NCBI GenBank assembly: GCA_030324005.1
Contig: JARDVH010000157.1
Location: forward strand, 21,608,618 to 21,672,617
Direction: 5' to 3'
Length of the DNA stretch: 64,000 nt
Source of the DNA: Negaprion brevirostris
Taxonomy: Eukaryota
Of this stretch, positions 1 through 64,000 are shown one piece after another. The translations under genes were made by a program, and so were the position numbers. Below the pieces are notes generated by a model. The model was not told the origin of the DNA and did no database searches. It was given only the letters and a program-made list of their open reading frames with translations. Position 1 is the first letter of the stretch. Every line of letters starts with the position of its first letter.

Positions 1-61
1 CATGTGATTGCCTTAGCCCCCTTGGATGTTATGGGCAAATGAAACTATGTTGCGTTGTCAT

Positions 62-870
62 ACATAGAAATATAGAAGATAGGAGCAGGAGGAGGTCATT
101 CATTATGATCATGGCTGCTCATCCAACTCAATAGTCTAATCCTGCTTTTTCGCCATAACGTTCAATCCTATTCGCCCCAAGTGCTATGTCCAGCCGCCTC
201 TTGAATACATTCAATGTTCTGGAATCATCTACATCGGTGGTAATGAATTCTACACGCTCACCACTCTTTTGTAAAGAAACGTCTCCCCACCTCTGTCCTA
301 AATAGTCTATCCTGAATCCTCAGACTGTGACCCCTGGTTCTGGACTCCCTCCACCATCGGGAATATCCTTCCTGCATCTACCCTGTCTTGTCCTGTTAGA
401 ATTTTATATGGCTCTATGAAATTCTCCCTCATTTGCCTGAAGTCCAATAAAGCAATCTTGATCTAGTCAATCTCTCATACATCAGTCCCACCATCCCCGC
501 AATCAGCCTGATAAACCTTCGCTGCACTCCCTCGAGAGCAAGAACATCCTTCCTCAGAAAAGAAGGACTGCTCACAATACTTTAGGTGTGGCCTCAGCAA
601 GGCCCTGTATAATTGCAATAACAAATTCCTGTTCCTGAACTTGAAACCTCTCGGAATGAAGGCCAACATGTCATTTCCCTTCCTTACGGCCTGCTGCACC
701 TGCATGCCTACCTTCAGTGGTGCACAAGGACACCCAGGTCCTGCTGCACATTCCCCTCTCCCAATTTATAGCCATTCAGATAGTAATCTGCCTTCTTGCT
801 TTTGCTTCCAAAGTGTATTTTACGTCACATTTATCCAAATTGTACTGCATGTGCCATTGGTTTGCCCACT
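62..870 (-). mobile_element. CR1-type LINE 3' fragment (decayed)
   Basis: Minus-strand ORF 475..705 (MLAFIPRGFKFRNRNLLLQLYRALLRPHLKYC) is the CR1 ORF2 C-terminal signature. A CR1-type 3' tail lies at the left end. Confidence 0.9.
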
Positions 871-1816
871 CACAAACATACAAACCAAAGGTTCCCAAAT
901 TTGATTCCTGGTCTGGGCTGAGTTACTTCTCTCAATCATCAAAGTCTTCCCATTAGGTCTAGTGTCCCAGGGAAGAACATTGCCATTAAGAGCACACTTA
1001 GCAAGTTGGGAAAACATGAAGTACTATGCTCTCGGTAACAGAGAATGCAGCTTGTGGCTATTGGTCAGATCTTTGATGGTTCTGGAGAAATTGTACAACC
1101 TGTAGGGAGAAACTCTATAAGTAATTATTGGAGGGAAAACATCAATTTGGGTGTGTCAACAGACTCAAGAACAGGGGAGAGGGAATAACTTACATAAATG
1201 AAGTCTTTGTTCCAATGATAAAGGTGTTGAATGTATACAGTACAGCAGCGTATATGATGAAACGTGGAACTTGATAACATTGTAAAAAGGAATGCATGTG
1301 TCATAAGACAAGATATAGAATGCAGTCAAAAGTATGAATATAGAAGAGAGAGGTTATTGACAAGGCTGCAGGCAGCCTTGGGGAAAGTAGGGAGGATATT
1401 TACAGAGTAACAGATGTGTGAGTATAGGGAACATTGGAGGATATTTTCATTACAGCAGGCAGTGTGTACGGGGGATTTATACTGTTGGTGGGTGGGTATA
1501 TGGGGTTATAGGATGTATATTTACAGAGCTGCTGTTTGGGTATATAGGGTGTATATTTACAGTGCTGCTGGGTGGGTATATGGGGTTTTAGGGTATATGG
1601 GCTTACAGGATGTATATTTACTATGTAGTAGGGTGGGTGTATGGGGTTATAGTGTTATATATACAGCATTGCAAGGTGGATATATGGTATTATAGGGTGT
1701 ATATTTACAGTGCTGCAATGTGGGTATATGGTGTCACAGCGTATATGGGGTGCATATTTAGTGCTGCTGGGTAGTTATATGGGGCTTTAGAATATATGGG
1801 GTATATTGGGTTTTTG

Positions 1817-2129
1817 GAATTATAGAATCTACAGTGCAGAAGAAGGCCATTTGGCCCATTGAGCCTGCACCAACAATCCCATCCAGATCTTATCCCTGTT
1901 ACCCTACCTATTTACCCGCTTAATCCCCCTGACATTAAGAAGCAAGTTAGCATGGCCAATCAACCTAACCTGCACATCTTTGGAGTGTGGGAGGAAATCA
2001 GAGCACTCGGAGGAAACACATGCAGATACAGGGAGAACATGCAAACTCCACACAGACAGTGACCCAAGGATGGATATTGAACCCAGGTCCCTGGCACTGT
2101 GAGGCAGCAGTGCTAATTATGCCACCATG
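1817..2129 (-). mobile_element. HE1-type tRNA-derived V-SINE inserted in the minisatellite
   Basis: The reverse complement shows a tRNA-like head (GCACTGCTGCCTCACAGTGCCAGGGACCTGGGTTCAA), the V-domain core and a CR1-like GATTCTAT tail. Confidence 0.9.
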
Positions 2130-2350
2130 TATTTACAGTGTTACTGGGTGGTGTATCAGGATATACAGATATATATGCTATATATATTCACTGCTGCCTG
2201 GGTATATGGGGTTACAGTGTACATGGGAGTATATTGACTGTATGTTTACAGTGCTGAGGGGTGTGTATATGGGGTCTCAGGATAAATGGGTGTATATGAG
2301 GTGTATATTTGCAGTGCTGCTGTGTGGGTATATAAGATTTTATTGTATAT

Positions 2351-2622
2351 CATAGAATCATAGAATTTCTACAGTGCAGAAAGAGGCCATTCAGCCCATC
2401 AAGACTGCACAGACCATAATCCCACCCAGGCCCTTTCCCATCACCTCACATATTTACCCTGCTAATCCCCCTGACACTAGGATCAATTTAGCATGGCCGA
2501 TCAATCTAATCCGCACATCTTTGGACTGTGGGAAGAAACCGGAGCACCTGGAGGAAACTCCACACAGACAGTAACCTGAGACTGGAATTCAACTTGGGTC
2601 CCTGGCACTGCGAGGCAGCAGT
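2351..2622 (-). mobile_element. HE1-type V-SINE inserted in the minisatellite
   Basis: Aligns by eye with the 1817-2129 copy, with an internal deletion; CATAGAAT tail repeats. Confidence 0.9.
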
Positions 2623-5189
2623 ACATTTACAGTGCTGCTGGGTGGATACATGGGAATAGATGGGGTGTATATTAATAGTGCTGCTGGATGGGTATATGGG
2701 GTTTTAGGTTATGTGTGGTGTATATTTACAGTGCTGCTGGGTGGTATATGGGGTTATAGTTGTATGGGGGTATTTATGGTGTATATTTCAAGTGCTGCTC
2801 GGTAGATATATGGAGTTTTAGGGTATTTATTGTTTATACTTACAGTGCAGCAGGGTGAGTGTATGGGTTTTAGGGTATATGAGGGTGTATTGGTGTACAT
2901 TTAAAGTGTTGCTGTGTGGGTATATATAGAGTTATAGCATATATGAGGGCATATTGTATATTTACAGTGCTGCTGGATGGGTATATGGGGTTATAGGGTA
3001 TATGGATGGTATATTGGTCTATATGCTGGGTGGGTACATGGTGGGTATATGGGGTTATAGTTTATATGAGGTATATTGGTTTATATTTACAGTGCTGCTG
3101 GGTTGGTATATGGGGCTTTAGGGTATATGGGATGTATGTTTACAGTGCTGCTGGGCAGGTATGTGGGGTTTACAGTATATGTGGTGAATATTCACACTGC
3201 TGCTGTGTGGGTATATGGCATTTATGGTATATCAGGTTTATGCTTACAGTGCTGCTGCGTAGGTATATGGGTTATAGTATATATGGGGGTAATTTGGTGT
3301 ATATCATTGCAGTGCTGCTGGGTGGGTATATGGGGATTTAGGGTATATTGGTGCATATGCTGAATGGATAAATTGGATTTTAAGGTATATGGGGGTATAT
3401 TGATGTATATGATGGGTGGATATATGGAGTTATCGTGGATATGGGTTATATTGGTGTATATGTTGGGTGGGTATATGGGGTTTTAGGGCATATTTGTGTA
3501 CATGCTGAGTGGGTGTATGGCGTTATACTGTGTACGGGGGCATATTAGTGTATAAGCTGGGTGGGTATATGGGATTTAGGGTATATTGATGTATATGCTG
3601 GGTGGGTATAGTTGTGTATATACTAGGTGGGTATAAGGGTTTTTTTGATATATTGCTATATATACTGGTAGGTATATGGGGTTATAGTGTGTATGGGGAT
3701 ATATTGGTGTATAGGCTGGGTGAGTATATGGAGTTTTAAGGTAATTTGGTGTATCAGATGGGTGGGTATATGGGGTTTTAGGGGATATTGGTGCATATGC
3801 TGATTGGGTATATGGGGTTTTAAGGTATACTGGTGCATATGCTGGGTGGGTATTTGGGGTTTAGGATATATTGGTATATATGCTGGGTGGGTATATGGAT
3901 TTTTAGGGTGTATAGGTGTACATGCTGTCTGGGTATTTGGGGTTTCAGTGAATATTGATGAAAATGCTGGTTGGTTATATGTAGTTTCAGGGTATATTGG
4001 CATATATGCTGGATGGGTATATGGAGTCTTAGGGTATATTGGTGTATATTTTGGGTGGGTAAATGGGGTTTCAGGGTATATTGGTGTATATGCTGGTTGG
4101 GTATAGGTGGTTTTAGGGTATAGTTGTGTATATGCTGGTTGGATATATGTGGTTTTAGGGTATAGTTGTGTATATGCTGGGTGGGTATATGGGGTTTTAG
4201 GGTATATTTGTGTATATGTTGGGTGGGTATATGGGGTTTTAGGTATGTTGGTGTACATGCTGCGTGGAAAATGGGGTTTTAGGATACATTGGTATATTTA
4301 CTGGGTGGGTATCAGGGTTTTAGGGTATATTGGTGTATATGCTGGGTAGGCATATGGGATTATAGGATATATTGGTGTATATGCTGGGTAGGTTTATGAG
4401 GTTTTACAGTATATTGCTATCTATCTATATATGCTGGGAAGCTTTATGTGGTTTTAGGGCATATTGATTCATATGCTGGGAGGGTATAAGGGGTTTTAGG
4501 GTATGTTGGTGTACGTGCTGGGTGGGTTATGGGGTTTTAGGTTTTATTGGTTTATATGCTGGGTGGATATATGGACTCTTAGGGTAATNNNNNNNNNNNN
4601 NNNNNNNNNNNNNNNNNNNNNNNNNNNNNNNNNNNNNNNNNNNNNNNNNNNNNNNNNNNNNNNNNNNNNNNNNNNNNNNNNNNNNNNNCTGGTTGGATAT
4701 ATGTTGTTTTAGGGTATTTTTGTGTATATGCTGGGTGGGTATATGGGGTTTTAGGGTAAATTTCTGTATATGCTGGGAGGGTATATGAGGTTTTAGGGTA
4801 TATTGGTGCATATACTGGGTGGGTATATGGGATTTTAGGATATATTGGTGTATATGCTGGGTGGGTATATATGGTTTTAGGGCATATTAGTGTCTATGCT
4901 TGGTGGGTATATGGGGTTTAGAGTATTTTGGTGTATATGCTGGGTGGGTATATGGGGTTTTAGGGTATATTAGTGTATATGTTGGTTGGGTATATGGGGG
5001 TTTAGGGTATATTGGTGTACGTGATCGGTGGGTATATGGGGTTTTAGGGGAAATTTGGTGTATATGCTGTGTGAGTATATGGGGTTTTAGAGTATATTGG
5101 TGTACATGCAGGGTGGGTATATGGGGTTTTAGAGTATATTGGCGTACGTCCTGGGTCGGTATATGGGGTTTAGGGTATATTGGTATAAG

Positions 5190-5700
5190 AGGCTGTGTGG
5201 ATTTCTGCTGAGCCGCCACTTCCGCATTGTGAGGCCCATACTTGGGCAAGCTGGAGGCTCGGCCGCCGATTGGCTGAGCGCGGGGTTGGCTGCGTGACCC
5301 GGATGATCACTCGGGCCCGAGGAAGGAGCCGTCCGCGAGAGCGCCGCCGCCAACCGTCACCGCCGCCATGGTGAGTACGGGGCCGGGGGTGAGAGAGCGA
5401 GGCACCGGGGGCAGCTTGTCCGGTTGTGCCCCCTCAACCTCGGGGGCGGGGATGTCCGTGTTAGAAACCGCCTCTTTTATTTGTGAGAGAGGAGCGGAAA
5501 TCGGGGCGGAGAGCCGGCCAGACCTCCATTCTGCTGCGCTCCTGCCTTCCCCGGTCTCTGCTTCATCTCCCTTCCCCGAGCCCGGCCACCCTTTTCGAGA
5601 CTGTGGTCAACCTCCTTCCCCCCCGCTGCCACCCCGTCAGCTCTCCTCTCCCACCCCACCCCCACATTGCGCCTCCCTGTACCAGTGGAGGTAAACTTCC
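5190..5700 (+). promoter_or_regulatory. CpG-island promoter, 5' UTR and start of intron 1 of CAPZB
   Basis: The only extended GC- and CpG-rich segment of the window. Contains an ETS-like ACTTCCG (5218-5224), an inverted CCAAT box ATTGG (5269-5273), CCGGATG (5299-5305) and GGGGCGG boxes downstream of the donor. Confidence 0.85.
5368..5370 (+). CDS. CAPZB: CAPZB coding exon 1 (initiator ATG only)
   Basis: Kozak context CCGCCGCC-ATG followed directly by the consensus donor GTGAGT (5371-5376), inside a CpG island. A phase-0 join to exon 2 gives [11 protein letters not shown], matching the vertebrate CAPZB N-terminus (human [11 protein letters not shown]). Confidence 0.9.
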
Positions 5701-6237
5701 TGCCCCAATGCTGTTCCTCATTCACACCATGTCTGACTGGGGGCCTTGCCTGCAGTCTTCTCTCCTCTGGGAGTGTCAACAAGCCCGCCCTCTGCCAGCA
5801 GCCCAGCCTCCTTCAGGGGGCCCCTTCAACTCTGTTGTCGCACCCTATGTTCTGTGGCGTTATGAACCTCCCAACCGCTGAAAGCGAACTTGCCAAAAGG
5901 GCAGTTGGGTTCCTGTCTAATTCCTGTCAGGTTATTGTGATCTCTCCAAGTTTCCCATTGTGCATCTTCAAGAAAATGTGTGGCTCAACACAGGACAAAG
6001 CTGCTCAGCCTCCTTCCAGGGCTACTAGATGGGGTTCAGGCAGTTTTCTCTTTAACTGCTCAGTCCTCACCAGTATAATTAGATGATTATCTAATTCATT
6101 AGTTTGCAACTTGTGGACGGTCAGATTGTATTGCATCTTGCTCAGGTACAATGTTTCTGGAGTTTATAATCCAGTGGATTCTGATCTTTGTCCTTATTCA
6201 ATGAATGATATCAACATACTCAAACCATCCACGTTTT

Positions 6238-6587
6238 GGGGAGGTGATGGCCTAGTGGTATTATCACAACACCATTAATCCAGAAAATCAGCTAATGTCC
6301 TGGGGACTTGGGTTTGAATCCCACCATGGCAGATGATGGCATTTGAATTCAATAAAAAATATCTGGAATTAAGAATCGACTGATGACCGTGAATCCATTG
6401 TCGATTATCGGAAAAACCCATCTGGTTCACTAGTGTCCTTTAGGGAAGGAAATTGCTATCCTTCCATGTGACTCCAGAGCCACAGCAATGTGATTGGAGG
6501 GCAGTTGAGAGTCAATGGCAACAAGGGATGGGCAATAAATGATGGCCAGCCAGTGAAGTCCATGTTCCACAAATGAATAAAAAAAAA
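6238..6587 (+). mobile_element. tRNA-derived SINE (second family, with a LINE-shared 3' tail)
   Basis: A-box TGGCCTAGTGG, B-box GGTTTGAATCC, and a 3' end GGGATGGGCAATAAATG...ATGAATAAAAAAAAA shared with LINE tails in this window. Three further copies are present. Confidence 0.85.
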
Positions 6588-6709
6588 TCCTTGTCTGCAG
6601 GATGTTTCATCAGAGAGTTGGATGTGTACATCCTCTGGACACGTGAATATTTATAATTTGCCTCCTTGTATGTATTATTAAGTATTTTGGCCTCCATTCC
6701 CCCTCCTTT

Positions 6710-7160
6710 AGAGGAGATTTACCAGGATGTTGCCTGGTATGGTGGGAAGGTCTTGTGAGGAAAGGCTGAGGAATTTGAGGCTGTTTTCATTAGAAGAAGG
6801 TTAAAAGATGACTTAATAGAGGCATACAAGATGATCAGAGGAATAGATTGGGTGGATAGTGAGAGCCTTTTTCCTTGGATGGTGATGGTCACTGTGAGGG
6901 GACAGCTTTAAATTGAGGGGTGATAGATATAGGATAGATGTCAGAGATAGGCTCTTTACTCAGAGAGTAGTAAGGGTGTGGAACGCCCTCCCTGCAACAG
7001 TAGTGGACTCGCCAACATTAAGAGCATTTAAATGGTCATTGGATAAACACATGGATGATATTGGAATAATGTACGTGAGATGGGCTTTAGATTGGTTTCA
7101 CAGGTCGGCGCAACATCGAGGGCCAAAGGGCCTATACTTCGCTGTTAAGTTCTATGTTCC
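6710..7160 (+). mobile_element. CR1/HER1-like LINE 3' fragment
   Basis: Encodes RGDRYRIDVRDRLFTQRVVRVWNALPATVV (CR1 ORF2 C-terminus) and ends in an ...AAGGGCCT...TTCTATGTTC tail. Confidence 0.9.
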
Positions 7161-8299
7161 TTCATTTCTATCATTGGCACATCAGAGATGCTTGACTGTA
7201 AAATGAGGAAGTTATCTGGATGACAGATTGGGTTCATGATTTGTTGGTGATTAACCAATACATATCTTGTAATGTTGAAGATTGTTTCTGCAGGATCTTT
7301 TTTCTGAAATCTTTGAATGGCTTGCATTGGGGAAATTCACACTTTTGTTCACTTATTTTCACCGATTAAATTTTCCAAGATGTCATTTTGTGTCTGCAGT
7401 TCCTAGTCTGAAAAAGATCCCTTTGTTGATCAAATGCTTGCGACAACAGGTTTGTAACTGCTGATGAGTCTTTTGGTCAGGAAGAGGATGGTGGGGGTAT
7501 TATCCAGGTCATAGCTCAATCTAAACTATTGGCAGTATTTTTGTCTCTACATGACTGGAATGCATGTAAGGTTATTTACAATAGACTGACATTCCACTTC
7601 TGCCTTGATATTTGTCATGCCGTCGTTCTCATTTCTTGCTAGTTTGAATTGAAAGGAATGCTGAAAGCTTTGAATTCAAATAATCCCTTATTCTTAACAC
7701 CTTTTACACAGACTGAAAGACTTTTCTTGTCATGCTCTTAATATTTTGTTACTAACAGGACTTCAGAAAAACATAATGGGTTTTTGAATCTTTTAATGCC
7801 TTTTGCAGTTGAATTCCAAAGTCAGTATAGTGAGAATATAGATTTTGTTTTCTTCAAACTTGGTCTATGTTGGAAGAGTTTTGCAGATTATGACACTTGT
7901 TTGAAGTATTGTTGGTTGTAAGTCTCATTTCATGGCGGGAGCAGTTTCACATGATGACTCACAGCATTGAAGCCTGTAGTGTTTCCTCTACTGTAAGTAA
8001 GCCTTGCGACAACACCTCTTCTAATGGATCCTTTTAACTTAATCATGAAGCATTTTTGAGATACTTCATGACGCTTTTTCATCACCTGATTGTCCTTAAT
8101 GTTCCTCTATCAAATGCTATATATGAATGAGCAGTTTTCATTTTGGTCTTTTAAAATACTCCCTTGAGCCCCTTCATCAGGTGTGTGTGTGGCCTAAGAA
8201 TTATTCACAGTTGCCCAAGCCCTTACTGTGCAGAACCTGGGATGCCTCATCTCTCATTCAGAAAGATCAGTAACTTGGAGGGTGGGGGAAGAACAGACT

Positions 8300-8680
8300 G
8301 AATAAAGGAATTTGAATTTAAGAGTATCTTGCGTGACCATGGGATATCCCAAAGTGCTTTAGATGAAAAAGTTTTGCATAGCAGGAATTGTTACAGTGTA
8401 GTAAATATGGCAGCCAGTATGCGCACAAAGGTCCCACGAATAGCAGTGTGATAATTGTTTTTTTTTGTGATTTAGTCTTGACATCAAGTGAACTCCCGGC
8501 TTGTTGAAAATATTGAATGGGATCTTATCCATCTGCTTCAGAGAGCAGAAATGAGCTCTGTTTAACATACAGTTAAAAGTCTGTTTCAGTATTGCGTTGG
8601 AACCTAACTTATGTTGTCAAATCTATGGGAAGGGACTTGGACCTACAGTCTTCTGACTCAGGCATAAGTAGTGTCACTGA
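8300..8680 (-). mobile_element. Deu-domain SINE (SacSINE1/AmnSINE1-like), diverged
   Basis: The reverse complement resembles the copy at 11715-12065 (AAGATCCCAT, TTGTGCGCATACTGGCTGCC, AAAGCACTTTGGGA). Confidence 0.65.
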
Positions 8681-9013
8681 TCCTGTTTGTTTCTATACCT
8701 TTTTGAAAAGTCTAGGATGCATATCCTTTTTAAGTGTATATGGTCTGCCTGCCCTTGAATTTCCCTCTAGCATACTCATTTTTTGTGTGGTGCATAATAT
8801 TTGTGACTTGGACATGAGACTGTTCCACATTTTTTTGTTGTGTGTGAGGTTGCAGCTGTCCTTCCACCATGAACATGCTTCTCCACAGCCTCTGGCTTCG
8901 CATCAGTCCCTCAATTAAGGTATTTGAGCACCAAGTGTGGCGGGTGATGGGATTGTCAGAGAAACTTTTTGTGGATTTGCTCCTGGACCTAGCCATTAAT
9001 GGCTATTCACATG

Positions 9014-9092
9014 AATAAACCTGTTGGACTTTAACCTGGTGTTGTGCGACTTCTTATTGTGCCCATCCCAGTCCAACGCTGGCATATCCACG
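9014..9092 (+). mobile_element. Penelope-like element terminal fragment
   Basis: AATAAACCTGTTGGACTTTAACCTGGTGTTGTGCGACTTCTTA matches the reverse complement of 17519-17562, the end of the GIY-YIG-bearing element. Confidence 0.75.
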
Positions 9093-9319
9093 TGTCCAGG
9101 TTGAATGTTGTTTTTCGGGGGTGGGTGGGTGCTGAAGGGGGGGATTGGCAGCTACCTACCTTTCTGTGCCAGAATAGACCTGGAGAAGCAGTATATAGTG
9201 TAAGCTTGAAATTATCTCAAGTGGTGGGTATCTCTAGGATTGTAGAGTGTACTGGAAAATGGATGTATTAATTTTATATTCTTTTGTTTTGTCACTTGAT
9301 TCATTATCAGTTCTACCCT

Positions 9320-9479
9320 CCAAAGATGTGTAGGTTAGGTGGATTAGCCATAGTAAATGTGAGGGGATAAGATGGGAGCGGGTGTAGGCCTGGTTAAGAT
9401 GATAAAATGCTCCTTTGGAGTGTCAGACAGATTTGATGGTACAAGTGGGCTCCTTTGGCACTGTAGGGATTCTATGATT
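9320..9479 (+). mobile_element. HE1-type SINE 3' half
   Basis: CCAAAGATGTGTAGGTTAGGTGGATTAGCCAT ... CTGTAGGGATTCTATGATT. Confidence 0.8.
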
Positions 9480-9754
9480 TGATGGGCTGTCAGGAGAAGG
9501 AGTAGACTAATTTTCTTTACTACTTGTTTAATTCTGTTCTGAAATGTATGTCACTTAAAGTTTGAAAGAGGGAGGAGAGGGAAGATTAATGTGGAGTTGG
9601 TGGCTGTTTCTGAGCCTCAAAGTTCCTGTTGCTTGACCTTTTGTCAATGACAGAAATTGATTTCTGATGTGCCGGTAACTTTATTAAAAAGACATTGAAC
9701 TTTTTGTGCAAATTGACTCGCTACTAGTTTGATAATGTAAACTATCTCACTTAA

Positions 9755-10700
9755 CTATTCACATTATATATTAATGATTTGGAAGAGGGAAGTGAATGCA
9801 TTATCTCCACATTTGCAGATGATACATAGTTGGGTGGGACAGTGAGCTGTGAGGAGGATGCAGAGATGCTTCAGCGTGCTTTGGCCAGGCTGCGTATGTG
9901 GGCATGGGCATGGCAGATGCAGAATAATGTGGATAAATGTGCAGTTATTCACTTTGGTAGCAATAACAGGGAGACAGATTACTACTTGAATGGGTGTCAA
10001 TTGAGAAAGATGGATACTCAATGAGACCTTGGAGTCCTCGTCCATCAGCCGCTGAAAGTAAGTGCACAGATAACAGGCAGTAAAGGCGGCAAATGGCATG
10101 TTGGCCTTCATAGCAAGAGGATTTGAACATAAGGTTAAGGATGTTTTGCTGCAATTGTATAGGGCATTGGTAAGGCCACACCTGGATTATTGTGTGCAGT
10201 TTTGGTGTCCTTATTGGAGGAAGGATGTCCTTGCTATAGAGGGAGTACAACAAAGGTTTACCGGGCTGATTCCTGGGTTGACAGGTCTGTTGGGGAGAAA
10301 CTAAGTCGTTTAAGATTATATCCACTGGAGTTTAGAAGAGTGAGTTGTGATCACATAGAAACTTAAAAAATTCTAACAGGGCTAGATATGGTAGATTCAA
10401 AAAGAGTGTTCCCAATGGTGGGGGAGTCCAGAACTAGGGGCCATTGTTTGAGGATAACAGGGTAAACCTTTTAGAACTGAGGTGAGGAAATAAATTCGCC
10501 AGAGGGTGATGAATGTGTCGAATGCAGTTGAAGCCAAAATGTTGTCTGATTTCAAGAAGAAATTGGATATAGCTCTTGGGGTTAAAGGGATCAAGGCATA
10601 TGGGAGGAATGGGGGAGGGTCAGGATATTGAATTCAATGATCAACCATGATCAAAATGAATGACAGAACTGGCACAAAGGGCCTATTAATGCTTTTAATA
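9755..10700 (+). mobile_element. CR1-type LINE 3' fragment (RT C-terminal part to tail)
   Basis: YINDLEEGSECIISTFADDT (RT catalytic region), then MLAFIARGFEHKVKDVLLQLYRALVRPHLDYCVQFW; contains stops and frameshifts. Confidence 0.92.
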
Positions 10701-11369
10701 TCTATTTAACGTCCCAGACCAAGAAAAATGATGTTTATTTTCTTTTATGCTATACTGCTCTTTGATTTNNNNNNNNNNNNNNNNNNNNNNNNNNNNNNNN
10801 NNNNNNNNNNNNNNNNNNNNNNNNNNNNNNNNNNNNNNNNNNNNNNNNNNNNNNNNNNNNNNNNNNNNNNNNNNNNNNNNNNNNNNNNNNNNNNNNNNNN
10901 NNNNNNNNGAGTGTCCTAGGATAGTTTGAGGGTGAGTCAGCCTATTTAACACTGCTCCAAGAGTGTTTGGATTGTTGTTTAATATTTGTTCAAGACCTGA
11001 CTAATGCATTCGGATTCTCAATCCCTTATCTCAGTTATGGAATATCGTTTTCTTTTCCAGATCATAATTTTTCCATTATACTTCACCTTTTAGCTTGGTC
11101 ATTAAACAGCATGTTGCTTCAGACAGCAGGCCTGAATATTTGGTCTTAAAACAAGTGATTTTCTGAATTTATGTTTGGAGCAGCCAGATCTGGTCCAAAG
11201 AATGAATTGGAGAACTGAGAGCACCATGAATAGTGCCACTTTTCTTGCTGTGTTGTTCCACTGAGATTACTTTATGCATAAAAGGTTAATAGTCATTGAG
11301 TTCTAGCATGCTTAAAAGGAACAGATTTGGACCAATGGTTTCCAAAGCTTTACACTTTACTTTGATTTA

Positions 11370-11528
11370 ACTGTTTGCTCAAATTCAGGGCCGTGGCAGT
11401 TGCAGCCTATCCCAACAAACACTGGCCTTGAGCGAGGTATACCGAGGACAGGACTCCTGTCTGTCACAGGGCACACGCACACGCACGTGCACATGCATGC
11501 ACACACGTGCAATTTACCGTGGCCAACC
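11370..11528 (-). mobile_element. V-SINE 3' fragment with (TG)n tract and a fish-type tail
   Basis: Reverse complement: GGTTGGCCACGGTAAATTGC-(TG-rich tract)-GCCCTGTGACAGACAGGAGTCCTGTCCTCGGTATACCTCGC...GGGATAGGCTGCA...CCCTGAA. Resembles teleost V-SINE tails from memory. Confidence 0.55.
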
Positions 11529-11714
11529 CCAAAAGCTTTACACCATTAAGTCTCCTCACCTTGTATCAGGTCTATTGAAGACCATTTGATAGAAAATGAT
11601 TCCCATGATTAGTTAGTAACTCCATTACTGTTGTATAATTTGACCACCAGATTGGTTAAGGGCAAACTAGTTGGACCTTGGTATACTTCGCCTAACAATT
11701 CTTCTGTTCCTCGT

Positions 11715-12065
11715 GTGTCCAGGGCTTGAGAACAAAAATCCAGGCTGACGTTCTAGTGCAATACTGATGCAGTGCTGCATTGTCAGGGATGCCATCTTTT
11801 GGAGGGGACATTAAACCAAGGCCCCATCTGCCTGCTTGAGTGAAAGTAAAAGATCCCATGGCACTATTTTGAAAACTTGCTGTCTTTTAGCCAGTATTTA
11901 TCCCTGAATAACATCGCAGAAGTTAATTATTTGGTCATATCATATTGCTGTTTGTGAAAGTGCCTGTGCATAAACTGGCTGCTGCATTTCCTAGTATCTG
12001 TGCTTGAGAAAGTACCTTGTTGGTTACAAAGCACTTTGAAACATCCAGTAAGTTTGACTTTTTTT
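11715..12065 (+). mobile_element. Deu-domain SINE (SacSINE1/AmnSINE1-like)
   Basis: Contains ACATTAAACCAAGGCCCCATCTGCCTGCTTGAGTGAAAGTAAAAGATCCCATGGCACTATTTTGAA, typical of the Deu domain; several related copies occur in the window. Confidence 0.8.
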
Positions 12066-13224
12066 TGTAGGAGGAAATGGGTGCAAGAGTGTTAAGCTAA
12101 CTTCTGCACACATGCTGTTTGACTGATATTGCTATTTAATACCATAGCAGCATTATGGTTGAGACCACGTATAAAGTTGTGTGTAACCAGCTGTTCAGAT
12201 CTGTTGGCATGAGGCTGATGTAATTGGCCTCCTCTTGGTGAATCTGCTTATGTGGATGTAATGCTAGGAGCAAGCTCTTGCTCTGGCACTGTAAGTAGAA
12301 CATATTCTTAAATGATAACTGTTTGCATCCCGCTTTCCTTCCTTCTATCCAATGCTGTATACTACATTGGTGTGTAGGTATTATTTTAATTTTCCTTTGG
12401 ACTTATTACACATTAATTACTGTCCGAAAACCTAGGGGATTTAATGATTCAGACAGGATAGTGTATGTAGTAACTTAATTAAAAATACTGTGGGAACACA
12501 AAACAACTGAGGCAGACAGAACGTATTGTATGCTGCCATGAAACCTCAGGAGAAAGCCCAAGATTTGGTTTATTTCCTTTTTCTCTAATAGTGTGCTGTC
12601 TCCAGTTGTTAGTTGTCCTAGCATAACCACATTTAACATAGGGAAAATATTTTTCAAAGGCTTTTAACTGTCAGGAAACTACCTTGCACGAAGTGTAAAC
12701 CCTCTTTACTGGCTACAAATTTGTGTTATTGCCATGAATTGAATTAATCAGAGGTTCATCAGCAAAGATTTGGTATTGTGTGCTGCATATTGCAAGGAAT
12801 TTTCTTTTTGCCGTATTGTAGATTCTTATGTACGTTGTTCAGTATATATTTTAACCAGTTTCGGCATCTGAGATCCACACAGTTCAGCCTTCAGGCCACC
12901 TTTTGGAGCCTGTGGGCTGCAAACAATATGTGGTAAAAAGCTACCTTGTAGGAACTCTGTAGTTGCGTTAATCGATCAGTTAATAGTTGTATTGAAGGTT
13001 CCTGGCCTATGTATTTTTTTGCTGGATTACAAGATCCCAAACTGATGTTGAAAACAATTGGCAGTACCTCATGTTTCAATTTGCATTGTGACAATTCCAG
13101 TTTAAAACTTCTGGAACGTGTCTTGCAACTAAAGTGGTATAACCAGAAATGTTGCAAGCGTTTTGCTGTTTTGAGGAAGTTGCTGTGCAAGATTTTTTTT
13201 TGTGAAGCTTGAGCATACTGCTCT

Positions 13225-13750
13225 CCTGAAATGTCAAGGCTGATGTTCCAGACAGTAGTGAAGGAATGCTGCACTCTGAGGTGGTATCGTTCAGTTGAGA
13301 TTAAAAACTGAAGTGCTTTCAAGTGGACATAAAGGATCATCACTGTGCTATTTGGCCCTGGTGTTCTGACTAGTATTTATCCCTCAATCTACATAATTAA
13401 AATAGATGAATTGATTTACTCAATTGCTGTTTTGTGGGACTTGATGTACAAATTGACTGGTGCATTTCCAATTTATTACATCAGTGCTTTAATAGAATCA
13501 TAGAATCCCTACAGTGCAGTAGGAGACCATTCGGCTCATTGAGCCTGCACTGACAACAGTCCCACCCAGGCCCTATTCCCTTAACTCCACGTATTTATCC
13601 TGCTAGTCCCTCTGACGTTAAGGGGCAATTTAGCATGGCCAATAACCTGCACATATTTGGAGATGTTTAGTTTAAAAGCAATTAATTTAATGTAAAGTCC
13701 TTTGGGACACTCTGAGGGACTGAAAAATACTATGTGAATACATTTCCTTA
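13225..13750 (+). mobile_element. Deu-domain SINE interrupted by an HE1 fragment
   Basis: Diverged match to 11715-12065, split by a minus-strand HE1 3' half at 13493-13662. Confidence 0.7.
13493..13662 (-). mobile_element. HE1-type SINE 3' half
   Basis: TAGAATCATAGAATCCCTACAGTGCAGTAGGAGACCATTCGG...GGGGCAATTTAGCATGGCCAAT. Confidence 0.85.
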
Positions 13751-14187
13751 TTTCTATTGTGAATAGTTAAGCTTATGAAAAGCAGTTGGTTTGAATTTTG
13801 TGTTCATTGATCAGGAGATTGCTTGTGAAATGAAATTGAAAAAAATCGCTTTGCACATGCTGTCAATTTCTTGTTCTCCATGTTAATCTTTTGCTTGTTT
13901 CACTTTCTTTTCCCAATTTGATTTTGCTAGTGAAAAGTGTAAGGTTAGTGCTATTGAATCTTCATATGTGTAAGTGATTCCAGTAAGTTTAGTTAGGTAT
14001 CTGCATATTTGCAGTGAAGAGGGAAGCAGAAAGACAAGCAATGGTGAATGGTCAAAATCGAGACTTAACATGGTGAGGAAGTGGATCATGTTGTTGCCAC
14101 GAACTTTAAGGGAGGTGGAAAGCAAATCGATGGTTATCTTGAAAGGTTCTTGGTTTAGTAAGTTCTGGAAATTTTAAACACTAATTA

Positions 14188-14548
14188 GGAACAGGAGTAG
14201 GCCACTTAGCTTTGAGTCTTCTCTGTCATTTAATGGGATGGCTGATCTGATTGTAATCTCAACTTCATATTCCAATCTGTGACCCACCAACCCCCTCCCG
14301 GTAACTTTCATCCCCTTGCTTATCAAGAATCTATCTACCTCTGCCTTCAAATATTCAAAGACTCTGCTTCAACCACCTATTGATGAAGAGCATTCCAAAG
14401 ATTCAAAACCCCCTGAAAGAGAAAAAAAACTCATCTCTGTCCTAAATGGACAACCCCTAATTTTTAAACAGTAGCTTCCAGTACTAGATTTTCCCACAAG
14501 AGGCAACATCCTCTCCACATCCACCCTGTCAAGACCCCTCAGGATCTT
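14188..14548 (-). mobile_element. CR1-type LINE 3' tail
   Basis: GGAACAGGAGTAGGCCA...ATGGCTGATCTG...TCCACCCTGTCAAGACCCCTCAGGATCTT; same layout as the tails at 62-870 and 37295. Confidence 0.8.
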
Positions 14549-14980
14549 TTACCTGAGGAAATATGCTAATCAAGCTAGATTTTGATTTTAAATTATGGCA
14601 GTTTTTTTTTGGTGCAGCTGATATCTATTTTGTGTTTTCCATTGAGACTCTAGTCAAACTATATTTATTGGTCGGACCTGTGGTAGGGAATGAATGCATA
14701 AATAACATTGAATAAGTGCTGTACAAAATGCACAGTATATGTATTCCTGAGTTGTTTTGCTCCACAATTATGTGGAGGTTGTAAAGGTATTTATAGTCAG
14801 AAATGTAATTATTCCTAATGAATGTACTCAGCACACACAAAATGAAACTCTGGGGAAAAAGACTTGGCTTTTAATATTGGGTGTGCCATGATCATCTTTA
14901 CATTTTCTGGAAAATTTTCTGTAAGCCTTGTATGGTTAATTTTGGACTTGCCCTTTAGTCCTAACAATTCATCATGTATC

Positions 14981-15130
14981 AAACAGAAAATGCTGGAAAC
15001 ACACAGCAAGTCAGTGAGTGAGTTCACATTTTTAGATAAGTCAATTTTCAGGACGCAAATGCAATCGAATTATAAACTTGTATGTTATTTGAATGGATGC
15101 TGACTGACCTGTACGTTCCAGCATTTTTTT
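14981..15130. repeat. Short inverted-repeat element built from two opposed Penelope-type tails
   Basis: AAAATGCTGGAA (14987-14998) pairs perfectly with TTCCAGCATTTT (15116-15127). The arms resemble the tails at 16945-16985 and 21155-21195. Confidence 0.6.
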
Positions 15131-16176
15131 AATGGATATTTCTCTCATGTTAGCTGTGAAATTAAAGCCACGTCAACTTGAATTAATTCTCAGGAGCAAC
15201 TATCCATTTTATTGTGTAAAGATCTTGTTATGAATTGCACTTCAGTTTATTTTTCTTTTTAATTCTTTGTCACTGCAGTACAAATGTTAAAGTCTTTCAG
15301 CCAGCATTTTATTGTGGGTTACTGATGCCTAGTCTTTTGTGAAAATAATTATCACAAATGTTCCGCAGCTTTAACATTTGTCTTACTGACTTTTCAATTT
15401 GCAGTAAGTCTTGAACTTCCTCTTGGAATTCATGCTTGGTAATGCAGCTGATTTTTAAGTTGGTTGATAAAATCTTGTGAATATGCAATTTCTTCAATGA
15501 TCTGCAAACTCCACAGGAAGTGCTTGAGCTTCTATGCTTTGGTTGTCAACTGCAGATATGCAATTTCCTCTTAAGTTGAGGAGTGTTAACAAAATGGTTG
15601 TCTTTAGTGGCAGCATTTCTTGGATCCATAACTGGGTTGTTGGCACCCCTTTTCAGACAACTGTCATGTTAGTTGGGGCTTGATTTGTTGTGACTGGAGA
15701 AGCTGCAGCGATTGCTAATTGAAGATCTGCCTGCTTAGGTAGTTTTTTGAGAAAATGCTTTAGCTCTAGGTAAGAGGAAATATTCTGCCAGTGGTAGTAT
15801 GCTGATTTGGGATTGCACATCACCAAGACATGCATGCTGATCCCATCCCAGAGGTTTGGTTTAATCGGAGGTAACTAAAATATTGTGGTTTCCAGAGTGG
15901 AGCCAGCAATATATGATGTCATTTACCTGGCGACTGCTTCGTTTTGAATACTTATGAAATATGCAGTGTGACTGTCATGTACTCATGAAACATTTGTAAA
16001 ATTTGATGGATTTTAAGAAATGTATTGAAGAATGCAATATCTACATAATACCGTATGATGTTGCAAATAATGTGTACAGCTCCAGCAATTCAAACTAGTA
16101 AGAGTAAAGAAGGTAAGCTGATTTAAAATTTTAGTTTTGAAAACTTCTAAAAAATATATATAGGATAAGAATATTT

Positions 16177-16495
16177 CCAGGGATTCGGGTTCCGTTCTAG
16201 CCTTGGATGACTGTCTGTATGAGGTTTTTACGTTCTCCCCAGGTCTGTGTGGGTTTCTTCTGGGTGCTCCAGTTTCCTCCCACAGTTCAAAGATGTGCAG
16301 GTTAGGTGGATTGGCCATACTAAATTGCTCCATAATGTCTAAGGATGTGTAGATTGGGTGGATTAGCCATGGAAAATGTGTGGCTTCCAGTGATAGGGTG
16401 GAGGGAAGGAGCTGGTTGGAATGCTTTTTCAGAGAATTGATGTAGACCCAATGGGCTGAATGGCCCTCCTTCTTCACTGTAGGGATTCTATGGTT
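16177..16495 (+). mobile_element. HE1-type V-SINE (5' truncated)
   Basis: CCAGGGATTCGGGTTCCGTTC, the V-domain core and a CTGTAGGGATTCTATGG tail. Confidence 0.88.
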
Positions 16496-16599
16496 TTATT
16501 TGCTTTTGGGTGCAATTGGTAGTCTGCACATACATTTTGAGACTTCAGTTTACCTTGAGTTTCTGCTCAAACTGGTTTCTTGGTAAAGTTTGCTTCATA

Positions 16600-17487
16600 C
16601 ATTTGGTAAGCTATCTACCATCTACAAGGCACAAGTCAGGAGTGTGGTGGAATTTTAAAATCTTGCTTACCATCACCCTCATCCCCCACTCCACTAAGGC
16701 TACCAGTTACATGTCATAGGTTATCTTTTGACACTGCTTAGCTTTGCTCTGCCATTTACACATTCTGATCTCTCAATGGGCTGCTATTAGCACCCTTCTT
16801 TGCCATGTTCGCCACTGTTTACATTCCTGTTGTCTTTTTGTCTGGCATCTTTATCAATTCCTACCCCTCTCACATTAACAATATAAATATCACCCTACTT
16901 TCTACTGCCTTCAGTTCTGACGAAGGGTCACCCAGACTCAGATACTGTCAGACCTGCTGTGATTTTTCCAGCATTTTCTGTTTCAGATTGCAGTGTCCGC
17001 TTTTGTGTCAGTGTAATGGAATACCCTTCACCTGCCCGGAGAGTGCAGTTCTAACAACACTGAAGCAGTCTGACACCACCAGGACAAAGTTGTATGATTA
17101 GCAGCTCTTGCATAAACTGTCACTGTCTCCATTCTGGTGCACAGTGGCAGCAGTGTGTACCATCTATATGATGCACACAGGAAACTCACTAAGGCTCCTT
17201 AGACAATACCTCCCTAAGCCTCAACCATTTAGAAGGTCAGTAGATACAATGGAATACTGCCGTCTGGAAATTCCCCTCTAAGCCATTCACCATCAAGATT
17301 TGGGAAAATATTATCATTCCTTCATTGTTACTGGATGAAAATCCTGGAACTCCCTCCCTAACAGCACTGTGGATTTACCTACAGCATGTGGAGTGTTTCG
17401 AGAAGACAGCTCATCACCACCTTCTCGAGGGCAGTTAGGGTTGGGCAATAAATGCTGGCCTAGTCAGTGATGCCCACGTTGTATGGA
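16600..17487 (+). mobile_element. L2/CR1-group LINE 3' fragment split by a Penelope-derived insert
   Basis: CTACCATCTACAAGGCACAAGTCAGGAGTGTG (TIYKAQVRSV) resumes at ~17010 and ends in GGGCAATAAATGCTGGCC; homologous to 22090-22690 and 26200-26740. Confidence 0.75.
16654..17009 (+). mobile_element. Penelope-derived non-coding insert with a partial hammerhead motif
   Basis: Flanked by imperfect 13-bp direct repeats (16641-16653 and 17010-17022). Contains CTGACGAAGGGTCACCCAGACTC and the GACCTGCTG...TCCAGCATTTTCTG tail. Confidence 0.65.
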
Positions 17488-17517
17488 TTACCAATGCAAA
17501 ATCTGAAAGTGGGTTTG

Positions 17518-18130
17518 GTAAGAAGTCTCACAACAGCAGGTTAGAGTGTAACAGGTTTATATAGAATCATGAGTTTTTGGAGTGCTGCTCCTTAATCAGG
17601 TGAGTGGAGATGTAGGTTCATAAACATGGCATATATGGGCAAAGACACAATTGCAAGATAATATTTGGAATGCAAGTCTTTCCAGGTACACACAATGAGT
17701 GCAAAGAGGGATAATTGTAGGTTAGAGGTGTGAATTGTCTCAAGCCAGGACAGTTAGTAGGATTTTGCAAGCCCAGGCCAAATGGTGGGGATTATAAGTA
17801 GTGTGACAGAACCCAAGTCCCAGTTGAGGCCATCCTCATGCATGTGGAACTTGGCTGTCGATTTCTGCTCAGCGATTCTGCATTGTCGTGTGTCTTGAAG
17901 GCCACCTTGGAGAATGCTTACCTGAAGATCGGAGACTGAATGTCCTTGACTGCTGAAGTGTTCCCTGACTGAAGGGAATACTCCTGCCTGGTGATTGTCG
18001 CGCAATGTCCATTCACCTGTTGTTGTGGCGTCTGCATGGTTTCGCCAATGTATCATGCCTCGGGACATCCTTTCCGGCAGCATATGAGGTAGACAATGTT
18101 GGCTGAGTCGCAAGAATACGTACCATGTTC
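17518..18130 (-). mobile_element. Penelope-like element (probably Neptune-type) 3' fragment with a decayed GIY-YIG endonuclease
   Basis: The minus strand translates to YSCDSANIVYLICCRKGCPEA*YIGETMQT...NGH, then after a frameshift to VREHFSSQGHSVSDLQVSILQGGLQDTRQCRIAEQK...DGLN. This is the VY/YIG motif with CCHH residues, followed by a terminal region containing a hammerhead relic. Confidence 0.9.
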
Positions 18131-19429
18131 AAACATTAACAAGGAAACAAAAAATTACTCCTTTCCACCCGGTACAATGATGTGAATAGTGGTTCCCTAG
18201 GCACAGGACTCAATGAAACTCTACTGCAAAATAGATGGCTGCATCCGTGTTTTTAACCGTTCTGTATTTCAGTGGGCTCCATTCTTCATATTTAGTTGGT
18301 AACAGTCTAATAATTTCAGGCAATGTATATGATAAATTTCAATTGAAATTAATGTGATCTTTGAGCAGTTAGAATTTTGGCTGATCTGGGTGCTGGTATT
18401 CTATCTGGAATCTAGCATTGTGGGATGTTTTTACTCAATTTTTAAAAATATAACATTGCCTAAATGTTAAGCTATTCAAAGAGCAAGGTTTAAAAATGCA
18501 TATAGGAGTTGTTCTCTCTCTGAGGATAGGTACACTGCTTGATTTGGTACCAAGCTTTATAGATAAGGATGGCATAAATTCAAGTCTTCATTTGCACTGG
18601 AGGGATGGTGTTAGGCAGGATTAAAGGCCATTTCTGTATTATTACACCCAATATGTCACAAAGCTATGTGCGTTTTTTTCCACCTGTGGTGAAGTCAGCC
18701 TGTTGATGTGATATCAGTATTTCATAACAGGCTTAAAGATATTACCATACTGCATTTGTGGGACACATGCTCTGGAATCATACCAGATTCATGTACTTTC
18801 CAGGGACCTCTTTANNNNNNNNNNNNNNNNCTTTATGATAGCTTCTGATTCCTTAGAATTTGTGTTTGAACAGGGGAGCTGTGACAATTTGATTTAATTT
18901 TTAAAAAAATTAGTCTGGCTAAGAAAACGCATCAATCAGTTGGAGCCCTTCATGCTTTCACTCCAAAATATTTGAACTGGTGAGAAGGTTAGTATGATTT
19001 AATTCCTCATTTAACTTAGATTTTTAATTTCTGCCAACTTCATAAATTCTGTATAGTTGCAATGTTTGTGTAAAAGATAGCTTGTGAAATTGAGGTCACA
19101 GATGTATCAATCTTTTACATAGATTTGGTTTCACTACTGGTAGGAAGAATAGCTGTAGATTTTTTTGTTACCTGCCCCAAACCTCCTCAAAGGAATGCTA
19201 GTCTCAGTAAGAAGCAAGAAAAACACTTCATTACTCAAGTTTCACATCTATTATAATTCCTCCACTCTGACAGTTTATTATTAAATGCAGTATGCTGTGT
19301 GAAGCAAGAATGGATTTGGCCTCACCTGTAGAATATTTGCAGCCCTATTCCAGGAGACCCAGTTATCCAAGGGGCTGCTAAAATATATCTCTGATCTTTC
19401 ATCAGGTAATTAGACTGTCAGAATTGGGC

Positions 19430-20340
19430 AGGTGTTAACTTGCATTTATAAAACGCCTTCTGTGTAGTAGAAATCCTTGAGGCCCTTAACAGGAGTGTTC
19501 TATCTGACATTGGGCTGCATGAGGAGGNNNNNNNNNNNNNNNNNNNNNNNNNNNGAGAGAGGTTTTCAGGAGCATTTTAAAGGAGGAAATCGATTTGGAG
19601 AGATGGTGAGGTTTATGGATGGAATTCCAGAGTTTAGGACTGAGACAGCTAAAAGTACGGCCATAAAGGTGGTGTCAAGGGAATGTTAGAGAACCACACA
19701 AAGATGGAAGTGGAGGAACGTAGACTTCAGTGACGATTGTAACCATAGAATCCTATAGTGCAGAAGGAGGCCTTTCGGTCCATCGAACCCGCACTGCCTA
19801 CAATCCTACCCAAGCCCTATCCCCATAATCCCAGGCATCTACCTTGGCTAGTCCCCCTGACATTAAGGAGCAATTTAGCATGGCCAATCGACCTAACCCG
19901 CACATCTTTGGATTGTGGGAGGAAAACGGAGCCCCCAGAGCAAACTCACACAGACACAAAGAGAATATGCAAACTCCACACAGACAGTGACCCAAGTCCT
20001 AGCTGCTGTGAGGCAGCATTGTGCCACCGTTCCACCCACGTAATGCTGGAGGAGGTTATACAGTTGAGAAGGGTGAGGGCATAGAGCCATTTGGGCATTA
20101 GAATGAGAATTTTAAATTTGAGGAGTTGGTGGATTGGGAGCCAATCTTTGTTGCAAATCACATGATGGCTGAACAGGACCTTTACAGGTTGGGATGCGTT
20201 AGCAAAACTTTGGATGAACTCAAGATTTATGTAGCTGGGGAGCCAGCAAGGAAAGCAAGCGGGTGGTATTGAGATAAAATCTTGAATGAGGGTTTCAACA
20301 GCGGATAGACTCAGGAAAGATTGGAAATGGGTGTTATGAT
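19430..20340 (-). mobile_element. Old L2-like LINE tail region with a nested HE1 SINE
   Basis: Purine-rich + strand (GAGAGAGGTTTTCAGGAGCATTTTAAAGGAGG, GAATGAGAATTTTAAATTTGAGG) typical of reverse-oriented L2 3' ends; highly diverged. Confidence 0.5.
19744..20037 (-). mobile_element. HE1-type V-SINE
   Basis: Near full-length match to the other HE1 copies. Confidence 0.9.
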
Positions 20341-21151
20341 ATTGTAAACTTGTTCAGCAAGTGAATATCTTGGGTTGCTTCTTCTCAGTTTACTTCATTC
20401 CCCCTCCAGGTTGTGCTGCTTATATTGTGGTACAATTTCATAACTGAAGTGACCCTTGCTCTTTTATCAAAGTGGCCTATCTTTGACCTTGAGTATTGTG
20501 TTAGGTTCTGGAGATGTTGTAATATTGAGGAAGAAGGGTCCATAATTTTGTGTGGACTTTACAGCAGCAGTCAGTGGTGAACCCACTCTTAATCAAGATC
20601 CTTTTTGGTCAAGAGTCCCAACAGGTGTAAATCTTTGCCTTTGAAGGGTGCAGTTGTTTAGGGATAATGTTTCCACATCAGAGCTATACGAACAAGGATG
20701 GTCCAGTTTCACTGTGCAATCTTACTAAATTAGTAAATCTCAGTTTGGGTAGAAGCAGAAGTAATATTGTTGGCAGCAACAATTATTCTTGTCTGCCTGT
20801 TTAGTGTGTGTTTGTATTATGTTATATGTGTGCAGATGTGATGTCACAGGGATGTAATTTTAGATTTGTCTGGTCACAAATAATGGAAATATCGGATCCC
20901 AGTCTATTTAATTATCATATGTATCTGCATCCTTTGAAGGATTACAGACGAGAGCGTTACCAGGTCAGTTTACTTCTGGACGAGACGTTCTTCATTCCAG
21001 CATTGATAGCAGTCGTCTTCCATTCCACGTTCTTTTCTAGATGTTCATGGCTCTAATTCTGGTTGTGTGCATCTGATTTGGCCTCTGGGTTATGGTTCTA
21101 ATAATATAATTGCTATGCTACCATTTTCTTGTAAAGAAGGTAATGAGCATT

Positions 21152-21252
21152 ACAGAAACACAAAATACTGGAGATCTCAGCAGGTCTGACAGCACCTGTC
21201 GGGAGAGAATAGAGCTAATGTTTTGAGCCTGGATGACTCTTCATCAGAGCTC
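21152..21252 (-). mobile_element. Penelope-type terminal fragment with a minimal hammerhead ribozyme relic
   Basis: Reverse complement: GAGCT-CTGATGA-AGAGTCATCCAGGCTC-AAAACATT-AGCTC-TATTCTCTCCCGACAGGTGCTGTCAGACCTGCTGAGATCTCCAGTATTTTG. Confidence 0.75.
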
Positions 21253-22089
21253 GTAACAAGTATGCAGATAGGTTTGAATTCTTAGCTTGTGCTGATCTTG
21301 TTCTCAGCCATGGCAGCAATTACAATATTAGAACTTGCTGCAGCATGTTTGGGTTAGGGTTTAGCTCCACTTGGATGGCATATTGCATAGAAATGTCAGG
21401 AGTAGCTGACCTTCAGAAAAATAAATGGGAAGATGAGAAAACTTCATCAAAGGAAGAGAAAGGAAAAAGCAAGTAACCAGCAATTTGTTGTTTTAGGGCA
21501 GGGCAGAAAATAATTGTGTAAAAGAGTGAGTTGTTGTTGCTTAATGCAAATGTAAATAGCAGTTTTGTTGCTATCGTTTTTCACCAATGAGAATTCTGAA
21601 AATCCTGCAACAGGGCAGTAGACATAAAACTATACTCAACAAACATCAAGAAATTCAAAGTTCATTCTTTATCATCTTGTTCTTAAAGTGCAGCTAGTTA
21701 CCATTCAAAAACTACACCTGGACTTTTCAAGTAATGCAGTAAAAACAATGCAGGAGGGAGATGAAAATCTGCGCATGAAAAAGAGAGATTATGGTAATAG
21801 CAGTGAAACCACATGTGAGGTAATGAGCTGCACAATGTGAACTATATACAGTTAAACTGAGAGCTGAAGCAATGTTCCCTCTCAGAATGTATAGCAACTG
21901 AGAAGTTCCCCCATAAGCCATATAAAGATGGAACCCTTTAAGTCACTACCATGTGCAGCTATACAGATATATAAAGGGGCTATACATTTAAACAAATTGC
22001 CCACATACTCCCTAGAAAAATTAGAGGGCCATTGGTTGCTCGTACATGATTTATTCAGCTGGCACTGGAATGATAGGTTGACTGACCTC

Positions 22090-22692
22090 ATTGGCTATAC
22101 ATTTTCTTTGTTAGCTAGACCAGCCACACGCACAATATGGTAACAGCAGCCCAGAAGCTGGGTATTTTGCAGTGATTGGCTTGCTTCCTGTTTCTCCAGA
22201 GCTTTTTACAAGACCAAAGTCAGCANNNNNNNNNNNNNNNNNNNNNNNNNNNNNNNNNNNNNNNNNNNNNNNNNNNNNNNNNNNNNNNNNNNNNNNNNNN
22301 NNNNNNNNNNNNNNNNNNNNNNNNNNNNNNNNNNNNNNNNNNNNNNNNNNNNNNCTTCACCGACATCACTGCATTGTGTGCCATCTATAATATGCACTGC
22401 AGCAACTTGCAAGGCTTTTTTGACATCAAAACCCAAGCCTTTACAGTCTAGAATGACACGAGCAGGAGGAATGTAGTAACACCACCACTTGGAATTTGCC
22501 CTCTCAGTCTCTCACTATCCTGACTTGAAAATATGTTGTTGTTGGGATCAAGTTCCTGGAAATCGCTCCCTTGCAGCACTGAGAGTACATTCGCCCTAGA
22601 AACTGCACTGGTTCATGAAGGTGGCTTACCACCGCCTCCACAAGGGAATTAGTGATGCACAATAGCAACACCCACATTCTGGGAATGAATAA
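22090..22692 (+). mobile_element. L2/CR1-group LINE 3' fragment (gapped)
   Basis: Homologous to 16600-17487; ends CCCACATTCTGGGAATGAATAA. Confidence 0.7.
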
Positions 22693-25600
22693 TTGATTAT
22701 ATATATTCATTTGTATGCACTCCATTCTGAGTTGAAGCACACAATTTTTCCATAGCTTCTCGCTTACTGCTATAAATGGCTTCATTGTCCCTTTGTGATG
22801 CTTCTCCATATTCCTACCTGCAGAAAATCAGAAGGTGAATTGCTTTGCTTTAGTGTTGCTATTTTAGGATTTGTACTTGTACTAATGCAGTCCTTCCAAT
22901 TCCCATGTTATTGTNNNNNNNNNNAAACTGCTCCACTAAAGTTAGAATTTTTAAAATGATTTTTGTGGTTGTAATTTACTTAATTGTGCTGGCTAAAATT
23001 CAATGGAGAAAATACTTTTAATGCAACTGCAAAAGGTTGACTCAAATGCATTTGGTGTTAAATTCTTAAGTTATTTATCTGAAGTGTGTGTTCAGTTTCT
23101 GAGACGACAATAAGAATTTAAAGGTGGAGGCTGAGATGTTGCTGATACAATTATAGATTTCGTGGTTGTTTGACATTGTGCTGTGATCTTCTCAGAAGAG
23201 CAGATTTACTGAGTTCATTTTTTTGTCCTTGTTTGGTTAAGGATCATGCTTCAATTGGCCTATTGATTTATTTGAAATGCTCTTTATGCATTGTTCAGTC
23301 TTGGCTAATATGGCTTTCTGCAGGCCTATTTAAACCATACTGGAGGTTTGTGCCAGTATTGTGATTNNNNNNNNNNNNNNNNNNNNTTAGAAATCAAAAC
23401 TTGGTTGTTTTGACAATCCACAACATCGTTTGAATCTCTGGAAAAGTAGCAAATGTCTACATATTTAAAATCTAGGTGCAATTTCTAGGCCAAATAATGA
23501 TTGAGTGATTGCTCCGGTGTAATGGTGCCTTGTACTTGGACTTGTTCTGTGGAAAATGCCACCTGCGACAAACTGGAGAGGATGTGACTGCTGGTTGTGA
23601 CTCAGAACAGGACGTTCGGCAAGTCAAAGTCTCAAAATGGTTTTGCAAATTTGTCAGAATAATTTTGAGCAAAATTCAGTTGGTAATGCTGCGAAACAGC
23701 TGCTGAGTCCTGCATATGAAATAGGTTAAGGAAAATGCACAGAGTTAAGCTTGAAAAACTGCACTTTGTTTTGCATGTGTAAGCAAGTCTTGACTATATT
23801 TCTTTCCCTCGGGCATGAATCTAGGTTTAAGATTTCCTTTCAAAGTCTTGTGGTTGATGCTGCTTTCTAGCTGCAACAATGGCAGCAGTTGTGTAAGCTA
23901 GTGCAGTTTTTGAAGTTGATCTTTGTTTAAATTGATTATTTCAAAGTTTATATATGGCTATTTAGTACGCTTAGGCAAAGCAGTTTACCACAAGCTTCCT
24001 GATTTTGGTATACATAGCAACTATGTCACAATTCAGTAGATTTTGTTCTGTGACCTAGTCTACTGATTTGTATCAGTTCACATCAAACATTATGAATTGC
24101 TAGCTGCAGTATATTTAAGTGGGACTCAGGCTAATTACTTTTCATTAACTACATTATCAGTTTACTGATCAATATTTTGTTATATATGTAGCAGCTAGGC
24201 TGATCTCCAGGTAACCAGAAGTGACTGCGACTCCCACCTGTCTTTCATGTAATTGCTTGAAATGTTTGCTTCATACTTTTCCACATAAATAAAAAATCAG
24301 ATTATTGGGAAACATATTGTGTGGATTTTGATTAATCCTCATAGTCCATGGGCATGGTTCGGTCTGCATTCGTACTTTTTCCTGATGAAAGATTCCGCTG
24401 AAGTTTGTTTGGAAAGGGAATATAATGGGATTTATGGATGAAATTACTTTGTGGGACAGGAAATGAATTAGATAACTGCAGCTATGCCTCAGGACAGTTA
24501 TTATCCATTACGTTTTTCAATTTGGCTCAATTCAGGGCTCAACTTAAAGAGCATGGAATGTCCTAAATAATTATGTTTATCTAAATGATCCACTTTTTCT
24601 GTTGGGATCAAGATTCAGTCGCACACCTGGAACAGATCATGTGTGCGTCATTGCTGTAGTACAGGCCATAGCATGTTTAGCATTCCAGAGATTGTGTTCA
24701 CTGCTCAATCAGTTTTTAAGTTGCTTTTGAAGCCTCACATGCAAAGTTTTTTGACAGACAATGTATTGCCATTTATTGTAATCTGAACCATTAGATGCAG
24801 TACTCTGATATGTGAGTCTATCCTTCTGGCATCCTTTTAGCTTATGTCTTTTGACAATGCTGGGAGCAGGAGTAGCAATTTTGTGGTGTGTACAAAATAT
24901 GTTATATTTCTATAATATGCATTGAAATAATACCAATATTTCAGGTCATGTGATTCTGTTCAATAATTTTGTGGCATCACTGCCTATTTTCTGACTCCTA
25001 TCATAACAAAAATAACTGAAAATTAAATAATTCTTTTATTAAAGAATCATTTATTTTCCTTCCAAAATGTGTTACATGGTCAAAGTCTTTGCAGTCTTTA
25101 GTTGGCCTAAGATTTTCTATCTTCATCAGCACAGTTTGATATTATGCTTCCTATGCCCAGTGCTGAATCATCTGTTTATACTTTAAGCAAAATGGACCCA
25201 GCATTTATTCCTAAGTTTTACCGTTTTTTGACTCTTCAAATTAAGCAACAGCCAGTGATACTTTGCTTCCTGTCAGTTAACCAACTTGTTATCCACGCCA
25301 TTGCATTTTTTATACGCTTCCTGTATGACATCACCATTCCTGTAACAACCTTTAAAATAGATATGAATTTCAGTGACCGATTTGAAGGATCACATAAATT
25401 AAGTTTTAAGACTTCTACTGTAACACAAACACTTAAATCAATTTAGATTAAACATTATTTAGTTGGCCACTGATGTACAAAATTGCAACAGTAACTTCCT
25501 AACACTACTGAAATATCCATGGTATGTTTATTCATTATACTGCACTCTCTGTAGAGATGCTGCATTGTGATTAAAGGCCAAAGCTGGTCTCACCTTTTAA

Positions 25601-26204
25601 CAGGATCTCTTCTCCCTGTTTCACCAGGGTGAATCTTCAAAAATCCTTTTAAACAAAGACCCCTTCATTCAACTCTATGAGCATTATCAAATGGATTTCC
25701 TGTTGCAAGGTGCCTTCTGACAATTATGTGGTCTTTAACCCCTTGTTCCCTCAAGTTACGTCCTCATCAGCCTTCCACTAGGTGATTAATCGAAAAGCAG
25801 TGTTTTCCTTCTGCCTCGTAAAGCAGTCCCTGTTTATGAATCGTCGTCTTGAAAGTTTTGGTCTGACAGCCTCTGGAGAGCCAAGGCAGCAATAAGGCCA
25901 GTGCTGTCTTTTTTGTGTCCAGGTGTTAAAATGGGCCCCTTGTTTTTCATAAGCTTTGATTTTGGGCCCTGTCCCAATGGCAATCAGCTCATATGGGCTT
26001 GCCTCTGGGCAGACTTACTATGAGGTCACATGGACATGTTTTGGACAAATCCTTTTGGGAGGTCCCTTTTTTTTCCCTCCTTCGCCTTCCAAACTACACC
26101 ATTTCACCTTGAATTGAAACATAACTGTCTTATAAAGGCCATTGTAGTATCTTACTGAACTCCTTCTGAAATTATATTGTACGTTAAAAAATATATATTA
26201 TTGT

Positions 26205-26745
26205 GACATAGAAGTTGCTAGCAAGGCCAGCGTTTATTGCCCATCTCGCATTGCCTTTGTGTAGTTGGTGATGGGGAGTCCAGGTGATCAAGGTGCTCGC
26301 ACAATGATATTGGGTATTGAGATCCAGGATTTTGACCTTGCAATTATATAGGAACAGTTTATATATTATATGTCCAGGTCTGGATGGTGTGTGATTTAAA
26401 TGGAACTTGCAAGTGCTGATGTTCCCATGCACGTGTTGCCCTTGTCCTTCTGGGCAATTGAAGCCGCAGATGTGGGAGGTGCTGTGGAAGAAAACTTGAT
26501 AAATTGTTGCAATGTGTGCTGTACTTGGTACACACTGCAGCCATGGTGTGCCATGGAGGGAATTAACTTGGATCTTTATGCTTTGAGTGGGCTATCGATT
26601 AAGGGGACTGCTTTGTTTTGGATGGTGTTAACACTCTTGCATGCAGCTGCTGCACCCATTGCAGCAAGTGGAAAACGTTCCACTGCACTTTAGATTTGTG
26701 CCTTGAGAGTGATGGGGTGGCTTTGTGGAGTCAGAAAGTGGATCA
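26205..26745 (-). mobile_element. L2/CR1-group LINE 3' fragment
   Basis: Reverse-oriented copy: GCAAGGCCAGCGTTTATTGCCCATC ... GGTACACACTGCAGCCA. Confidence 0.7.
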
Positions 26746-27445
26746 TTCATCCACAGTATTTACTCCATCTATTGCATTTCCTTTATCTGTATCATTTATA
26801 TCTTTTTAAAAATATCTGCCAAACATTTTGCCTAAGACAAATCCATGGGGACAGTAAATGCTCTCATGATGTCAGATTAGACATTTGAAGAGCTTGGTCA
26901 CATCTGACATTCTTGTCTGTCGTCACCCAGTTTAATCTTATCTCCTAATTTTGTGTCGCATTTGTCACTACATAATTATTGTCTACATTGCTATGACCAT
27001 GGCCACACATATGGAAAGAGAGAAATTAAAATCATTCAAAGCATTTATGATCCTTTCTTCTCTTGAAATATTGAATTAATATTTAATATTAATTACTCAT
27101 ATTGAAATAGTATCAATGCACTCATGTTTCTGTGATTTTTATTATTCATTCTTGGAATGTGAGCTGGCCAACATTGTTGCCCATCTATAATTGCCTTCAA
27201 AGAAGGTGAGCTGTCTTCTTGAACTACTGCAGTCCCTGTAATTGGGTTATACTGACAGTGCTGTTAAGGAGGAAGTTCCAGTTTTTCACCTTGTGACATT
27301 GAAGGAGCACTTTATTGATTAGTTAATAATTATGACCATTTGATTGTATTGAGAGCTAGAAGGATAGGTACAGGTGATAGCAGAACAATCTACAAAAATG
27401 TTATGAAAATGGATATCTATCTGTGGAATGGAATTGTTCAGATTG

Positions 27446-27782
27446 TTTTATTGATTCTTTGGGACACGGGTGTCCCTGGCTGGTCAGTATTTATTGCCCA
27501 TCCCTAGTTTCTGAGGGCAGTTGAGAGTCAACCACATTGCTGTGGCTCTGGAGTTGCATGCAGGCCAGACTAGGTAAAGATGGCAGATTTCCTTCCCTAA
27601 AAGGTATTAGTGAACCAATGGGATTTTCCAACAATCGACAATGGTTTCATAGTCATCAGTGGATTCTTAATTCTAGATATTTTTTATTGAATTCAAATTC
27701 CACCATCTGCTATGGTGGAATTCAAACCCGGGTCCCCTCAGCTAAGTTTCTGGATGAATAGTCTAGCGATAATACCGCTTGG
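27446..27782 (-). mobile_element. tRNA-derived SINE (same family as 6238-6587)
   Basis: High similarity to the reverse complement of 6238-6587; ends ~100 bp upstream of CAPZB exon 2. Confidence 0.85.
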
Positions 27783-27880
27783 ACAGTTTGAACTTGCTGG
27801 GCAAATAATTGTTTTTCTGTTCCATATTTTGTAGCATAAATGCAGATTTCGTTATTGACATTATCTCATCCTTTCCCTAG

Positions 27881-27982
<102 letters not shown>

Positions 27983-29254
27983 TGAAAATATTGACCACTT
28001 GATTTGGGTTCAGTAATGCCAGTTCCTACCTTGTGTGCTTTGCACGGCCAGCAGGTAGTCAATGTTAAATAAGAAAAGAACTTCAGATGCAGGTGAAATA
28101 AAAGCAGATACACAACATGGCTGTCAGCATCTCTAGTTGGAGGCAGGGAGGGCGGGAAGGGGAAGAACAGCAAGTTATGACAGGTAACTTTGGATCTGGG
28201 TTCTTCATTCAAATGTTAAAGGTGTTGACTAACCTGTGTGTTTCTGTTTTGTATGCCGAAATAAACTTGCCAGATTTGGCAGCCATAATAAAATCTAATC
28301 TGCTGCACGTTTACTTGTGCTCCAACATTATGTGGTGTTTTGATTTATAAACAGCTTTATTGCAATGCTTATTCAAACTTTCATTTTCCAGAAATTGGTA
28401 TAATTAATCTGGTGTCATCACATTCGCTGTAACTTGTTTAAACAGTAATCCAGTTTTCCACACATCAGATTAGAACAATCTTGCTTTCTCTTGCCTAATT
28501 GCCACTATAATGTCCAANNNNNNNNNNNNNNNNNNNNNNNNNNNNNNNNNNNNNNNNNNNNNNNNNNNNNNNNNNNNNNNNNNNNNNNNNNNNNNNNNNN
28601 NNNNNNNNNNNNNNNNNATGTCCAACTGCTTGTTTTCCAAACATGATACTGAATCAAGAATTCTGTTTTCACACTTGATATGATCAGAAACTAATTGTAG
28701 CACTGGAACTAGATGCCATAATTAATTGGTCAGTAAAGCAGAAATACCTTTTCCTGTTCCTGAGTCCTCCCCATTTTTAGTTTCATTTTATTCTACAGTG
28801 GTTTATGTTAGTATTAATATTCAACTCATTTTCATTTGGAGTGTCTTAAATTTTTTTTTGTTTGCTTGCCACTGAATTGAATTATATCTGTTTTGAAATC
28901 CCTGTTTTTCTTCATCGTTGTTCGTGTATCAACTTTTCAAAGGTTCCGTTTCATTTTAAAAGGCTTTACAAGATCTTTTATGAAAACTCATTCATCTGTG
29001 TTTCATCAAGTTGTAACTTCAGGATAAAATAACCCAAATACTTTTGATTTTTCATATCTAGGATAATCTGTCTTCTCCATGCACATTATATCAAAGGTAA
29101 TTTCAACCCAGAAAAATGACCTTAACTCTGTGCCAGATCTTTGCTTTTGTTGGAATCTTTATAGTTTTTCTCCTGTTATCAGTAGGCCTGTGACTATTAT
29201 AGTCCTGCTACAGTTATTAGTCAATAGCCATGTGTGATATTGTAGTCCAGAGAA

Positions 29255-29506
29255 GCACAGTGGTTAGCACTGCTGCCTCATAGCGCCAGGGACCAGGGTT
29301 CAATTCTCATCTTGGGTCACTGTGTGGAATTTGCACGTTCTCCCCATGTCTGTGTGGATTTCCTCTGGGTGCTCCCATTTCCTCCCACAGTCTGGTTAGG
29401 TGCGTTGACCCAAACAGGCGCTGGAATGTGGCGACTAAGGGAATTTCACAGTAATTTCATTGCAGTGTTAATGTAAGCCTTACTTGCGACTAATAAATAA
29501 ACTTTA
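29255..29506 (+). mobile_element. V-SINE with HE1 head and an alternative 3' tail
   Basis: Head GCACAGTGGTTAGCACTGCTGCCTCATAGCGCCAGGGACC; tail TTCATTGCAGTGTTAATGTAAGCCTTACTTGCGACTAATAAATAAACTTT. Confidence 0.88.
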
Positions 29507-29521
29507 AAAATACTAATAAAA

Positions 29522-29952
29522 ATTAATAAAGAATAATAAAAACGGCTAATGGAATGTTGCCTTCATCACGAGGGGGTTAGAATTTGAGTGAGGAACTGAT
29601 AGTAGGGACTCGGGCACCATCTAGTGTACTGGGTTCAGGTTGGACAGAGAACTTCAGGAATGATGCATGAAGCAGAAGCAGTATAATGCAAATGCCACAA
29701 CACGATGCATGTGCTTGAAGGGCAGTGTTTGAGGACAGGTTGCATAAAATTGTTTCATAGTCCCTTGAGTTTAAAAGGTTAGGTGGTGAGCTAACAGACT
29801 TATCAAAATAAAGAGCAAAAGAAAGGTACAGGTACAGAAAAACTATTTTCTCTATTGGAAGAATCCAGAACCTGATACATAATCTTAAAGTTACAGCTTG
29901 ATGATTTGGGAGTAAATCAGAAACACATTTTCACACATGGTGGCAGAAGTCT
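29522..29952 (+). mobile_element. Old CR1 fragment
   Basis: GGCTAATGGAATGTTGCCTTCATCACGAGGGGGTTAGAAT (ANGML.FITRGLE) and a diverged downstream CR1 ORF2 end. Confidence 0.6.
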
Positions 29953-30001
29953 AGATTGGCCTTGTCATTTTTGGCCTATCAAGATTTTTTTTGAAGTTTT
30001 C

Positions 30002-30344
30002 TTTATTCTTTAATGGGATGTGGGCAATGCTGGCAATTGCTCTTGAGGTGAGTGGCTTGCTAAACTTTTTCAGAGGGCAGTTAAAATACTGTGGATCTGG
30101 ACTCGCATCAAGTAAGAAGGACAGATTTCTATTGCTAAAGAACATTTGTAAACTGGATATGTTTTTACAACAATCAGTAATATTTCATGGACACCGTTAC
30201 AAATTAGTTTTCAATTCCGGATTTCATTATGAATTTTAAATTCCACCAGCTGATATGAGGAGATTTGAACTCTTGTCCCCAGAACATTAGCCTGGCTGCT
30301 GGATTACTAGTCCAGTGACGATATCACTTCATTACCATCTCCCC
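30002..30344 (-). mobile_element. tRNA-derived SINE (family of 6238-6587), diverged
   Basis: AAATTCCACCAGCTG...GATTTGAACTC...CCCCAGAACATTAGCCTG...TGGATTACTAGTCCAGTG. Confidence 0.75.
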
Positions 30345-32151
30345 TGAGATGATTGTGATGGTCTTTCCATGGTCCATGCCAATTTACAGTTAAGATCTGT
30401 ACAAGGTTTGGATTTAATCTAGATGATGGGTGACTTGTCAGTCAGTTGCTAAATCAATGGAAACCCCCTCATCACTTCTGTGAGGGAGGCCCAGCAAAAC
30501 TACTCAGCCTTCAGCCTTTCCTAGGATTTAGGCTGGCAGTACCACTGGAAACAGTGGCTGGTGCCAATAATCCTCCTGGAACCTCACCAGGATCACTGCT
30601 CAATTCCTGGATGCGGGTCACAGGGGTGGATTGGGGGTTGTTGGACAGGATGAGGTGTTTGGAGAGGGAGATGTTGACTTTCAATGTGTCCTCCCTCCCC
30701 TTTCCATTGTTCCCCAGTTGGTCACTGTGCACCTCAATAAGGAGATGGCATTCCCCACCCTCACCTCCACCTGCACACAAAGCCACAGGCTGTTGGGCAG
30801 CCTTTTGGACGCATGCAAGTGTTGTACAACTCCCATTTAATCCTTGAACCATCAGTGAATTCCAGTGACCTCAGGGATATTGGTGTCAAATGGCTTGTCA
30901 GTGGGCCTAATAGACATCCCAGGCCCAAGCAGGTGAGTTGCATGCATCCACCCCTAACTGCTCTCAACTTGATCGTGGGTGACTTTCTTAGCATTCGCAA
31001 CGAATGCGCAGCCTCCTGCGTCATTTAGTGGGTATGGCTGCCATGCATTCCACTACAACAGGTGGATTAAATTCCACCCTAAATGTCAGGATCCTTTCTG
31101 GTGACATGTTCACAGCAAGGCTTTTAGCACGACTGAAGAATTTTGAAGTTTGTTCAGCCTTTTAGGATTTGAATAATCAATTTTAGGACTTGGAAGGCTA
31201 AGCTTACTACAGAAGCATAGATTTGTCATAGCATCTTTAACATAAATCTCCCAAAGTACTTTACAACAGGGTTACATATTACAATGGACATTGAAACACC
31301 AAGGGAGAGATTAAAAGGGGTGACTGCGCTTGGTATGAAAGGTAGTTTTACCAAAGTTTGTAAAACTGAATGAAGTAGATAGGTTTCATGAGGTTGTTAC
31401 AGAGAACAAGTCTTGCCAGCTTAACGCTTTGCCATGAATCAGGTAAAGGGAGAAGAAGCAAATGTAAGAACAGAGTATGCACACCAGATGAGATGGGATG
31501 AGGTTGAGGGATTTTTAGACAAGAATGAGGGTATAAGTTTCATGAGTTTGACACAGGCTTTCTAACCTTGAGTTTAGAAAGAGATGAAGTTTCAGTCACA
31601 AAAAGAAGCACTATTCTAACCCAGGCCAAGGTGCAGATACTACTTGAAGAATAACTGCTCGCAGTTAGTGCATTGATGCAATAAAATCCTGGCTGCAGAA
31701 GTTGGAGTTGTGGCAGCTTGGTGGAGTTGGAGTACTTAGGAGGCATTTTGTAAAGTTCTTAAATGGGAAACATATTCAAATGATTTCTACTCACCCATAA
31801 AACTGGCTGATTATACTGTTTGATATGTAAACTGTTTGCACTCAGAGTACAAAGGAATCATATACCTGTGGTAGGTAATTTGTTGGTGCTTTGTGCAATA
31901 CACACCAGCAAGATCAGAAGAATTTGATTGTCACAAATACCAGATCAGGAGGATCTCTAACTTTTTATTGTGAATTCCACATGGTGATTTGCGTAACTAA
32001 TCTAGTTACAAAACATAGCTCAGTACTAGTCAGTTGATAGTCCTAACATTCACTACTTTGGTTTATAGAAGATGACCTAAAGCTTTTGTTTAATTAAACA
32101 TGTAATCAGAACAGTCGCTTAATATTCATTTTCATGCCAGTAACTAAACAA

Positions 32152-32321
32152 TCCATAAGTGTGCAGGTTAGGTTGATTAGCCATGCTAAAATATTGCCCC
32201 TTAGTGTCAGGGGATTAGCAGGGTAAATATGTGGATTACGGGGATTGGGCCTGGATAGGTTTTTATTGGTGCAGACTCAGTCGGCTAAATGGCCTCCTTC
32301 TGTAATGTAGGGATTCTCTGA
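32152..32321 (+). mobile_element. HE1-type SINE 3' half
   Basis: GTGCAGGTTAGGTTGATTAGCCATGCTAAA...TGTAGGGATTCT. Confidence 0.85.
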
Positions 32322-33799
32322 CTCAAATCCATGAAATTATATATTTTACTTCTATTTGAATAATCTGTGTTTTAGGCACATGACAATTTATGTGCATTAC
32401 CCATTGGATGATTTTGGTGCCATCTCTTTAATGTTATATTTGTTAATTTAATCCTTTTTTAAAGAAGATGGCAAGATGGAGGGGATAATACATGGAGAAC
32501 CAAAGAGCAGTTGTGTCAAGACTACACTCATGCTTTATCCAAGAAATCCACAGAGGAACTCAAAACTTTATTGAAAGAGAATGATCGGTGTACGGCACCC
32601 TACAGTGCTGAATGCTTGTGTGGTAAACATATATATGTAATATAAGATTTATCTGCACTGAGTTTGTTTTCTGGTAGAATTAGAGTATGCGGCAAAGACA
32701 GTGTTACTATTGTCATGTCTGTGACAAGTCCGTGTTCCCTTTTGGATAAAATGGGGTTAATAGAACCAATATGGAAAGGAGAGGAGGTAAGAATTGATTG
32801 AGAGATGGGACCTATTAGGAAAGAGGGTATTTGAGTTGGTGGGTGATAGTGGAGGAAGTTAATATTTGGTGACATTCTCCAGATTGTAGATGTGGCTCCT
32901 TTGCGGTTATGTTAGATCCACGCTAGCTGAATGGGTCACAGTGATGGCAAGGGTTGGAGTAACTATCTTTGGCAGCATGCATCAGTTATACGGGCATGAA
33001 TTAGCGAGAAGGCAAAAGAGAAATGACAATTCGGATTCTTAAAAATCAGCTATGGACTATCCTTATTTCCTAGCACTTAACCATTATAATAACATGCTAG
33101 CAGTTAATGGTGGGTAATAATGGAATTTGACACCACAGCTATGATTTAATGAGGTGATAATTGCTTGCACGTAGCTGTGGATTTTTTTTTGTTTTTCGAA
33201 AATCAACCGCAGAATTACAACAAATCGTACTGGCTTCATAGACGCATATATGGGTATTCTGTCTTGGTTTACAAGTATATTTGTACACTACTGCAATAGA
33301 CACTTGGCAGACTGCAGTACCTCTGACCCACAGAAACTAGGACACCACATGCCTTGCACCAGAAGTCTGGCTAGGAAAGGAACAGCTGCTATGAACAGAC
33401 TCAATCACCCATAAAGGCACAAGGAACTCAGCCATATTACATTATTAGAAATGTCAAGCAGTTGCTACTTGATCAAATGCTGCGAGTATTTTAGCAGCAG
33501 TGGCGATGACATTCTATTGCAGAGTGGTACCTCTCAAGCTGATTAAAAGCTCTTGAATGTTTGTATCTGCAAACTTGCATCACCAGCAAAGGAGCAGCCA
33601 GGTCGTTAGCAAATTTAGGTAAATAACTTCCTCCTTGGGGCTCCTTGGAGCAAATGGGCAGTGCTGAGCTAATGCATGTTCAGCTCATTCTGTGCTGCTG
33701 AGGGCTATTCAGAATGAGTTAAATTGTGCCTCTTGAGTCTCAACAGTTTGTATGATGATTTTGTTAAATTCCAACTATTGTCAATTGAATATGGCTCGA

Positions 33800-34075
33800 T
33801 TTAGAGACTAGAACTAGGGGGCTCAGTTTAAGAGTAAGAGTTCTCTCTTTTGAGACAGAGATGAGGATTAATGTTTTCCCTTGGGTCTTTAGTAATTCTT
33901 TTTCCAGAAAGCAGTGAGGGGCTGTGTCAGAGTTAGATTTGTGATAGACAGGGGGAATCAGTGATTATGGATGGCAGAGAGGAAAGTGAAGTTAAGATCA
34001 CAAGCGAATCAGCCATGATCTTATCGAAGGATGGAATAGGCTTGAAGGGCTGAATGGCCTACTGCTCCCAAATCC
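33800..34075 (+). mobile_element. CR1 3' tail
   Basis: CTAGAACTAGGGGGCTCAGTTTAAGAGTAAG...TCAGCCATGATCTTATCGAA...GAAGGGCTGAATGGCCTACT. Confidence 0.8.
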
Positions 34076-34086
34076 TGCATTCACAG

Positions 34087-34370
34087 GAATCATTGAATCC
34101 CTGCTGTGCAGAAAGAGGCCATTTGGCCCATTGAGTCTGCATTGACCACAATTCCATTCAAGCCCTATTCCCACAGCCCCACATATTTACTCTGCTAATC
34201 CCCAGACACTAAGATCAATTTAGCATAACCAGTCAACCTGATCTGCACATCTTTGGACTGTCGGGGGAAACCAGAGCACCCAGAGGAAACCCAGACAGAT
34301 ACGGAGAGAACATGCAGACTCCACACAGACAGTGACCTGAGGCTGAAATTGAACTGGGTCTGTGGCACAG
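34087..34370 (-). mobile_element. HE1-type V-SINE
   Basis: Matches the other HE1 copies; a second tail fragment follows at 34526-34652. Confidence 0.88.
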
Positions 34371-37294
34371 TAAAATACCCATTTTGCATTTGGAGGATAG
34401 TCAATCAAGTTGAATTTTAGCAGCAACTTTTTCCAGAAATTAGAATTTTTCTTTTACAAAGCTTAGGGGAGCCCTTTGTCTAATGCTGCTTTTAGAAATA
34501 TTCCATTATGATGAAACATAGATTGTAGAATCAATGAATCCTACAGTGTATAAGGAGGCAATTCGGTCCATTGAGTCTGCACCGACTACAATCCCACCCA
34601 GGCCCTATCCCCGTTATCCCTTTGCATTTACCCTAGCTAGTCCCCTTGACATCATAAACAAAGTTTAGAGGTTTTTTGATGACTGTGTAAAAAAAAAAAT
34701 TGTTTTCTGCCTGAGGAACATTTCCAACTTGCTGTTCCCCAAATTTGTTTAAAGTGCACAGATGCTTGTGTTATTTAATTAAACCTCACCTGTGTCTGGC
34801 TAGCTGTACACCCATCTGGTTTTTCAGGGAACTATGCTGGTGATTTTGAAAACTAAATCATTGTACCTTCACTCTAAATATCCTCTGTGTTGCTAAATGA
34901 TCCTTGGATGTTGATTGCATGCCTAAATCTAAATTCTCTTGAAGGAATAATATGTGTAAGTTGAATATCTTATTGGATGTTGGACCCTACAGTTGGCAAC
35001 GTTCCAAAACCATGACTTGGTGGGATTGCCATCATTTTTCTCTGCTTTGTGCCTAGTGCACACTAAGTTGTGTAATAATGCCAAGAACTCTCTGCTTATG
35101 AACCATTTCTTGTAATCCAATGTTTCTGCCGCTAAGTGAATTGCATCCATATGGATCTTGAAGTTGTGGATGGCTGGTCAGTCAAAAATGATGAGGATTT
35201 AACTCTTCTGATTTCTTGCAGTACTTTTGCTAGTACATCCTCCTAATCAAGAGCAGCTGCTGTTTGCACACAGTGAATCAGCTTCCTGTGGCTGTCCGAT
35301 GCCCTTCAATTCTCCAGGTGGTTTTGGGAGCTTTGTTGATCTTCCTGGACTGTTCTGTGACGCCGTAGATTATTTCTATTCAAAGTTTGTGGAGAAATGA
35401 AAGGGCTTGATTAGTTTGTGTGTTTTCTACAACTTTTACTTGTGCCCTATAGGTGCTGATTCATTAAATGATCGTTGTCTATTCATGCAACATCTGGCCA
35501 CTCAGAGACATTTTCTTAAGTTAAAATTAGTGGCACTTTACAATACTGGTTGCTTTGTTAGACTCTGATTAGTCATTGGTGGGAATATGACTGTTGAAAT
35601 ATTTAATAGAGAATTTAAAAATGGCAATTATTTTTCTCACATGGCAAATAATGTGTACATTTTTTGTCTATGTCATAGTCCCTCACAAACACTCACTGTT
35701 TTCATTAAGAAGTTGATTTACAATCCAGGATTTAGCACATCTGTTGCTGTTTTTCTATGACTGCAGTCCTACCAATTATAGCTCATTAAAAATGTCAGTC
35801 CTGTTGAGGTAAAATGTTCTTGAGAATGCTTTCTAATTATTGAAGTATTAGCCTCCAAATATTGTGCAGTGCAGTGCTACGTAGTTGCTTTGCTATTAAT
35901 TCCAGTATGAATGTGGAAAGTAAAAACTGTCTCTAGCACGATATCTTTTAAAATTGCTCTGAAGTACTTTGACCCTGGGACTAAATTGTGACTTGTCAAC
36001 TTGAAGTAAATGTTTGTGTGCAACACACAGAAATATTTGGAACCTGTTATGATTGCATATGTGTGGAGCCGTTAAAGTATTTTTGACAGCTCAGGATGAT
36101 GGCATGATAGCTCCTATATCATTTAAAGCAGTAAACTAGTTGGAGCATTGTTTCCAAACAGTGGTTTCAGGATCCCAAGGCAACCATGAAAGACATGTTT
36201 TTGTAATTTTCAGTTTGCATGCTGACTATTCTTTGTTTAACTTAGTAAAAATCTTATCTGCATGGTTTCTTGCACTTTTTTTTCTGTTATAAATACCTAT
36301 GTCCACGTTTGCAATGGAAACTGCCAATGCAGACTACTTGCATCATATTTATAACATCAGCAATGTTACTGTGATTTATCAGAGGATGCAGCACACCTAG
36401 TAGCTATAGTATCATGAAAATTGGTTTATTTCCCAACCCACACTCGCACCATTTTACAGTTTCTCATTCTTGAGGATCCGTGAAGTTTTCCACCTAGAAT
36501 AACATCAGTTCCTTAGATTCCAACTCCTTATACCAGCTTCCTTTCCCCAGCATATCCTTTATTTCTTTCAGAAATGTTGTTCATCAATTCTCTTNNNNNN
36601 NNNTCAAAAGAAAAAGTTCTCTCCATCCCTGTTCTCTCCAGTTACACCCCTATCTCTAGCCTCCTCTTCCTTTCAGTTTAAAGTCCAAGAAAGTCATCGT
36701 TACAATTATGATCACATCATTACATGTTCAATGCCCTTAAGTGAAGATTCTACCATGCTTGCAATACCAACACTTGTTAGTCACAAACATTGTGGTGTGT
36801 TACTCCTTTCCTCATCTTTCGTGACCTCTGTGGAGCCTAAATACTGGCAACCATTCCATCCTCTTTGAAATCCCACCTCCTCCACAAGCACTATTTGCTC
36901 ATGATTCGTCCCCTACCTGTAGTTTAGTAGATACTTTATTGTCATTAGTGATTTCTTTTTCCACTCCTGCATAGTTTGTAGCATAAGCTTTCCACCTTTA
37001 GGCCCTTTCTTTTCATTAATCACGTGCTACAGTTAACATTTTTGCATCTGTTCCACCTTTAGTCTAGATTGTTTCATCTCTTGTATCTTGCATCACTCTC
37101 GGACAAGTTCTTTAAGAGTGCTATCTTAGTCTTGGGATCTAGATAAGCAGTCAGAAACATTTCTCTCAATCTAGACACATTTTTAGTTTGAAGCCAGCTG
37201 TGTGATGGTGAATTTTAAGGGACTGGGTGAGATGGTGGCCTGGAAGGAGCAAGCCCTATTCCAGATGAATTCAACAAAATTAGTTTGAAATATT

Positions 37295-38895
37295 GAAACA
37301 CAGAAAATAGATGCAGGAGTAGGCTGTTCAGCTGTTGGAACCTGCTCCACCGTTCATTATAATCATGGCTGTTCATCTAACTCAGTCGCCTGAAGCTGTA
37401 ACCCGCACCCACCCCACTTTGCCCCAAGGGCTATATCTAGGTTCTTCTTGAAAACGTACAATGTTTTAGCCTGTTTCTGTGGTAGCAAATTCCACAGGCT
37501 TACCATTTCTTTGGGTGAAGAAATTTCTCCTCATCTCAGTCCTAAAACATTTCCCTGTATCCTTTGACTGACACCTGGTTCTGGATACACCTACCATCAG
37601 GAACATCCCTTCTGCATCTACACTATCTAGTCTTGGTTTCTATGATAAACCCCATCATTCTTCTGACCTCCAACAAATAGAAGCCTAACCAACTCAACCT
37701 CTCTTCATATGTCTGCCACACCATCCCAGGAATCGGTCTGGTAAACCTTCCCTCTTGAGAAAGAATATCCTTTGTCAGATGGACACCAAAGCTACGCACA
37801 GTATTCTAGGTGTGGCCTCACCAAGACCCTGTAAAATTGCAGCAAGACATTCCTGCTCCTGTAGTTGATAAAGGCCAGCATATCATTTGCCATCTTACCA
37901 CCTGCATGTTTTCCTTCAGCAACTGACGTATGAGGACACCTAGGTCTCATTTCACATTCCCCTCTCTTAATTTATAGCCATTCAGGTAATAATCTGCCTT
38001 TATTTTTACTACTAAAGTGGATAACGTTAGATTTATCCACATTATAATGCATCTGCCATGCATTTACCCACCTGCTGAGCTTGAATAAATCACACTGATT
38101 CTCTGCATCCTCCTCGCAGTTCACCCTCCCAACTGGCTTTATGTAATCCACATTTTTAGAGATATTACATTTAGTTCACTCATCTAAGTCATTAATATAT
38201 ATTGTGCATAGCTGGGGCCCATCACCCATCTCTGTGATCACTCCCTGCCATTTGGAAAATGACTTGTATATTCCTACTCTTTGTTTCTTGCCTGCCAACC
38301 AGTTTCCTATCTGTCTCAATACACCACCCCAATCCCCAATCTCATGTGCTTTAAACTTATAATGCTAATCTCTTATGTGGGATTTTGGATTTTCAGGAGG
38401 CTTTTGGTGAACAAGCACATCCATCGGTTCCCCCTCATCAAGTCTACTAGTTACATCCTCAAAGAATAGATTTGTTAATCATGATTTCCCTTTTGTAAAT
38501 CCATGCTGACTCTGTCTGATTCTACCACTGTTTACCAAGTGTTTAGTTAAGAAATCTTTGATAATAGACTCTAGAATTTTCCTCACTACTAACATCAGGC
38601 TGACTGGTCTATAATTCACTACCTCCTCCCTACCTCCCTTTTTAAATAGTGGAGCCACATTAGCTACCTGCCAATCTGTAGGTATTGTTTGAGTCTATAA
38701 AATCTTGGAAGATGACTACTAATGCATCCACTATTTCTAGGGCCACTTCCTTAAGTACACTGGGATTAGATTATTACACCCTGAGGATTTATTAACCTTC
38801 AACCCCGTCGATTTCCCCAACACCGCTTCTGTACTGATAATACGAATGATTTCCTTCAGTTTCTCCCTCTCTCTAAACTCAACATTTCTGATATG
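37295..38895 (-). mobile_element. CR1-type LINE, 3' ~1.6 kb, decayed
   Basis: Collinear with 62-870 and extends into the RT region: CATCAGGCTGACTGGTCTATAATT (NYRPVSL) and AATCCATGCTGACT (SQHGF) read on the minus strand. Confidence 0.88.
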
Positions 38896-38929
38896 TTGTT
38901 TGGTTTTCCAACTCTAGGTTTGAAGGAAA

Positions 38930-39375
38930 GGAATGGAGCTACTTTTGAACAAATAGAAATGGTGCAGAGAAGACTTATGCAAATGGTTCCAGAGATGTAG
39001 AACTTCAGTTATGTTGAGAAATGGGGGATAGCTGTGACTAGAGGTGTTCAAAATAGAATGGTTTGGGAAAAACTGTTCCAGTTGGCGGAAGGACTGAGAA
39101 TCTTAGGATGCTTGATTAGCAAAAGAGGCAATGGCCGATGTGAGGAAAAACCTTTTTATGCAGAGTGATTCGGGTCTGGAATGCACTGCCTGATACTTTG
39201 ATGTTGGCAGATTCAATTGTGACTTTCCAAAGTGAATTTGATAACTACCTGAAGAGAGAGCATTTGCAGATTCTTGGGGTGTTGGGGATGAAGTGAATTA
39301 CTCTTGCATAGGGCTGGCAAGAACAATGAACAAGAAGGACCAGATAGCATCTTTCTCTGCCCTAATTGCCTGATT
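38930..39375 (+). mobile_element. Old CR1 3' fragment
   Basis: GGTGCAGAGAAGAC...GTCTGGAATGCACTGCCTG (VWNALP), followed by a tail. Confidence 0.65.
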
Positions 39376-41729
39376 CCATTCTGTAACCTGTCTGTGGGAA
39401 TGTGAAGTTGCTGAAATAGGAAATAATCACATCAATTGGAATCTTCACACTTGGCTGAGTGAGATAAGATATTAACATCCATAGTTCAAGAAATACAAGG
39501 AAAAAGATGTACAATTATAATTTTTTAAAAAAAGCTAACATTTGATTTGGACTGTGGTTGAATTTCCCAGCCAAGAAGTTTGACCACAGGTTTTCCATAT
39601 TATGCATTATATCACTATTAAATTGCTTATTTGTTAATGTATTCACTTAAATATTAATTTTTAAAATTAGATATGATTTGACGTCCTACACTTTATTGAA
39701 GACCAATGTAAGTTTCTGTAGTGACATTGGATAAATAGTAAATTAAAAATAACTAAATTATAAGTTTGTTGTCATGAATGCAGATTTCAAGGCTGGGGGA
39801 AAATCACTTGAAGGTAGAGGGTGCTGGATTTCACCCATGAGATCTAAATTGTGACTGCCAACATAATTTGGAATATGGGTAGAAAAGATCTAAAAGTGTA
39901 ACAACTCTTTCTTTTTACTTTTCCATTTCTAATTTTGTGTTTTTAGTGTCAGTTTCCTTTTTAATGAGATTTGGATTTGGGAGTCAGTTTACTGATTGAC
40001 ATGTTCCAAAGATTCAATCCAATCAGCGATAGGCACTGAATCAAACTGGTCACTTAGTCTGGAACTATTGCTAAATGCAATACAGGAAGGAACATTAAAT
40101 AGCATCTGGTGTGTGTGTGACATATATTCAAGACAACAGTCACTTTCTCAGACTCAAACTAAATGTAATCAAAAATGTTCTTTGTACACCAATGCTTTTG
40201 TAGGCAAGTGAGGATAAATATTGCCTATATGGGGAAGGTAAAGAGGTTACGGTTTGACCATTCAAGCCATTCCCAATGTAATGAGAGTCTCAACTCCTGG
40301 GAGTGAAGTTCCCAATGCATCTCCTGTGTGCTTGCTGCCCAGTTATTGCTTTGAATGTTAGAGGAAACTGAGTGGTTTGCATACCACACAGCTGTGATCT
40401 AATTTATTCTTGTCACTGTTCCCTACTTATCTTCGTGTGGAAAAATACTCCCCACATATGCTTCACTGTTTCAACTGATGTTGTGTTTGTGTTCACTTGA
40501 TTTCCCAGCCGATTATTATGCACTAAGTTTGGTTTTGAGGTATACAACGTATTCCCCCATGCCTTGGCAGGGTCTTTGCGAATTTTGAAGCTGATTTCTT
40601 TGCTGTTAATGAAGATGTTGCACAAGGTGAAAAGTACAATGAGCTCCAGCAATAAAAATATCTTCAGTTTAAATGTAATTTTATTAGCAGATTCTTAAGT
40701 CACTGGTTTACTAAATTGGATAGTTTAACATACTTTTAAGTGCTGAACAAATTATTATTCAATGTCATTCATTTTGGACTGTAGCAGAAATGTTATTTTG
40801 GAAGGGAGTTGGGACCCCTCGGCTCAATAATATGTCTTAAAGACTCTGCTTAGTCTTGCTGGAATATGCCAAGGTCTACTTTGTGATTTATGATTTTCTT
40901 AAGGCCATCTAATTCCTCAAGCCCCCAGAGTTATCGTATAAACACCTGCATCTTGTAGAATCTATTGGAAAGGGCAGTGATTTTGAATGCACAGAGACTT
41001 TTCATGGTCTAATGGCTTTGGAAATCCAATCAACCTGCTGTTAATAAGAGCCTAACCAGTTTCTTCCCTTATTAGCAGAAGTTCTTAGGTGAGTTGCGCA
41101 TGACCTTGTGTAGCTCTGGAAATTAACCCAAACCTTTTGTGTTGGATTGACTGCTGTGAGGAGCCTGCAGAACTGATGTGTCCAAAAAACTTCTGAAGAA
41201 TGAAGTCAGACTAAAAGCGTAGCAGCTGCATTCTTTTGAAATAATTAAAGATTTCAGTGTTTGTTATTTGTACCACTTATACTTTTATTTGGATAACATG
41301 TTGAGAGTTTCTTCCTCCCAAATGCTGAAGAAGTTCAAAACAAAATTCGGATAGTGGTAACTTCTTTAAACTTAGACTCAAAGGCTGCATATCCCATAAA
41401 CTCTCAAGTACAGCCTCCTTAATTATACTGACCGGTACAGTGGTACCGTAAGTAATGAGAACCGTACCATAATATATTACTTGTTCTTTCTCCCCCTTTT
41501 AAAAGGTTACTTGTTTTAATGAAATGCAAATTGATTGTGTGCATTGGTTTCAAGTATTTCTAATAAAGGATCAATCTGAGTAAAAGTAGTTTGTTTTTAT
41601 TTCTGATATAGTTAGGCTAACAACAAACGTAATCTAATGTGCTATTAAACATGCTAAATATAAGCAATTTGTAGTGAATATAACACAAGTTTTGTTCTAA
41701 AACATTGACCAATAGTGGAATCATATCTA

Positions 41730-41990
41730 ATATTGGGCACTGTTTTGCATCTTGCAAGCGCAGGCTGGTTGGCTACGTTTGTTGAGGGTTAGTCACCATC
41801 AACTGGTGCGTTTTCCATGACACCGCCTCTACCAATCACAGCCCATTTGTAAACCAATCAGCACATCTTATGCAGTATAAAGTTGTTGTTTCCTCTGACA
41901 TTGACATTCTTGTAATTGTTCTGATGACTGGAAGGCAAAAGGCTTTGACAAAATGTTTTCTTTCCAGCAATACTCAAGTTCTGTACTACA
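41730..41990 (+). mobile_element. Penelope-type terminal-repeat-like fragment with a hammerhead relic
   Basis: Two CCAATC boxes and TATAAA, then TTGTT-CTGATGA-CTGGAAGGC-AAAA-GGCTTT-GACAA (41916-41951). Confidence 0.55.
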
Positions 41991-41994
41991 AGTG

Positions 41995-42203
41995 ATGGAG
42001 GACAGGAGAAGGTTAACCCAAGTGTCTTGGCCAATATTTACCCTTCAACTGACCAGATTATTTGGCCATTTTTATGTTGCTATTTGTGGGTGTTTGCTGT
42101 GTGCAAATTGGTTGCTGTATGGCTCCAGATGTACTTCATTAGCTGTAAAGTGCTTTGACGTATCTGGTGATTGTGAAGGGCACTATAAATGCAAGTTTTT
42201 TTA
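41995..42203 (+). mobile_element. Deu-domain SINE 3' part
   Basis: GTGTCTTGGCCAATATTTACCCTTCAAC...GCTGTGTGCAAATTGGTTGC...GCACTATAAATGCAAGTT. Confidence 0.7.
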
Positions 42204-44550
42204 AACCATTTTTCAGATTTTTAAACATTCACTTATTTACCAGCCCTGATTTCTTCCTGTTTTTAGTGAGTAAGTGACCCAATGTCAAGCCATTTGGCAC
42301 TGAAATCAATGCATTGTTGAAGATGGTTGCACCATAACCCTGTGGAGGGAGGGGCTATCTCTGACAGCAACTTCTTGATTTTTATGTGATTTCTGTGTTC
42401 AACTATACATGTGTACTCTAGAAATCATTGTCCAATTTACTTTGTAATAATGGTGAAGACCATTGCAGTTTATCACTCTAAAATCAGGACCAATTGATTC
42501 TTGTTACCTTTTTAAAAATACAGCTCTCTATATATGTTGACAGTAAAGTCTACTTTAAAATTCTGTGGCCAGGCTTTGCAAATTTTCTGTAGGGTGATTC
42601 AGGGCAGGAAAATTTTCAATTGTTTAGTTTTATTCAACAGAAAAAAGGAATGAAGTGCAAAATTTCAACAGTCAGTAAGCTTGTCTTGTTTTGCTGCTTA
42701 ATTTACAAAACCTGAGTAAGTCTTTTGATATATTGTGTTACTACTTTTGCATTCTTTAAAGAAAGAAATCCCGACAGGAACAGTTGATTGTAAGATGTTG
42801 AATCATTGCATCCTGTTGTAGTTCATTTTTGTTATTGGCTTTTGCCCTGAAAATGCCTCCTAATTATGTTTGGTCAGTACAAATAGAAAGCATATTTAGG
42901 CTGTTTGGAGTTTGGGGTCATGAAAGTATTTTGAATATTATTCCAGTTTAAATCTTCACAAAGTTGTAGCTTGTTGAGTGGCCAATATTAACGTCAATTT
43001 TTTACATATGAATGTATTAGGGTGCAATACTTTTAAGGGTGTTGGGTTTTTTGTGCATTTATGTTGAGAAGGAGCAAGACAAAGGAGGAAGAATGCATCC
43101 TGCTAAGTAAAGGGTAATTAAGTGTAGCCAGCCTTTCAGGCCTGAGAGCCATAGGGATAAAAACAATAAAGCTTGCAAATATTCCAACCTTTTTGTGCTG
43201 CAGCTTAAGTTCTGCCACTGCTATTACCTCTGCAGAAGTTGAGCCATTCAACTTTAGCAACAGCACTTTCAGTATAAAAAGCATTTGATAATATAAAATA
43301 TTAGTGCAATCTTTAGTACACTTTTGTGGCAACAAAAGTTTCTTCTATTATTAATTTGAAGCTTTTGATTCTGAGTGCTGCAAAAATTAGAAATGCCATA
43401 ATTTATTAAATAATGAAAACATTATTAGCAATACTAATAATAAATAACATGATTAATTGTAAAACAACTACACTGGCCTTGCACAAAAGTTAGCGGGACG
43501 TCCAATGTGTTTTGGAATTTAAGCTGAGGCAAAAATTCCAACCATCACATTTTTGAAACAGGTCTTCAGTTTCCAAAAATTATAACACTAAGAATTAACA
43601 ATGAAGCAAAATCCAATCATTTCTAACAGCCAAGGTAATTGTTAAACATTTTTTGTAAAATAAAAGGCCATATATATCAGTTTGCTTTGGCCAAGTAATG
43701 TTGCAGCCCTGAAATGTCATGGTTAGTTCCCACCAGTTGTTTCCCTTGTGGTCACCTTTGCTTTTAGCAGAAGTTGCATGTAGCAAACACAGCCTTTCAA
43801 ACTGAGTTTCTAATGAAGGGTCACACATGGAGAGTTGCCTTTTGTTTGTTTCAGATGATGACTGGTTTTCTTTCCAGCGCCCAGCATTCACGTGTTCTTA
43901 ATTCTAAGATGGGCAATCTGACTTTTTGATTTTTTGCAATGATGCATGATCTGCCTTATCTGTGAATTGCCAGTTTAAAGTTCTGAAATGAGCTGTGAAC
44001 ACTTCAAGCACATTTTTAAGGTTTATGCCCAGTTGAACTTTTACACTTATATAACCTAGTGCAAGGAATTCTGCATTTGTGTTTCAACTGGAAACCGTGT
44101 AATGCACAAAGAGGTCTGGGTATTTTTAATAGCTTTTGGTTCCACCAAATGTGAGGCACATTTACATATCGTATAAACTGCATTGATGAAAGTTTGGTAT
44201 CAATAGCTTCAGCAAAAAACAAATACTGCCAAGTTGAAACTTTTAAAGTTTTTGAGTCAGTGATGCAGATTTGATGAAAAGTGGAAAGGAAATTTGACTA
44301 ACTTGCTTCCCTACAGAGGTGAAATAAATCTGAGTGGAATATCCTGAGGTAGACTGTGTAGCCAGCTGGTAGACAAGTCTGGAAGAATGGAGCTATTGTT
44401 AGCTGACTCTTATTAGCTGAATAAAGTTTTTTGTATTTCTGTTGCTGCTTCGTAATCACATTAAAAGTAAATACAATTTGCTTTTTCTTTGCATGGCAAA
44501 GGAGCCATGATAAGACATCCTTTTGGGGAAGCTGGAATCATCCCTCGTGT

Positions 44551-47113
44551 AAGAACAAAGAAAATACAGCACAGGAACAGGCCCTTTGGCCCTCCAAGCC
44601 TGCACTGATCATGTGTTCCTAACTAGACCATCCATTTGTATCCCTGTATTCCCAGTCTGTTCATGTGGCTATCTAGATAAGTCTTAAATGACCCTAGCAT
44701 GTCTGCCTCAACCACCTTGCTTGGTAGTGCATTCCAGGCACCCACCACCCTCTATGTAAAAAAAAAAAAAAGTCCCCGCATATCTGTATTGAACCTTGTC
44801 CCCCTTACCTTGAACTTGTGACCCCTTGTGTTNNNNNNNNNNNNNNNNNNNNNNNNNNNNNNNNNNNNNNNNNNNNNNNNNNNNNNNNNNNNNNNNNNNN
44901 NNNNNNNNNNNNNNNNNNNNNNNNNNNNNNNNNNNNNNNNNNNNNNNNNNNNNNNNNNNNNNNNNNNNNNNNNNNNNNNNNNNNNNNNNNNNNNNNNNNN
45001 NNNNNNNNNNNNNNNNNNNNNNNNNNNNNNNNNNNNNNNNNNNNNNNNNNNNTATTCCAAATGTGGCCTAACCAATGTTCAAAAAACTGCAACATCATAT
45101 GCCAGCTTTTATACTCTCTGCTCTGTCCAATAAAGGCAAGCGTGCCATATGCGGCCTTCACTACCTTTTCCACCTGTGCTGCCATCTTTAGGATCTGTGG
45201 ACTTGCACACCCAGATCCCTCTGTGTATCTATACTCCTGATGGTTCTGCCATTTATTGTATAGCTCCCCCCTACATTATATTTACCAAAATGCATCCCTT
45301 CACATTTATCTAGATTAAATTCCATCTGCCATTTCTCCGCCCAATTCTATATCCTGTTGTAATCTCTAACAATGTTCATCATTATCCACAACTCCAGCAA
45401 TCCTTGTGTTGTCCGCAAACTTAATCAGACCAGCTACATCTTCTTCCAAATTGTTTATATGTCTCACAATCAGCAGACGTCCCAGTACAGATACCTGTAG
45501 AACACCACTAGTCACAGACCTCCAATCGGAAAAAGACTCCTCCACTGCTACCCTCTGTCTTCTATGGCCAAGCCAGTTCTGTAGCCATCTAGCTAGTTCA
45601 CCTTTGATCCCGTGAGATTTAACGTTTTGCACCAGCCTGCCACAAGGGACCTTGTCAAATGCTTTACTAAAATCCACATGAACGACATCCACGGTCCTTC
45701 CCTCAATCATTTTTGTCACCTCTTCAAAAAACTCAACCAAATTTGTGAGATATGACCTCCCTCGTACAAAACCGTGTTGCCAATCGCTAATGAGACTGTT
45801 CAGTTCTAAATGTATATAGATCCTATCTCTAAGAATCTTCTCCAACAATTTCCCTACCACGGACGTCAACTCACTGGCCTACAATTACCCGGGTTATCCT
45901 TGCTACCTTTCTTAAATAACGGGGCCACATTTTCTATCCTCCAATCCTCTGGGACCTCACCTGTGTCCAAAGATTTGGACACAGAAACAAAAATTTCTGT
46001 TAGAGGCCCAGCAATTTCATCTCGTCTCTCTCAGTAATCTAGGACAGATGCCACCAGGCCCTGGNNNNNNNNNNNNNNNNNNNNNNNNNNNNNNNNNNNN
46101 NNNNNNNNNNNNNNNNNNNNNNNNNNNNNNNNNNNNNNNNNNNNNNNNNNNNNNNNNNNNNNNNNNNNNNNNNNNNNNNNNNNNNNNNNNNNNNNNNNNN
46201 NNNNNNNNNNNNNNNNNNNNNNNNNNNNNNNNNNNNNNNNNNNNNNNNNNNNNNNNNNNNNNNNNNNNNNNNNNNNNNNNNNNNNNNNNNNNNNNNNNNN
46301 NNNNNNNNNNNNNNNNNNNNNNNNNNNNNNNNNNNNNNNNNNNNNNNNNNNNNNNNNNNNNNNNNNNNNNNNNNNNNNNNNNNNNNNNNNNNNNNNNNNN
46401 NNNNNNNNNNNNNNNNNNNNNNNNNNNNNNNNNNNNNNNNNNNNNNNNNNNNNNNNNNNNNNNNNNNNNNNNNNNNNNNNNNNNNNNNNNNNNNNNNNNN
46501 NNNNNNNNNNNNNNNNNNNNNNNNNNNNNNNNNNNNNNNNNNNNNNNNNNNNNNNNNNNNNNNNNNNNNNNNNNNNNNNNNNNNNNNNNNNNNNNNNNNN
46601 NNNNNNNNNNNNNNNNNNNNNNNNNNNNNNNNNNNNNNNNNNNNNNNNNNNNNNNNNNNNNNNNNNNNNNNNNNNNNNNNNNNNNNNNNNNNNNNNNNNN
46701 NNNNNNNNNNNNNNNNNNNNNNNNNNNNNNNNNNNNNNNNNNNNNNNNNNNNNNNNNNNNNNNNNNNNNNNNNNNNNNNNNNNNNNNNNNNNNNNNNNNN
46801 NNNNNNNNNNNNNNNNNNNNNNNNNNNNNNNNNNNNNNNNNNNNNNNNNNNNNNNNNNNNNNNNNNNNNNNNNNNNNNNNNNNNNNNNNNNNNNNNNNNN
46901 NNNNNNNNNNNNNNNNNNNNNNNNNNNNNNNNNNNNNNNNNNNNNNNNNNNNNNNNNNNNNNNNNNNNNNNNNNNNNNNNNNNATCTGTCTACCTTAATG
47001 CTTCCTAAAACACCTAACACTTCCTCCCTTGTAATTGCGATTTGTTCTAACGGGTCTATACATCCCTCTGAGACACTACCAATTAGCGTGTCCCCCTCCT
47101 TTGCTCCGTGAAT
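44551..47113 (-). mobile_element. CR1/HER1-like LINE, relatively young, with reverse transcriptase (gapped)
   Basis: ORF 45366..45869 reads SVVGKLLEKILRD...QHGFVRGRSYLTNLVEFFEEVT...DFSKAFDKVP...SGVLQVSVLG...KFADNT (RT motifs, catalytic DD mutated to DN). The 3' tail is at 44551. Confidence 0.95.
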
Positions 47114-47754
47114 GTGCGCCTCCAACTCCCTACATAAGCTGAATGTTGCCTTCCCAAACCCTAGCTAAACCAGTCTTAGACTTTGACAAGCCTATTAAAG
47201 GAGTTATTCAGGCAGGAAGCCAGGCAAGAATACTGATGAGATGCTTCAACTCCCCCCATATAGCTGGTGGCTTGAGTTTCTCAAACTTTAAGCAGTATTA
47301 GGCAGCCCAATCCCAAGGCATCATTGCTTGGATCAGGCTTCCAAAACTTTTGTCTTGGCGTAGAGGTATTTAAGTTTACAAACTCTTAAGAATCTATCCA
47401 CACAAACGCCTCTTCTTTGTGTACTTTCTGTAATGACAAATTGAAGAAACTGAGATTGACTTTTTTTAGTATGTGAAGACTGAATTTACAGTACTTGGAA
47501 TAAATCCATCTTTCCTGTGAATGGGTTTGTTCATAATTTTTTGAAGTTTATAAGAATACATGCTGACAGGTTTTGCCCTGTAAATAAATATTATTGCTGT
47601 TAGGCACCGCAGGTTGATCTGTACTGTTTGCAAACTAGATGTTGATCCTGTTGATTTAGTTATTTAGTAAAAACCATCATGTTTTAAACCAAAGCTTCAG
47701 GGAGAGAATGTATTTGCATGTTTCATGGTAGTTGCCCAAGGGGTTAGAAAAAAA

Positions 47755-48146
47755 ACCTCACATTTATATAGCATCTTTCATAGCTGTACGATGTCACAAA
47801 ACACTTTTAAGACCCAATAAAGTTATTTTGAAGTATAATCATTATAATAATATAGGAACCATCGCAGCTGATTAACGCACAGCATGCTCCCACAAACAGC
47901 AATGTGATAATTAATAAGTGATCTGTTTTGTAATTGAAGAATAATTGTTGGCCCACGATACCAGGGATATCTCCTCCTGCCCTTTGCTTGGTAATGCCAG
48001 GGGATCCTAAAGGGTTAACACATTCGGCAGTACAGCACTCCCTCAGTACTGCACTGGAGTATTGACCCTGTGCCCTAGTCTCGGAAAGGGACTTGAACTC
48101 CTTATGACCCAGAGGTGAGAGTACAACTGACTGAACCGTGGCTGAC
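47755..48146 (-). mobile_element. Deu-domain SINE, near full length
   Basis: CATTTATATAGCATCTTTCA...CTCCCACAAACAGCAATGTGATAA...CAGCACTCCCTCAGTACTGCACTGGAGT...GGGACTTGAAC (B-box on the minus strand). Confidence 0.8.
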
Positions 48147-49210
48147 GATTTAAAGGCTGGCCTAGGTAATTTTGTGAATCATATTTATACTTTTATTAAT
48201 GATAAATGCTGGATATTCCACAGCACAATTTAATATCTGTAAAATCATTTAAGACTAGAAAATGCATTGCTAAGCTTGCCTTTTAGATGAACCTTGTAAT
48301 AAAGCATTCTTTGAATGTGTTAAGTGTTTTAAAAACTGCTGAGTGCAATTTCTGAAGTATTGCACAAATATCAATCCTGTGATCTTTCCAAATATAATTC
48401 AGCTAGTGGTGGTTATCTAATTTAAGCATCGCAGAAATTGAATCTTGCTGGGATAGATTGCTGGGTTACTAGCTGGCGTTAATAGTTCCTCATGGTCACT
48501 GATGGGGTCAATTGAAGAATCAGGTTTAAATTATTAAAGGACTGTAACACAACTTTGTGTGTAGAAATGTATAAGATCCATAACCTCAATGAGGAGCAGT
48601 CAGTCAGCAGTCTTTACCATCTGTTGGTGTAATAGTTAGGCTTTTAATTCTGATTGCTATTTACAAATTTGTGCCCTTTAAAAACAAGATGCTATTTGTT
48701 TATCTTCATAAATCTGAAATATTTTAGCAGAATGAAGAGCTGTTACCCACAATGACTTGTCAGTTGTTTAAAGTCTTAGTCTGCAAAGTACTCGAATTTA
48801 AAACTGCTCATTTATTAATCTTTGCCACTGGCTGGCATAATCTAGATTGTGAGTAGCCAGAAAAGGCTAAAACGGTCTGATTTTTGTTATGCCGATCACC
48901 AGAAAGGGTTGCTCTTCCCTGCATCTTAATACCTGTTGGTGATCTAATGGTGCCTTGTAAAAATACTGCTCCAACAAATGGGTATTTTAGGCTGGCCTCT
49001 GACGTCAACATTTATACGTCCTCTCCCATCGATGTTTTACATGTTGTGATGTTACAAGTTCATGACAACATGACAGTTGCTTTTATCTATTTGGACCAAT
49101 TTGCTGGCTGTTATGCCGCTGGGTCCCCCTTGTCAACAGTTTCCAGAAACTAGCAGTGCAATTTTAAAGCAAATTGGCATTCTTTTCTCACCAAACTGAA
49201 CCAAAAAGGT

Positions 49211-49501
49211 TAAAGTTTATTAGTGGCACAAGTAGGCTTTTTTAACACTGCAATGAAGTTATTGTGAAAATCCCCTAGTTGCCACACTAGTTGCCTGTTA
49301 CGGTATACTGAGGGAGAATTTAGTATGGCCAATGCACCTAACCAGCACGCTTTTTAGACTGTGAGAAGAAACTGGAGCACCCGGAGGAAACCCACATAGA
49401 ACGTCGGTGCAAACTCTGCAGTATGAACCAATATGGGAATCGAACCCAGGTCACTGGTGCTGTGAGGCAGCTTTGTTAACCACTGCACCACCATGCCGCC
49501 C
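49211..49501 (-). mobile_element. V-SINE with HE1 head and an alternative tail
   Basis: The reverse complement matches 29255-29506 and 60234-60478; complete 5' end GGGCGGCATGGTGG. Confidence 0.88.
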
Positions 49502-49524
49502 AGGCGAAATCGTGGCAACGTCAT

Positions 49525-49876
49525 CTGAACTGGTAGTAATCCTGTGATGCAGACTAATGTTTTGGGGACCTTGGTTCAAATCCTACCATGGCAACTGGTT
49601 GGATTTAAATGCCATAAATAAATCTGGAATATAAACCCCATCTCAGTGAAATGACCATGAGAACGATCACCAATTGTTGTAAAAACCCATCTACTTCACT
49701 AATGCCCTGTGGGGAAGGAAGTTTATCATCCTTGCCTGACCTACATGTGACTCCAGATCCACAGTAATGTGATTGACTGTTTACTGCTTCCTCTCTGAAG
49801 TGGCCAAGCAAGCCATTTGGAATGGGCAACAAGTGCAGGCCTTGCCAGCTATATCCACATTCCATAAAAGAATAAA
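49525..49876 (+). mobile_element. tRNA-derived SINE (family of 6238-6587)
   Basis: GGGGACCTTGGTTCAAATCCTACCATGGCA...AAAAACCCATCT...GGGCAACAAGTGCAGGCCTTGCCAGC. Confidence 0.8.
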
Positions 49877-51778
49877 TTTTTATAAAAATGACCCAAGAAT
49901 CTGATTGACATTTTTAAAAACAGCTTCAATCTTTCTCCAGTGTAGAAGAATGCTTTCGTAAAAGTCTTCCTGGACTTGCCTTTCTCTTGAAATGTGGTGT
50001 ACTCTTGAGATTACACAGCAGTCAGGTGGTTAATATTAATTAAAGTGGCATTATTAGGGTAACTAACTGCCCTGAAGGGCTTTCTTACAAGGCAAATAAT
50101 AGAAGCATTGTCCAGAAATTTTTTTAAGAGGATGGCTGCCTTTTCTTTTCCTCATGGTTTTCTTATGCTGCTTCTGTCATCTTGCTTTTTGCTCAATGAA
50201 TACAGCATTACCTTTCCCAGCTGCATATGTCCCAGTGCTATTGGATTTGTACCACACAATTTGAACAGCTGAAGCTCGCCCCGGATAACCCTGGATTTGT
50301 TTTTTGTTGCAATGTGGTCCGGATATAAAACTGCAGAGCAGGTCACCCTGTATTTCTGCTGGCTTTCAGCAGCAGAGATATTCAGGTGAACAGTTAAGGA
50401 AAATATCCAAAGCTTTACAAATGCAAATGAATTGTGCCAAATTTTTGCATATCTTCGTTACCTTGGTTTATCTAAACTGCTCTTTTGTCAAGACAGTGCT
50501 GTTTTATCAAATTAAACCATTTTCTGTTCATTAAAATTTGCTGGATGGAAGATAATTTATTTCTTCTCATATATCACTATACTGGAGTCTTTGGAGCAGT
50601 TTCTAGCTCTCTGTCTCATGGCTCAATGAGCTTGTAGTATTCTTTATGCAGCATCTCCTGTGCTCTTTGGCAATCATTGGATTGGGGGGGAGGAACATGT
50701 GGGTAGTTGCATTGGATCAAGGGTGTGATTTGAAGTATGATGAAGGGCATGTGGGGGAGTGGGTAGTAACTAGTTACACTGAGTTGCAGCTGAGATNNNN
50801 NNNNNNNNNNNNNNNNNNNNNNNNNNNNNNNNNNNNNNNNNNNNNNNNTTCTGCAGAGATCTGTGTAAGAGATATTCTTGGAGTGTCCAACCAGTGCAAA
50901 TCAGCCTGTTGGAAGTTCAAAGTTCCAGGCAATTGCAGCACTTGTGCATGTTTTAAGACTTATGTTGGCTTTGGAAGTTCTGCCCCTTTAATTCTGTTTC
51001 TTGCTCCCCAGATGCCACTAGCCCTGATGAATATTTCCAATGTTTTTTGTTTTTATGTTAGTGTTCTAATTTTTCCATAAATCCATTTATCAATGTTTCC
51101 ATTTAGAAGTGAATCAGAGTGCCATTATGCTGTGCTGGAAATAGCTATCCATAAACTGCTTGAAAGACGGCAGTATTGATAATCTGTATTGAAGGTTCAT
51201 GATCTTTATTTCCTTAATAGAGTAGAAGCATCATGAGAAACTTTGTCAGCATCGATGTATGAATGTATTTTTTTAACTGAATCAACTGGAACAGCTCATG
51301 CCTTTTGAGTTTGAACCCTTATTTTTGACTAATTATTGGAGACCTATTTAGTGAACATATTTCACAGGGTTGATTAAGTAATTGAGAGGTTGCATTTGTA
51401 AACAGCAAAACTGTTTATACCAGTCTACCTTTGTTTAAAACTGCATGCAGGCTCAGCTAATCTACTTCATGTTTTGTGCCCATGCCTCTTTATTTCAGAA
51501 GGGCTGCACTGAAAAATGCTGATGGTTCCTGGGGATAGCACTAAGATTAATGTTATTTTGGAGAATGATATTTTGAATTGAACCATAAATGCTGGCCTTG
51601 CCAGTGATCCCCAGCTCACATGAATGAATCCAGTTTAAATGAAGTTGGAAATGTCGTTATGATTTTCTCAGCGGGGTCTTAGTGCAAAGAAATATTAAAG
51701 GAGGACTACAGGCAGCAATACTGCAGAACCAATCCACATTTCAGAATAAATTACATGTAAGAGGTATAGTCGTTTAAG

Positions 51779-52006
51779 AGAATTGCATGCAGAATAAGCC
51801 CTATGATTCTAAATACATACTGATCACATACAGTACAGTCTAATCCTAAATCTATACAGATTTTATACAATATGAACCATGTATTCTTAAATGAATTGTA
51901 TCCAGTGCAAATTCTGATCCTAAATGCATACAGATTGCATGTAATAAGACCAGTGTGGTCCCAAATACATAGATTGCATCCAGTACAAACTCTGATCCTA
52001 AATACT
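51779..52006 (+). repeat. Degenerate ~38-40 bp tandem repeat (~6 units)
   Basis: Recurring (AC)AGATTGCAT...CTGATCCTAAAT(A/G)CAT units. Confidence 0.7.
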
Positions 52007-52574
52007 TTACTTTGGTAACATTCCTTCTCAGCTTGATTCCAGCTTTATGACTCCATTCAGAAATCTGGAATGCATACTCTAAATCCCTAGGTGTATTTTA
52101 AATTGCTTTTCAAACAGCTCTGTACACTGTAGCAGCTCACGATGAGACCATTCAAGGGCACAATAAAAAATATAATGGGATAAATTTATAAAACACTTGT
52201 CTGAATGTCCGGTTCTACTTGTATCAGATATTAAAACCCCACGCAGCTGTTGGAGGTCCGCATTGAATTTGAAGTCTGCTAGTGTGTTGCTCGATGTAGT
52301 TTTCTCTCAAACCCTTTTATGTGTTATCTCATTGTCAGCATATTGTTGTGCAAAGGTGACCAGGGATATGTGACAGGACGTTGGTGGTTTTGCTGTTAGC
52401 AGGTCATTACCCCTCTCCCATGGAGATGATTTGCTCTGTGGGAAACGATGAGGCTGTGTGTGAGAAATATAATAGAGGATAATTGTTGGAAGGAATTACT
52501 ATAAAACTTTGTGCCAGATGTATTTTTCCCTTTCTAGTTGTATTTAATTGATTTTTAAGTATTTGATAGAAAGC

Positions 52575-53205
52575 AAGGTGAGAATGTGAGCTTCGAGGAA
52601 GACTCGGAAGCTGCAAAGTGATGGAGACAAATTAAGTGGGAACAAGGTGGCAGATTGAGTATCCTATGGAGAAATGTGAGATTATTCATTTTGGTAGTAA
52701 GAACAGAAAAGCGGAATATTTTTTAAGAGGGATTGAAAATTCGAATGGTTATGTTCTGCGAGATTTGGGTGTTTTTATGCAAGGAACACAAAGCTGACGT
52801 GCAGGTACAGCTAGCAATTATGCATGCAGATGGCATATTGACCTTTATTGTAAGTAGGTTGAAAGTCTTGCTACATTTGAACAAGACTATGGTGAGACCA
52901 CATCTGGAGTACTGTGTGCAGTTTTGGACTCTGTATTTAAGGAAGGATTCTCCTTGCACTGGAGGCAGTACGTCAGAGGTCCGCTGGGATGAGAGGTTTN
53001 NNNNNNNNNNNNNNNNNNNNNNNNNNNNNNNNNNNNNNNNNNNNNNNNNNNNNNNNNNNNNNNNNNNNNNNNNNNNNNNNNNNNNNNNNNNNNNNNNNNG
53101 TGTGCAGTTTTGGACTCTGTATTTAAGGAAGGATTCTCTTTGCACTGGAGGCAGTACGTCAGAGGTCCGCTGGGATGAGAGGTTTGTCCAATGATGAGAG
53201 GCTGA
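52575..53205 (+). mobile_element. CR1 fragment (gapped)
   Basis: Encodes ADGILTFIVSR...KTMVRPHLEYCVQFW. Confidence 0.85.
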
Positions 53206-53291
53206 TGATGGTTACCTTTTTGTTTTGTAGTTTAACCTTCTTATTTTCAGATACTATAATTGTTCATTCCATGTACAAAATGTTTCTACAT

Positions 53292-53460
53292 GTTAAACTG
53301 CCCCTTAGTATCCAAAATGTGTTAGGTTTGGTGGATTAACCAGATAAAATGCGCAGGGTAACAGGGATAGGGTGGGGGATAGATGCTCTTTTAAAGAGTT
53401 AACACAGAGTCGATGGGCCAAACGGCTCCTTTCTGCACTGTAGGGATTTATGGTTCTATA
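53292..53460 (+). mobile_element. HE1-type SINE 3' part
   Basis: GTTAAACTGCCCCTTAGT...CCTTCTGCACTGTAGGGATTTATGGTTCTAT. Confidence 0.8.
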
Positions 53461-55235
53461 TCAGCAGTAAATTTACATTTGGCTGAAACGTAGGCACAGT
53501 CAGATAATTGAGTAGGGAGACATCTGCTGAAGAGTTGGTGCAACTACAAGAGTGAAATCCTTGGACGAATTTATTTGGAATTTTTTTTGGTGCAAAAAAA
53601 AGTGACACAATCTAATTGAAATTTAAATCTTTTTAATTAGAGCTTGCAGTATAAAGGATATGGGGGTGTGATTATTGTGAAAAATGCCTTGGCATTGCTG
53701 AAGTTCTTGGCTGTTGCCTTTTGCAGTTGACTTTAATCTTCCATCTACTAATTACCTAATGTGTATAGACACAAAAAAGTACTCTGCAACACAATTTTCA
53801 TCTCCCCCTTGAACCTTTTTCCCAGAACAGCTGGAGCAGACTGCTTAATTTTTTTGTTAACCACCACTTCAAATATTTCCTGTTTAAATTAATATGTTGC
53901 ATTTTACTTTTTTCCAATTCCGTTCTGCTTCATGTTGCTGCCTCTATCATTTCACAGCTTCACCAAATTCTCGCCAGTAAATCGAGCCAAAAGTTGGCAA
54001 GTAATTATAAATTGAATCCTGAAATTGTGTGAGTACAGCACATGCCTGGGGCTGGTGATTTACAGAGCATAAATCATTCGCATTGTGTTTGCTGTGACTT
54101 GGCAGTATGGCAGATAGTCCTTTGGGTTGTTTTTCCACAGTGCCAGGCTGTTGCCCTACGTAAGGGGGAGTTTGGGTATGTGGTACACAATTAATTATGA
54201 TGGTATGTAAAGTAATTGTTGTTCAGGCAAGTGCGAGATTCACACCAACCTCGAGTTTGGATCATGTATGGCAAAATAAGTTAGAATTTCATATAAGGGA
54301 ACATTACTGGCAAATCTGATTCAGAAAGAACAATAACACATGAAAATAATTAGAATTTTAAAATGTCACACAGATGTGATGATTTTGGGGTATTGCATAC
54401 ATGCTAGTTCTGACACATCCTTGATCATGGAAACAGAGTGAGCCCATAGCTGTTATTACAGAAGTATCATATTCTGATGTGAAGTGTAGAGACAATACGT
54501 TACAGCAGAGATTGAAAACATGCACTTGAGTCACAGGTTTTTTTATTCTAAGCAATACCAATCTAATTTCAAACTTGCATGTAATTTTTATTTCCATACA
54601 TAAATGCAGCAAAAAGTAGGCTGATATAAGTCCATGCAGCGATGATTAAGATTTTGTGAAGCACTGCAGTTTCAAGTGTACTGAATTGAAAGGACAAATT
54701 AAAACCACCCTCTGGAAAGAAAAAGAACTTGGGTAGCAATTTATCATGTCCTGAGGATATTCCAAAGTACTTCACAACTACTTAGTTCCTCCTTCCTTGT
54801 TATGTAGGTCAATATTCCAAGCAGGTAACATACTTCAAAGACAGATGAACAGAAATTAGGTTGAATGACCAGCTAAACCTTTTAATGATATTGTTTGAGG
54901 GACTTTGCTGCATTTCTTTTGTACTTCACTGAAATGACAGCCAAGATCGAGCTCCCCATTCCTGGTCTATTGGCTGTTCAGCAGGTCAATAGACATTTCC
55001 ACATGAGATGCACATCTTGCACACAGCACCTTGTCCAGTTAAGGTGACTTCAGTAGCCATCAATATCNNNNNNNNNNNNNNNNNNNNNNNNNNNNNNNNN
55101 NNNNNNNNNNNNNNNNNNNNNNNNNNNNNNNNNNNNNNNNNNNNNNNNNNNNNNNNNNNNNNNNNNNCAATATCTGCTGACTGCCCCTGTAAATACATTC
55201 TGGAGAATTGTCCATAAAACCAGTCATGTAGTTTG

Positions 55236-55511
55236 AAAGTTTATTTATTAGTGTCACAAGTAGGCTTACATTAACATTGCAATGAAGTTACTGTGAAAAT
55301 CCCCTAGTCGTCACATTCTGGCGCCTGTATGGATACACTGAGGGAGAATTTAGCATGGCCAATGCACCTAACCAGAATGTGGGGAAAAATTGATGCACCC
55401 AGAGGAAAATATGCAGACATGGGGAGAATGTGCAGAATCTGCACAGACAGTGACCCAAGATTCCTGGTGCTGTGAGGCAACAGCACTAACCACTGTGACA
55501 CCGTACTGCCC
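55236..55511 (-). mobile_element. V-SINE with HE1 head and an alternative tail
   Basis: AAAGTTTATTTATTAGTGTCACAAGTAGGCTTACATTAAC...GCACTAACCACTGTGACACCGTACTGCCC. Confidence 0.88.
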
Positions 55512-56258
55512 TATTAAAGCTTGCTGGCGATGAAAGTGTAACGTGTAGACTTCATACGATATAACGTGTGCCAACAAGAAATTGCAGCAGGGGAAATATG
55601 TTTCAATTTCTCTGGAAAGTGAAAATGGAGCAATTGAGGCATTATTGTGATTTGTGTTTGGGATAGAGGAAATGTATCCTTCCAGCAGCACATCTCTGAT
55701 ATACTGTTGGTGCCTATTAAGAGTGGTGGATGCAAAATTAAAGAAATAACTAATGAACATGCAATTTTCTTCAAGTTTTGACATCTTTAATTATAAATGC
55801 ATGTGATTTTTGCAGATGTTGACTGCCAGGTGGTAGTTAAGTATTTAAACTTTGCTAAATATAATGCATTAAATAATTTGAAGAATGTTAAATGGAAAAT
55901 GGTGTTTATAATATGACTTTAAATAAAGTTTGGAGTCCAGTGTTTTAATTGATCTTAAAATAAAGCAGGAAAGTGTCTTATGGCTGGGGTACAGTGATTC
56001 CACCTATGCGCTATTTGGTGTTCTTCTTCTTCCCAGTAGATTATCATACTCAAAGCAGGGACCTGATGTGTCTGCACAACGCTGAAAGCATGATATCTTA
56101 ATCTGTGGAATTGCAGCAAGAGCCTGAGATCCAGCTGTGGTGTTCATTGAAATACATGAGCAAAATTTTTATTTTAAATTGTTAGGTGATTCGAGTGGGA
56201 CCACTCTGAAAATATGAGCATAGGTATTTCTATTTTGTATTTTTATTTGTTTTCCTGA

Positions 56259-56512
56259 TATAGGCAAGCTAATGGAGAGGATCCTCAAGGATAGGATGTA
56301 TGAACATCTGGAGCGCTGCAATCTGATCAGGGATANNNNNNNNNNNNNNNNNNNNNNNNNNNNNNNNNNNNNNNNNNNNNNNNNNNNNNNNNNNNNNNNN
56401 NNNNNNNNNNNNNNNNNNNNNNNNNNNNNNNNNNNCACTGACAATGGGACGGCGGCGTGGGCTCGTTGGGCCGAAGGGCCTGTTTCCCGTGCTGTGTTGT
56501 TCTAAAAAAAAA
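56259..56512 (+). mobile_element. Young CR1 insertion; only its ends are assembled
   Basis: The left end encodes IGKLMERILKDRMYEHLERCNLIRD (start of RT). The right end is a CpG-retaining tail GGGCCGAAGGGCCTGTTTCCCGTGCTGTGTTGTTCT plus an A-run. A 100-N gap separates them. Confidence 0.85.
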
Positions 56513-56639
56513 TATATCTGTATTTCTCATTACTTGTGACATTTAAAGGTGATGATGATGTGTCTTAAACTGTCACCAATCCTATTAAGATTATGAAATG
56601 GAAAATTCCAAATTACAATTGTTTCTAATGTGTTCTTGA

Positions 56640-56777
<138 letters not shown>

Positions 56778-57289
56778 TGAGTAAACTGAAATGGAAAAAG
56801 TCTTGCCAACCTTTTTAAAATCCAAATATATAATGCAGATGTAAAACATGTATCTATTGCTCCCCTAGCTATGGCCCAGATAATCCAACCCTTGAAGTTC
56901 TGACAGTTCAGCTACTAATTGCACTTGCACTCCTCTTTCAAAAATTCATCCTGTTTGAATTTGATGAATCTGGAAGTTTAGAATCATTTTAGTACGGCTG
57001 TGTAAGAGAAGTTTTGAAAGCAATGTTGCCTCATTGGTGGCTGAATTCTGAATCAAGATACCAGATACTTTGGCATCAGTAGCTTGAGACATAAACAAAT
57101 TAATGGCTGCATTGATTTAAACTTCATTTGTAGGGGTCACGTTATGAGAGTGCAGGAATAGCTGTTTCCATGAGCTGTGGCACTATTCATCTTTTATTCC
57201 TTTCAATTATCGTGCTGCACAGCCCATAATTGCGTAATCCTGGAGTGAAAACTCCGTAGTATGTCCCTGGAAGATTTCTGGTTAAGTAT

Positions 57290-60230
57290 TGGTAACAAAA
57301 CACCAAAAAGTATCAGGAAAATCCTTGATAAAGGAGCAGTTGGAGACAACTGTGGTGGAGCCGAATTCTCAACATGACAACCTGGTTAGTGAGCAGGCTC
57401 CTAATCATCACCTTTGAAGGCATTGCAGATGGTGACTGCCAATATTATTAAAGTTATTGACGACAAACTCGGCTGTTTGGCACAGAATATCAGCACTCAA
57501 CTGCAGAGCTACAGAGTACCCCTAACAGGCTTAATGAAGTAGAGGAAAGAACCTTTACTGTCGAGAATGCAGTTTCCTTGATTGAGGCCCGTTTATAAAC
57601 CTCGGAAAATCGGCTACGTGATATCAGATATCCTGGTTGATCCCAAGAACTGGGGTCAGAGAGAGAATATCCATGTGATCGGTTTTCCAGAAGGAGCTGA
57701 GGATAGCTCACACACAGTTAAATCTTTTGAGAGCTGGCTGCCAGGTTTTCTTAATCTCGACATGAATGCTGAGCGTATTAAACTTGAGGGGGAACATTGC
57801 ATCCTGTCTCGAGGCCTAGGGTCAGTCAACGACTCTGGGTTATTACCATGCATTTTCATAAATTCATAGATCGCCAGAGCATTGGAAGTGGCCAGACTTC
57901 ATGGGGCCTTGCTCTATTATGAAACGACGTCTCATTCTTCCAAGATTTCCCAGCAGTGCTACAACAAAGGTTTTGATGAAGTTAGAAAATGCCTTAAAGC
58001 TATTGGGATGCAGAATGCCCTGCTATATTCTACTACTAGGGGTATATAATATAGATCCTTCTTGACAATCCTACTGAGGCTTTGGCCTTTCTAAACTTTG
58101 TGGAAAGCAACGATTTAGAATTACAATCGTTAGCCCTGCACTTCAGCTGTTGTTACTTACTAATTATGTGTTACTTATTATTGACAGGGATGATTGAGTA
58201 AATGAGCACTGAGGCACAAATTTCGCCTGTTACACTCTCAAAACCATGGATGTCCATTTATCTTTAACGGATTGCATTCCTCAGCTTACTCCTTTTGTTT
58301 GAGAAGTGCACTTTGTGGGCTGTATGGCACTATGTTACTTATCTACTGTTATGACGTTTGCATTTATGATGGTGGAAAATGTTATACAGTGTTCTTTACT
58401 CTAATCATGCTAATATGAGTGGTGCAGTTACAGGGAGGTGGATTAAAAGAGGGTATGAGCATACCCCTCGAGTCTTTAGAGTTGATGAGGAAAATCCCTC
58501 TTAGAACTAATAGTGTGTCACATTTTTTTGTATTTCAGTTATTTTGGGGACAAAAAAATCTGACAATCCTGTAAAGGTACAGACAGGGAAAAGACATGTT
58601 TTGCTTCAATGGCACTTCCAGTGTAGTTGGAGATGAAGAACTACGTTCTAGTGCATATCCAAGTGTGGTGTGAGAATCTCCAGCTGACCAGTCTTTCTTT
58701 TACCTGTGTCAATCTCCTGTGTTCTCTTTGGCTGAATATGCAATGGCAGTAGCTACTTCAAAATTTTGCGCCCAGTATGTGCAGGGAATACATCACCCTA
58801 TTAAAAGAAAGAAGATTTTATCTCTTCTTAAAAAAGAGAAAGTTGACATAGCTTTATTACATGAAACTTGTCTGGACGACTGAGAGCACCTCACATTGAA
58901 GCAGGACTGGGTGGGACAGGTGTTCTTTGCTTCTTTCTCGAACAGTAGTTGAGGGATAGCAATGTTAATAAAAATGTGCTTTTTAGCTTAGAGAATTGAG
59001 TGAAGGACAAGAGGGGAACGTATGTGATAGTCAAGGGGTGGTATATGGGGAAATGTCTTGTTAATAAATGTATTCCAAATTATTTCCCTGATTTTTGTCA
59101 CTAAATTCTACATGCACTTATGGAGCATTATTTCTCTTCCTTTAAACTCCCCACTCTGTTGGGGGACTTGAGTTCAACACTTGAGTGCACTGATTTTGAA
59201 AGAGGAAGTGGCTTCCACCCTGTGGAAGCTTCAATCCTGTAAGGCTCAGTCTGAGGGTTTTGAATGTAAATTTTACAAGGAATTGAAAGACTTGGTAAGG
59301 GATCCTTTAAAGCAGGTCTGCTGCCGCAGTCGCTTTGTAAAGCAAATATTTCCTGAGTCCAGAAATCAGGCAAGAATCCTGAGCAGTGTACTTCTAAAGG
59401 CCTATTTCTCTTCTCTTTTGAATATTGATTTGAAGTTGTCTAAGGTCCTGGCAATGCACCTGGAGTCCCCTCCTCACCGCCTGATGATTATCCAGGAAGA
59501 CAGACACACACACACACCACCACCGTCAGGAGTACCAGATGGGGCTTATAAAGGGCCGAACATTGTGTCATAATGTTAGAAGACTACTTAATGCTGCAGG
59601 AACCCTTCCTCTATATGGCTTGATATTGAAGCCATCCAGTCTTTAGACTTCTTGCAGCCTCTTTTGTTTAGAGATTCCAAAGCTGTCTCGGTTAAGTGTG
59701 AGCCTTTATTATTAATATTAAGAAAGTATGGGGGTGTGTTCCAAAGCTAGAGGGAACATATCTTCAGCTCTTTTTCTCTCATTCTGGGGAACACATATTT
59801 CCTGACAGGCCTCATGGGCCATGGTTTCAATATCTGGAGAGATTAGAGGTTTCTGGAGGTTGGGATACATGTTTGATGGTGCCTTACTGTTATCTTTTGT
59901 GCAGCCATCCCAGCAGTTTAATATCCTGAAAAACTACTCCTCTAGATATTTGCAACTCGGGGACTTTATCTCTAATAAGACAGCTCTTCTTCTTGATACT
60001 AAGATTTCCCAGTGGAAAAAATACTGTTGTCTTAATCAGCAGGTTTTATGATGCTTTATGCTCGAGATTCGATAAGAATACGTTGAATACCCTGCAGTCT
60101 TGGGGGGAAAAGACCCAGCAGTGAATATTGATGAGACATGGGGTAATATTTGGGAATGTGCCAGTAAAATCTTTGTGATAGAACAAAGGAGACTCGGCTT
60201 AAAATATTACACTGGCTGCATATTACTCAA
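57290..60230 (+). mobile_element. L1-clade LINE relic (ORF1, endonuclease, heavily deleted RT)
   Basis: ORF1-like DPKNWGQRENIHVIGFPEGAE...FESWLPGFLNLD...IKLEGEH. ORF2 from 58743 reads MAVATSKFCAQYVQGIHHPIKRKKILSLLKKEKVDIALLHETCLDD*EHLTLKQDWVGQVFFASFS (APE domain). RT remnants EGFECKFYKE and SLLNIDLKLSKVLA. Confidence 0.88.
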
Positions 60231-60233
60231 GAT

Positions 60234-60478
60234 GGGCGGCACAGTGGCGCAATAGTTAGCACTGCTGCCTCACAGAGCCAGGGGACCGGGTGTCTGTGCG
60301 GAGTTTGCATGTTCTTCCTGTGTCTGCATGGGTTTCCTCCCACATTCTGAAAGACATGCTGGTTGGGTGCACTGGCCTGAATAGACACCGGAGTGTGGCA
60401 ACTAGGGGAGTTTCACAGTAACTTAATTGCAGTGTTATTGTCAGCCTTACTTGTGACTAATAAATAAGCTTTAACTTT
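60234..60478 (+). mobile_element. V-SINE with HE1 head and an alternative tail
   Basis: GGGCGGCACAGTGGCGCAATAGTTAGCACTGCTGCCTCACAG...CTTACTTGTGACTAATAAATAAGCTTT. Confidence 0.88.
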
Positions 60479-60482
60479 AGAT

Positions 60483-60812
60483 TCCCAGGAAGACATCTGA
60501 AAAGCTTTAGAGATGTCCACAAACCCTGACAAGGTCAAACATTCCCACCAAGGAATCATGAGCCCCTGACTTGTAGCCAACCCAAATGGAAAAGGTTCAT
60601 CCAGCAAGGTACCAAAGACAGGCACATACTAAGGTTGAATTGAGGCACCAGAAATGATTTACAAACTTCCCAACAACTCATCCAGCCAACCCTCCGATCA
60701 CCAACCGTCCTGCATGCAGATCATGCATTGGAATTAACAGCAATCCCACAACCCATGGAACTAGAGTGGAAGCAAGTCATCCTTGATTCCAAAGGACTGC
60801 CTGAGAAGAATG
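60483..60812 (+). mobile_element. RTE-like LINE 3' end, diverged
   Basis: Ends GAGTGGAAGCAAGTCATCCTTGATTCCAAAGGACTGCCTGAGAAGAATG and has an upstream PKWKRFIQQG remnant; resembles RTE 3' ends from recall. Confidence 0.55.
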
Positions 60813-62339
60813 TTAGAGTTACTTGTTGCTATTACATTGTGATGCTTTACATGCAGGTTTAAGAGAATGAGATAAGAGCGTTGCCTCTCAGCTGAGACTG
60901 ATACCGAGTTAAGACATGTTGCCCATCCAGGTGAAAAACATACAAATTCGGTGTCTGGGGAATGGGTTATTTACCACCAGGCCGACACATGATGAGATTT
61001 GCAACTTGTCATATATTTGCGTAAGTTTGGGTTTCAACAAACTGTTCGGCTCCTGACCTCACTACACCCTTATTAGAGGCATGGACAAGAGTTGAACTCC
61101 AGAGGTGGTGTGAGAATGACTGCCCGTCCTTGACATGAAGGCTGCATTTGACTGAGTATGGCATCAAGGAGCCTCAGCAAAACTGGTGTCAATGGGTATC
61201 GGGATGGGAAAACTCTCCACTGATTGGAGTCATACCTAGCACAGAGGAAGCCAGTTGTGTTTGTTGGAGGCTGCTTCTAAATACCCACCAGGGCTCTTTG
61301 GATNNNNNNNNNNNNNNNNNNNNNNNNNNNNNNNNNNNNNNNNNNNNNNNNNNNNNNNNNNNNNNNNNNNNNNNNNNNNNNNNNNNNNNNNNNNNNNNNN
61401 NNNNNNNNNNNNNNNNNNNNNNNNNNNNNNNNNNNNNNNNNNNNNNNNNNNNNNNNNNNNNNNNNNNNNNNNNNNNNNNNNNNNNNNNNNNNNNNNNNNN
61501 NNNNNNNNNNNNNNNNNNNNNNNNNNNNNNNNNNNNNNNNNNNNNNNNNNNNNNNNNNNNNNNNNNNNNNNNNNNNNNNNNNNNNNNNNNNNNNNNNNNN
61601 NNNNNNNNNNNNNNNNNNNNNNNNNNNNNNNNNNNNNNNNNNNNNNNNNNNNNNNNNNNNNNNNNNNNNNNNNNNNNNNNNNNNNNNNNNNNNNNNNNNN
61701 NNNNNNNNNNNNNNNNNNNNNNNNNNNNNNNNNNNNNNNNNNNNNNNNNNNNNNNNNNNNNNNNNNNNNNNNNNNNNNNNNNNNNNNNNNNNNNNNNNNN
61801 NNNNNNNNNNNNNNNNNNNNNNNNNNNNNNNNNNNNNNNNNNNNNNNNNNNNNNNNNNNNNNNNNNNNNNNNNNNNNNNNNNNNNNNNNNNNNNNNNNNN
61901 NNNNNNNNNNNNNNNNNNNNNNNNNNNNNNNNNNNNNNNNNNNNNNNNNNNNNNNNNNNNNNNNNNNNNNNNNNNNNNNNNNNNNNNNNNNNNNNNNNNN
62001 NNNNNNNNNNNNNNNNNNNNNNNNNNNNNNNNNNNNNNNNNNNNNNNNNNNNNNNNNNNNNNNNNNNNNNNNNNNNNNNNNNNNNNNNNNNNNTGTCTGG
62101 GGGGGCGGTGTCCTCACAGTCGAGCAGTCTTGGGGGAGGGGCGCGGGGGTGGTGGTGTCCTCGCAGTCAGTTCTAGTTGAAAAAAGTTAACTGAGAAGCA
62201 CCAGGGATAAGTAAAAGTCAGGCCCTGTGTAATAAAGTGAAAACTAATTATAATGAGTGATGCAAGGATGTGTATGTCAAAGTAGAAGTCAACAAGGAGA
62301 ATAAGTTAAGATAAGAGGAGAAACTTTTTAGACTAAATA

Positions 62340-63090
62340 CGATTATGTTTAAGACTTGGCAGGTAAGCTCAGCAGGGTGGAATGAGTGGCCTGTCATATG
62401 TGGGAAGTAATGGGCCATAACAAGTATCCTAGATGATTACATGTGCACGAAGTGCTCCCAACTGCAGAAACATGAGCTCTGTATTTTGGAGCTCGGGCTT
62501 CAGCTGGAGACATTGTAGCGAATTCAGGAGGCTGAGAGTTATATGGATAGCGCATTTAGAGAGGTGATCATGTCATAGATCAAGGAACTGGAGGCAAGAA
62601 GGGTGACCACCAGTCAGGCCAAGGGAAGCAGGTAGCAGTGCTAACCACCATGCCACCCCTGTAGGTGTAGTACAAAAGGCATTCAATAAGATGTCACGCA
62701 AAAAGTTAATAAACAAGGCAATGACTTGTGGAGTTGAGGATATACATTCACATGGATAGAGGATTAGTTCACCAATAGGAAGCAAAGGTTATGNNNNNAT
62801 GGAACCCTTCACATTGGCAAGCTAACTAGTGGAATGCCACAGAGATCAGTGTCAGGGTCTCAGTTATTTGCAATCTACATAAGTGATTCACACACAGCTT
62901 GGTAGGAATGCAAGCTATGACGACAAAGGTGCAAAAAATTTATCTAGATTGACTGAAAAACAGAGTGGCAGATGGAGTATAATGTAGAGAAGTGTGAGGT
63001 TATTCAATTGGGTAATAAGGATAGAAAAGTAGAATTTTCCCGAAAATGTGTGAAACTTGTAAATGTTGATGTTCAGAGCATCAAGGCAAA
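62340..63090 (+). mobile_element. CR1 fragments (ORF1-like 5' part and RT pieces)
   Basis: GATTACATGTGCACGAAGTGCTCCCAACTG (DYMCTKCSQL, CR1 ORF1 zinc-finger-like) and AGTGGAATGCCACAGAGATCAGTG (SGMPQRSV, RT motif). Confidence 0.65.
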
Positions 63091-63694
63091 GGCTCCCTGA
63101 TTGGCTCATCAATTGGATCTTAATCAGGGAGTTCATACTCCCATAAGCCAATTTATGGCTGGACTGACTGGAATATTGCAGACTGCAATAATGCTTGTCA
63201 AAGTAAGCCACAGCCAATAACTCATATCAAATTATACTCTACACTTAATCCATTTGAGGCTTGGCTAGTAACTCTGGGGGTAGTTTGTTTTTTCTCCACT
63301 CAAAATTAGTATTGCTCATGTTGTTTATGCCCATTCCCATTACACGGTCTACATCAGTTACTCAGCCTCCAGCTATGGTTAAGCTGAGCTGGTACTATTA
63401 ACAAGTGACTGACTTAAACCATTATCCGAGCATAGGTTCAGGAAAGGTGACACCCAAGCTTGCAGATTGCTCAACTCTTCATTTTAAAACTAAAATTCCA
63501 TCCTCTATTTTAAACTGCAATGGTGTTGATCAGCTATATTCTAGAATGACTATGAATTAAAAGTCTATTGTTTAATTACTTACCTTGGCTATCGCAAATG
63601 TTAATTTTAATTTTGGCTTTCATTTCTTTTTATAAAATTATCGATTGGCCTGATTGCAGTCATTATAGTTACCATGTAGGAATAGCAAGAAATT

Positions 63695-63912
63695 AGACAA
63701 ATGGCATGTTTGGCCTTTATTGTGAAAGCATTGCAATTCAACAATAAGGAAGTATTCTTGTAGGTATACGGGATTTTGGTGAGATCTGGACTGCTGTGTG
63801 CAGTTTTGGTCTCCATTTAGAGGAGGGATATGCTTGCATTGGTAGCTGTACAGTGAAGTTCACTAGATTGGTTCTTGGGATGAGAGGATTGTCCGATGAT
63901 GAGGGGCTGAGT
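63695..63912 (+). mobile_element. CR1 fragment
   Basis: AAATGGCATGTTTGGCCTTTATTG...GTGTGCAGTTTTGGTCTCCAT (CVQFWSP). Confidence 0.8.
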
Positions 63913-64000
63913 TAAAACCTTCTGATCTGCAGGAACTATCCAGCATCTGTACAATTTTGGAAAAGGACCTCCAATGCGTCCATTATTTCTATAGCAGCCT

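Follow-up and report, generated by a model that had tools for sequence, protein, structure and literature searches.

An ATG in strong context, an open frame and a donor-like splice site were found together in intron 1 of capzb of Negaprion brevirostris, within a window of 64,000 nucleotides (the whole stretch of DNA that was analysed, to which all positions refer). By our own judgement of the odds, no reading is likelier than a chance arrangement in this 22-kb intron, at somewhat better than even, and the segment is probably not an exon, whether it is a non-coding element or simply neutral DNA. Its ATG, frame and donor would then make up a pseudo-exon in single-copy intronic DNA, removed together with the rest of the intron, and we infer that the gene does not use it and makes only its usual start, in which Met is joined to exon 2. 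The CpGs kept at the site and its low divergence from a relative may mark a small non-coding element (an enhancer or a weakly methylated patch), on which the pattern would happen to sit. The chance pseudo-exon is favoured because its expected rate is not small in simulated and real shark DNA, and because the peptide is absent from the CAPZB records of cartilaginous fishes and the protein databases searched. It is also favoured because core promoter boxes are lacking, the upstream DNA is CpG-poor and the 5′ half of the longer frame is intron-like, and because a difference-free gap of the length seen in a relative also arises in simulations.

The candidate element and its host gene

The host gene is capzb, whose exon 2 matches CapZ beta chains (E = 3.6e-13), and the DNA upstream of its initiator ATG matches a Chiloscyllium record in its read-through N-terminus (E = 2e-24). 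Intron 1 extends from 5371 to 27880 and encloses the candidate site (Table 1). Directly 5′ of the capzb CpG island, positions 3000–5200 are occupied by a strongly G/T-skewed array of short tandem repeats. The gene is present as one copy in the genome, and both alternative 3′ exons, encoding the β1 and β2 C-termini, were located downstream of the window (L007:1268–1369 and L007:6616–6705). Exon 4 stands alone on scaffold C121 (66803145–66803264, L002), and exon 5 was not found in the genome; N gaps lie in C157 where exons 4–5 are expected. A second capzb gene on C121 was rejected, since that scaffold holds exon 4 alone and C157 is gapped there, and the lone exon is likely a misplacement in the assembly. 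Both exon 4 and the last exon of the Mustelus asterias CAPZB record are identical to the N. brevirostris genome.

Table 1. Positions of the capzb exons and of the candidate features in the window.
Feature	Positions	Strand	Basis
capzb exon 1 end: initiator ATG (codes Met only), donor GTGAGT, CpG island	5368..5370	+	ATG/GTGAGT seen in sequence
Pyrimidine-rich tract and TAG acceptor, 13/17 pyrimidines, no upstream AG	20780..20804	+	
Block without listed difference in organism B	20780..20984	.	run X2
Possible cassette exon, 159 nt, 53 open codons, phase 0-0	20805..20963	+	acceptor, frame, donor; exon use putative
27-codon frame from strong-context ATG	20883..20963	+	direct reading
CpG cluster, 6 CpG, mostly at and after donor	20948..21030	+	
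Donor-like site CAG/GTCAGT, phase 0, 9.07 bits	20961..20969	+	donor matrix score
capzb exon 2, 90 nt, phase 0	27881..27970	+	CapZ beta match
capzb exon 3, 122 nt	56655..56776	+	

The original prediction had proposed an alternative first exon here, and its reading of the letters was reproduced: the ATG (20883–20885) is preceded by A at −3 and followed by G at +4, no stop interrupts the 27 codons from it, which are spelled as before, and the donor lies in the phase fit to join exon 2. On a vertebrate donor matrix built from textbook frequencies, the candidate compares well with the real donors of capzb exons 1–3 (9.43, 8.34, and 12.43 bits); eight sites in intron 1 score as high, and a strong in-frame ATG accompanies the candidate only. 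No stop occurs in this frame from 20805 to 21053, 30 codons of it lying past the donor, and it holds in-frame ATGs also at 20826 and 20841. These two extra ATGs and an acceptor at 20804/5 are features that the prediction missed. Translation would add 26 residues from the ATG at 20883 and 40 or 45 if it began at one of the upstream ATGs; as a cassette, the segment would add 53. Out-of-frame ATGs lie at 20819, 20836, and 20852, ahead of the one at 20883. The acceptor is the best among 12 AGs in 200 nt, and real acceptors hold 15/17 and 10/17 pyrimidines. The composition of the 81-nt frame resembles real exons, and the 5′ half of the 159-nt segment is T-rich (42% T, 8% C) and intron-like. A small imperfect hairpin with CpG-rich arms (20951–20993) appeared in both folds, and its loop contains the donor.

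Surroundings, chance expectation and a relative's DNA

The statement that no repeat is recognisable at this site proved correct, as the candidate is single copy by DNA, protein and 18-nt pattern search, the last giving one exact match and one one-mismatch match elsewhere (control, 1). Positions 20050–21140 had no blastn cover in 243.5 kb of the same genome and both flanks are repeats, leaving a repeat-free stretch of ~1.1 kb between them. A transposable-element fragment was rejected, since no further copies occur in the genome; very old, decayed copies are still possible. The reported local retention of CpG was also confirmed, with 6 CpGs in the cluster against only 1 in the 500 nt that precede the ATG, and clusters of at least 6 CpGs per 83 nt occur three times in 6000–27880, the candidate site among them. 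No TATA, GC or CCAAT box was found near the ATG at 20883, and one CRE-like 8-mer at 20839 is weak. An intronic small RNA (snoRNA, miRNA) was rejected, since Rfam gave no match below E 4 in 20300–21300, none over the candidate element and none at gathering score in the whole window, and the fold was unremarkable (z = 0.06 and 1.17, no better than shuffles).

The caveat that such a pattern could arise by chance in a 22-kb intron was well founded. The strict pattern is expected in about 10–30% of introns of this length, and under loose criteria an ATG, frame and donor occur together in most of them. Among introns simulated with a third-order Markov model, 5–6 of 60 carried the strict pattern. The real background comprised 419,448 strand-bases of the same genome (18 loci on both strands, with parts of the window), and rates were expressed per 22.2 kb. 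A strong ATG, a donor of at least 9.07 bits and at least 20 codons gave 2 matches (0.11 per intron), a donor of at least 8 bits gave 6 (0.32 per intron), and looser ATG or donor criteria gave 19–56 (1.0–3.0 per intron). At the candidate's exact values (at least 27 codons) no match was found in the 419,448 strand-bases; the strict thresholds were taken from the candidate's own values, and the strict figures hence flatter it. In the cassette test on 412,838 strand-bases, 5 matches of at least 30 nt were obtained, at least 2 of which are true CAPZA exons, and none of at least 150 nt; the raw chance rate at looser lengths was 0.16–0.48 per intron. The ATG-frame-donor pattern is uncommon, yet not beyond chance, and its excess over chance is modest.

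Pseudo-exons and cryptic splice signals are a general class of intronic sequence that combines good signals with an open frame and shows no sign of being used. The candidate shares these properties, and such patterns number 0.1–3 per intron of this size, depending on the criterion. It also overlaps a CpG cluster and lies in a difference-free block, neither of which a plain pseudo-exon would require. Against a pseudo-exon, no other site in intron 1 passes the strict test and none but this one passes the cassette test, the background gave no match to either at the candidate's full values, and the site sits on one of the three CpG clusters.

Two runs, whose kind is unrecorded, span the stretch. 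The first (X1, organism A) is identical over 20340–21062 and may share the source of the window, so that it is not independent. The second (X2, organism B) has 16 differing letters in these 723 nt (2.2% divergence), of which 13 are listed by position, the remaining 3 probably being close to the piece ends. Conservation in related sharks had been proposed as a check; organism B keeps the ATG, frame, acceptor and donor, the left edge of its difference-free block coinciding with the acceptor tract, but this is one relative, too close to show synonymous bias. Assuming uniform scatter, the probability of no difference was 0.12 for 90 nt (the frame first reported) and 0.0076 for the 190 nt from acceptor to donor (0.047 with 8 clustered differences left out). 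A gap of at least 205 nt among 16 random differences appeared in 7.6% of simulations. None of the 8 CpGs differs in organism B. This block, with probabilities of 0.008–0.12 according to its boundary, and the unchanged CpGs argue against the pseudo-exon, although the run was retrieved with 20760–20990 as the query, a mild selection in favour of conservation. The block is a hint from one close relative, as compatible with a non-coding element as with an exon. The contigs of both runs are unspliced across the donor, with no joints, as DNA would give, and exon 2 lies outside the stretch compared. Near 21062, organism B carries ~57 extra bases and the contig of organism A ends at the same place, which suggests an indel polymorphism.

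Annotated CAPZB proteins and mammalian β3

A total of 364 proteins were collected, including 22 CAPZB records from cartilaginous fishes (21 by name, 1 by cluster), and the candidate peptide occurred in none of these 22. Thirteen of them join Met to exon 2, two read through exon 1, one has another start of 15 residues, and six are without the start of exon 2. The shark β2 cluster was covered in full (15/15 members, Mustelus asterias included), and 15–16 of 480 members were listed for the cluster with shark β1 forms, so that the absence from annotation is incomplete. Two large protein searches, both covering cluster representatives only, were equally negative. No representative of 82–2000 residues (5.8 billion searched) had three 5-residue words in common with the peptide in its 46-residue version, and HMMER found no credible relative among 1.84 billion representatives, its one match being a tandem-repeat artefact. 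That match (P0263, E = 1e-5) was rejected, as five tandem copies of a unit inflate its score, the best single stretch reaching 28 bits; it gave no Pfam family above cut-off. The ESM Atlas, which has low recognition value for such a query, gave no relative of the peptide. One metagenome locus (L027) among 156 pattern matches was rejected at 29.6 bits without DNA likeness. The literature searched, with most subscription papers outside its reach, gave no account of such a shark exon, and within the same reach no paper joining capzb, shark, testis and transcriptome. The accessible portions of PMC5888912 and PMC4465641 contain nothing on 5′ exons.

CAPZB N-termini are diverse, with 86 distinct extensions among the 364 proteins. 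The predicted Carcharodon carcharias isoform X1 (XP_041062380.1) is likewise a shark alternative N-terminus, of 15 residues, joined to exon 2; its start peptide is unrelated to the candidate. The best match to this start in intron 1 is a weak one at 26975–27020 (tblastn E = 0.005), with 5 base changes over 9 codons versus at least 8 elsewhere, a result equalled by 2 of 12 shuffled peptides. This place is single copy and its ATG and donor are missing; it may be the orthologous site of a start used in one lineage only.

Mammalian β3 consists of β2 with 29 additional N-terminal residues and is male-germ-cell specific (PMC2168092; PMC3472329). In a review, β3 is thought to pair with α3 and is found in the sperm head, and the role of testis capping protein is described there as not clarified (PMC7138945). 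The human, bovine and mouse β3 forms (NP_001269091.1, NP_788821.1, and NP_001258334.1) arise from the same gene and intron as the shark candidate, with the same phase 0 join to exon 2 and 30 codons versus 27. β3 is documented both as RNA and as protein and is conserved among placentals, whereas the shark candidate is known from DNA sequence; the shark frame, unlike β3, is preceded by additional in-frame ATGs and a putative acceptor. The absence of clear similarity between the two, already noted in the prediction, was upheld, the best local alignments to the three β3 forms covering 3–5 residues with scores of 17–18. The β3 core motif was found in 28 of 99 records with at least 8 residues before exon 2, all placental; marsupial extensions resemble β3 by eye, and no look-alike was seen among the bird, reptile, amphibian and fish extensions examined. 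Comparison of the 86 distinct extensions with the shark peptide gave none that beats chance over 172 comparisons, the lowest shuffle p (0.01) belonging to an unrelated extension. By its sequence, the candidate does not belong to the β3 family and, if used, would be alike by gene structure.

Mammalian CAPZA3, the germ-cell α3 partner, is intronless. The shark genome contains three CAPZA loci (C73, C143, and C163), all intron-bearing, and no single-exon copy was present among the 16 candidates scored. The C163 locus is diverged, with 41–44 of 69 residues identical in one exon versus 50 of 69 between the other two. This third paralogue (G000:C163:85493000-85519000; L013, L014, L018–L020) has an altered C-terminus that is 14 residues longer. 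The CAPZA C-terminus is the actin-binding end. From its sequence, the C163 gene is a candidate testis-type α subunit or a relative of the amniote CAPZA3 parent.

Alternative readings and their meaning

That the exon is real, counting its possible forms as a first exon and as a cassette together, falls somewhat short of even. The form originally proposed, a lineage-restricted alternative first exon convergent with mammalian β3, is possible but rather unlikely. A weak CpG-poor promoter upstream of ~20800–20880 would give a transcript in which 20963 is joined to exon 2 and which is translated mainly from the ATG at 20883, or from the weaker ones at 20826 and 20841, with 26 (40, 45) extra N-terminal residues. 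By analogy, it might work like mammalian β3 with an independent origin; a use in germ cells would be no more than a guess. The strong ATG context, a donor as good as real ones and the right phase are consistent with it, as are the absence of listed differences in organism B, the weak CRE-like 8-mer and the CpGs kept at and after the donor; CpGs are usually kept at the 3′ side of first exons. CAPZB moreover tolerates many N-terminal first exons (86 distinct among 364), one annotated in Carcharodon, and the genome has a third, fast-evolving CAPZA gene. The pattern is, however, frequent enough by chance and absent from the 22 cartilaginous-fish records, core promoter motifs are lacking and upstream CpG depletion is strong, and three out-of-frame ATGs would precede the main one if the start site were upstream. 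The suggestion that the exon is an ancient counterpart of β3, inherited from the jawed-vertebrate ancestor, found no support and is extremely improbable. The length is similar, and the intron and phase are the same, but phase 0 is forced by the gene structure, there is no sequence likeness, and the core motif was seen in placentals only.

An internal cassette exon is a rival that the prediction had not considered, and we regard it as unlikely. A 159-nt exon spliced in ahead of exon 2 would add 53 residues after the first Met, and since exon 1 codes Met only, such an in-frame cassette would need no new promoter; variants would use an acceptor at 20850, for an in-frame exon of 114 nt, or one at 20836, for an exon of 128 nt with a two-codon upstream frame. 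The best of the 12 acceptors keeps the reading frame, which opens exactly there, but a phase-0 TAG acceptor always bounds an open frame. The difference-free block of organism B begins at the pyrimidine tract, but the acceptor was chosen after this gap was seen. The absence of background matches of at least 150 nt, and the true exons among those of at least 30 nt, speak for the cassette, while the raw rate at looser lengths speaks against it. Codons 1–26 are rich in T and encode many Cys and Val residues, unlike real exons, and a commonly included exon would be expected in shark annotations, from which it is absent.

On the best reading, a chance pseudo-exon, the site has no wider significance, as pseudo-exons are common. 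If the exon were real, sharks would possess an unannotated CapZ β isoform without sequence kinship to β3. Going further by analogy, sharks might have independently evolved a germ-cell capping complex of the extended β and the C163 CAPZA, converging on the mammalian α3/β3 sperm heterodimer, which we consider highly unlikely. If the extension were true and germ-cell specific, an N-terminal extension of CapZ β for sperm would have arisen twice, and this double origin would help to pin down the function of the mammalian extension.
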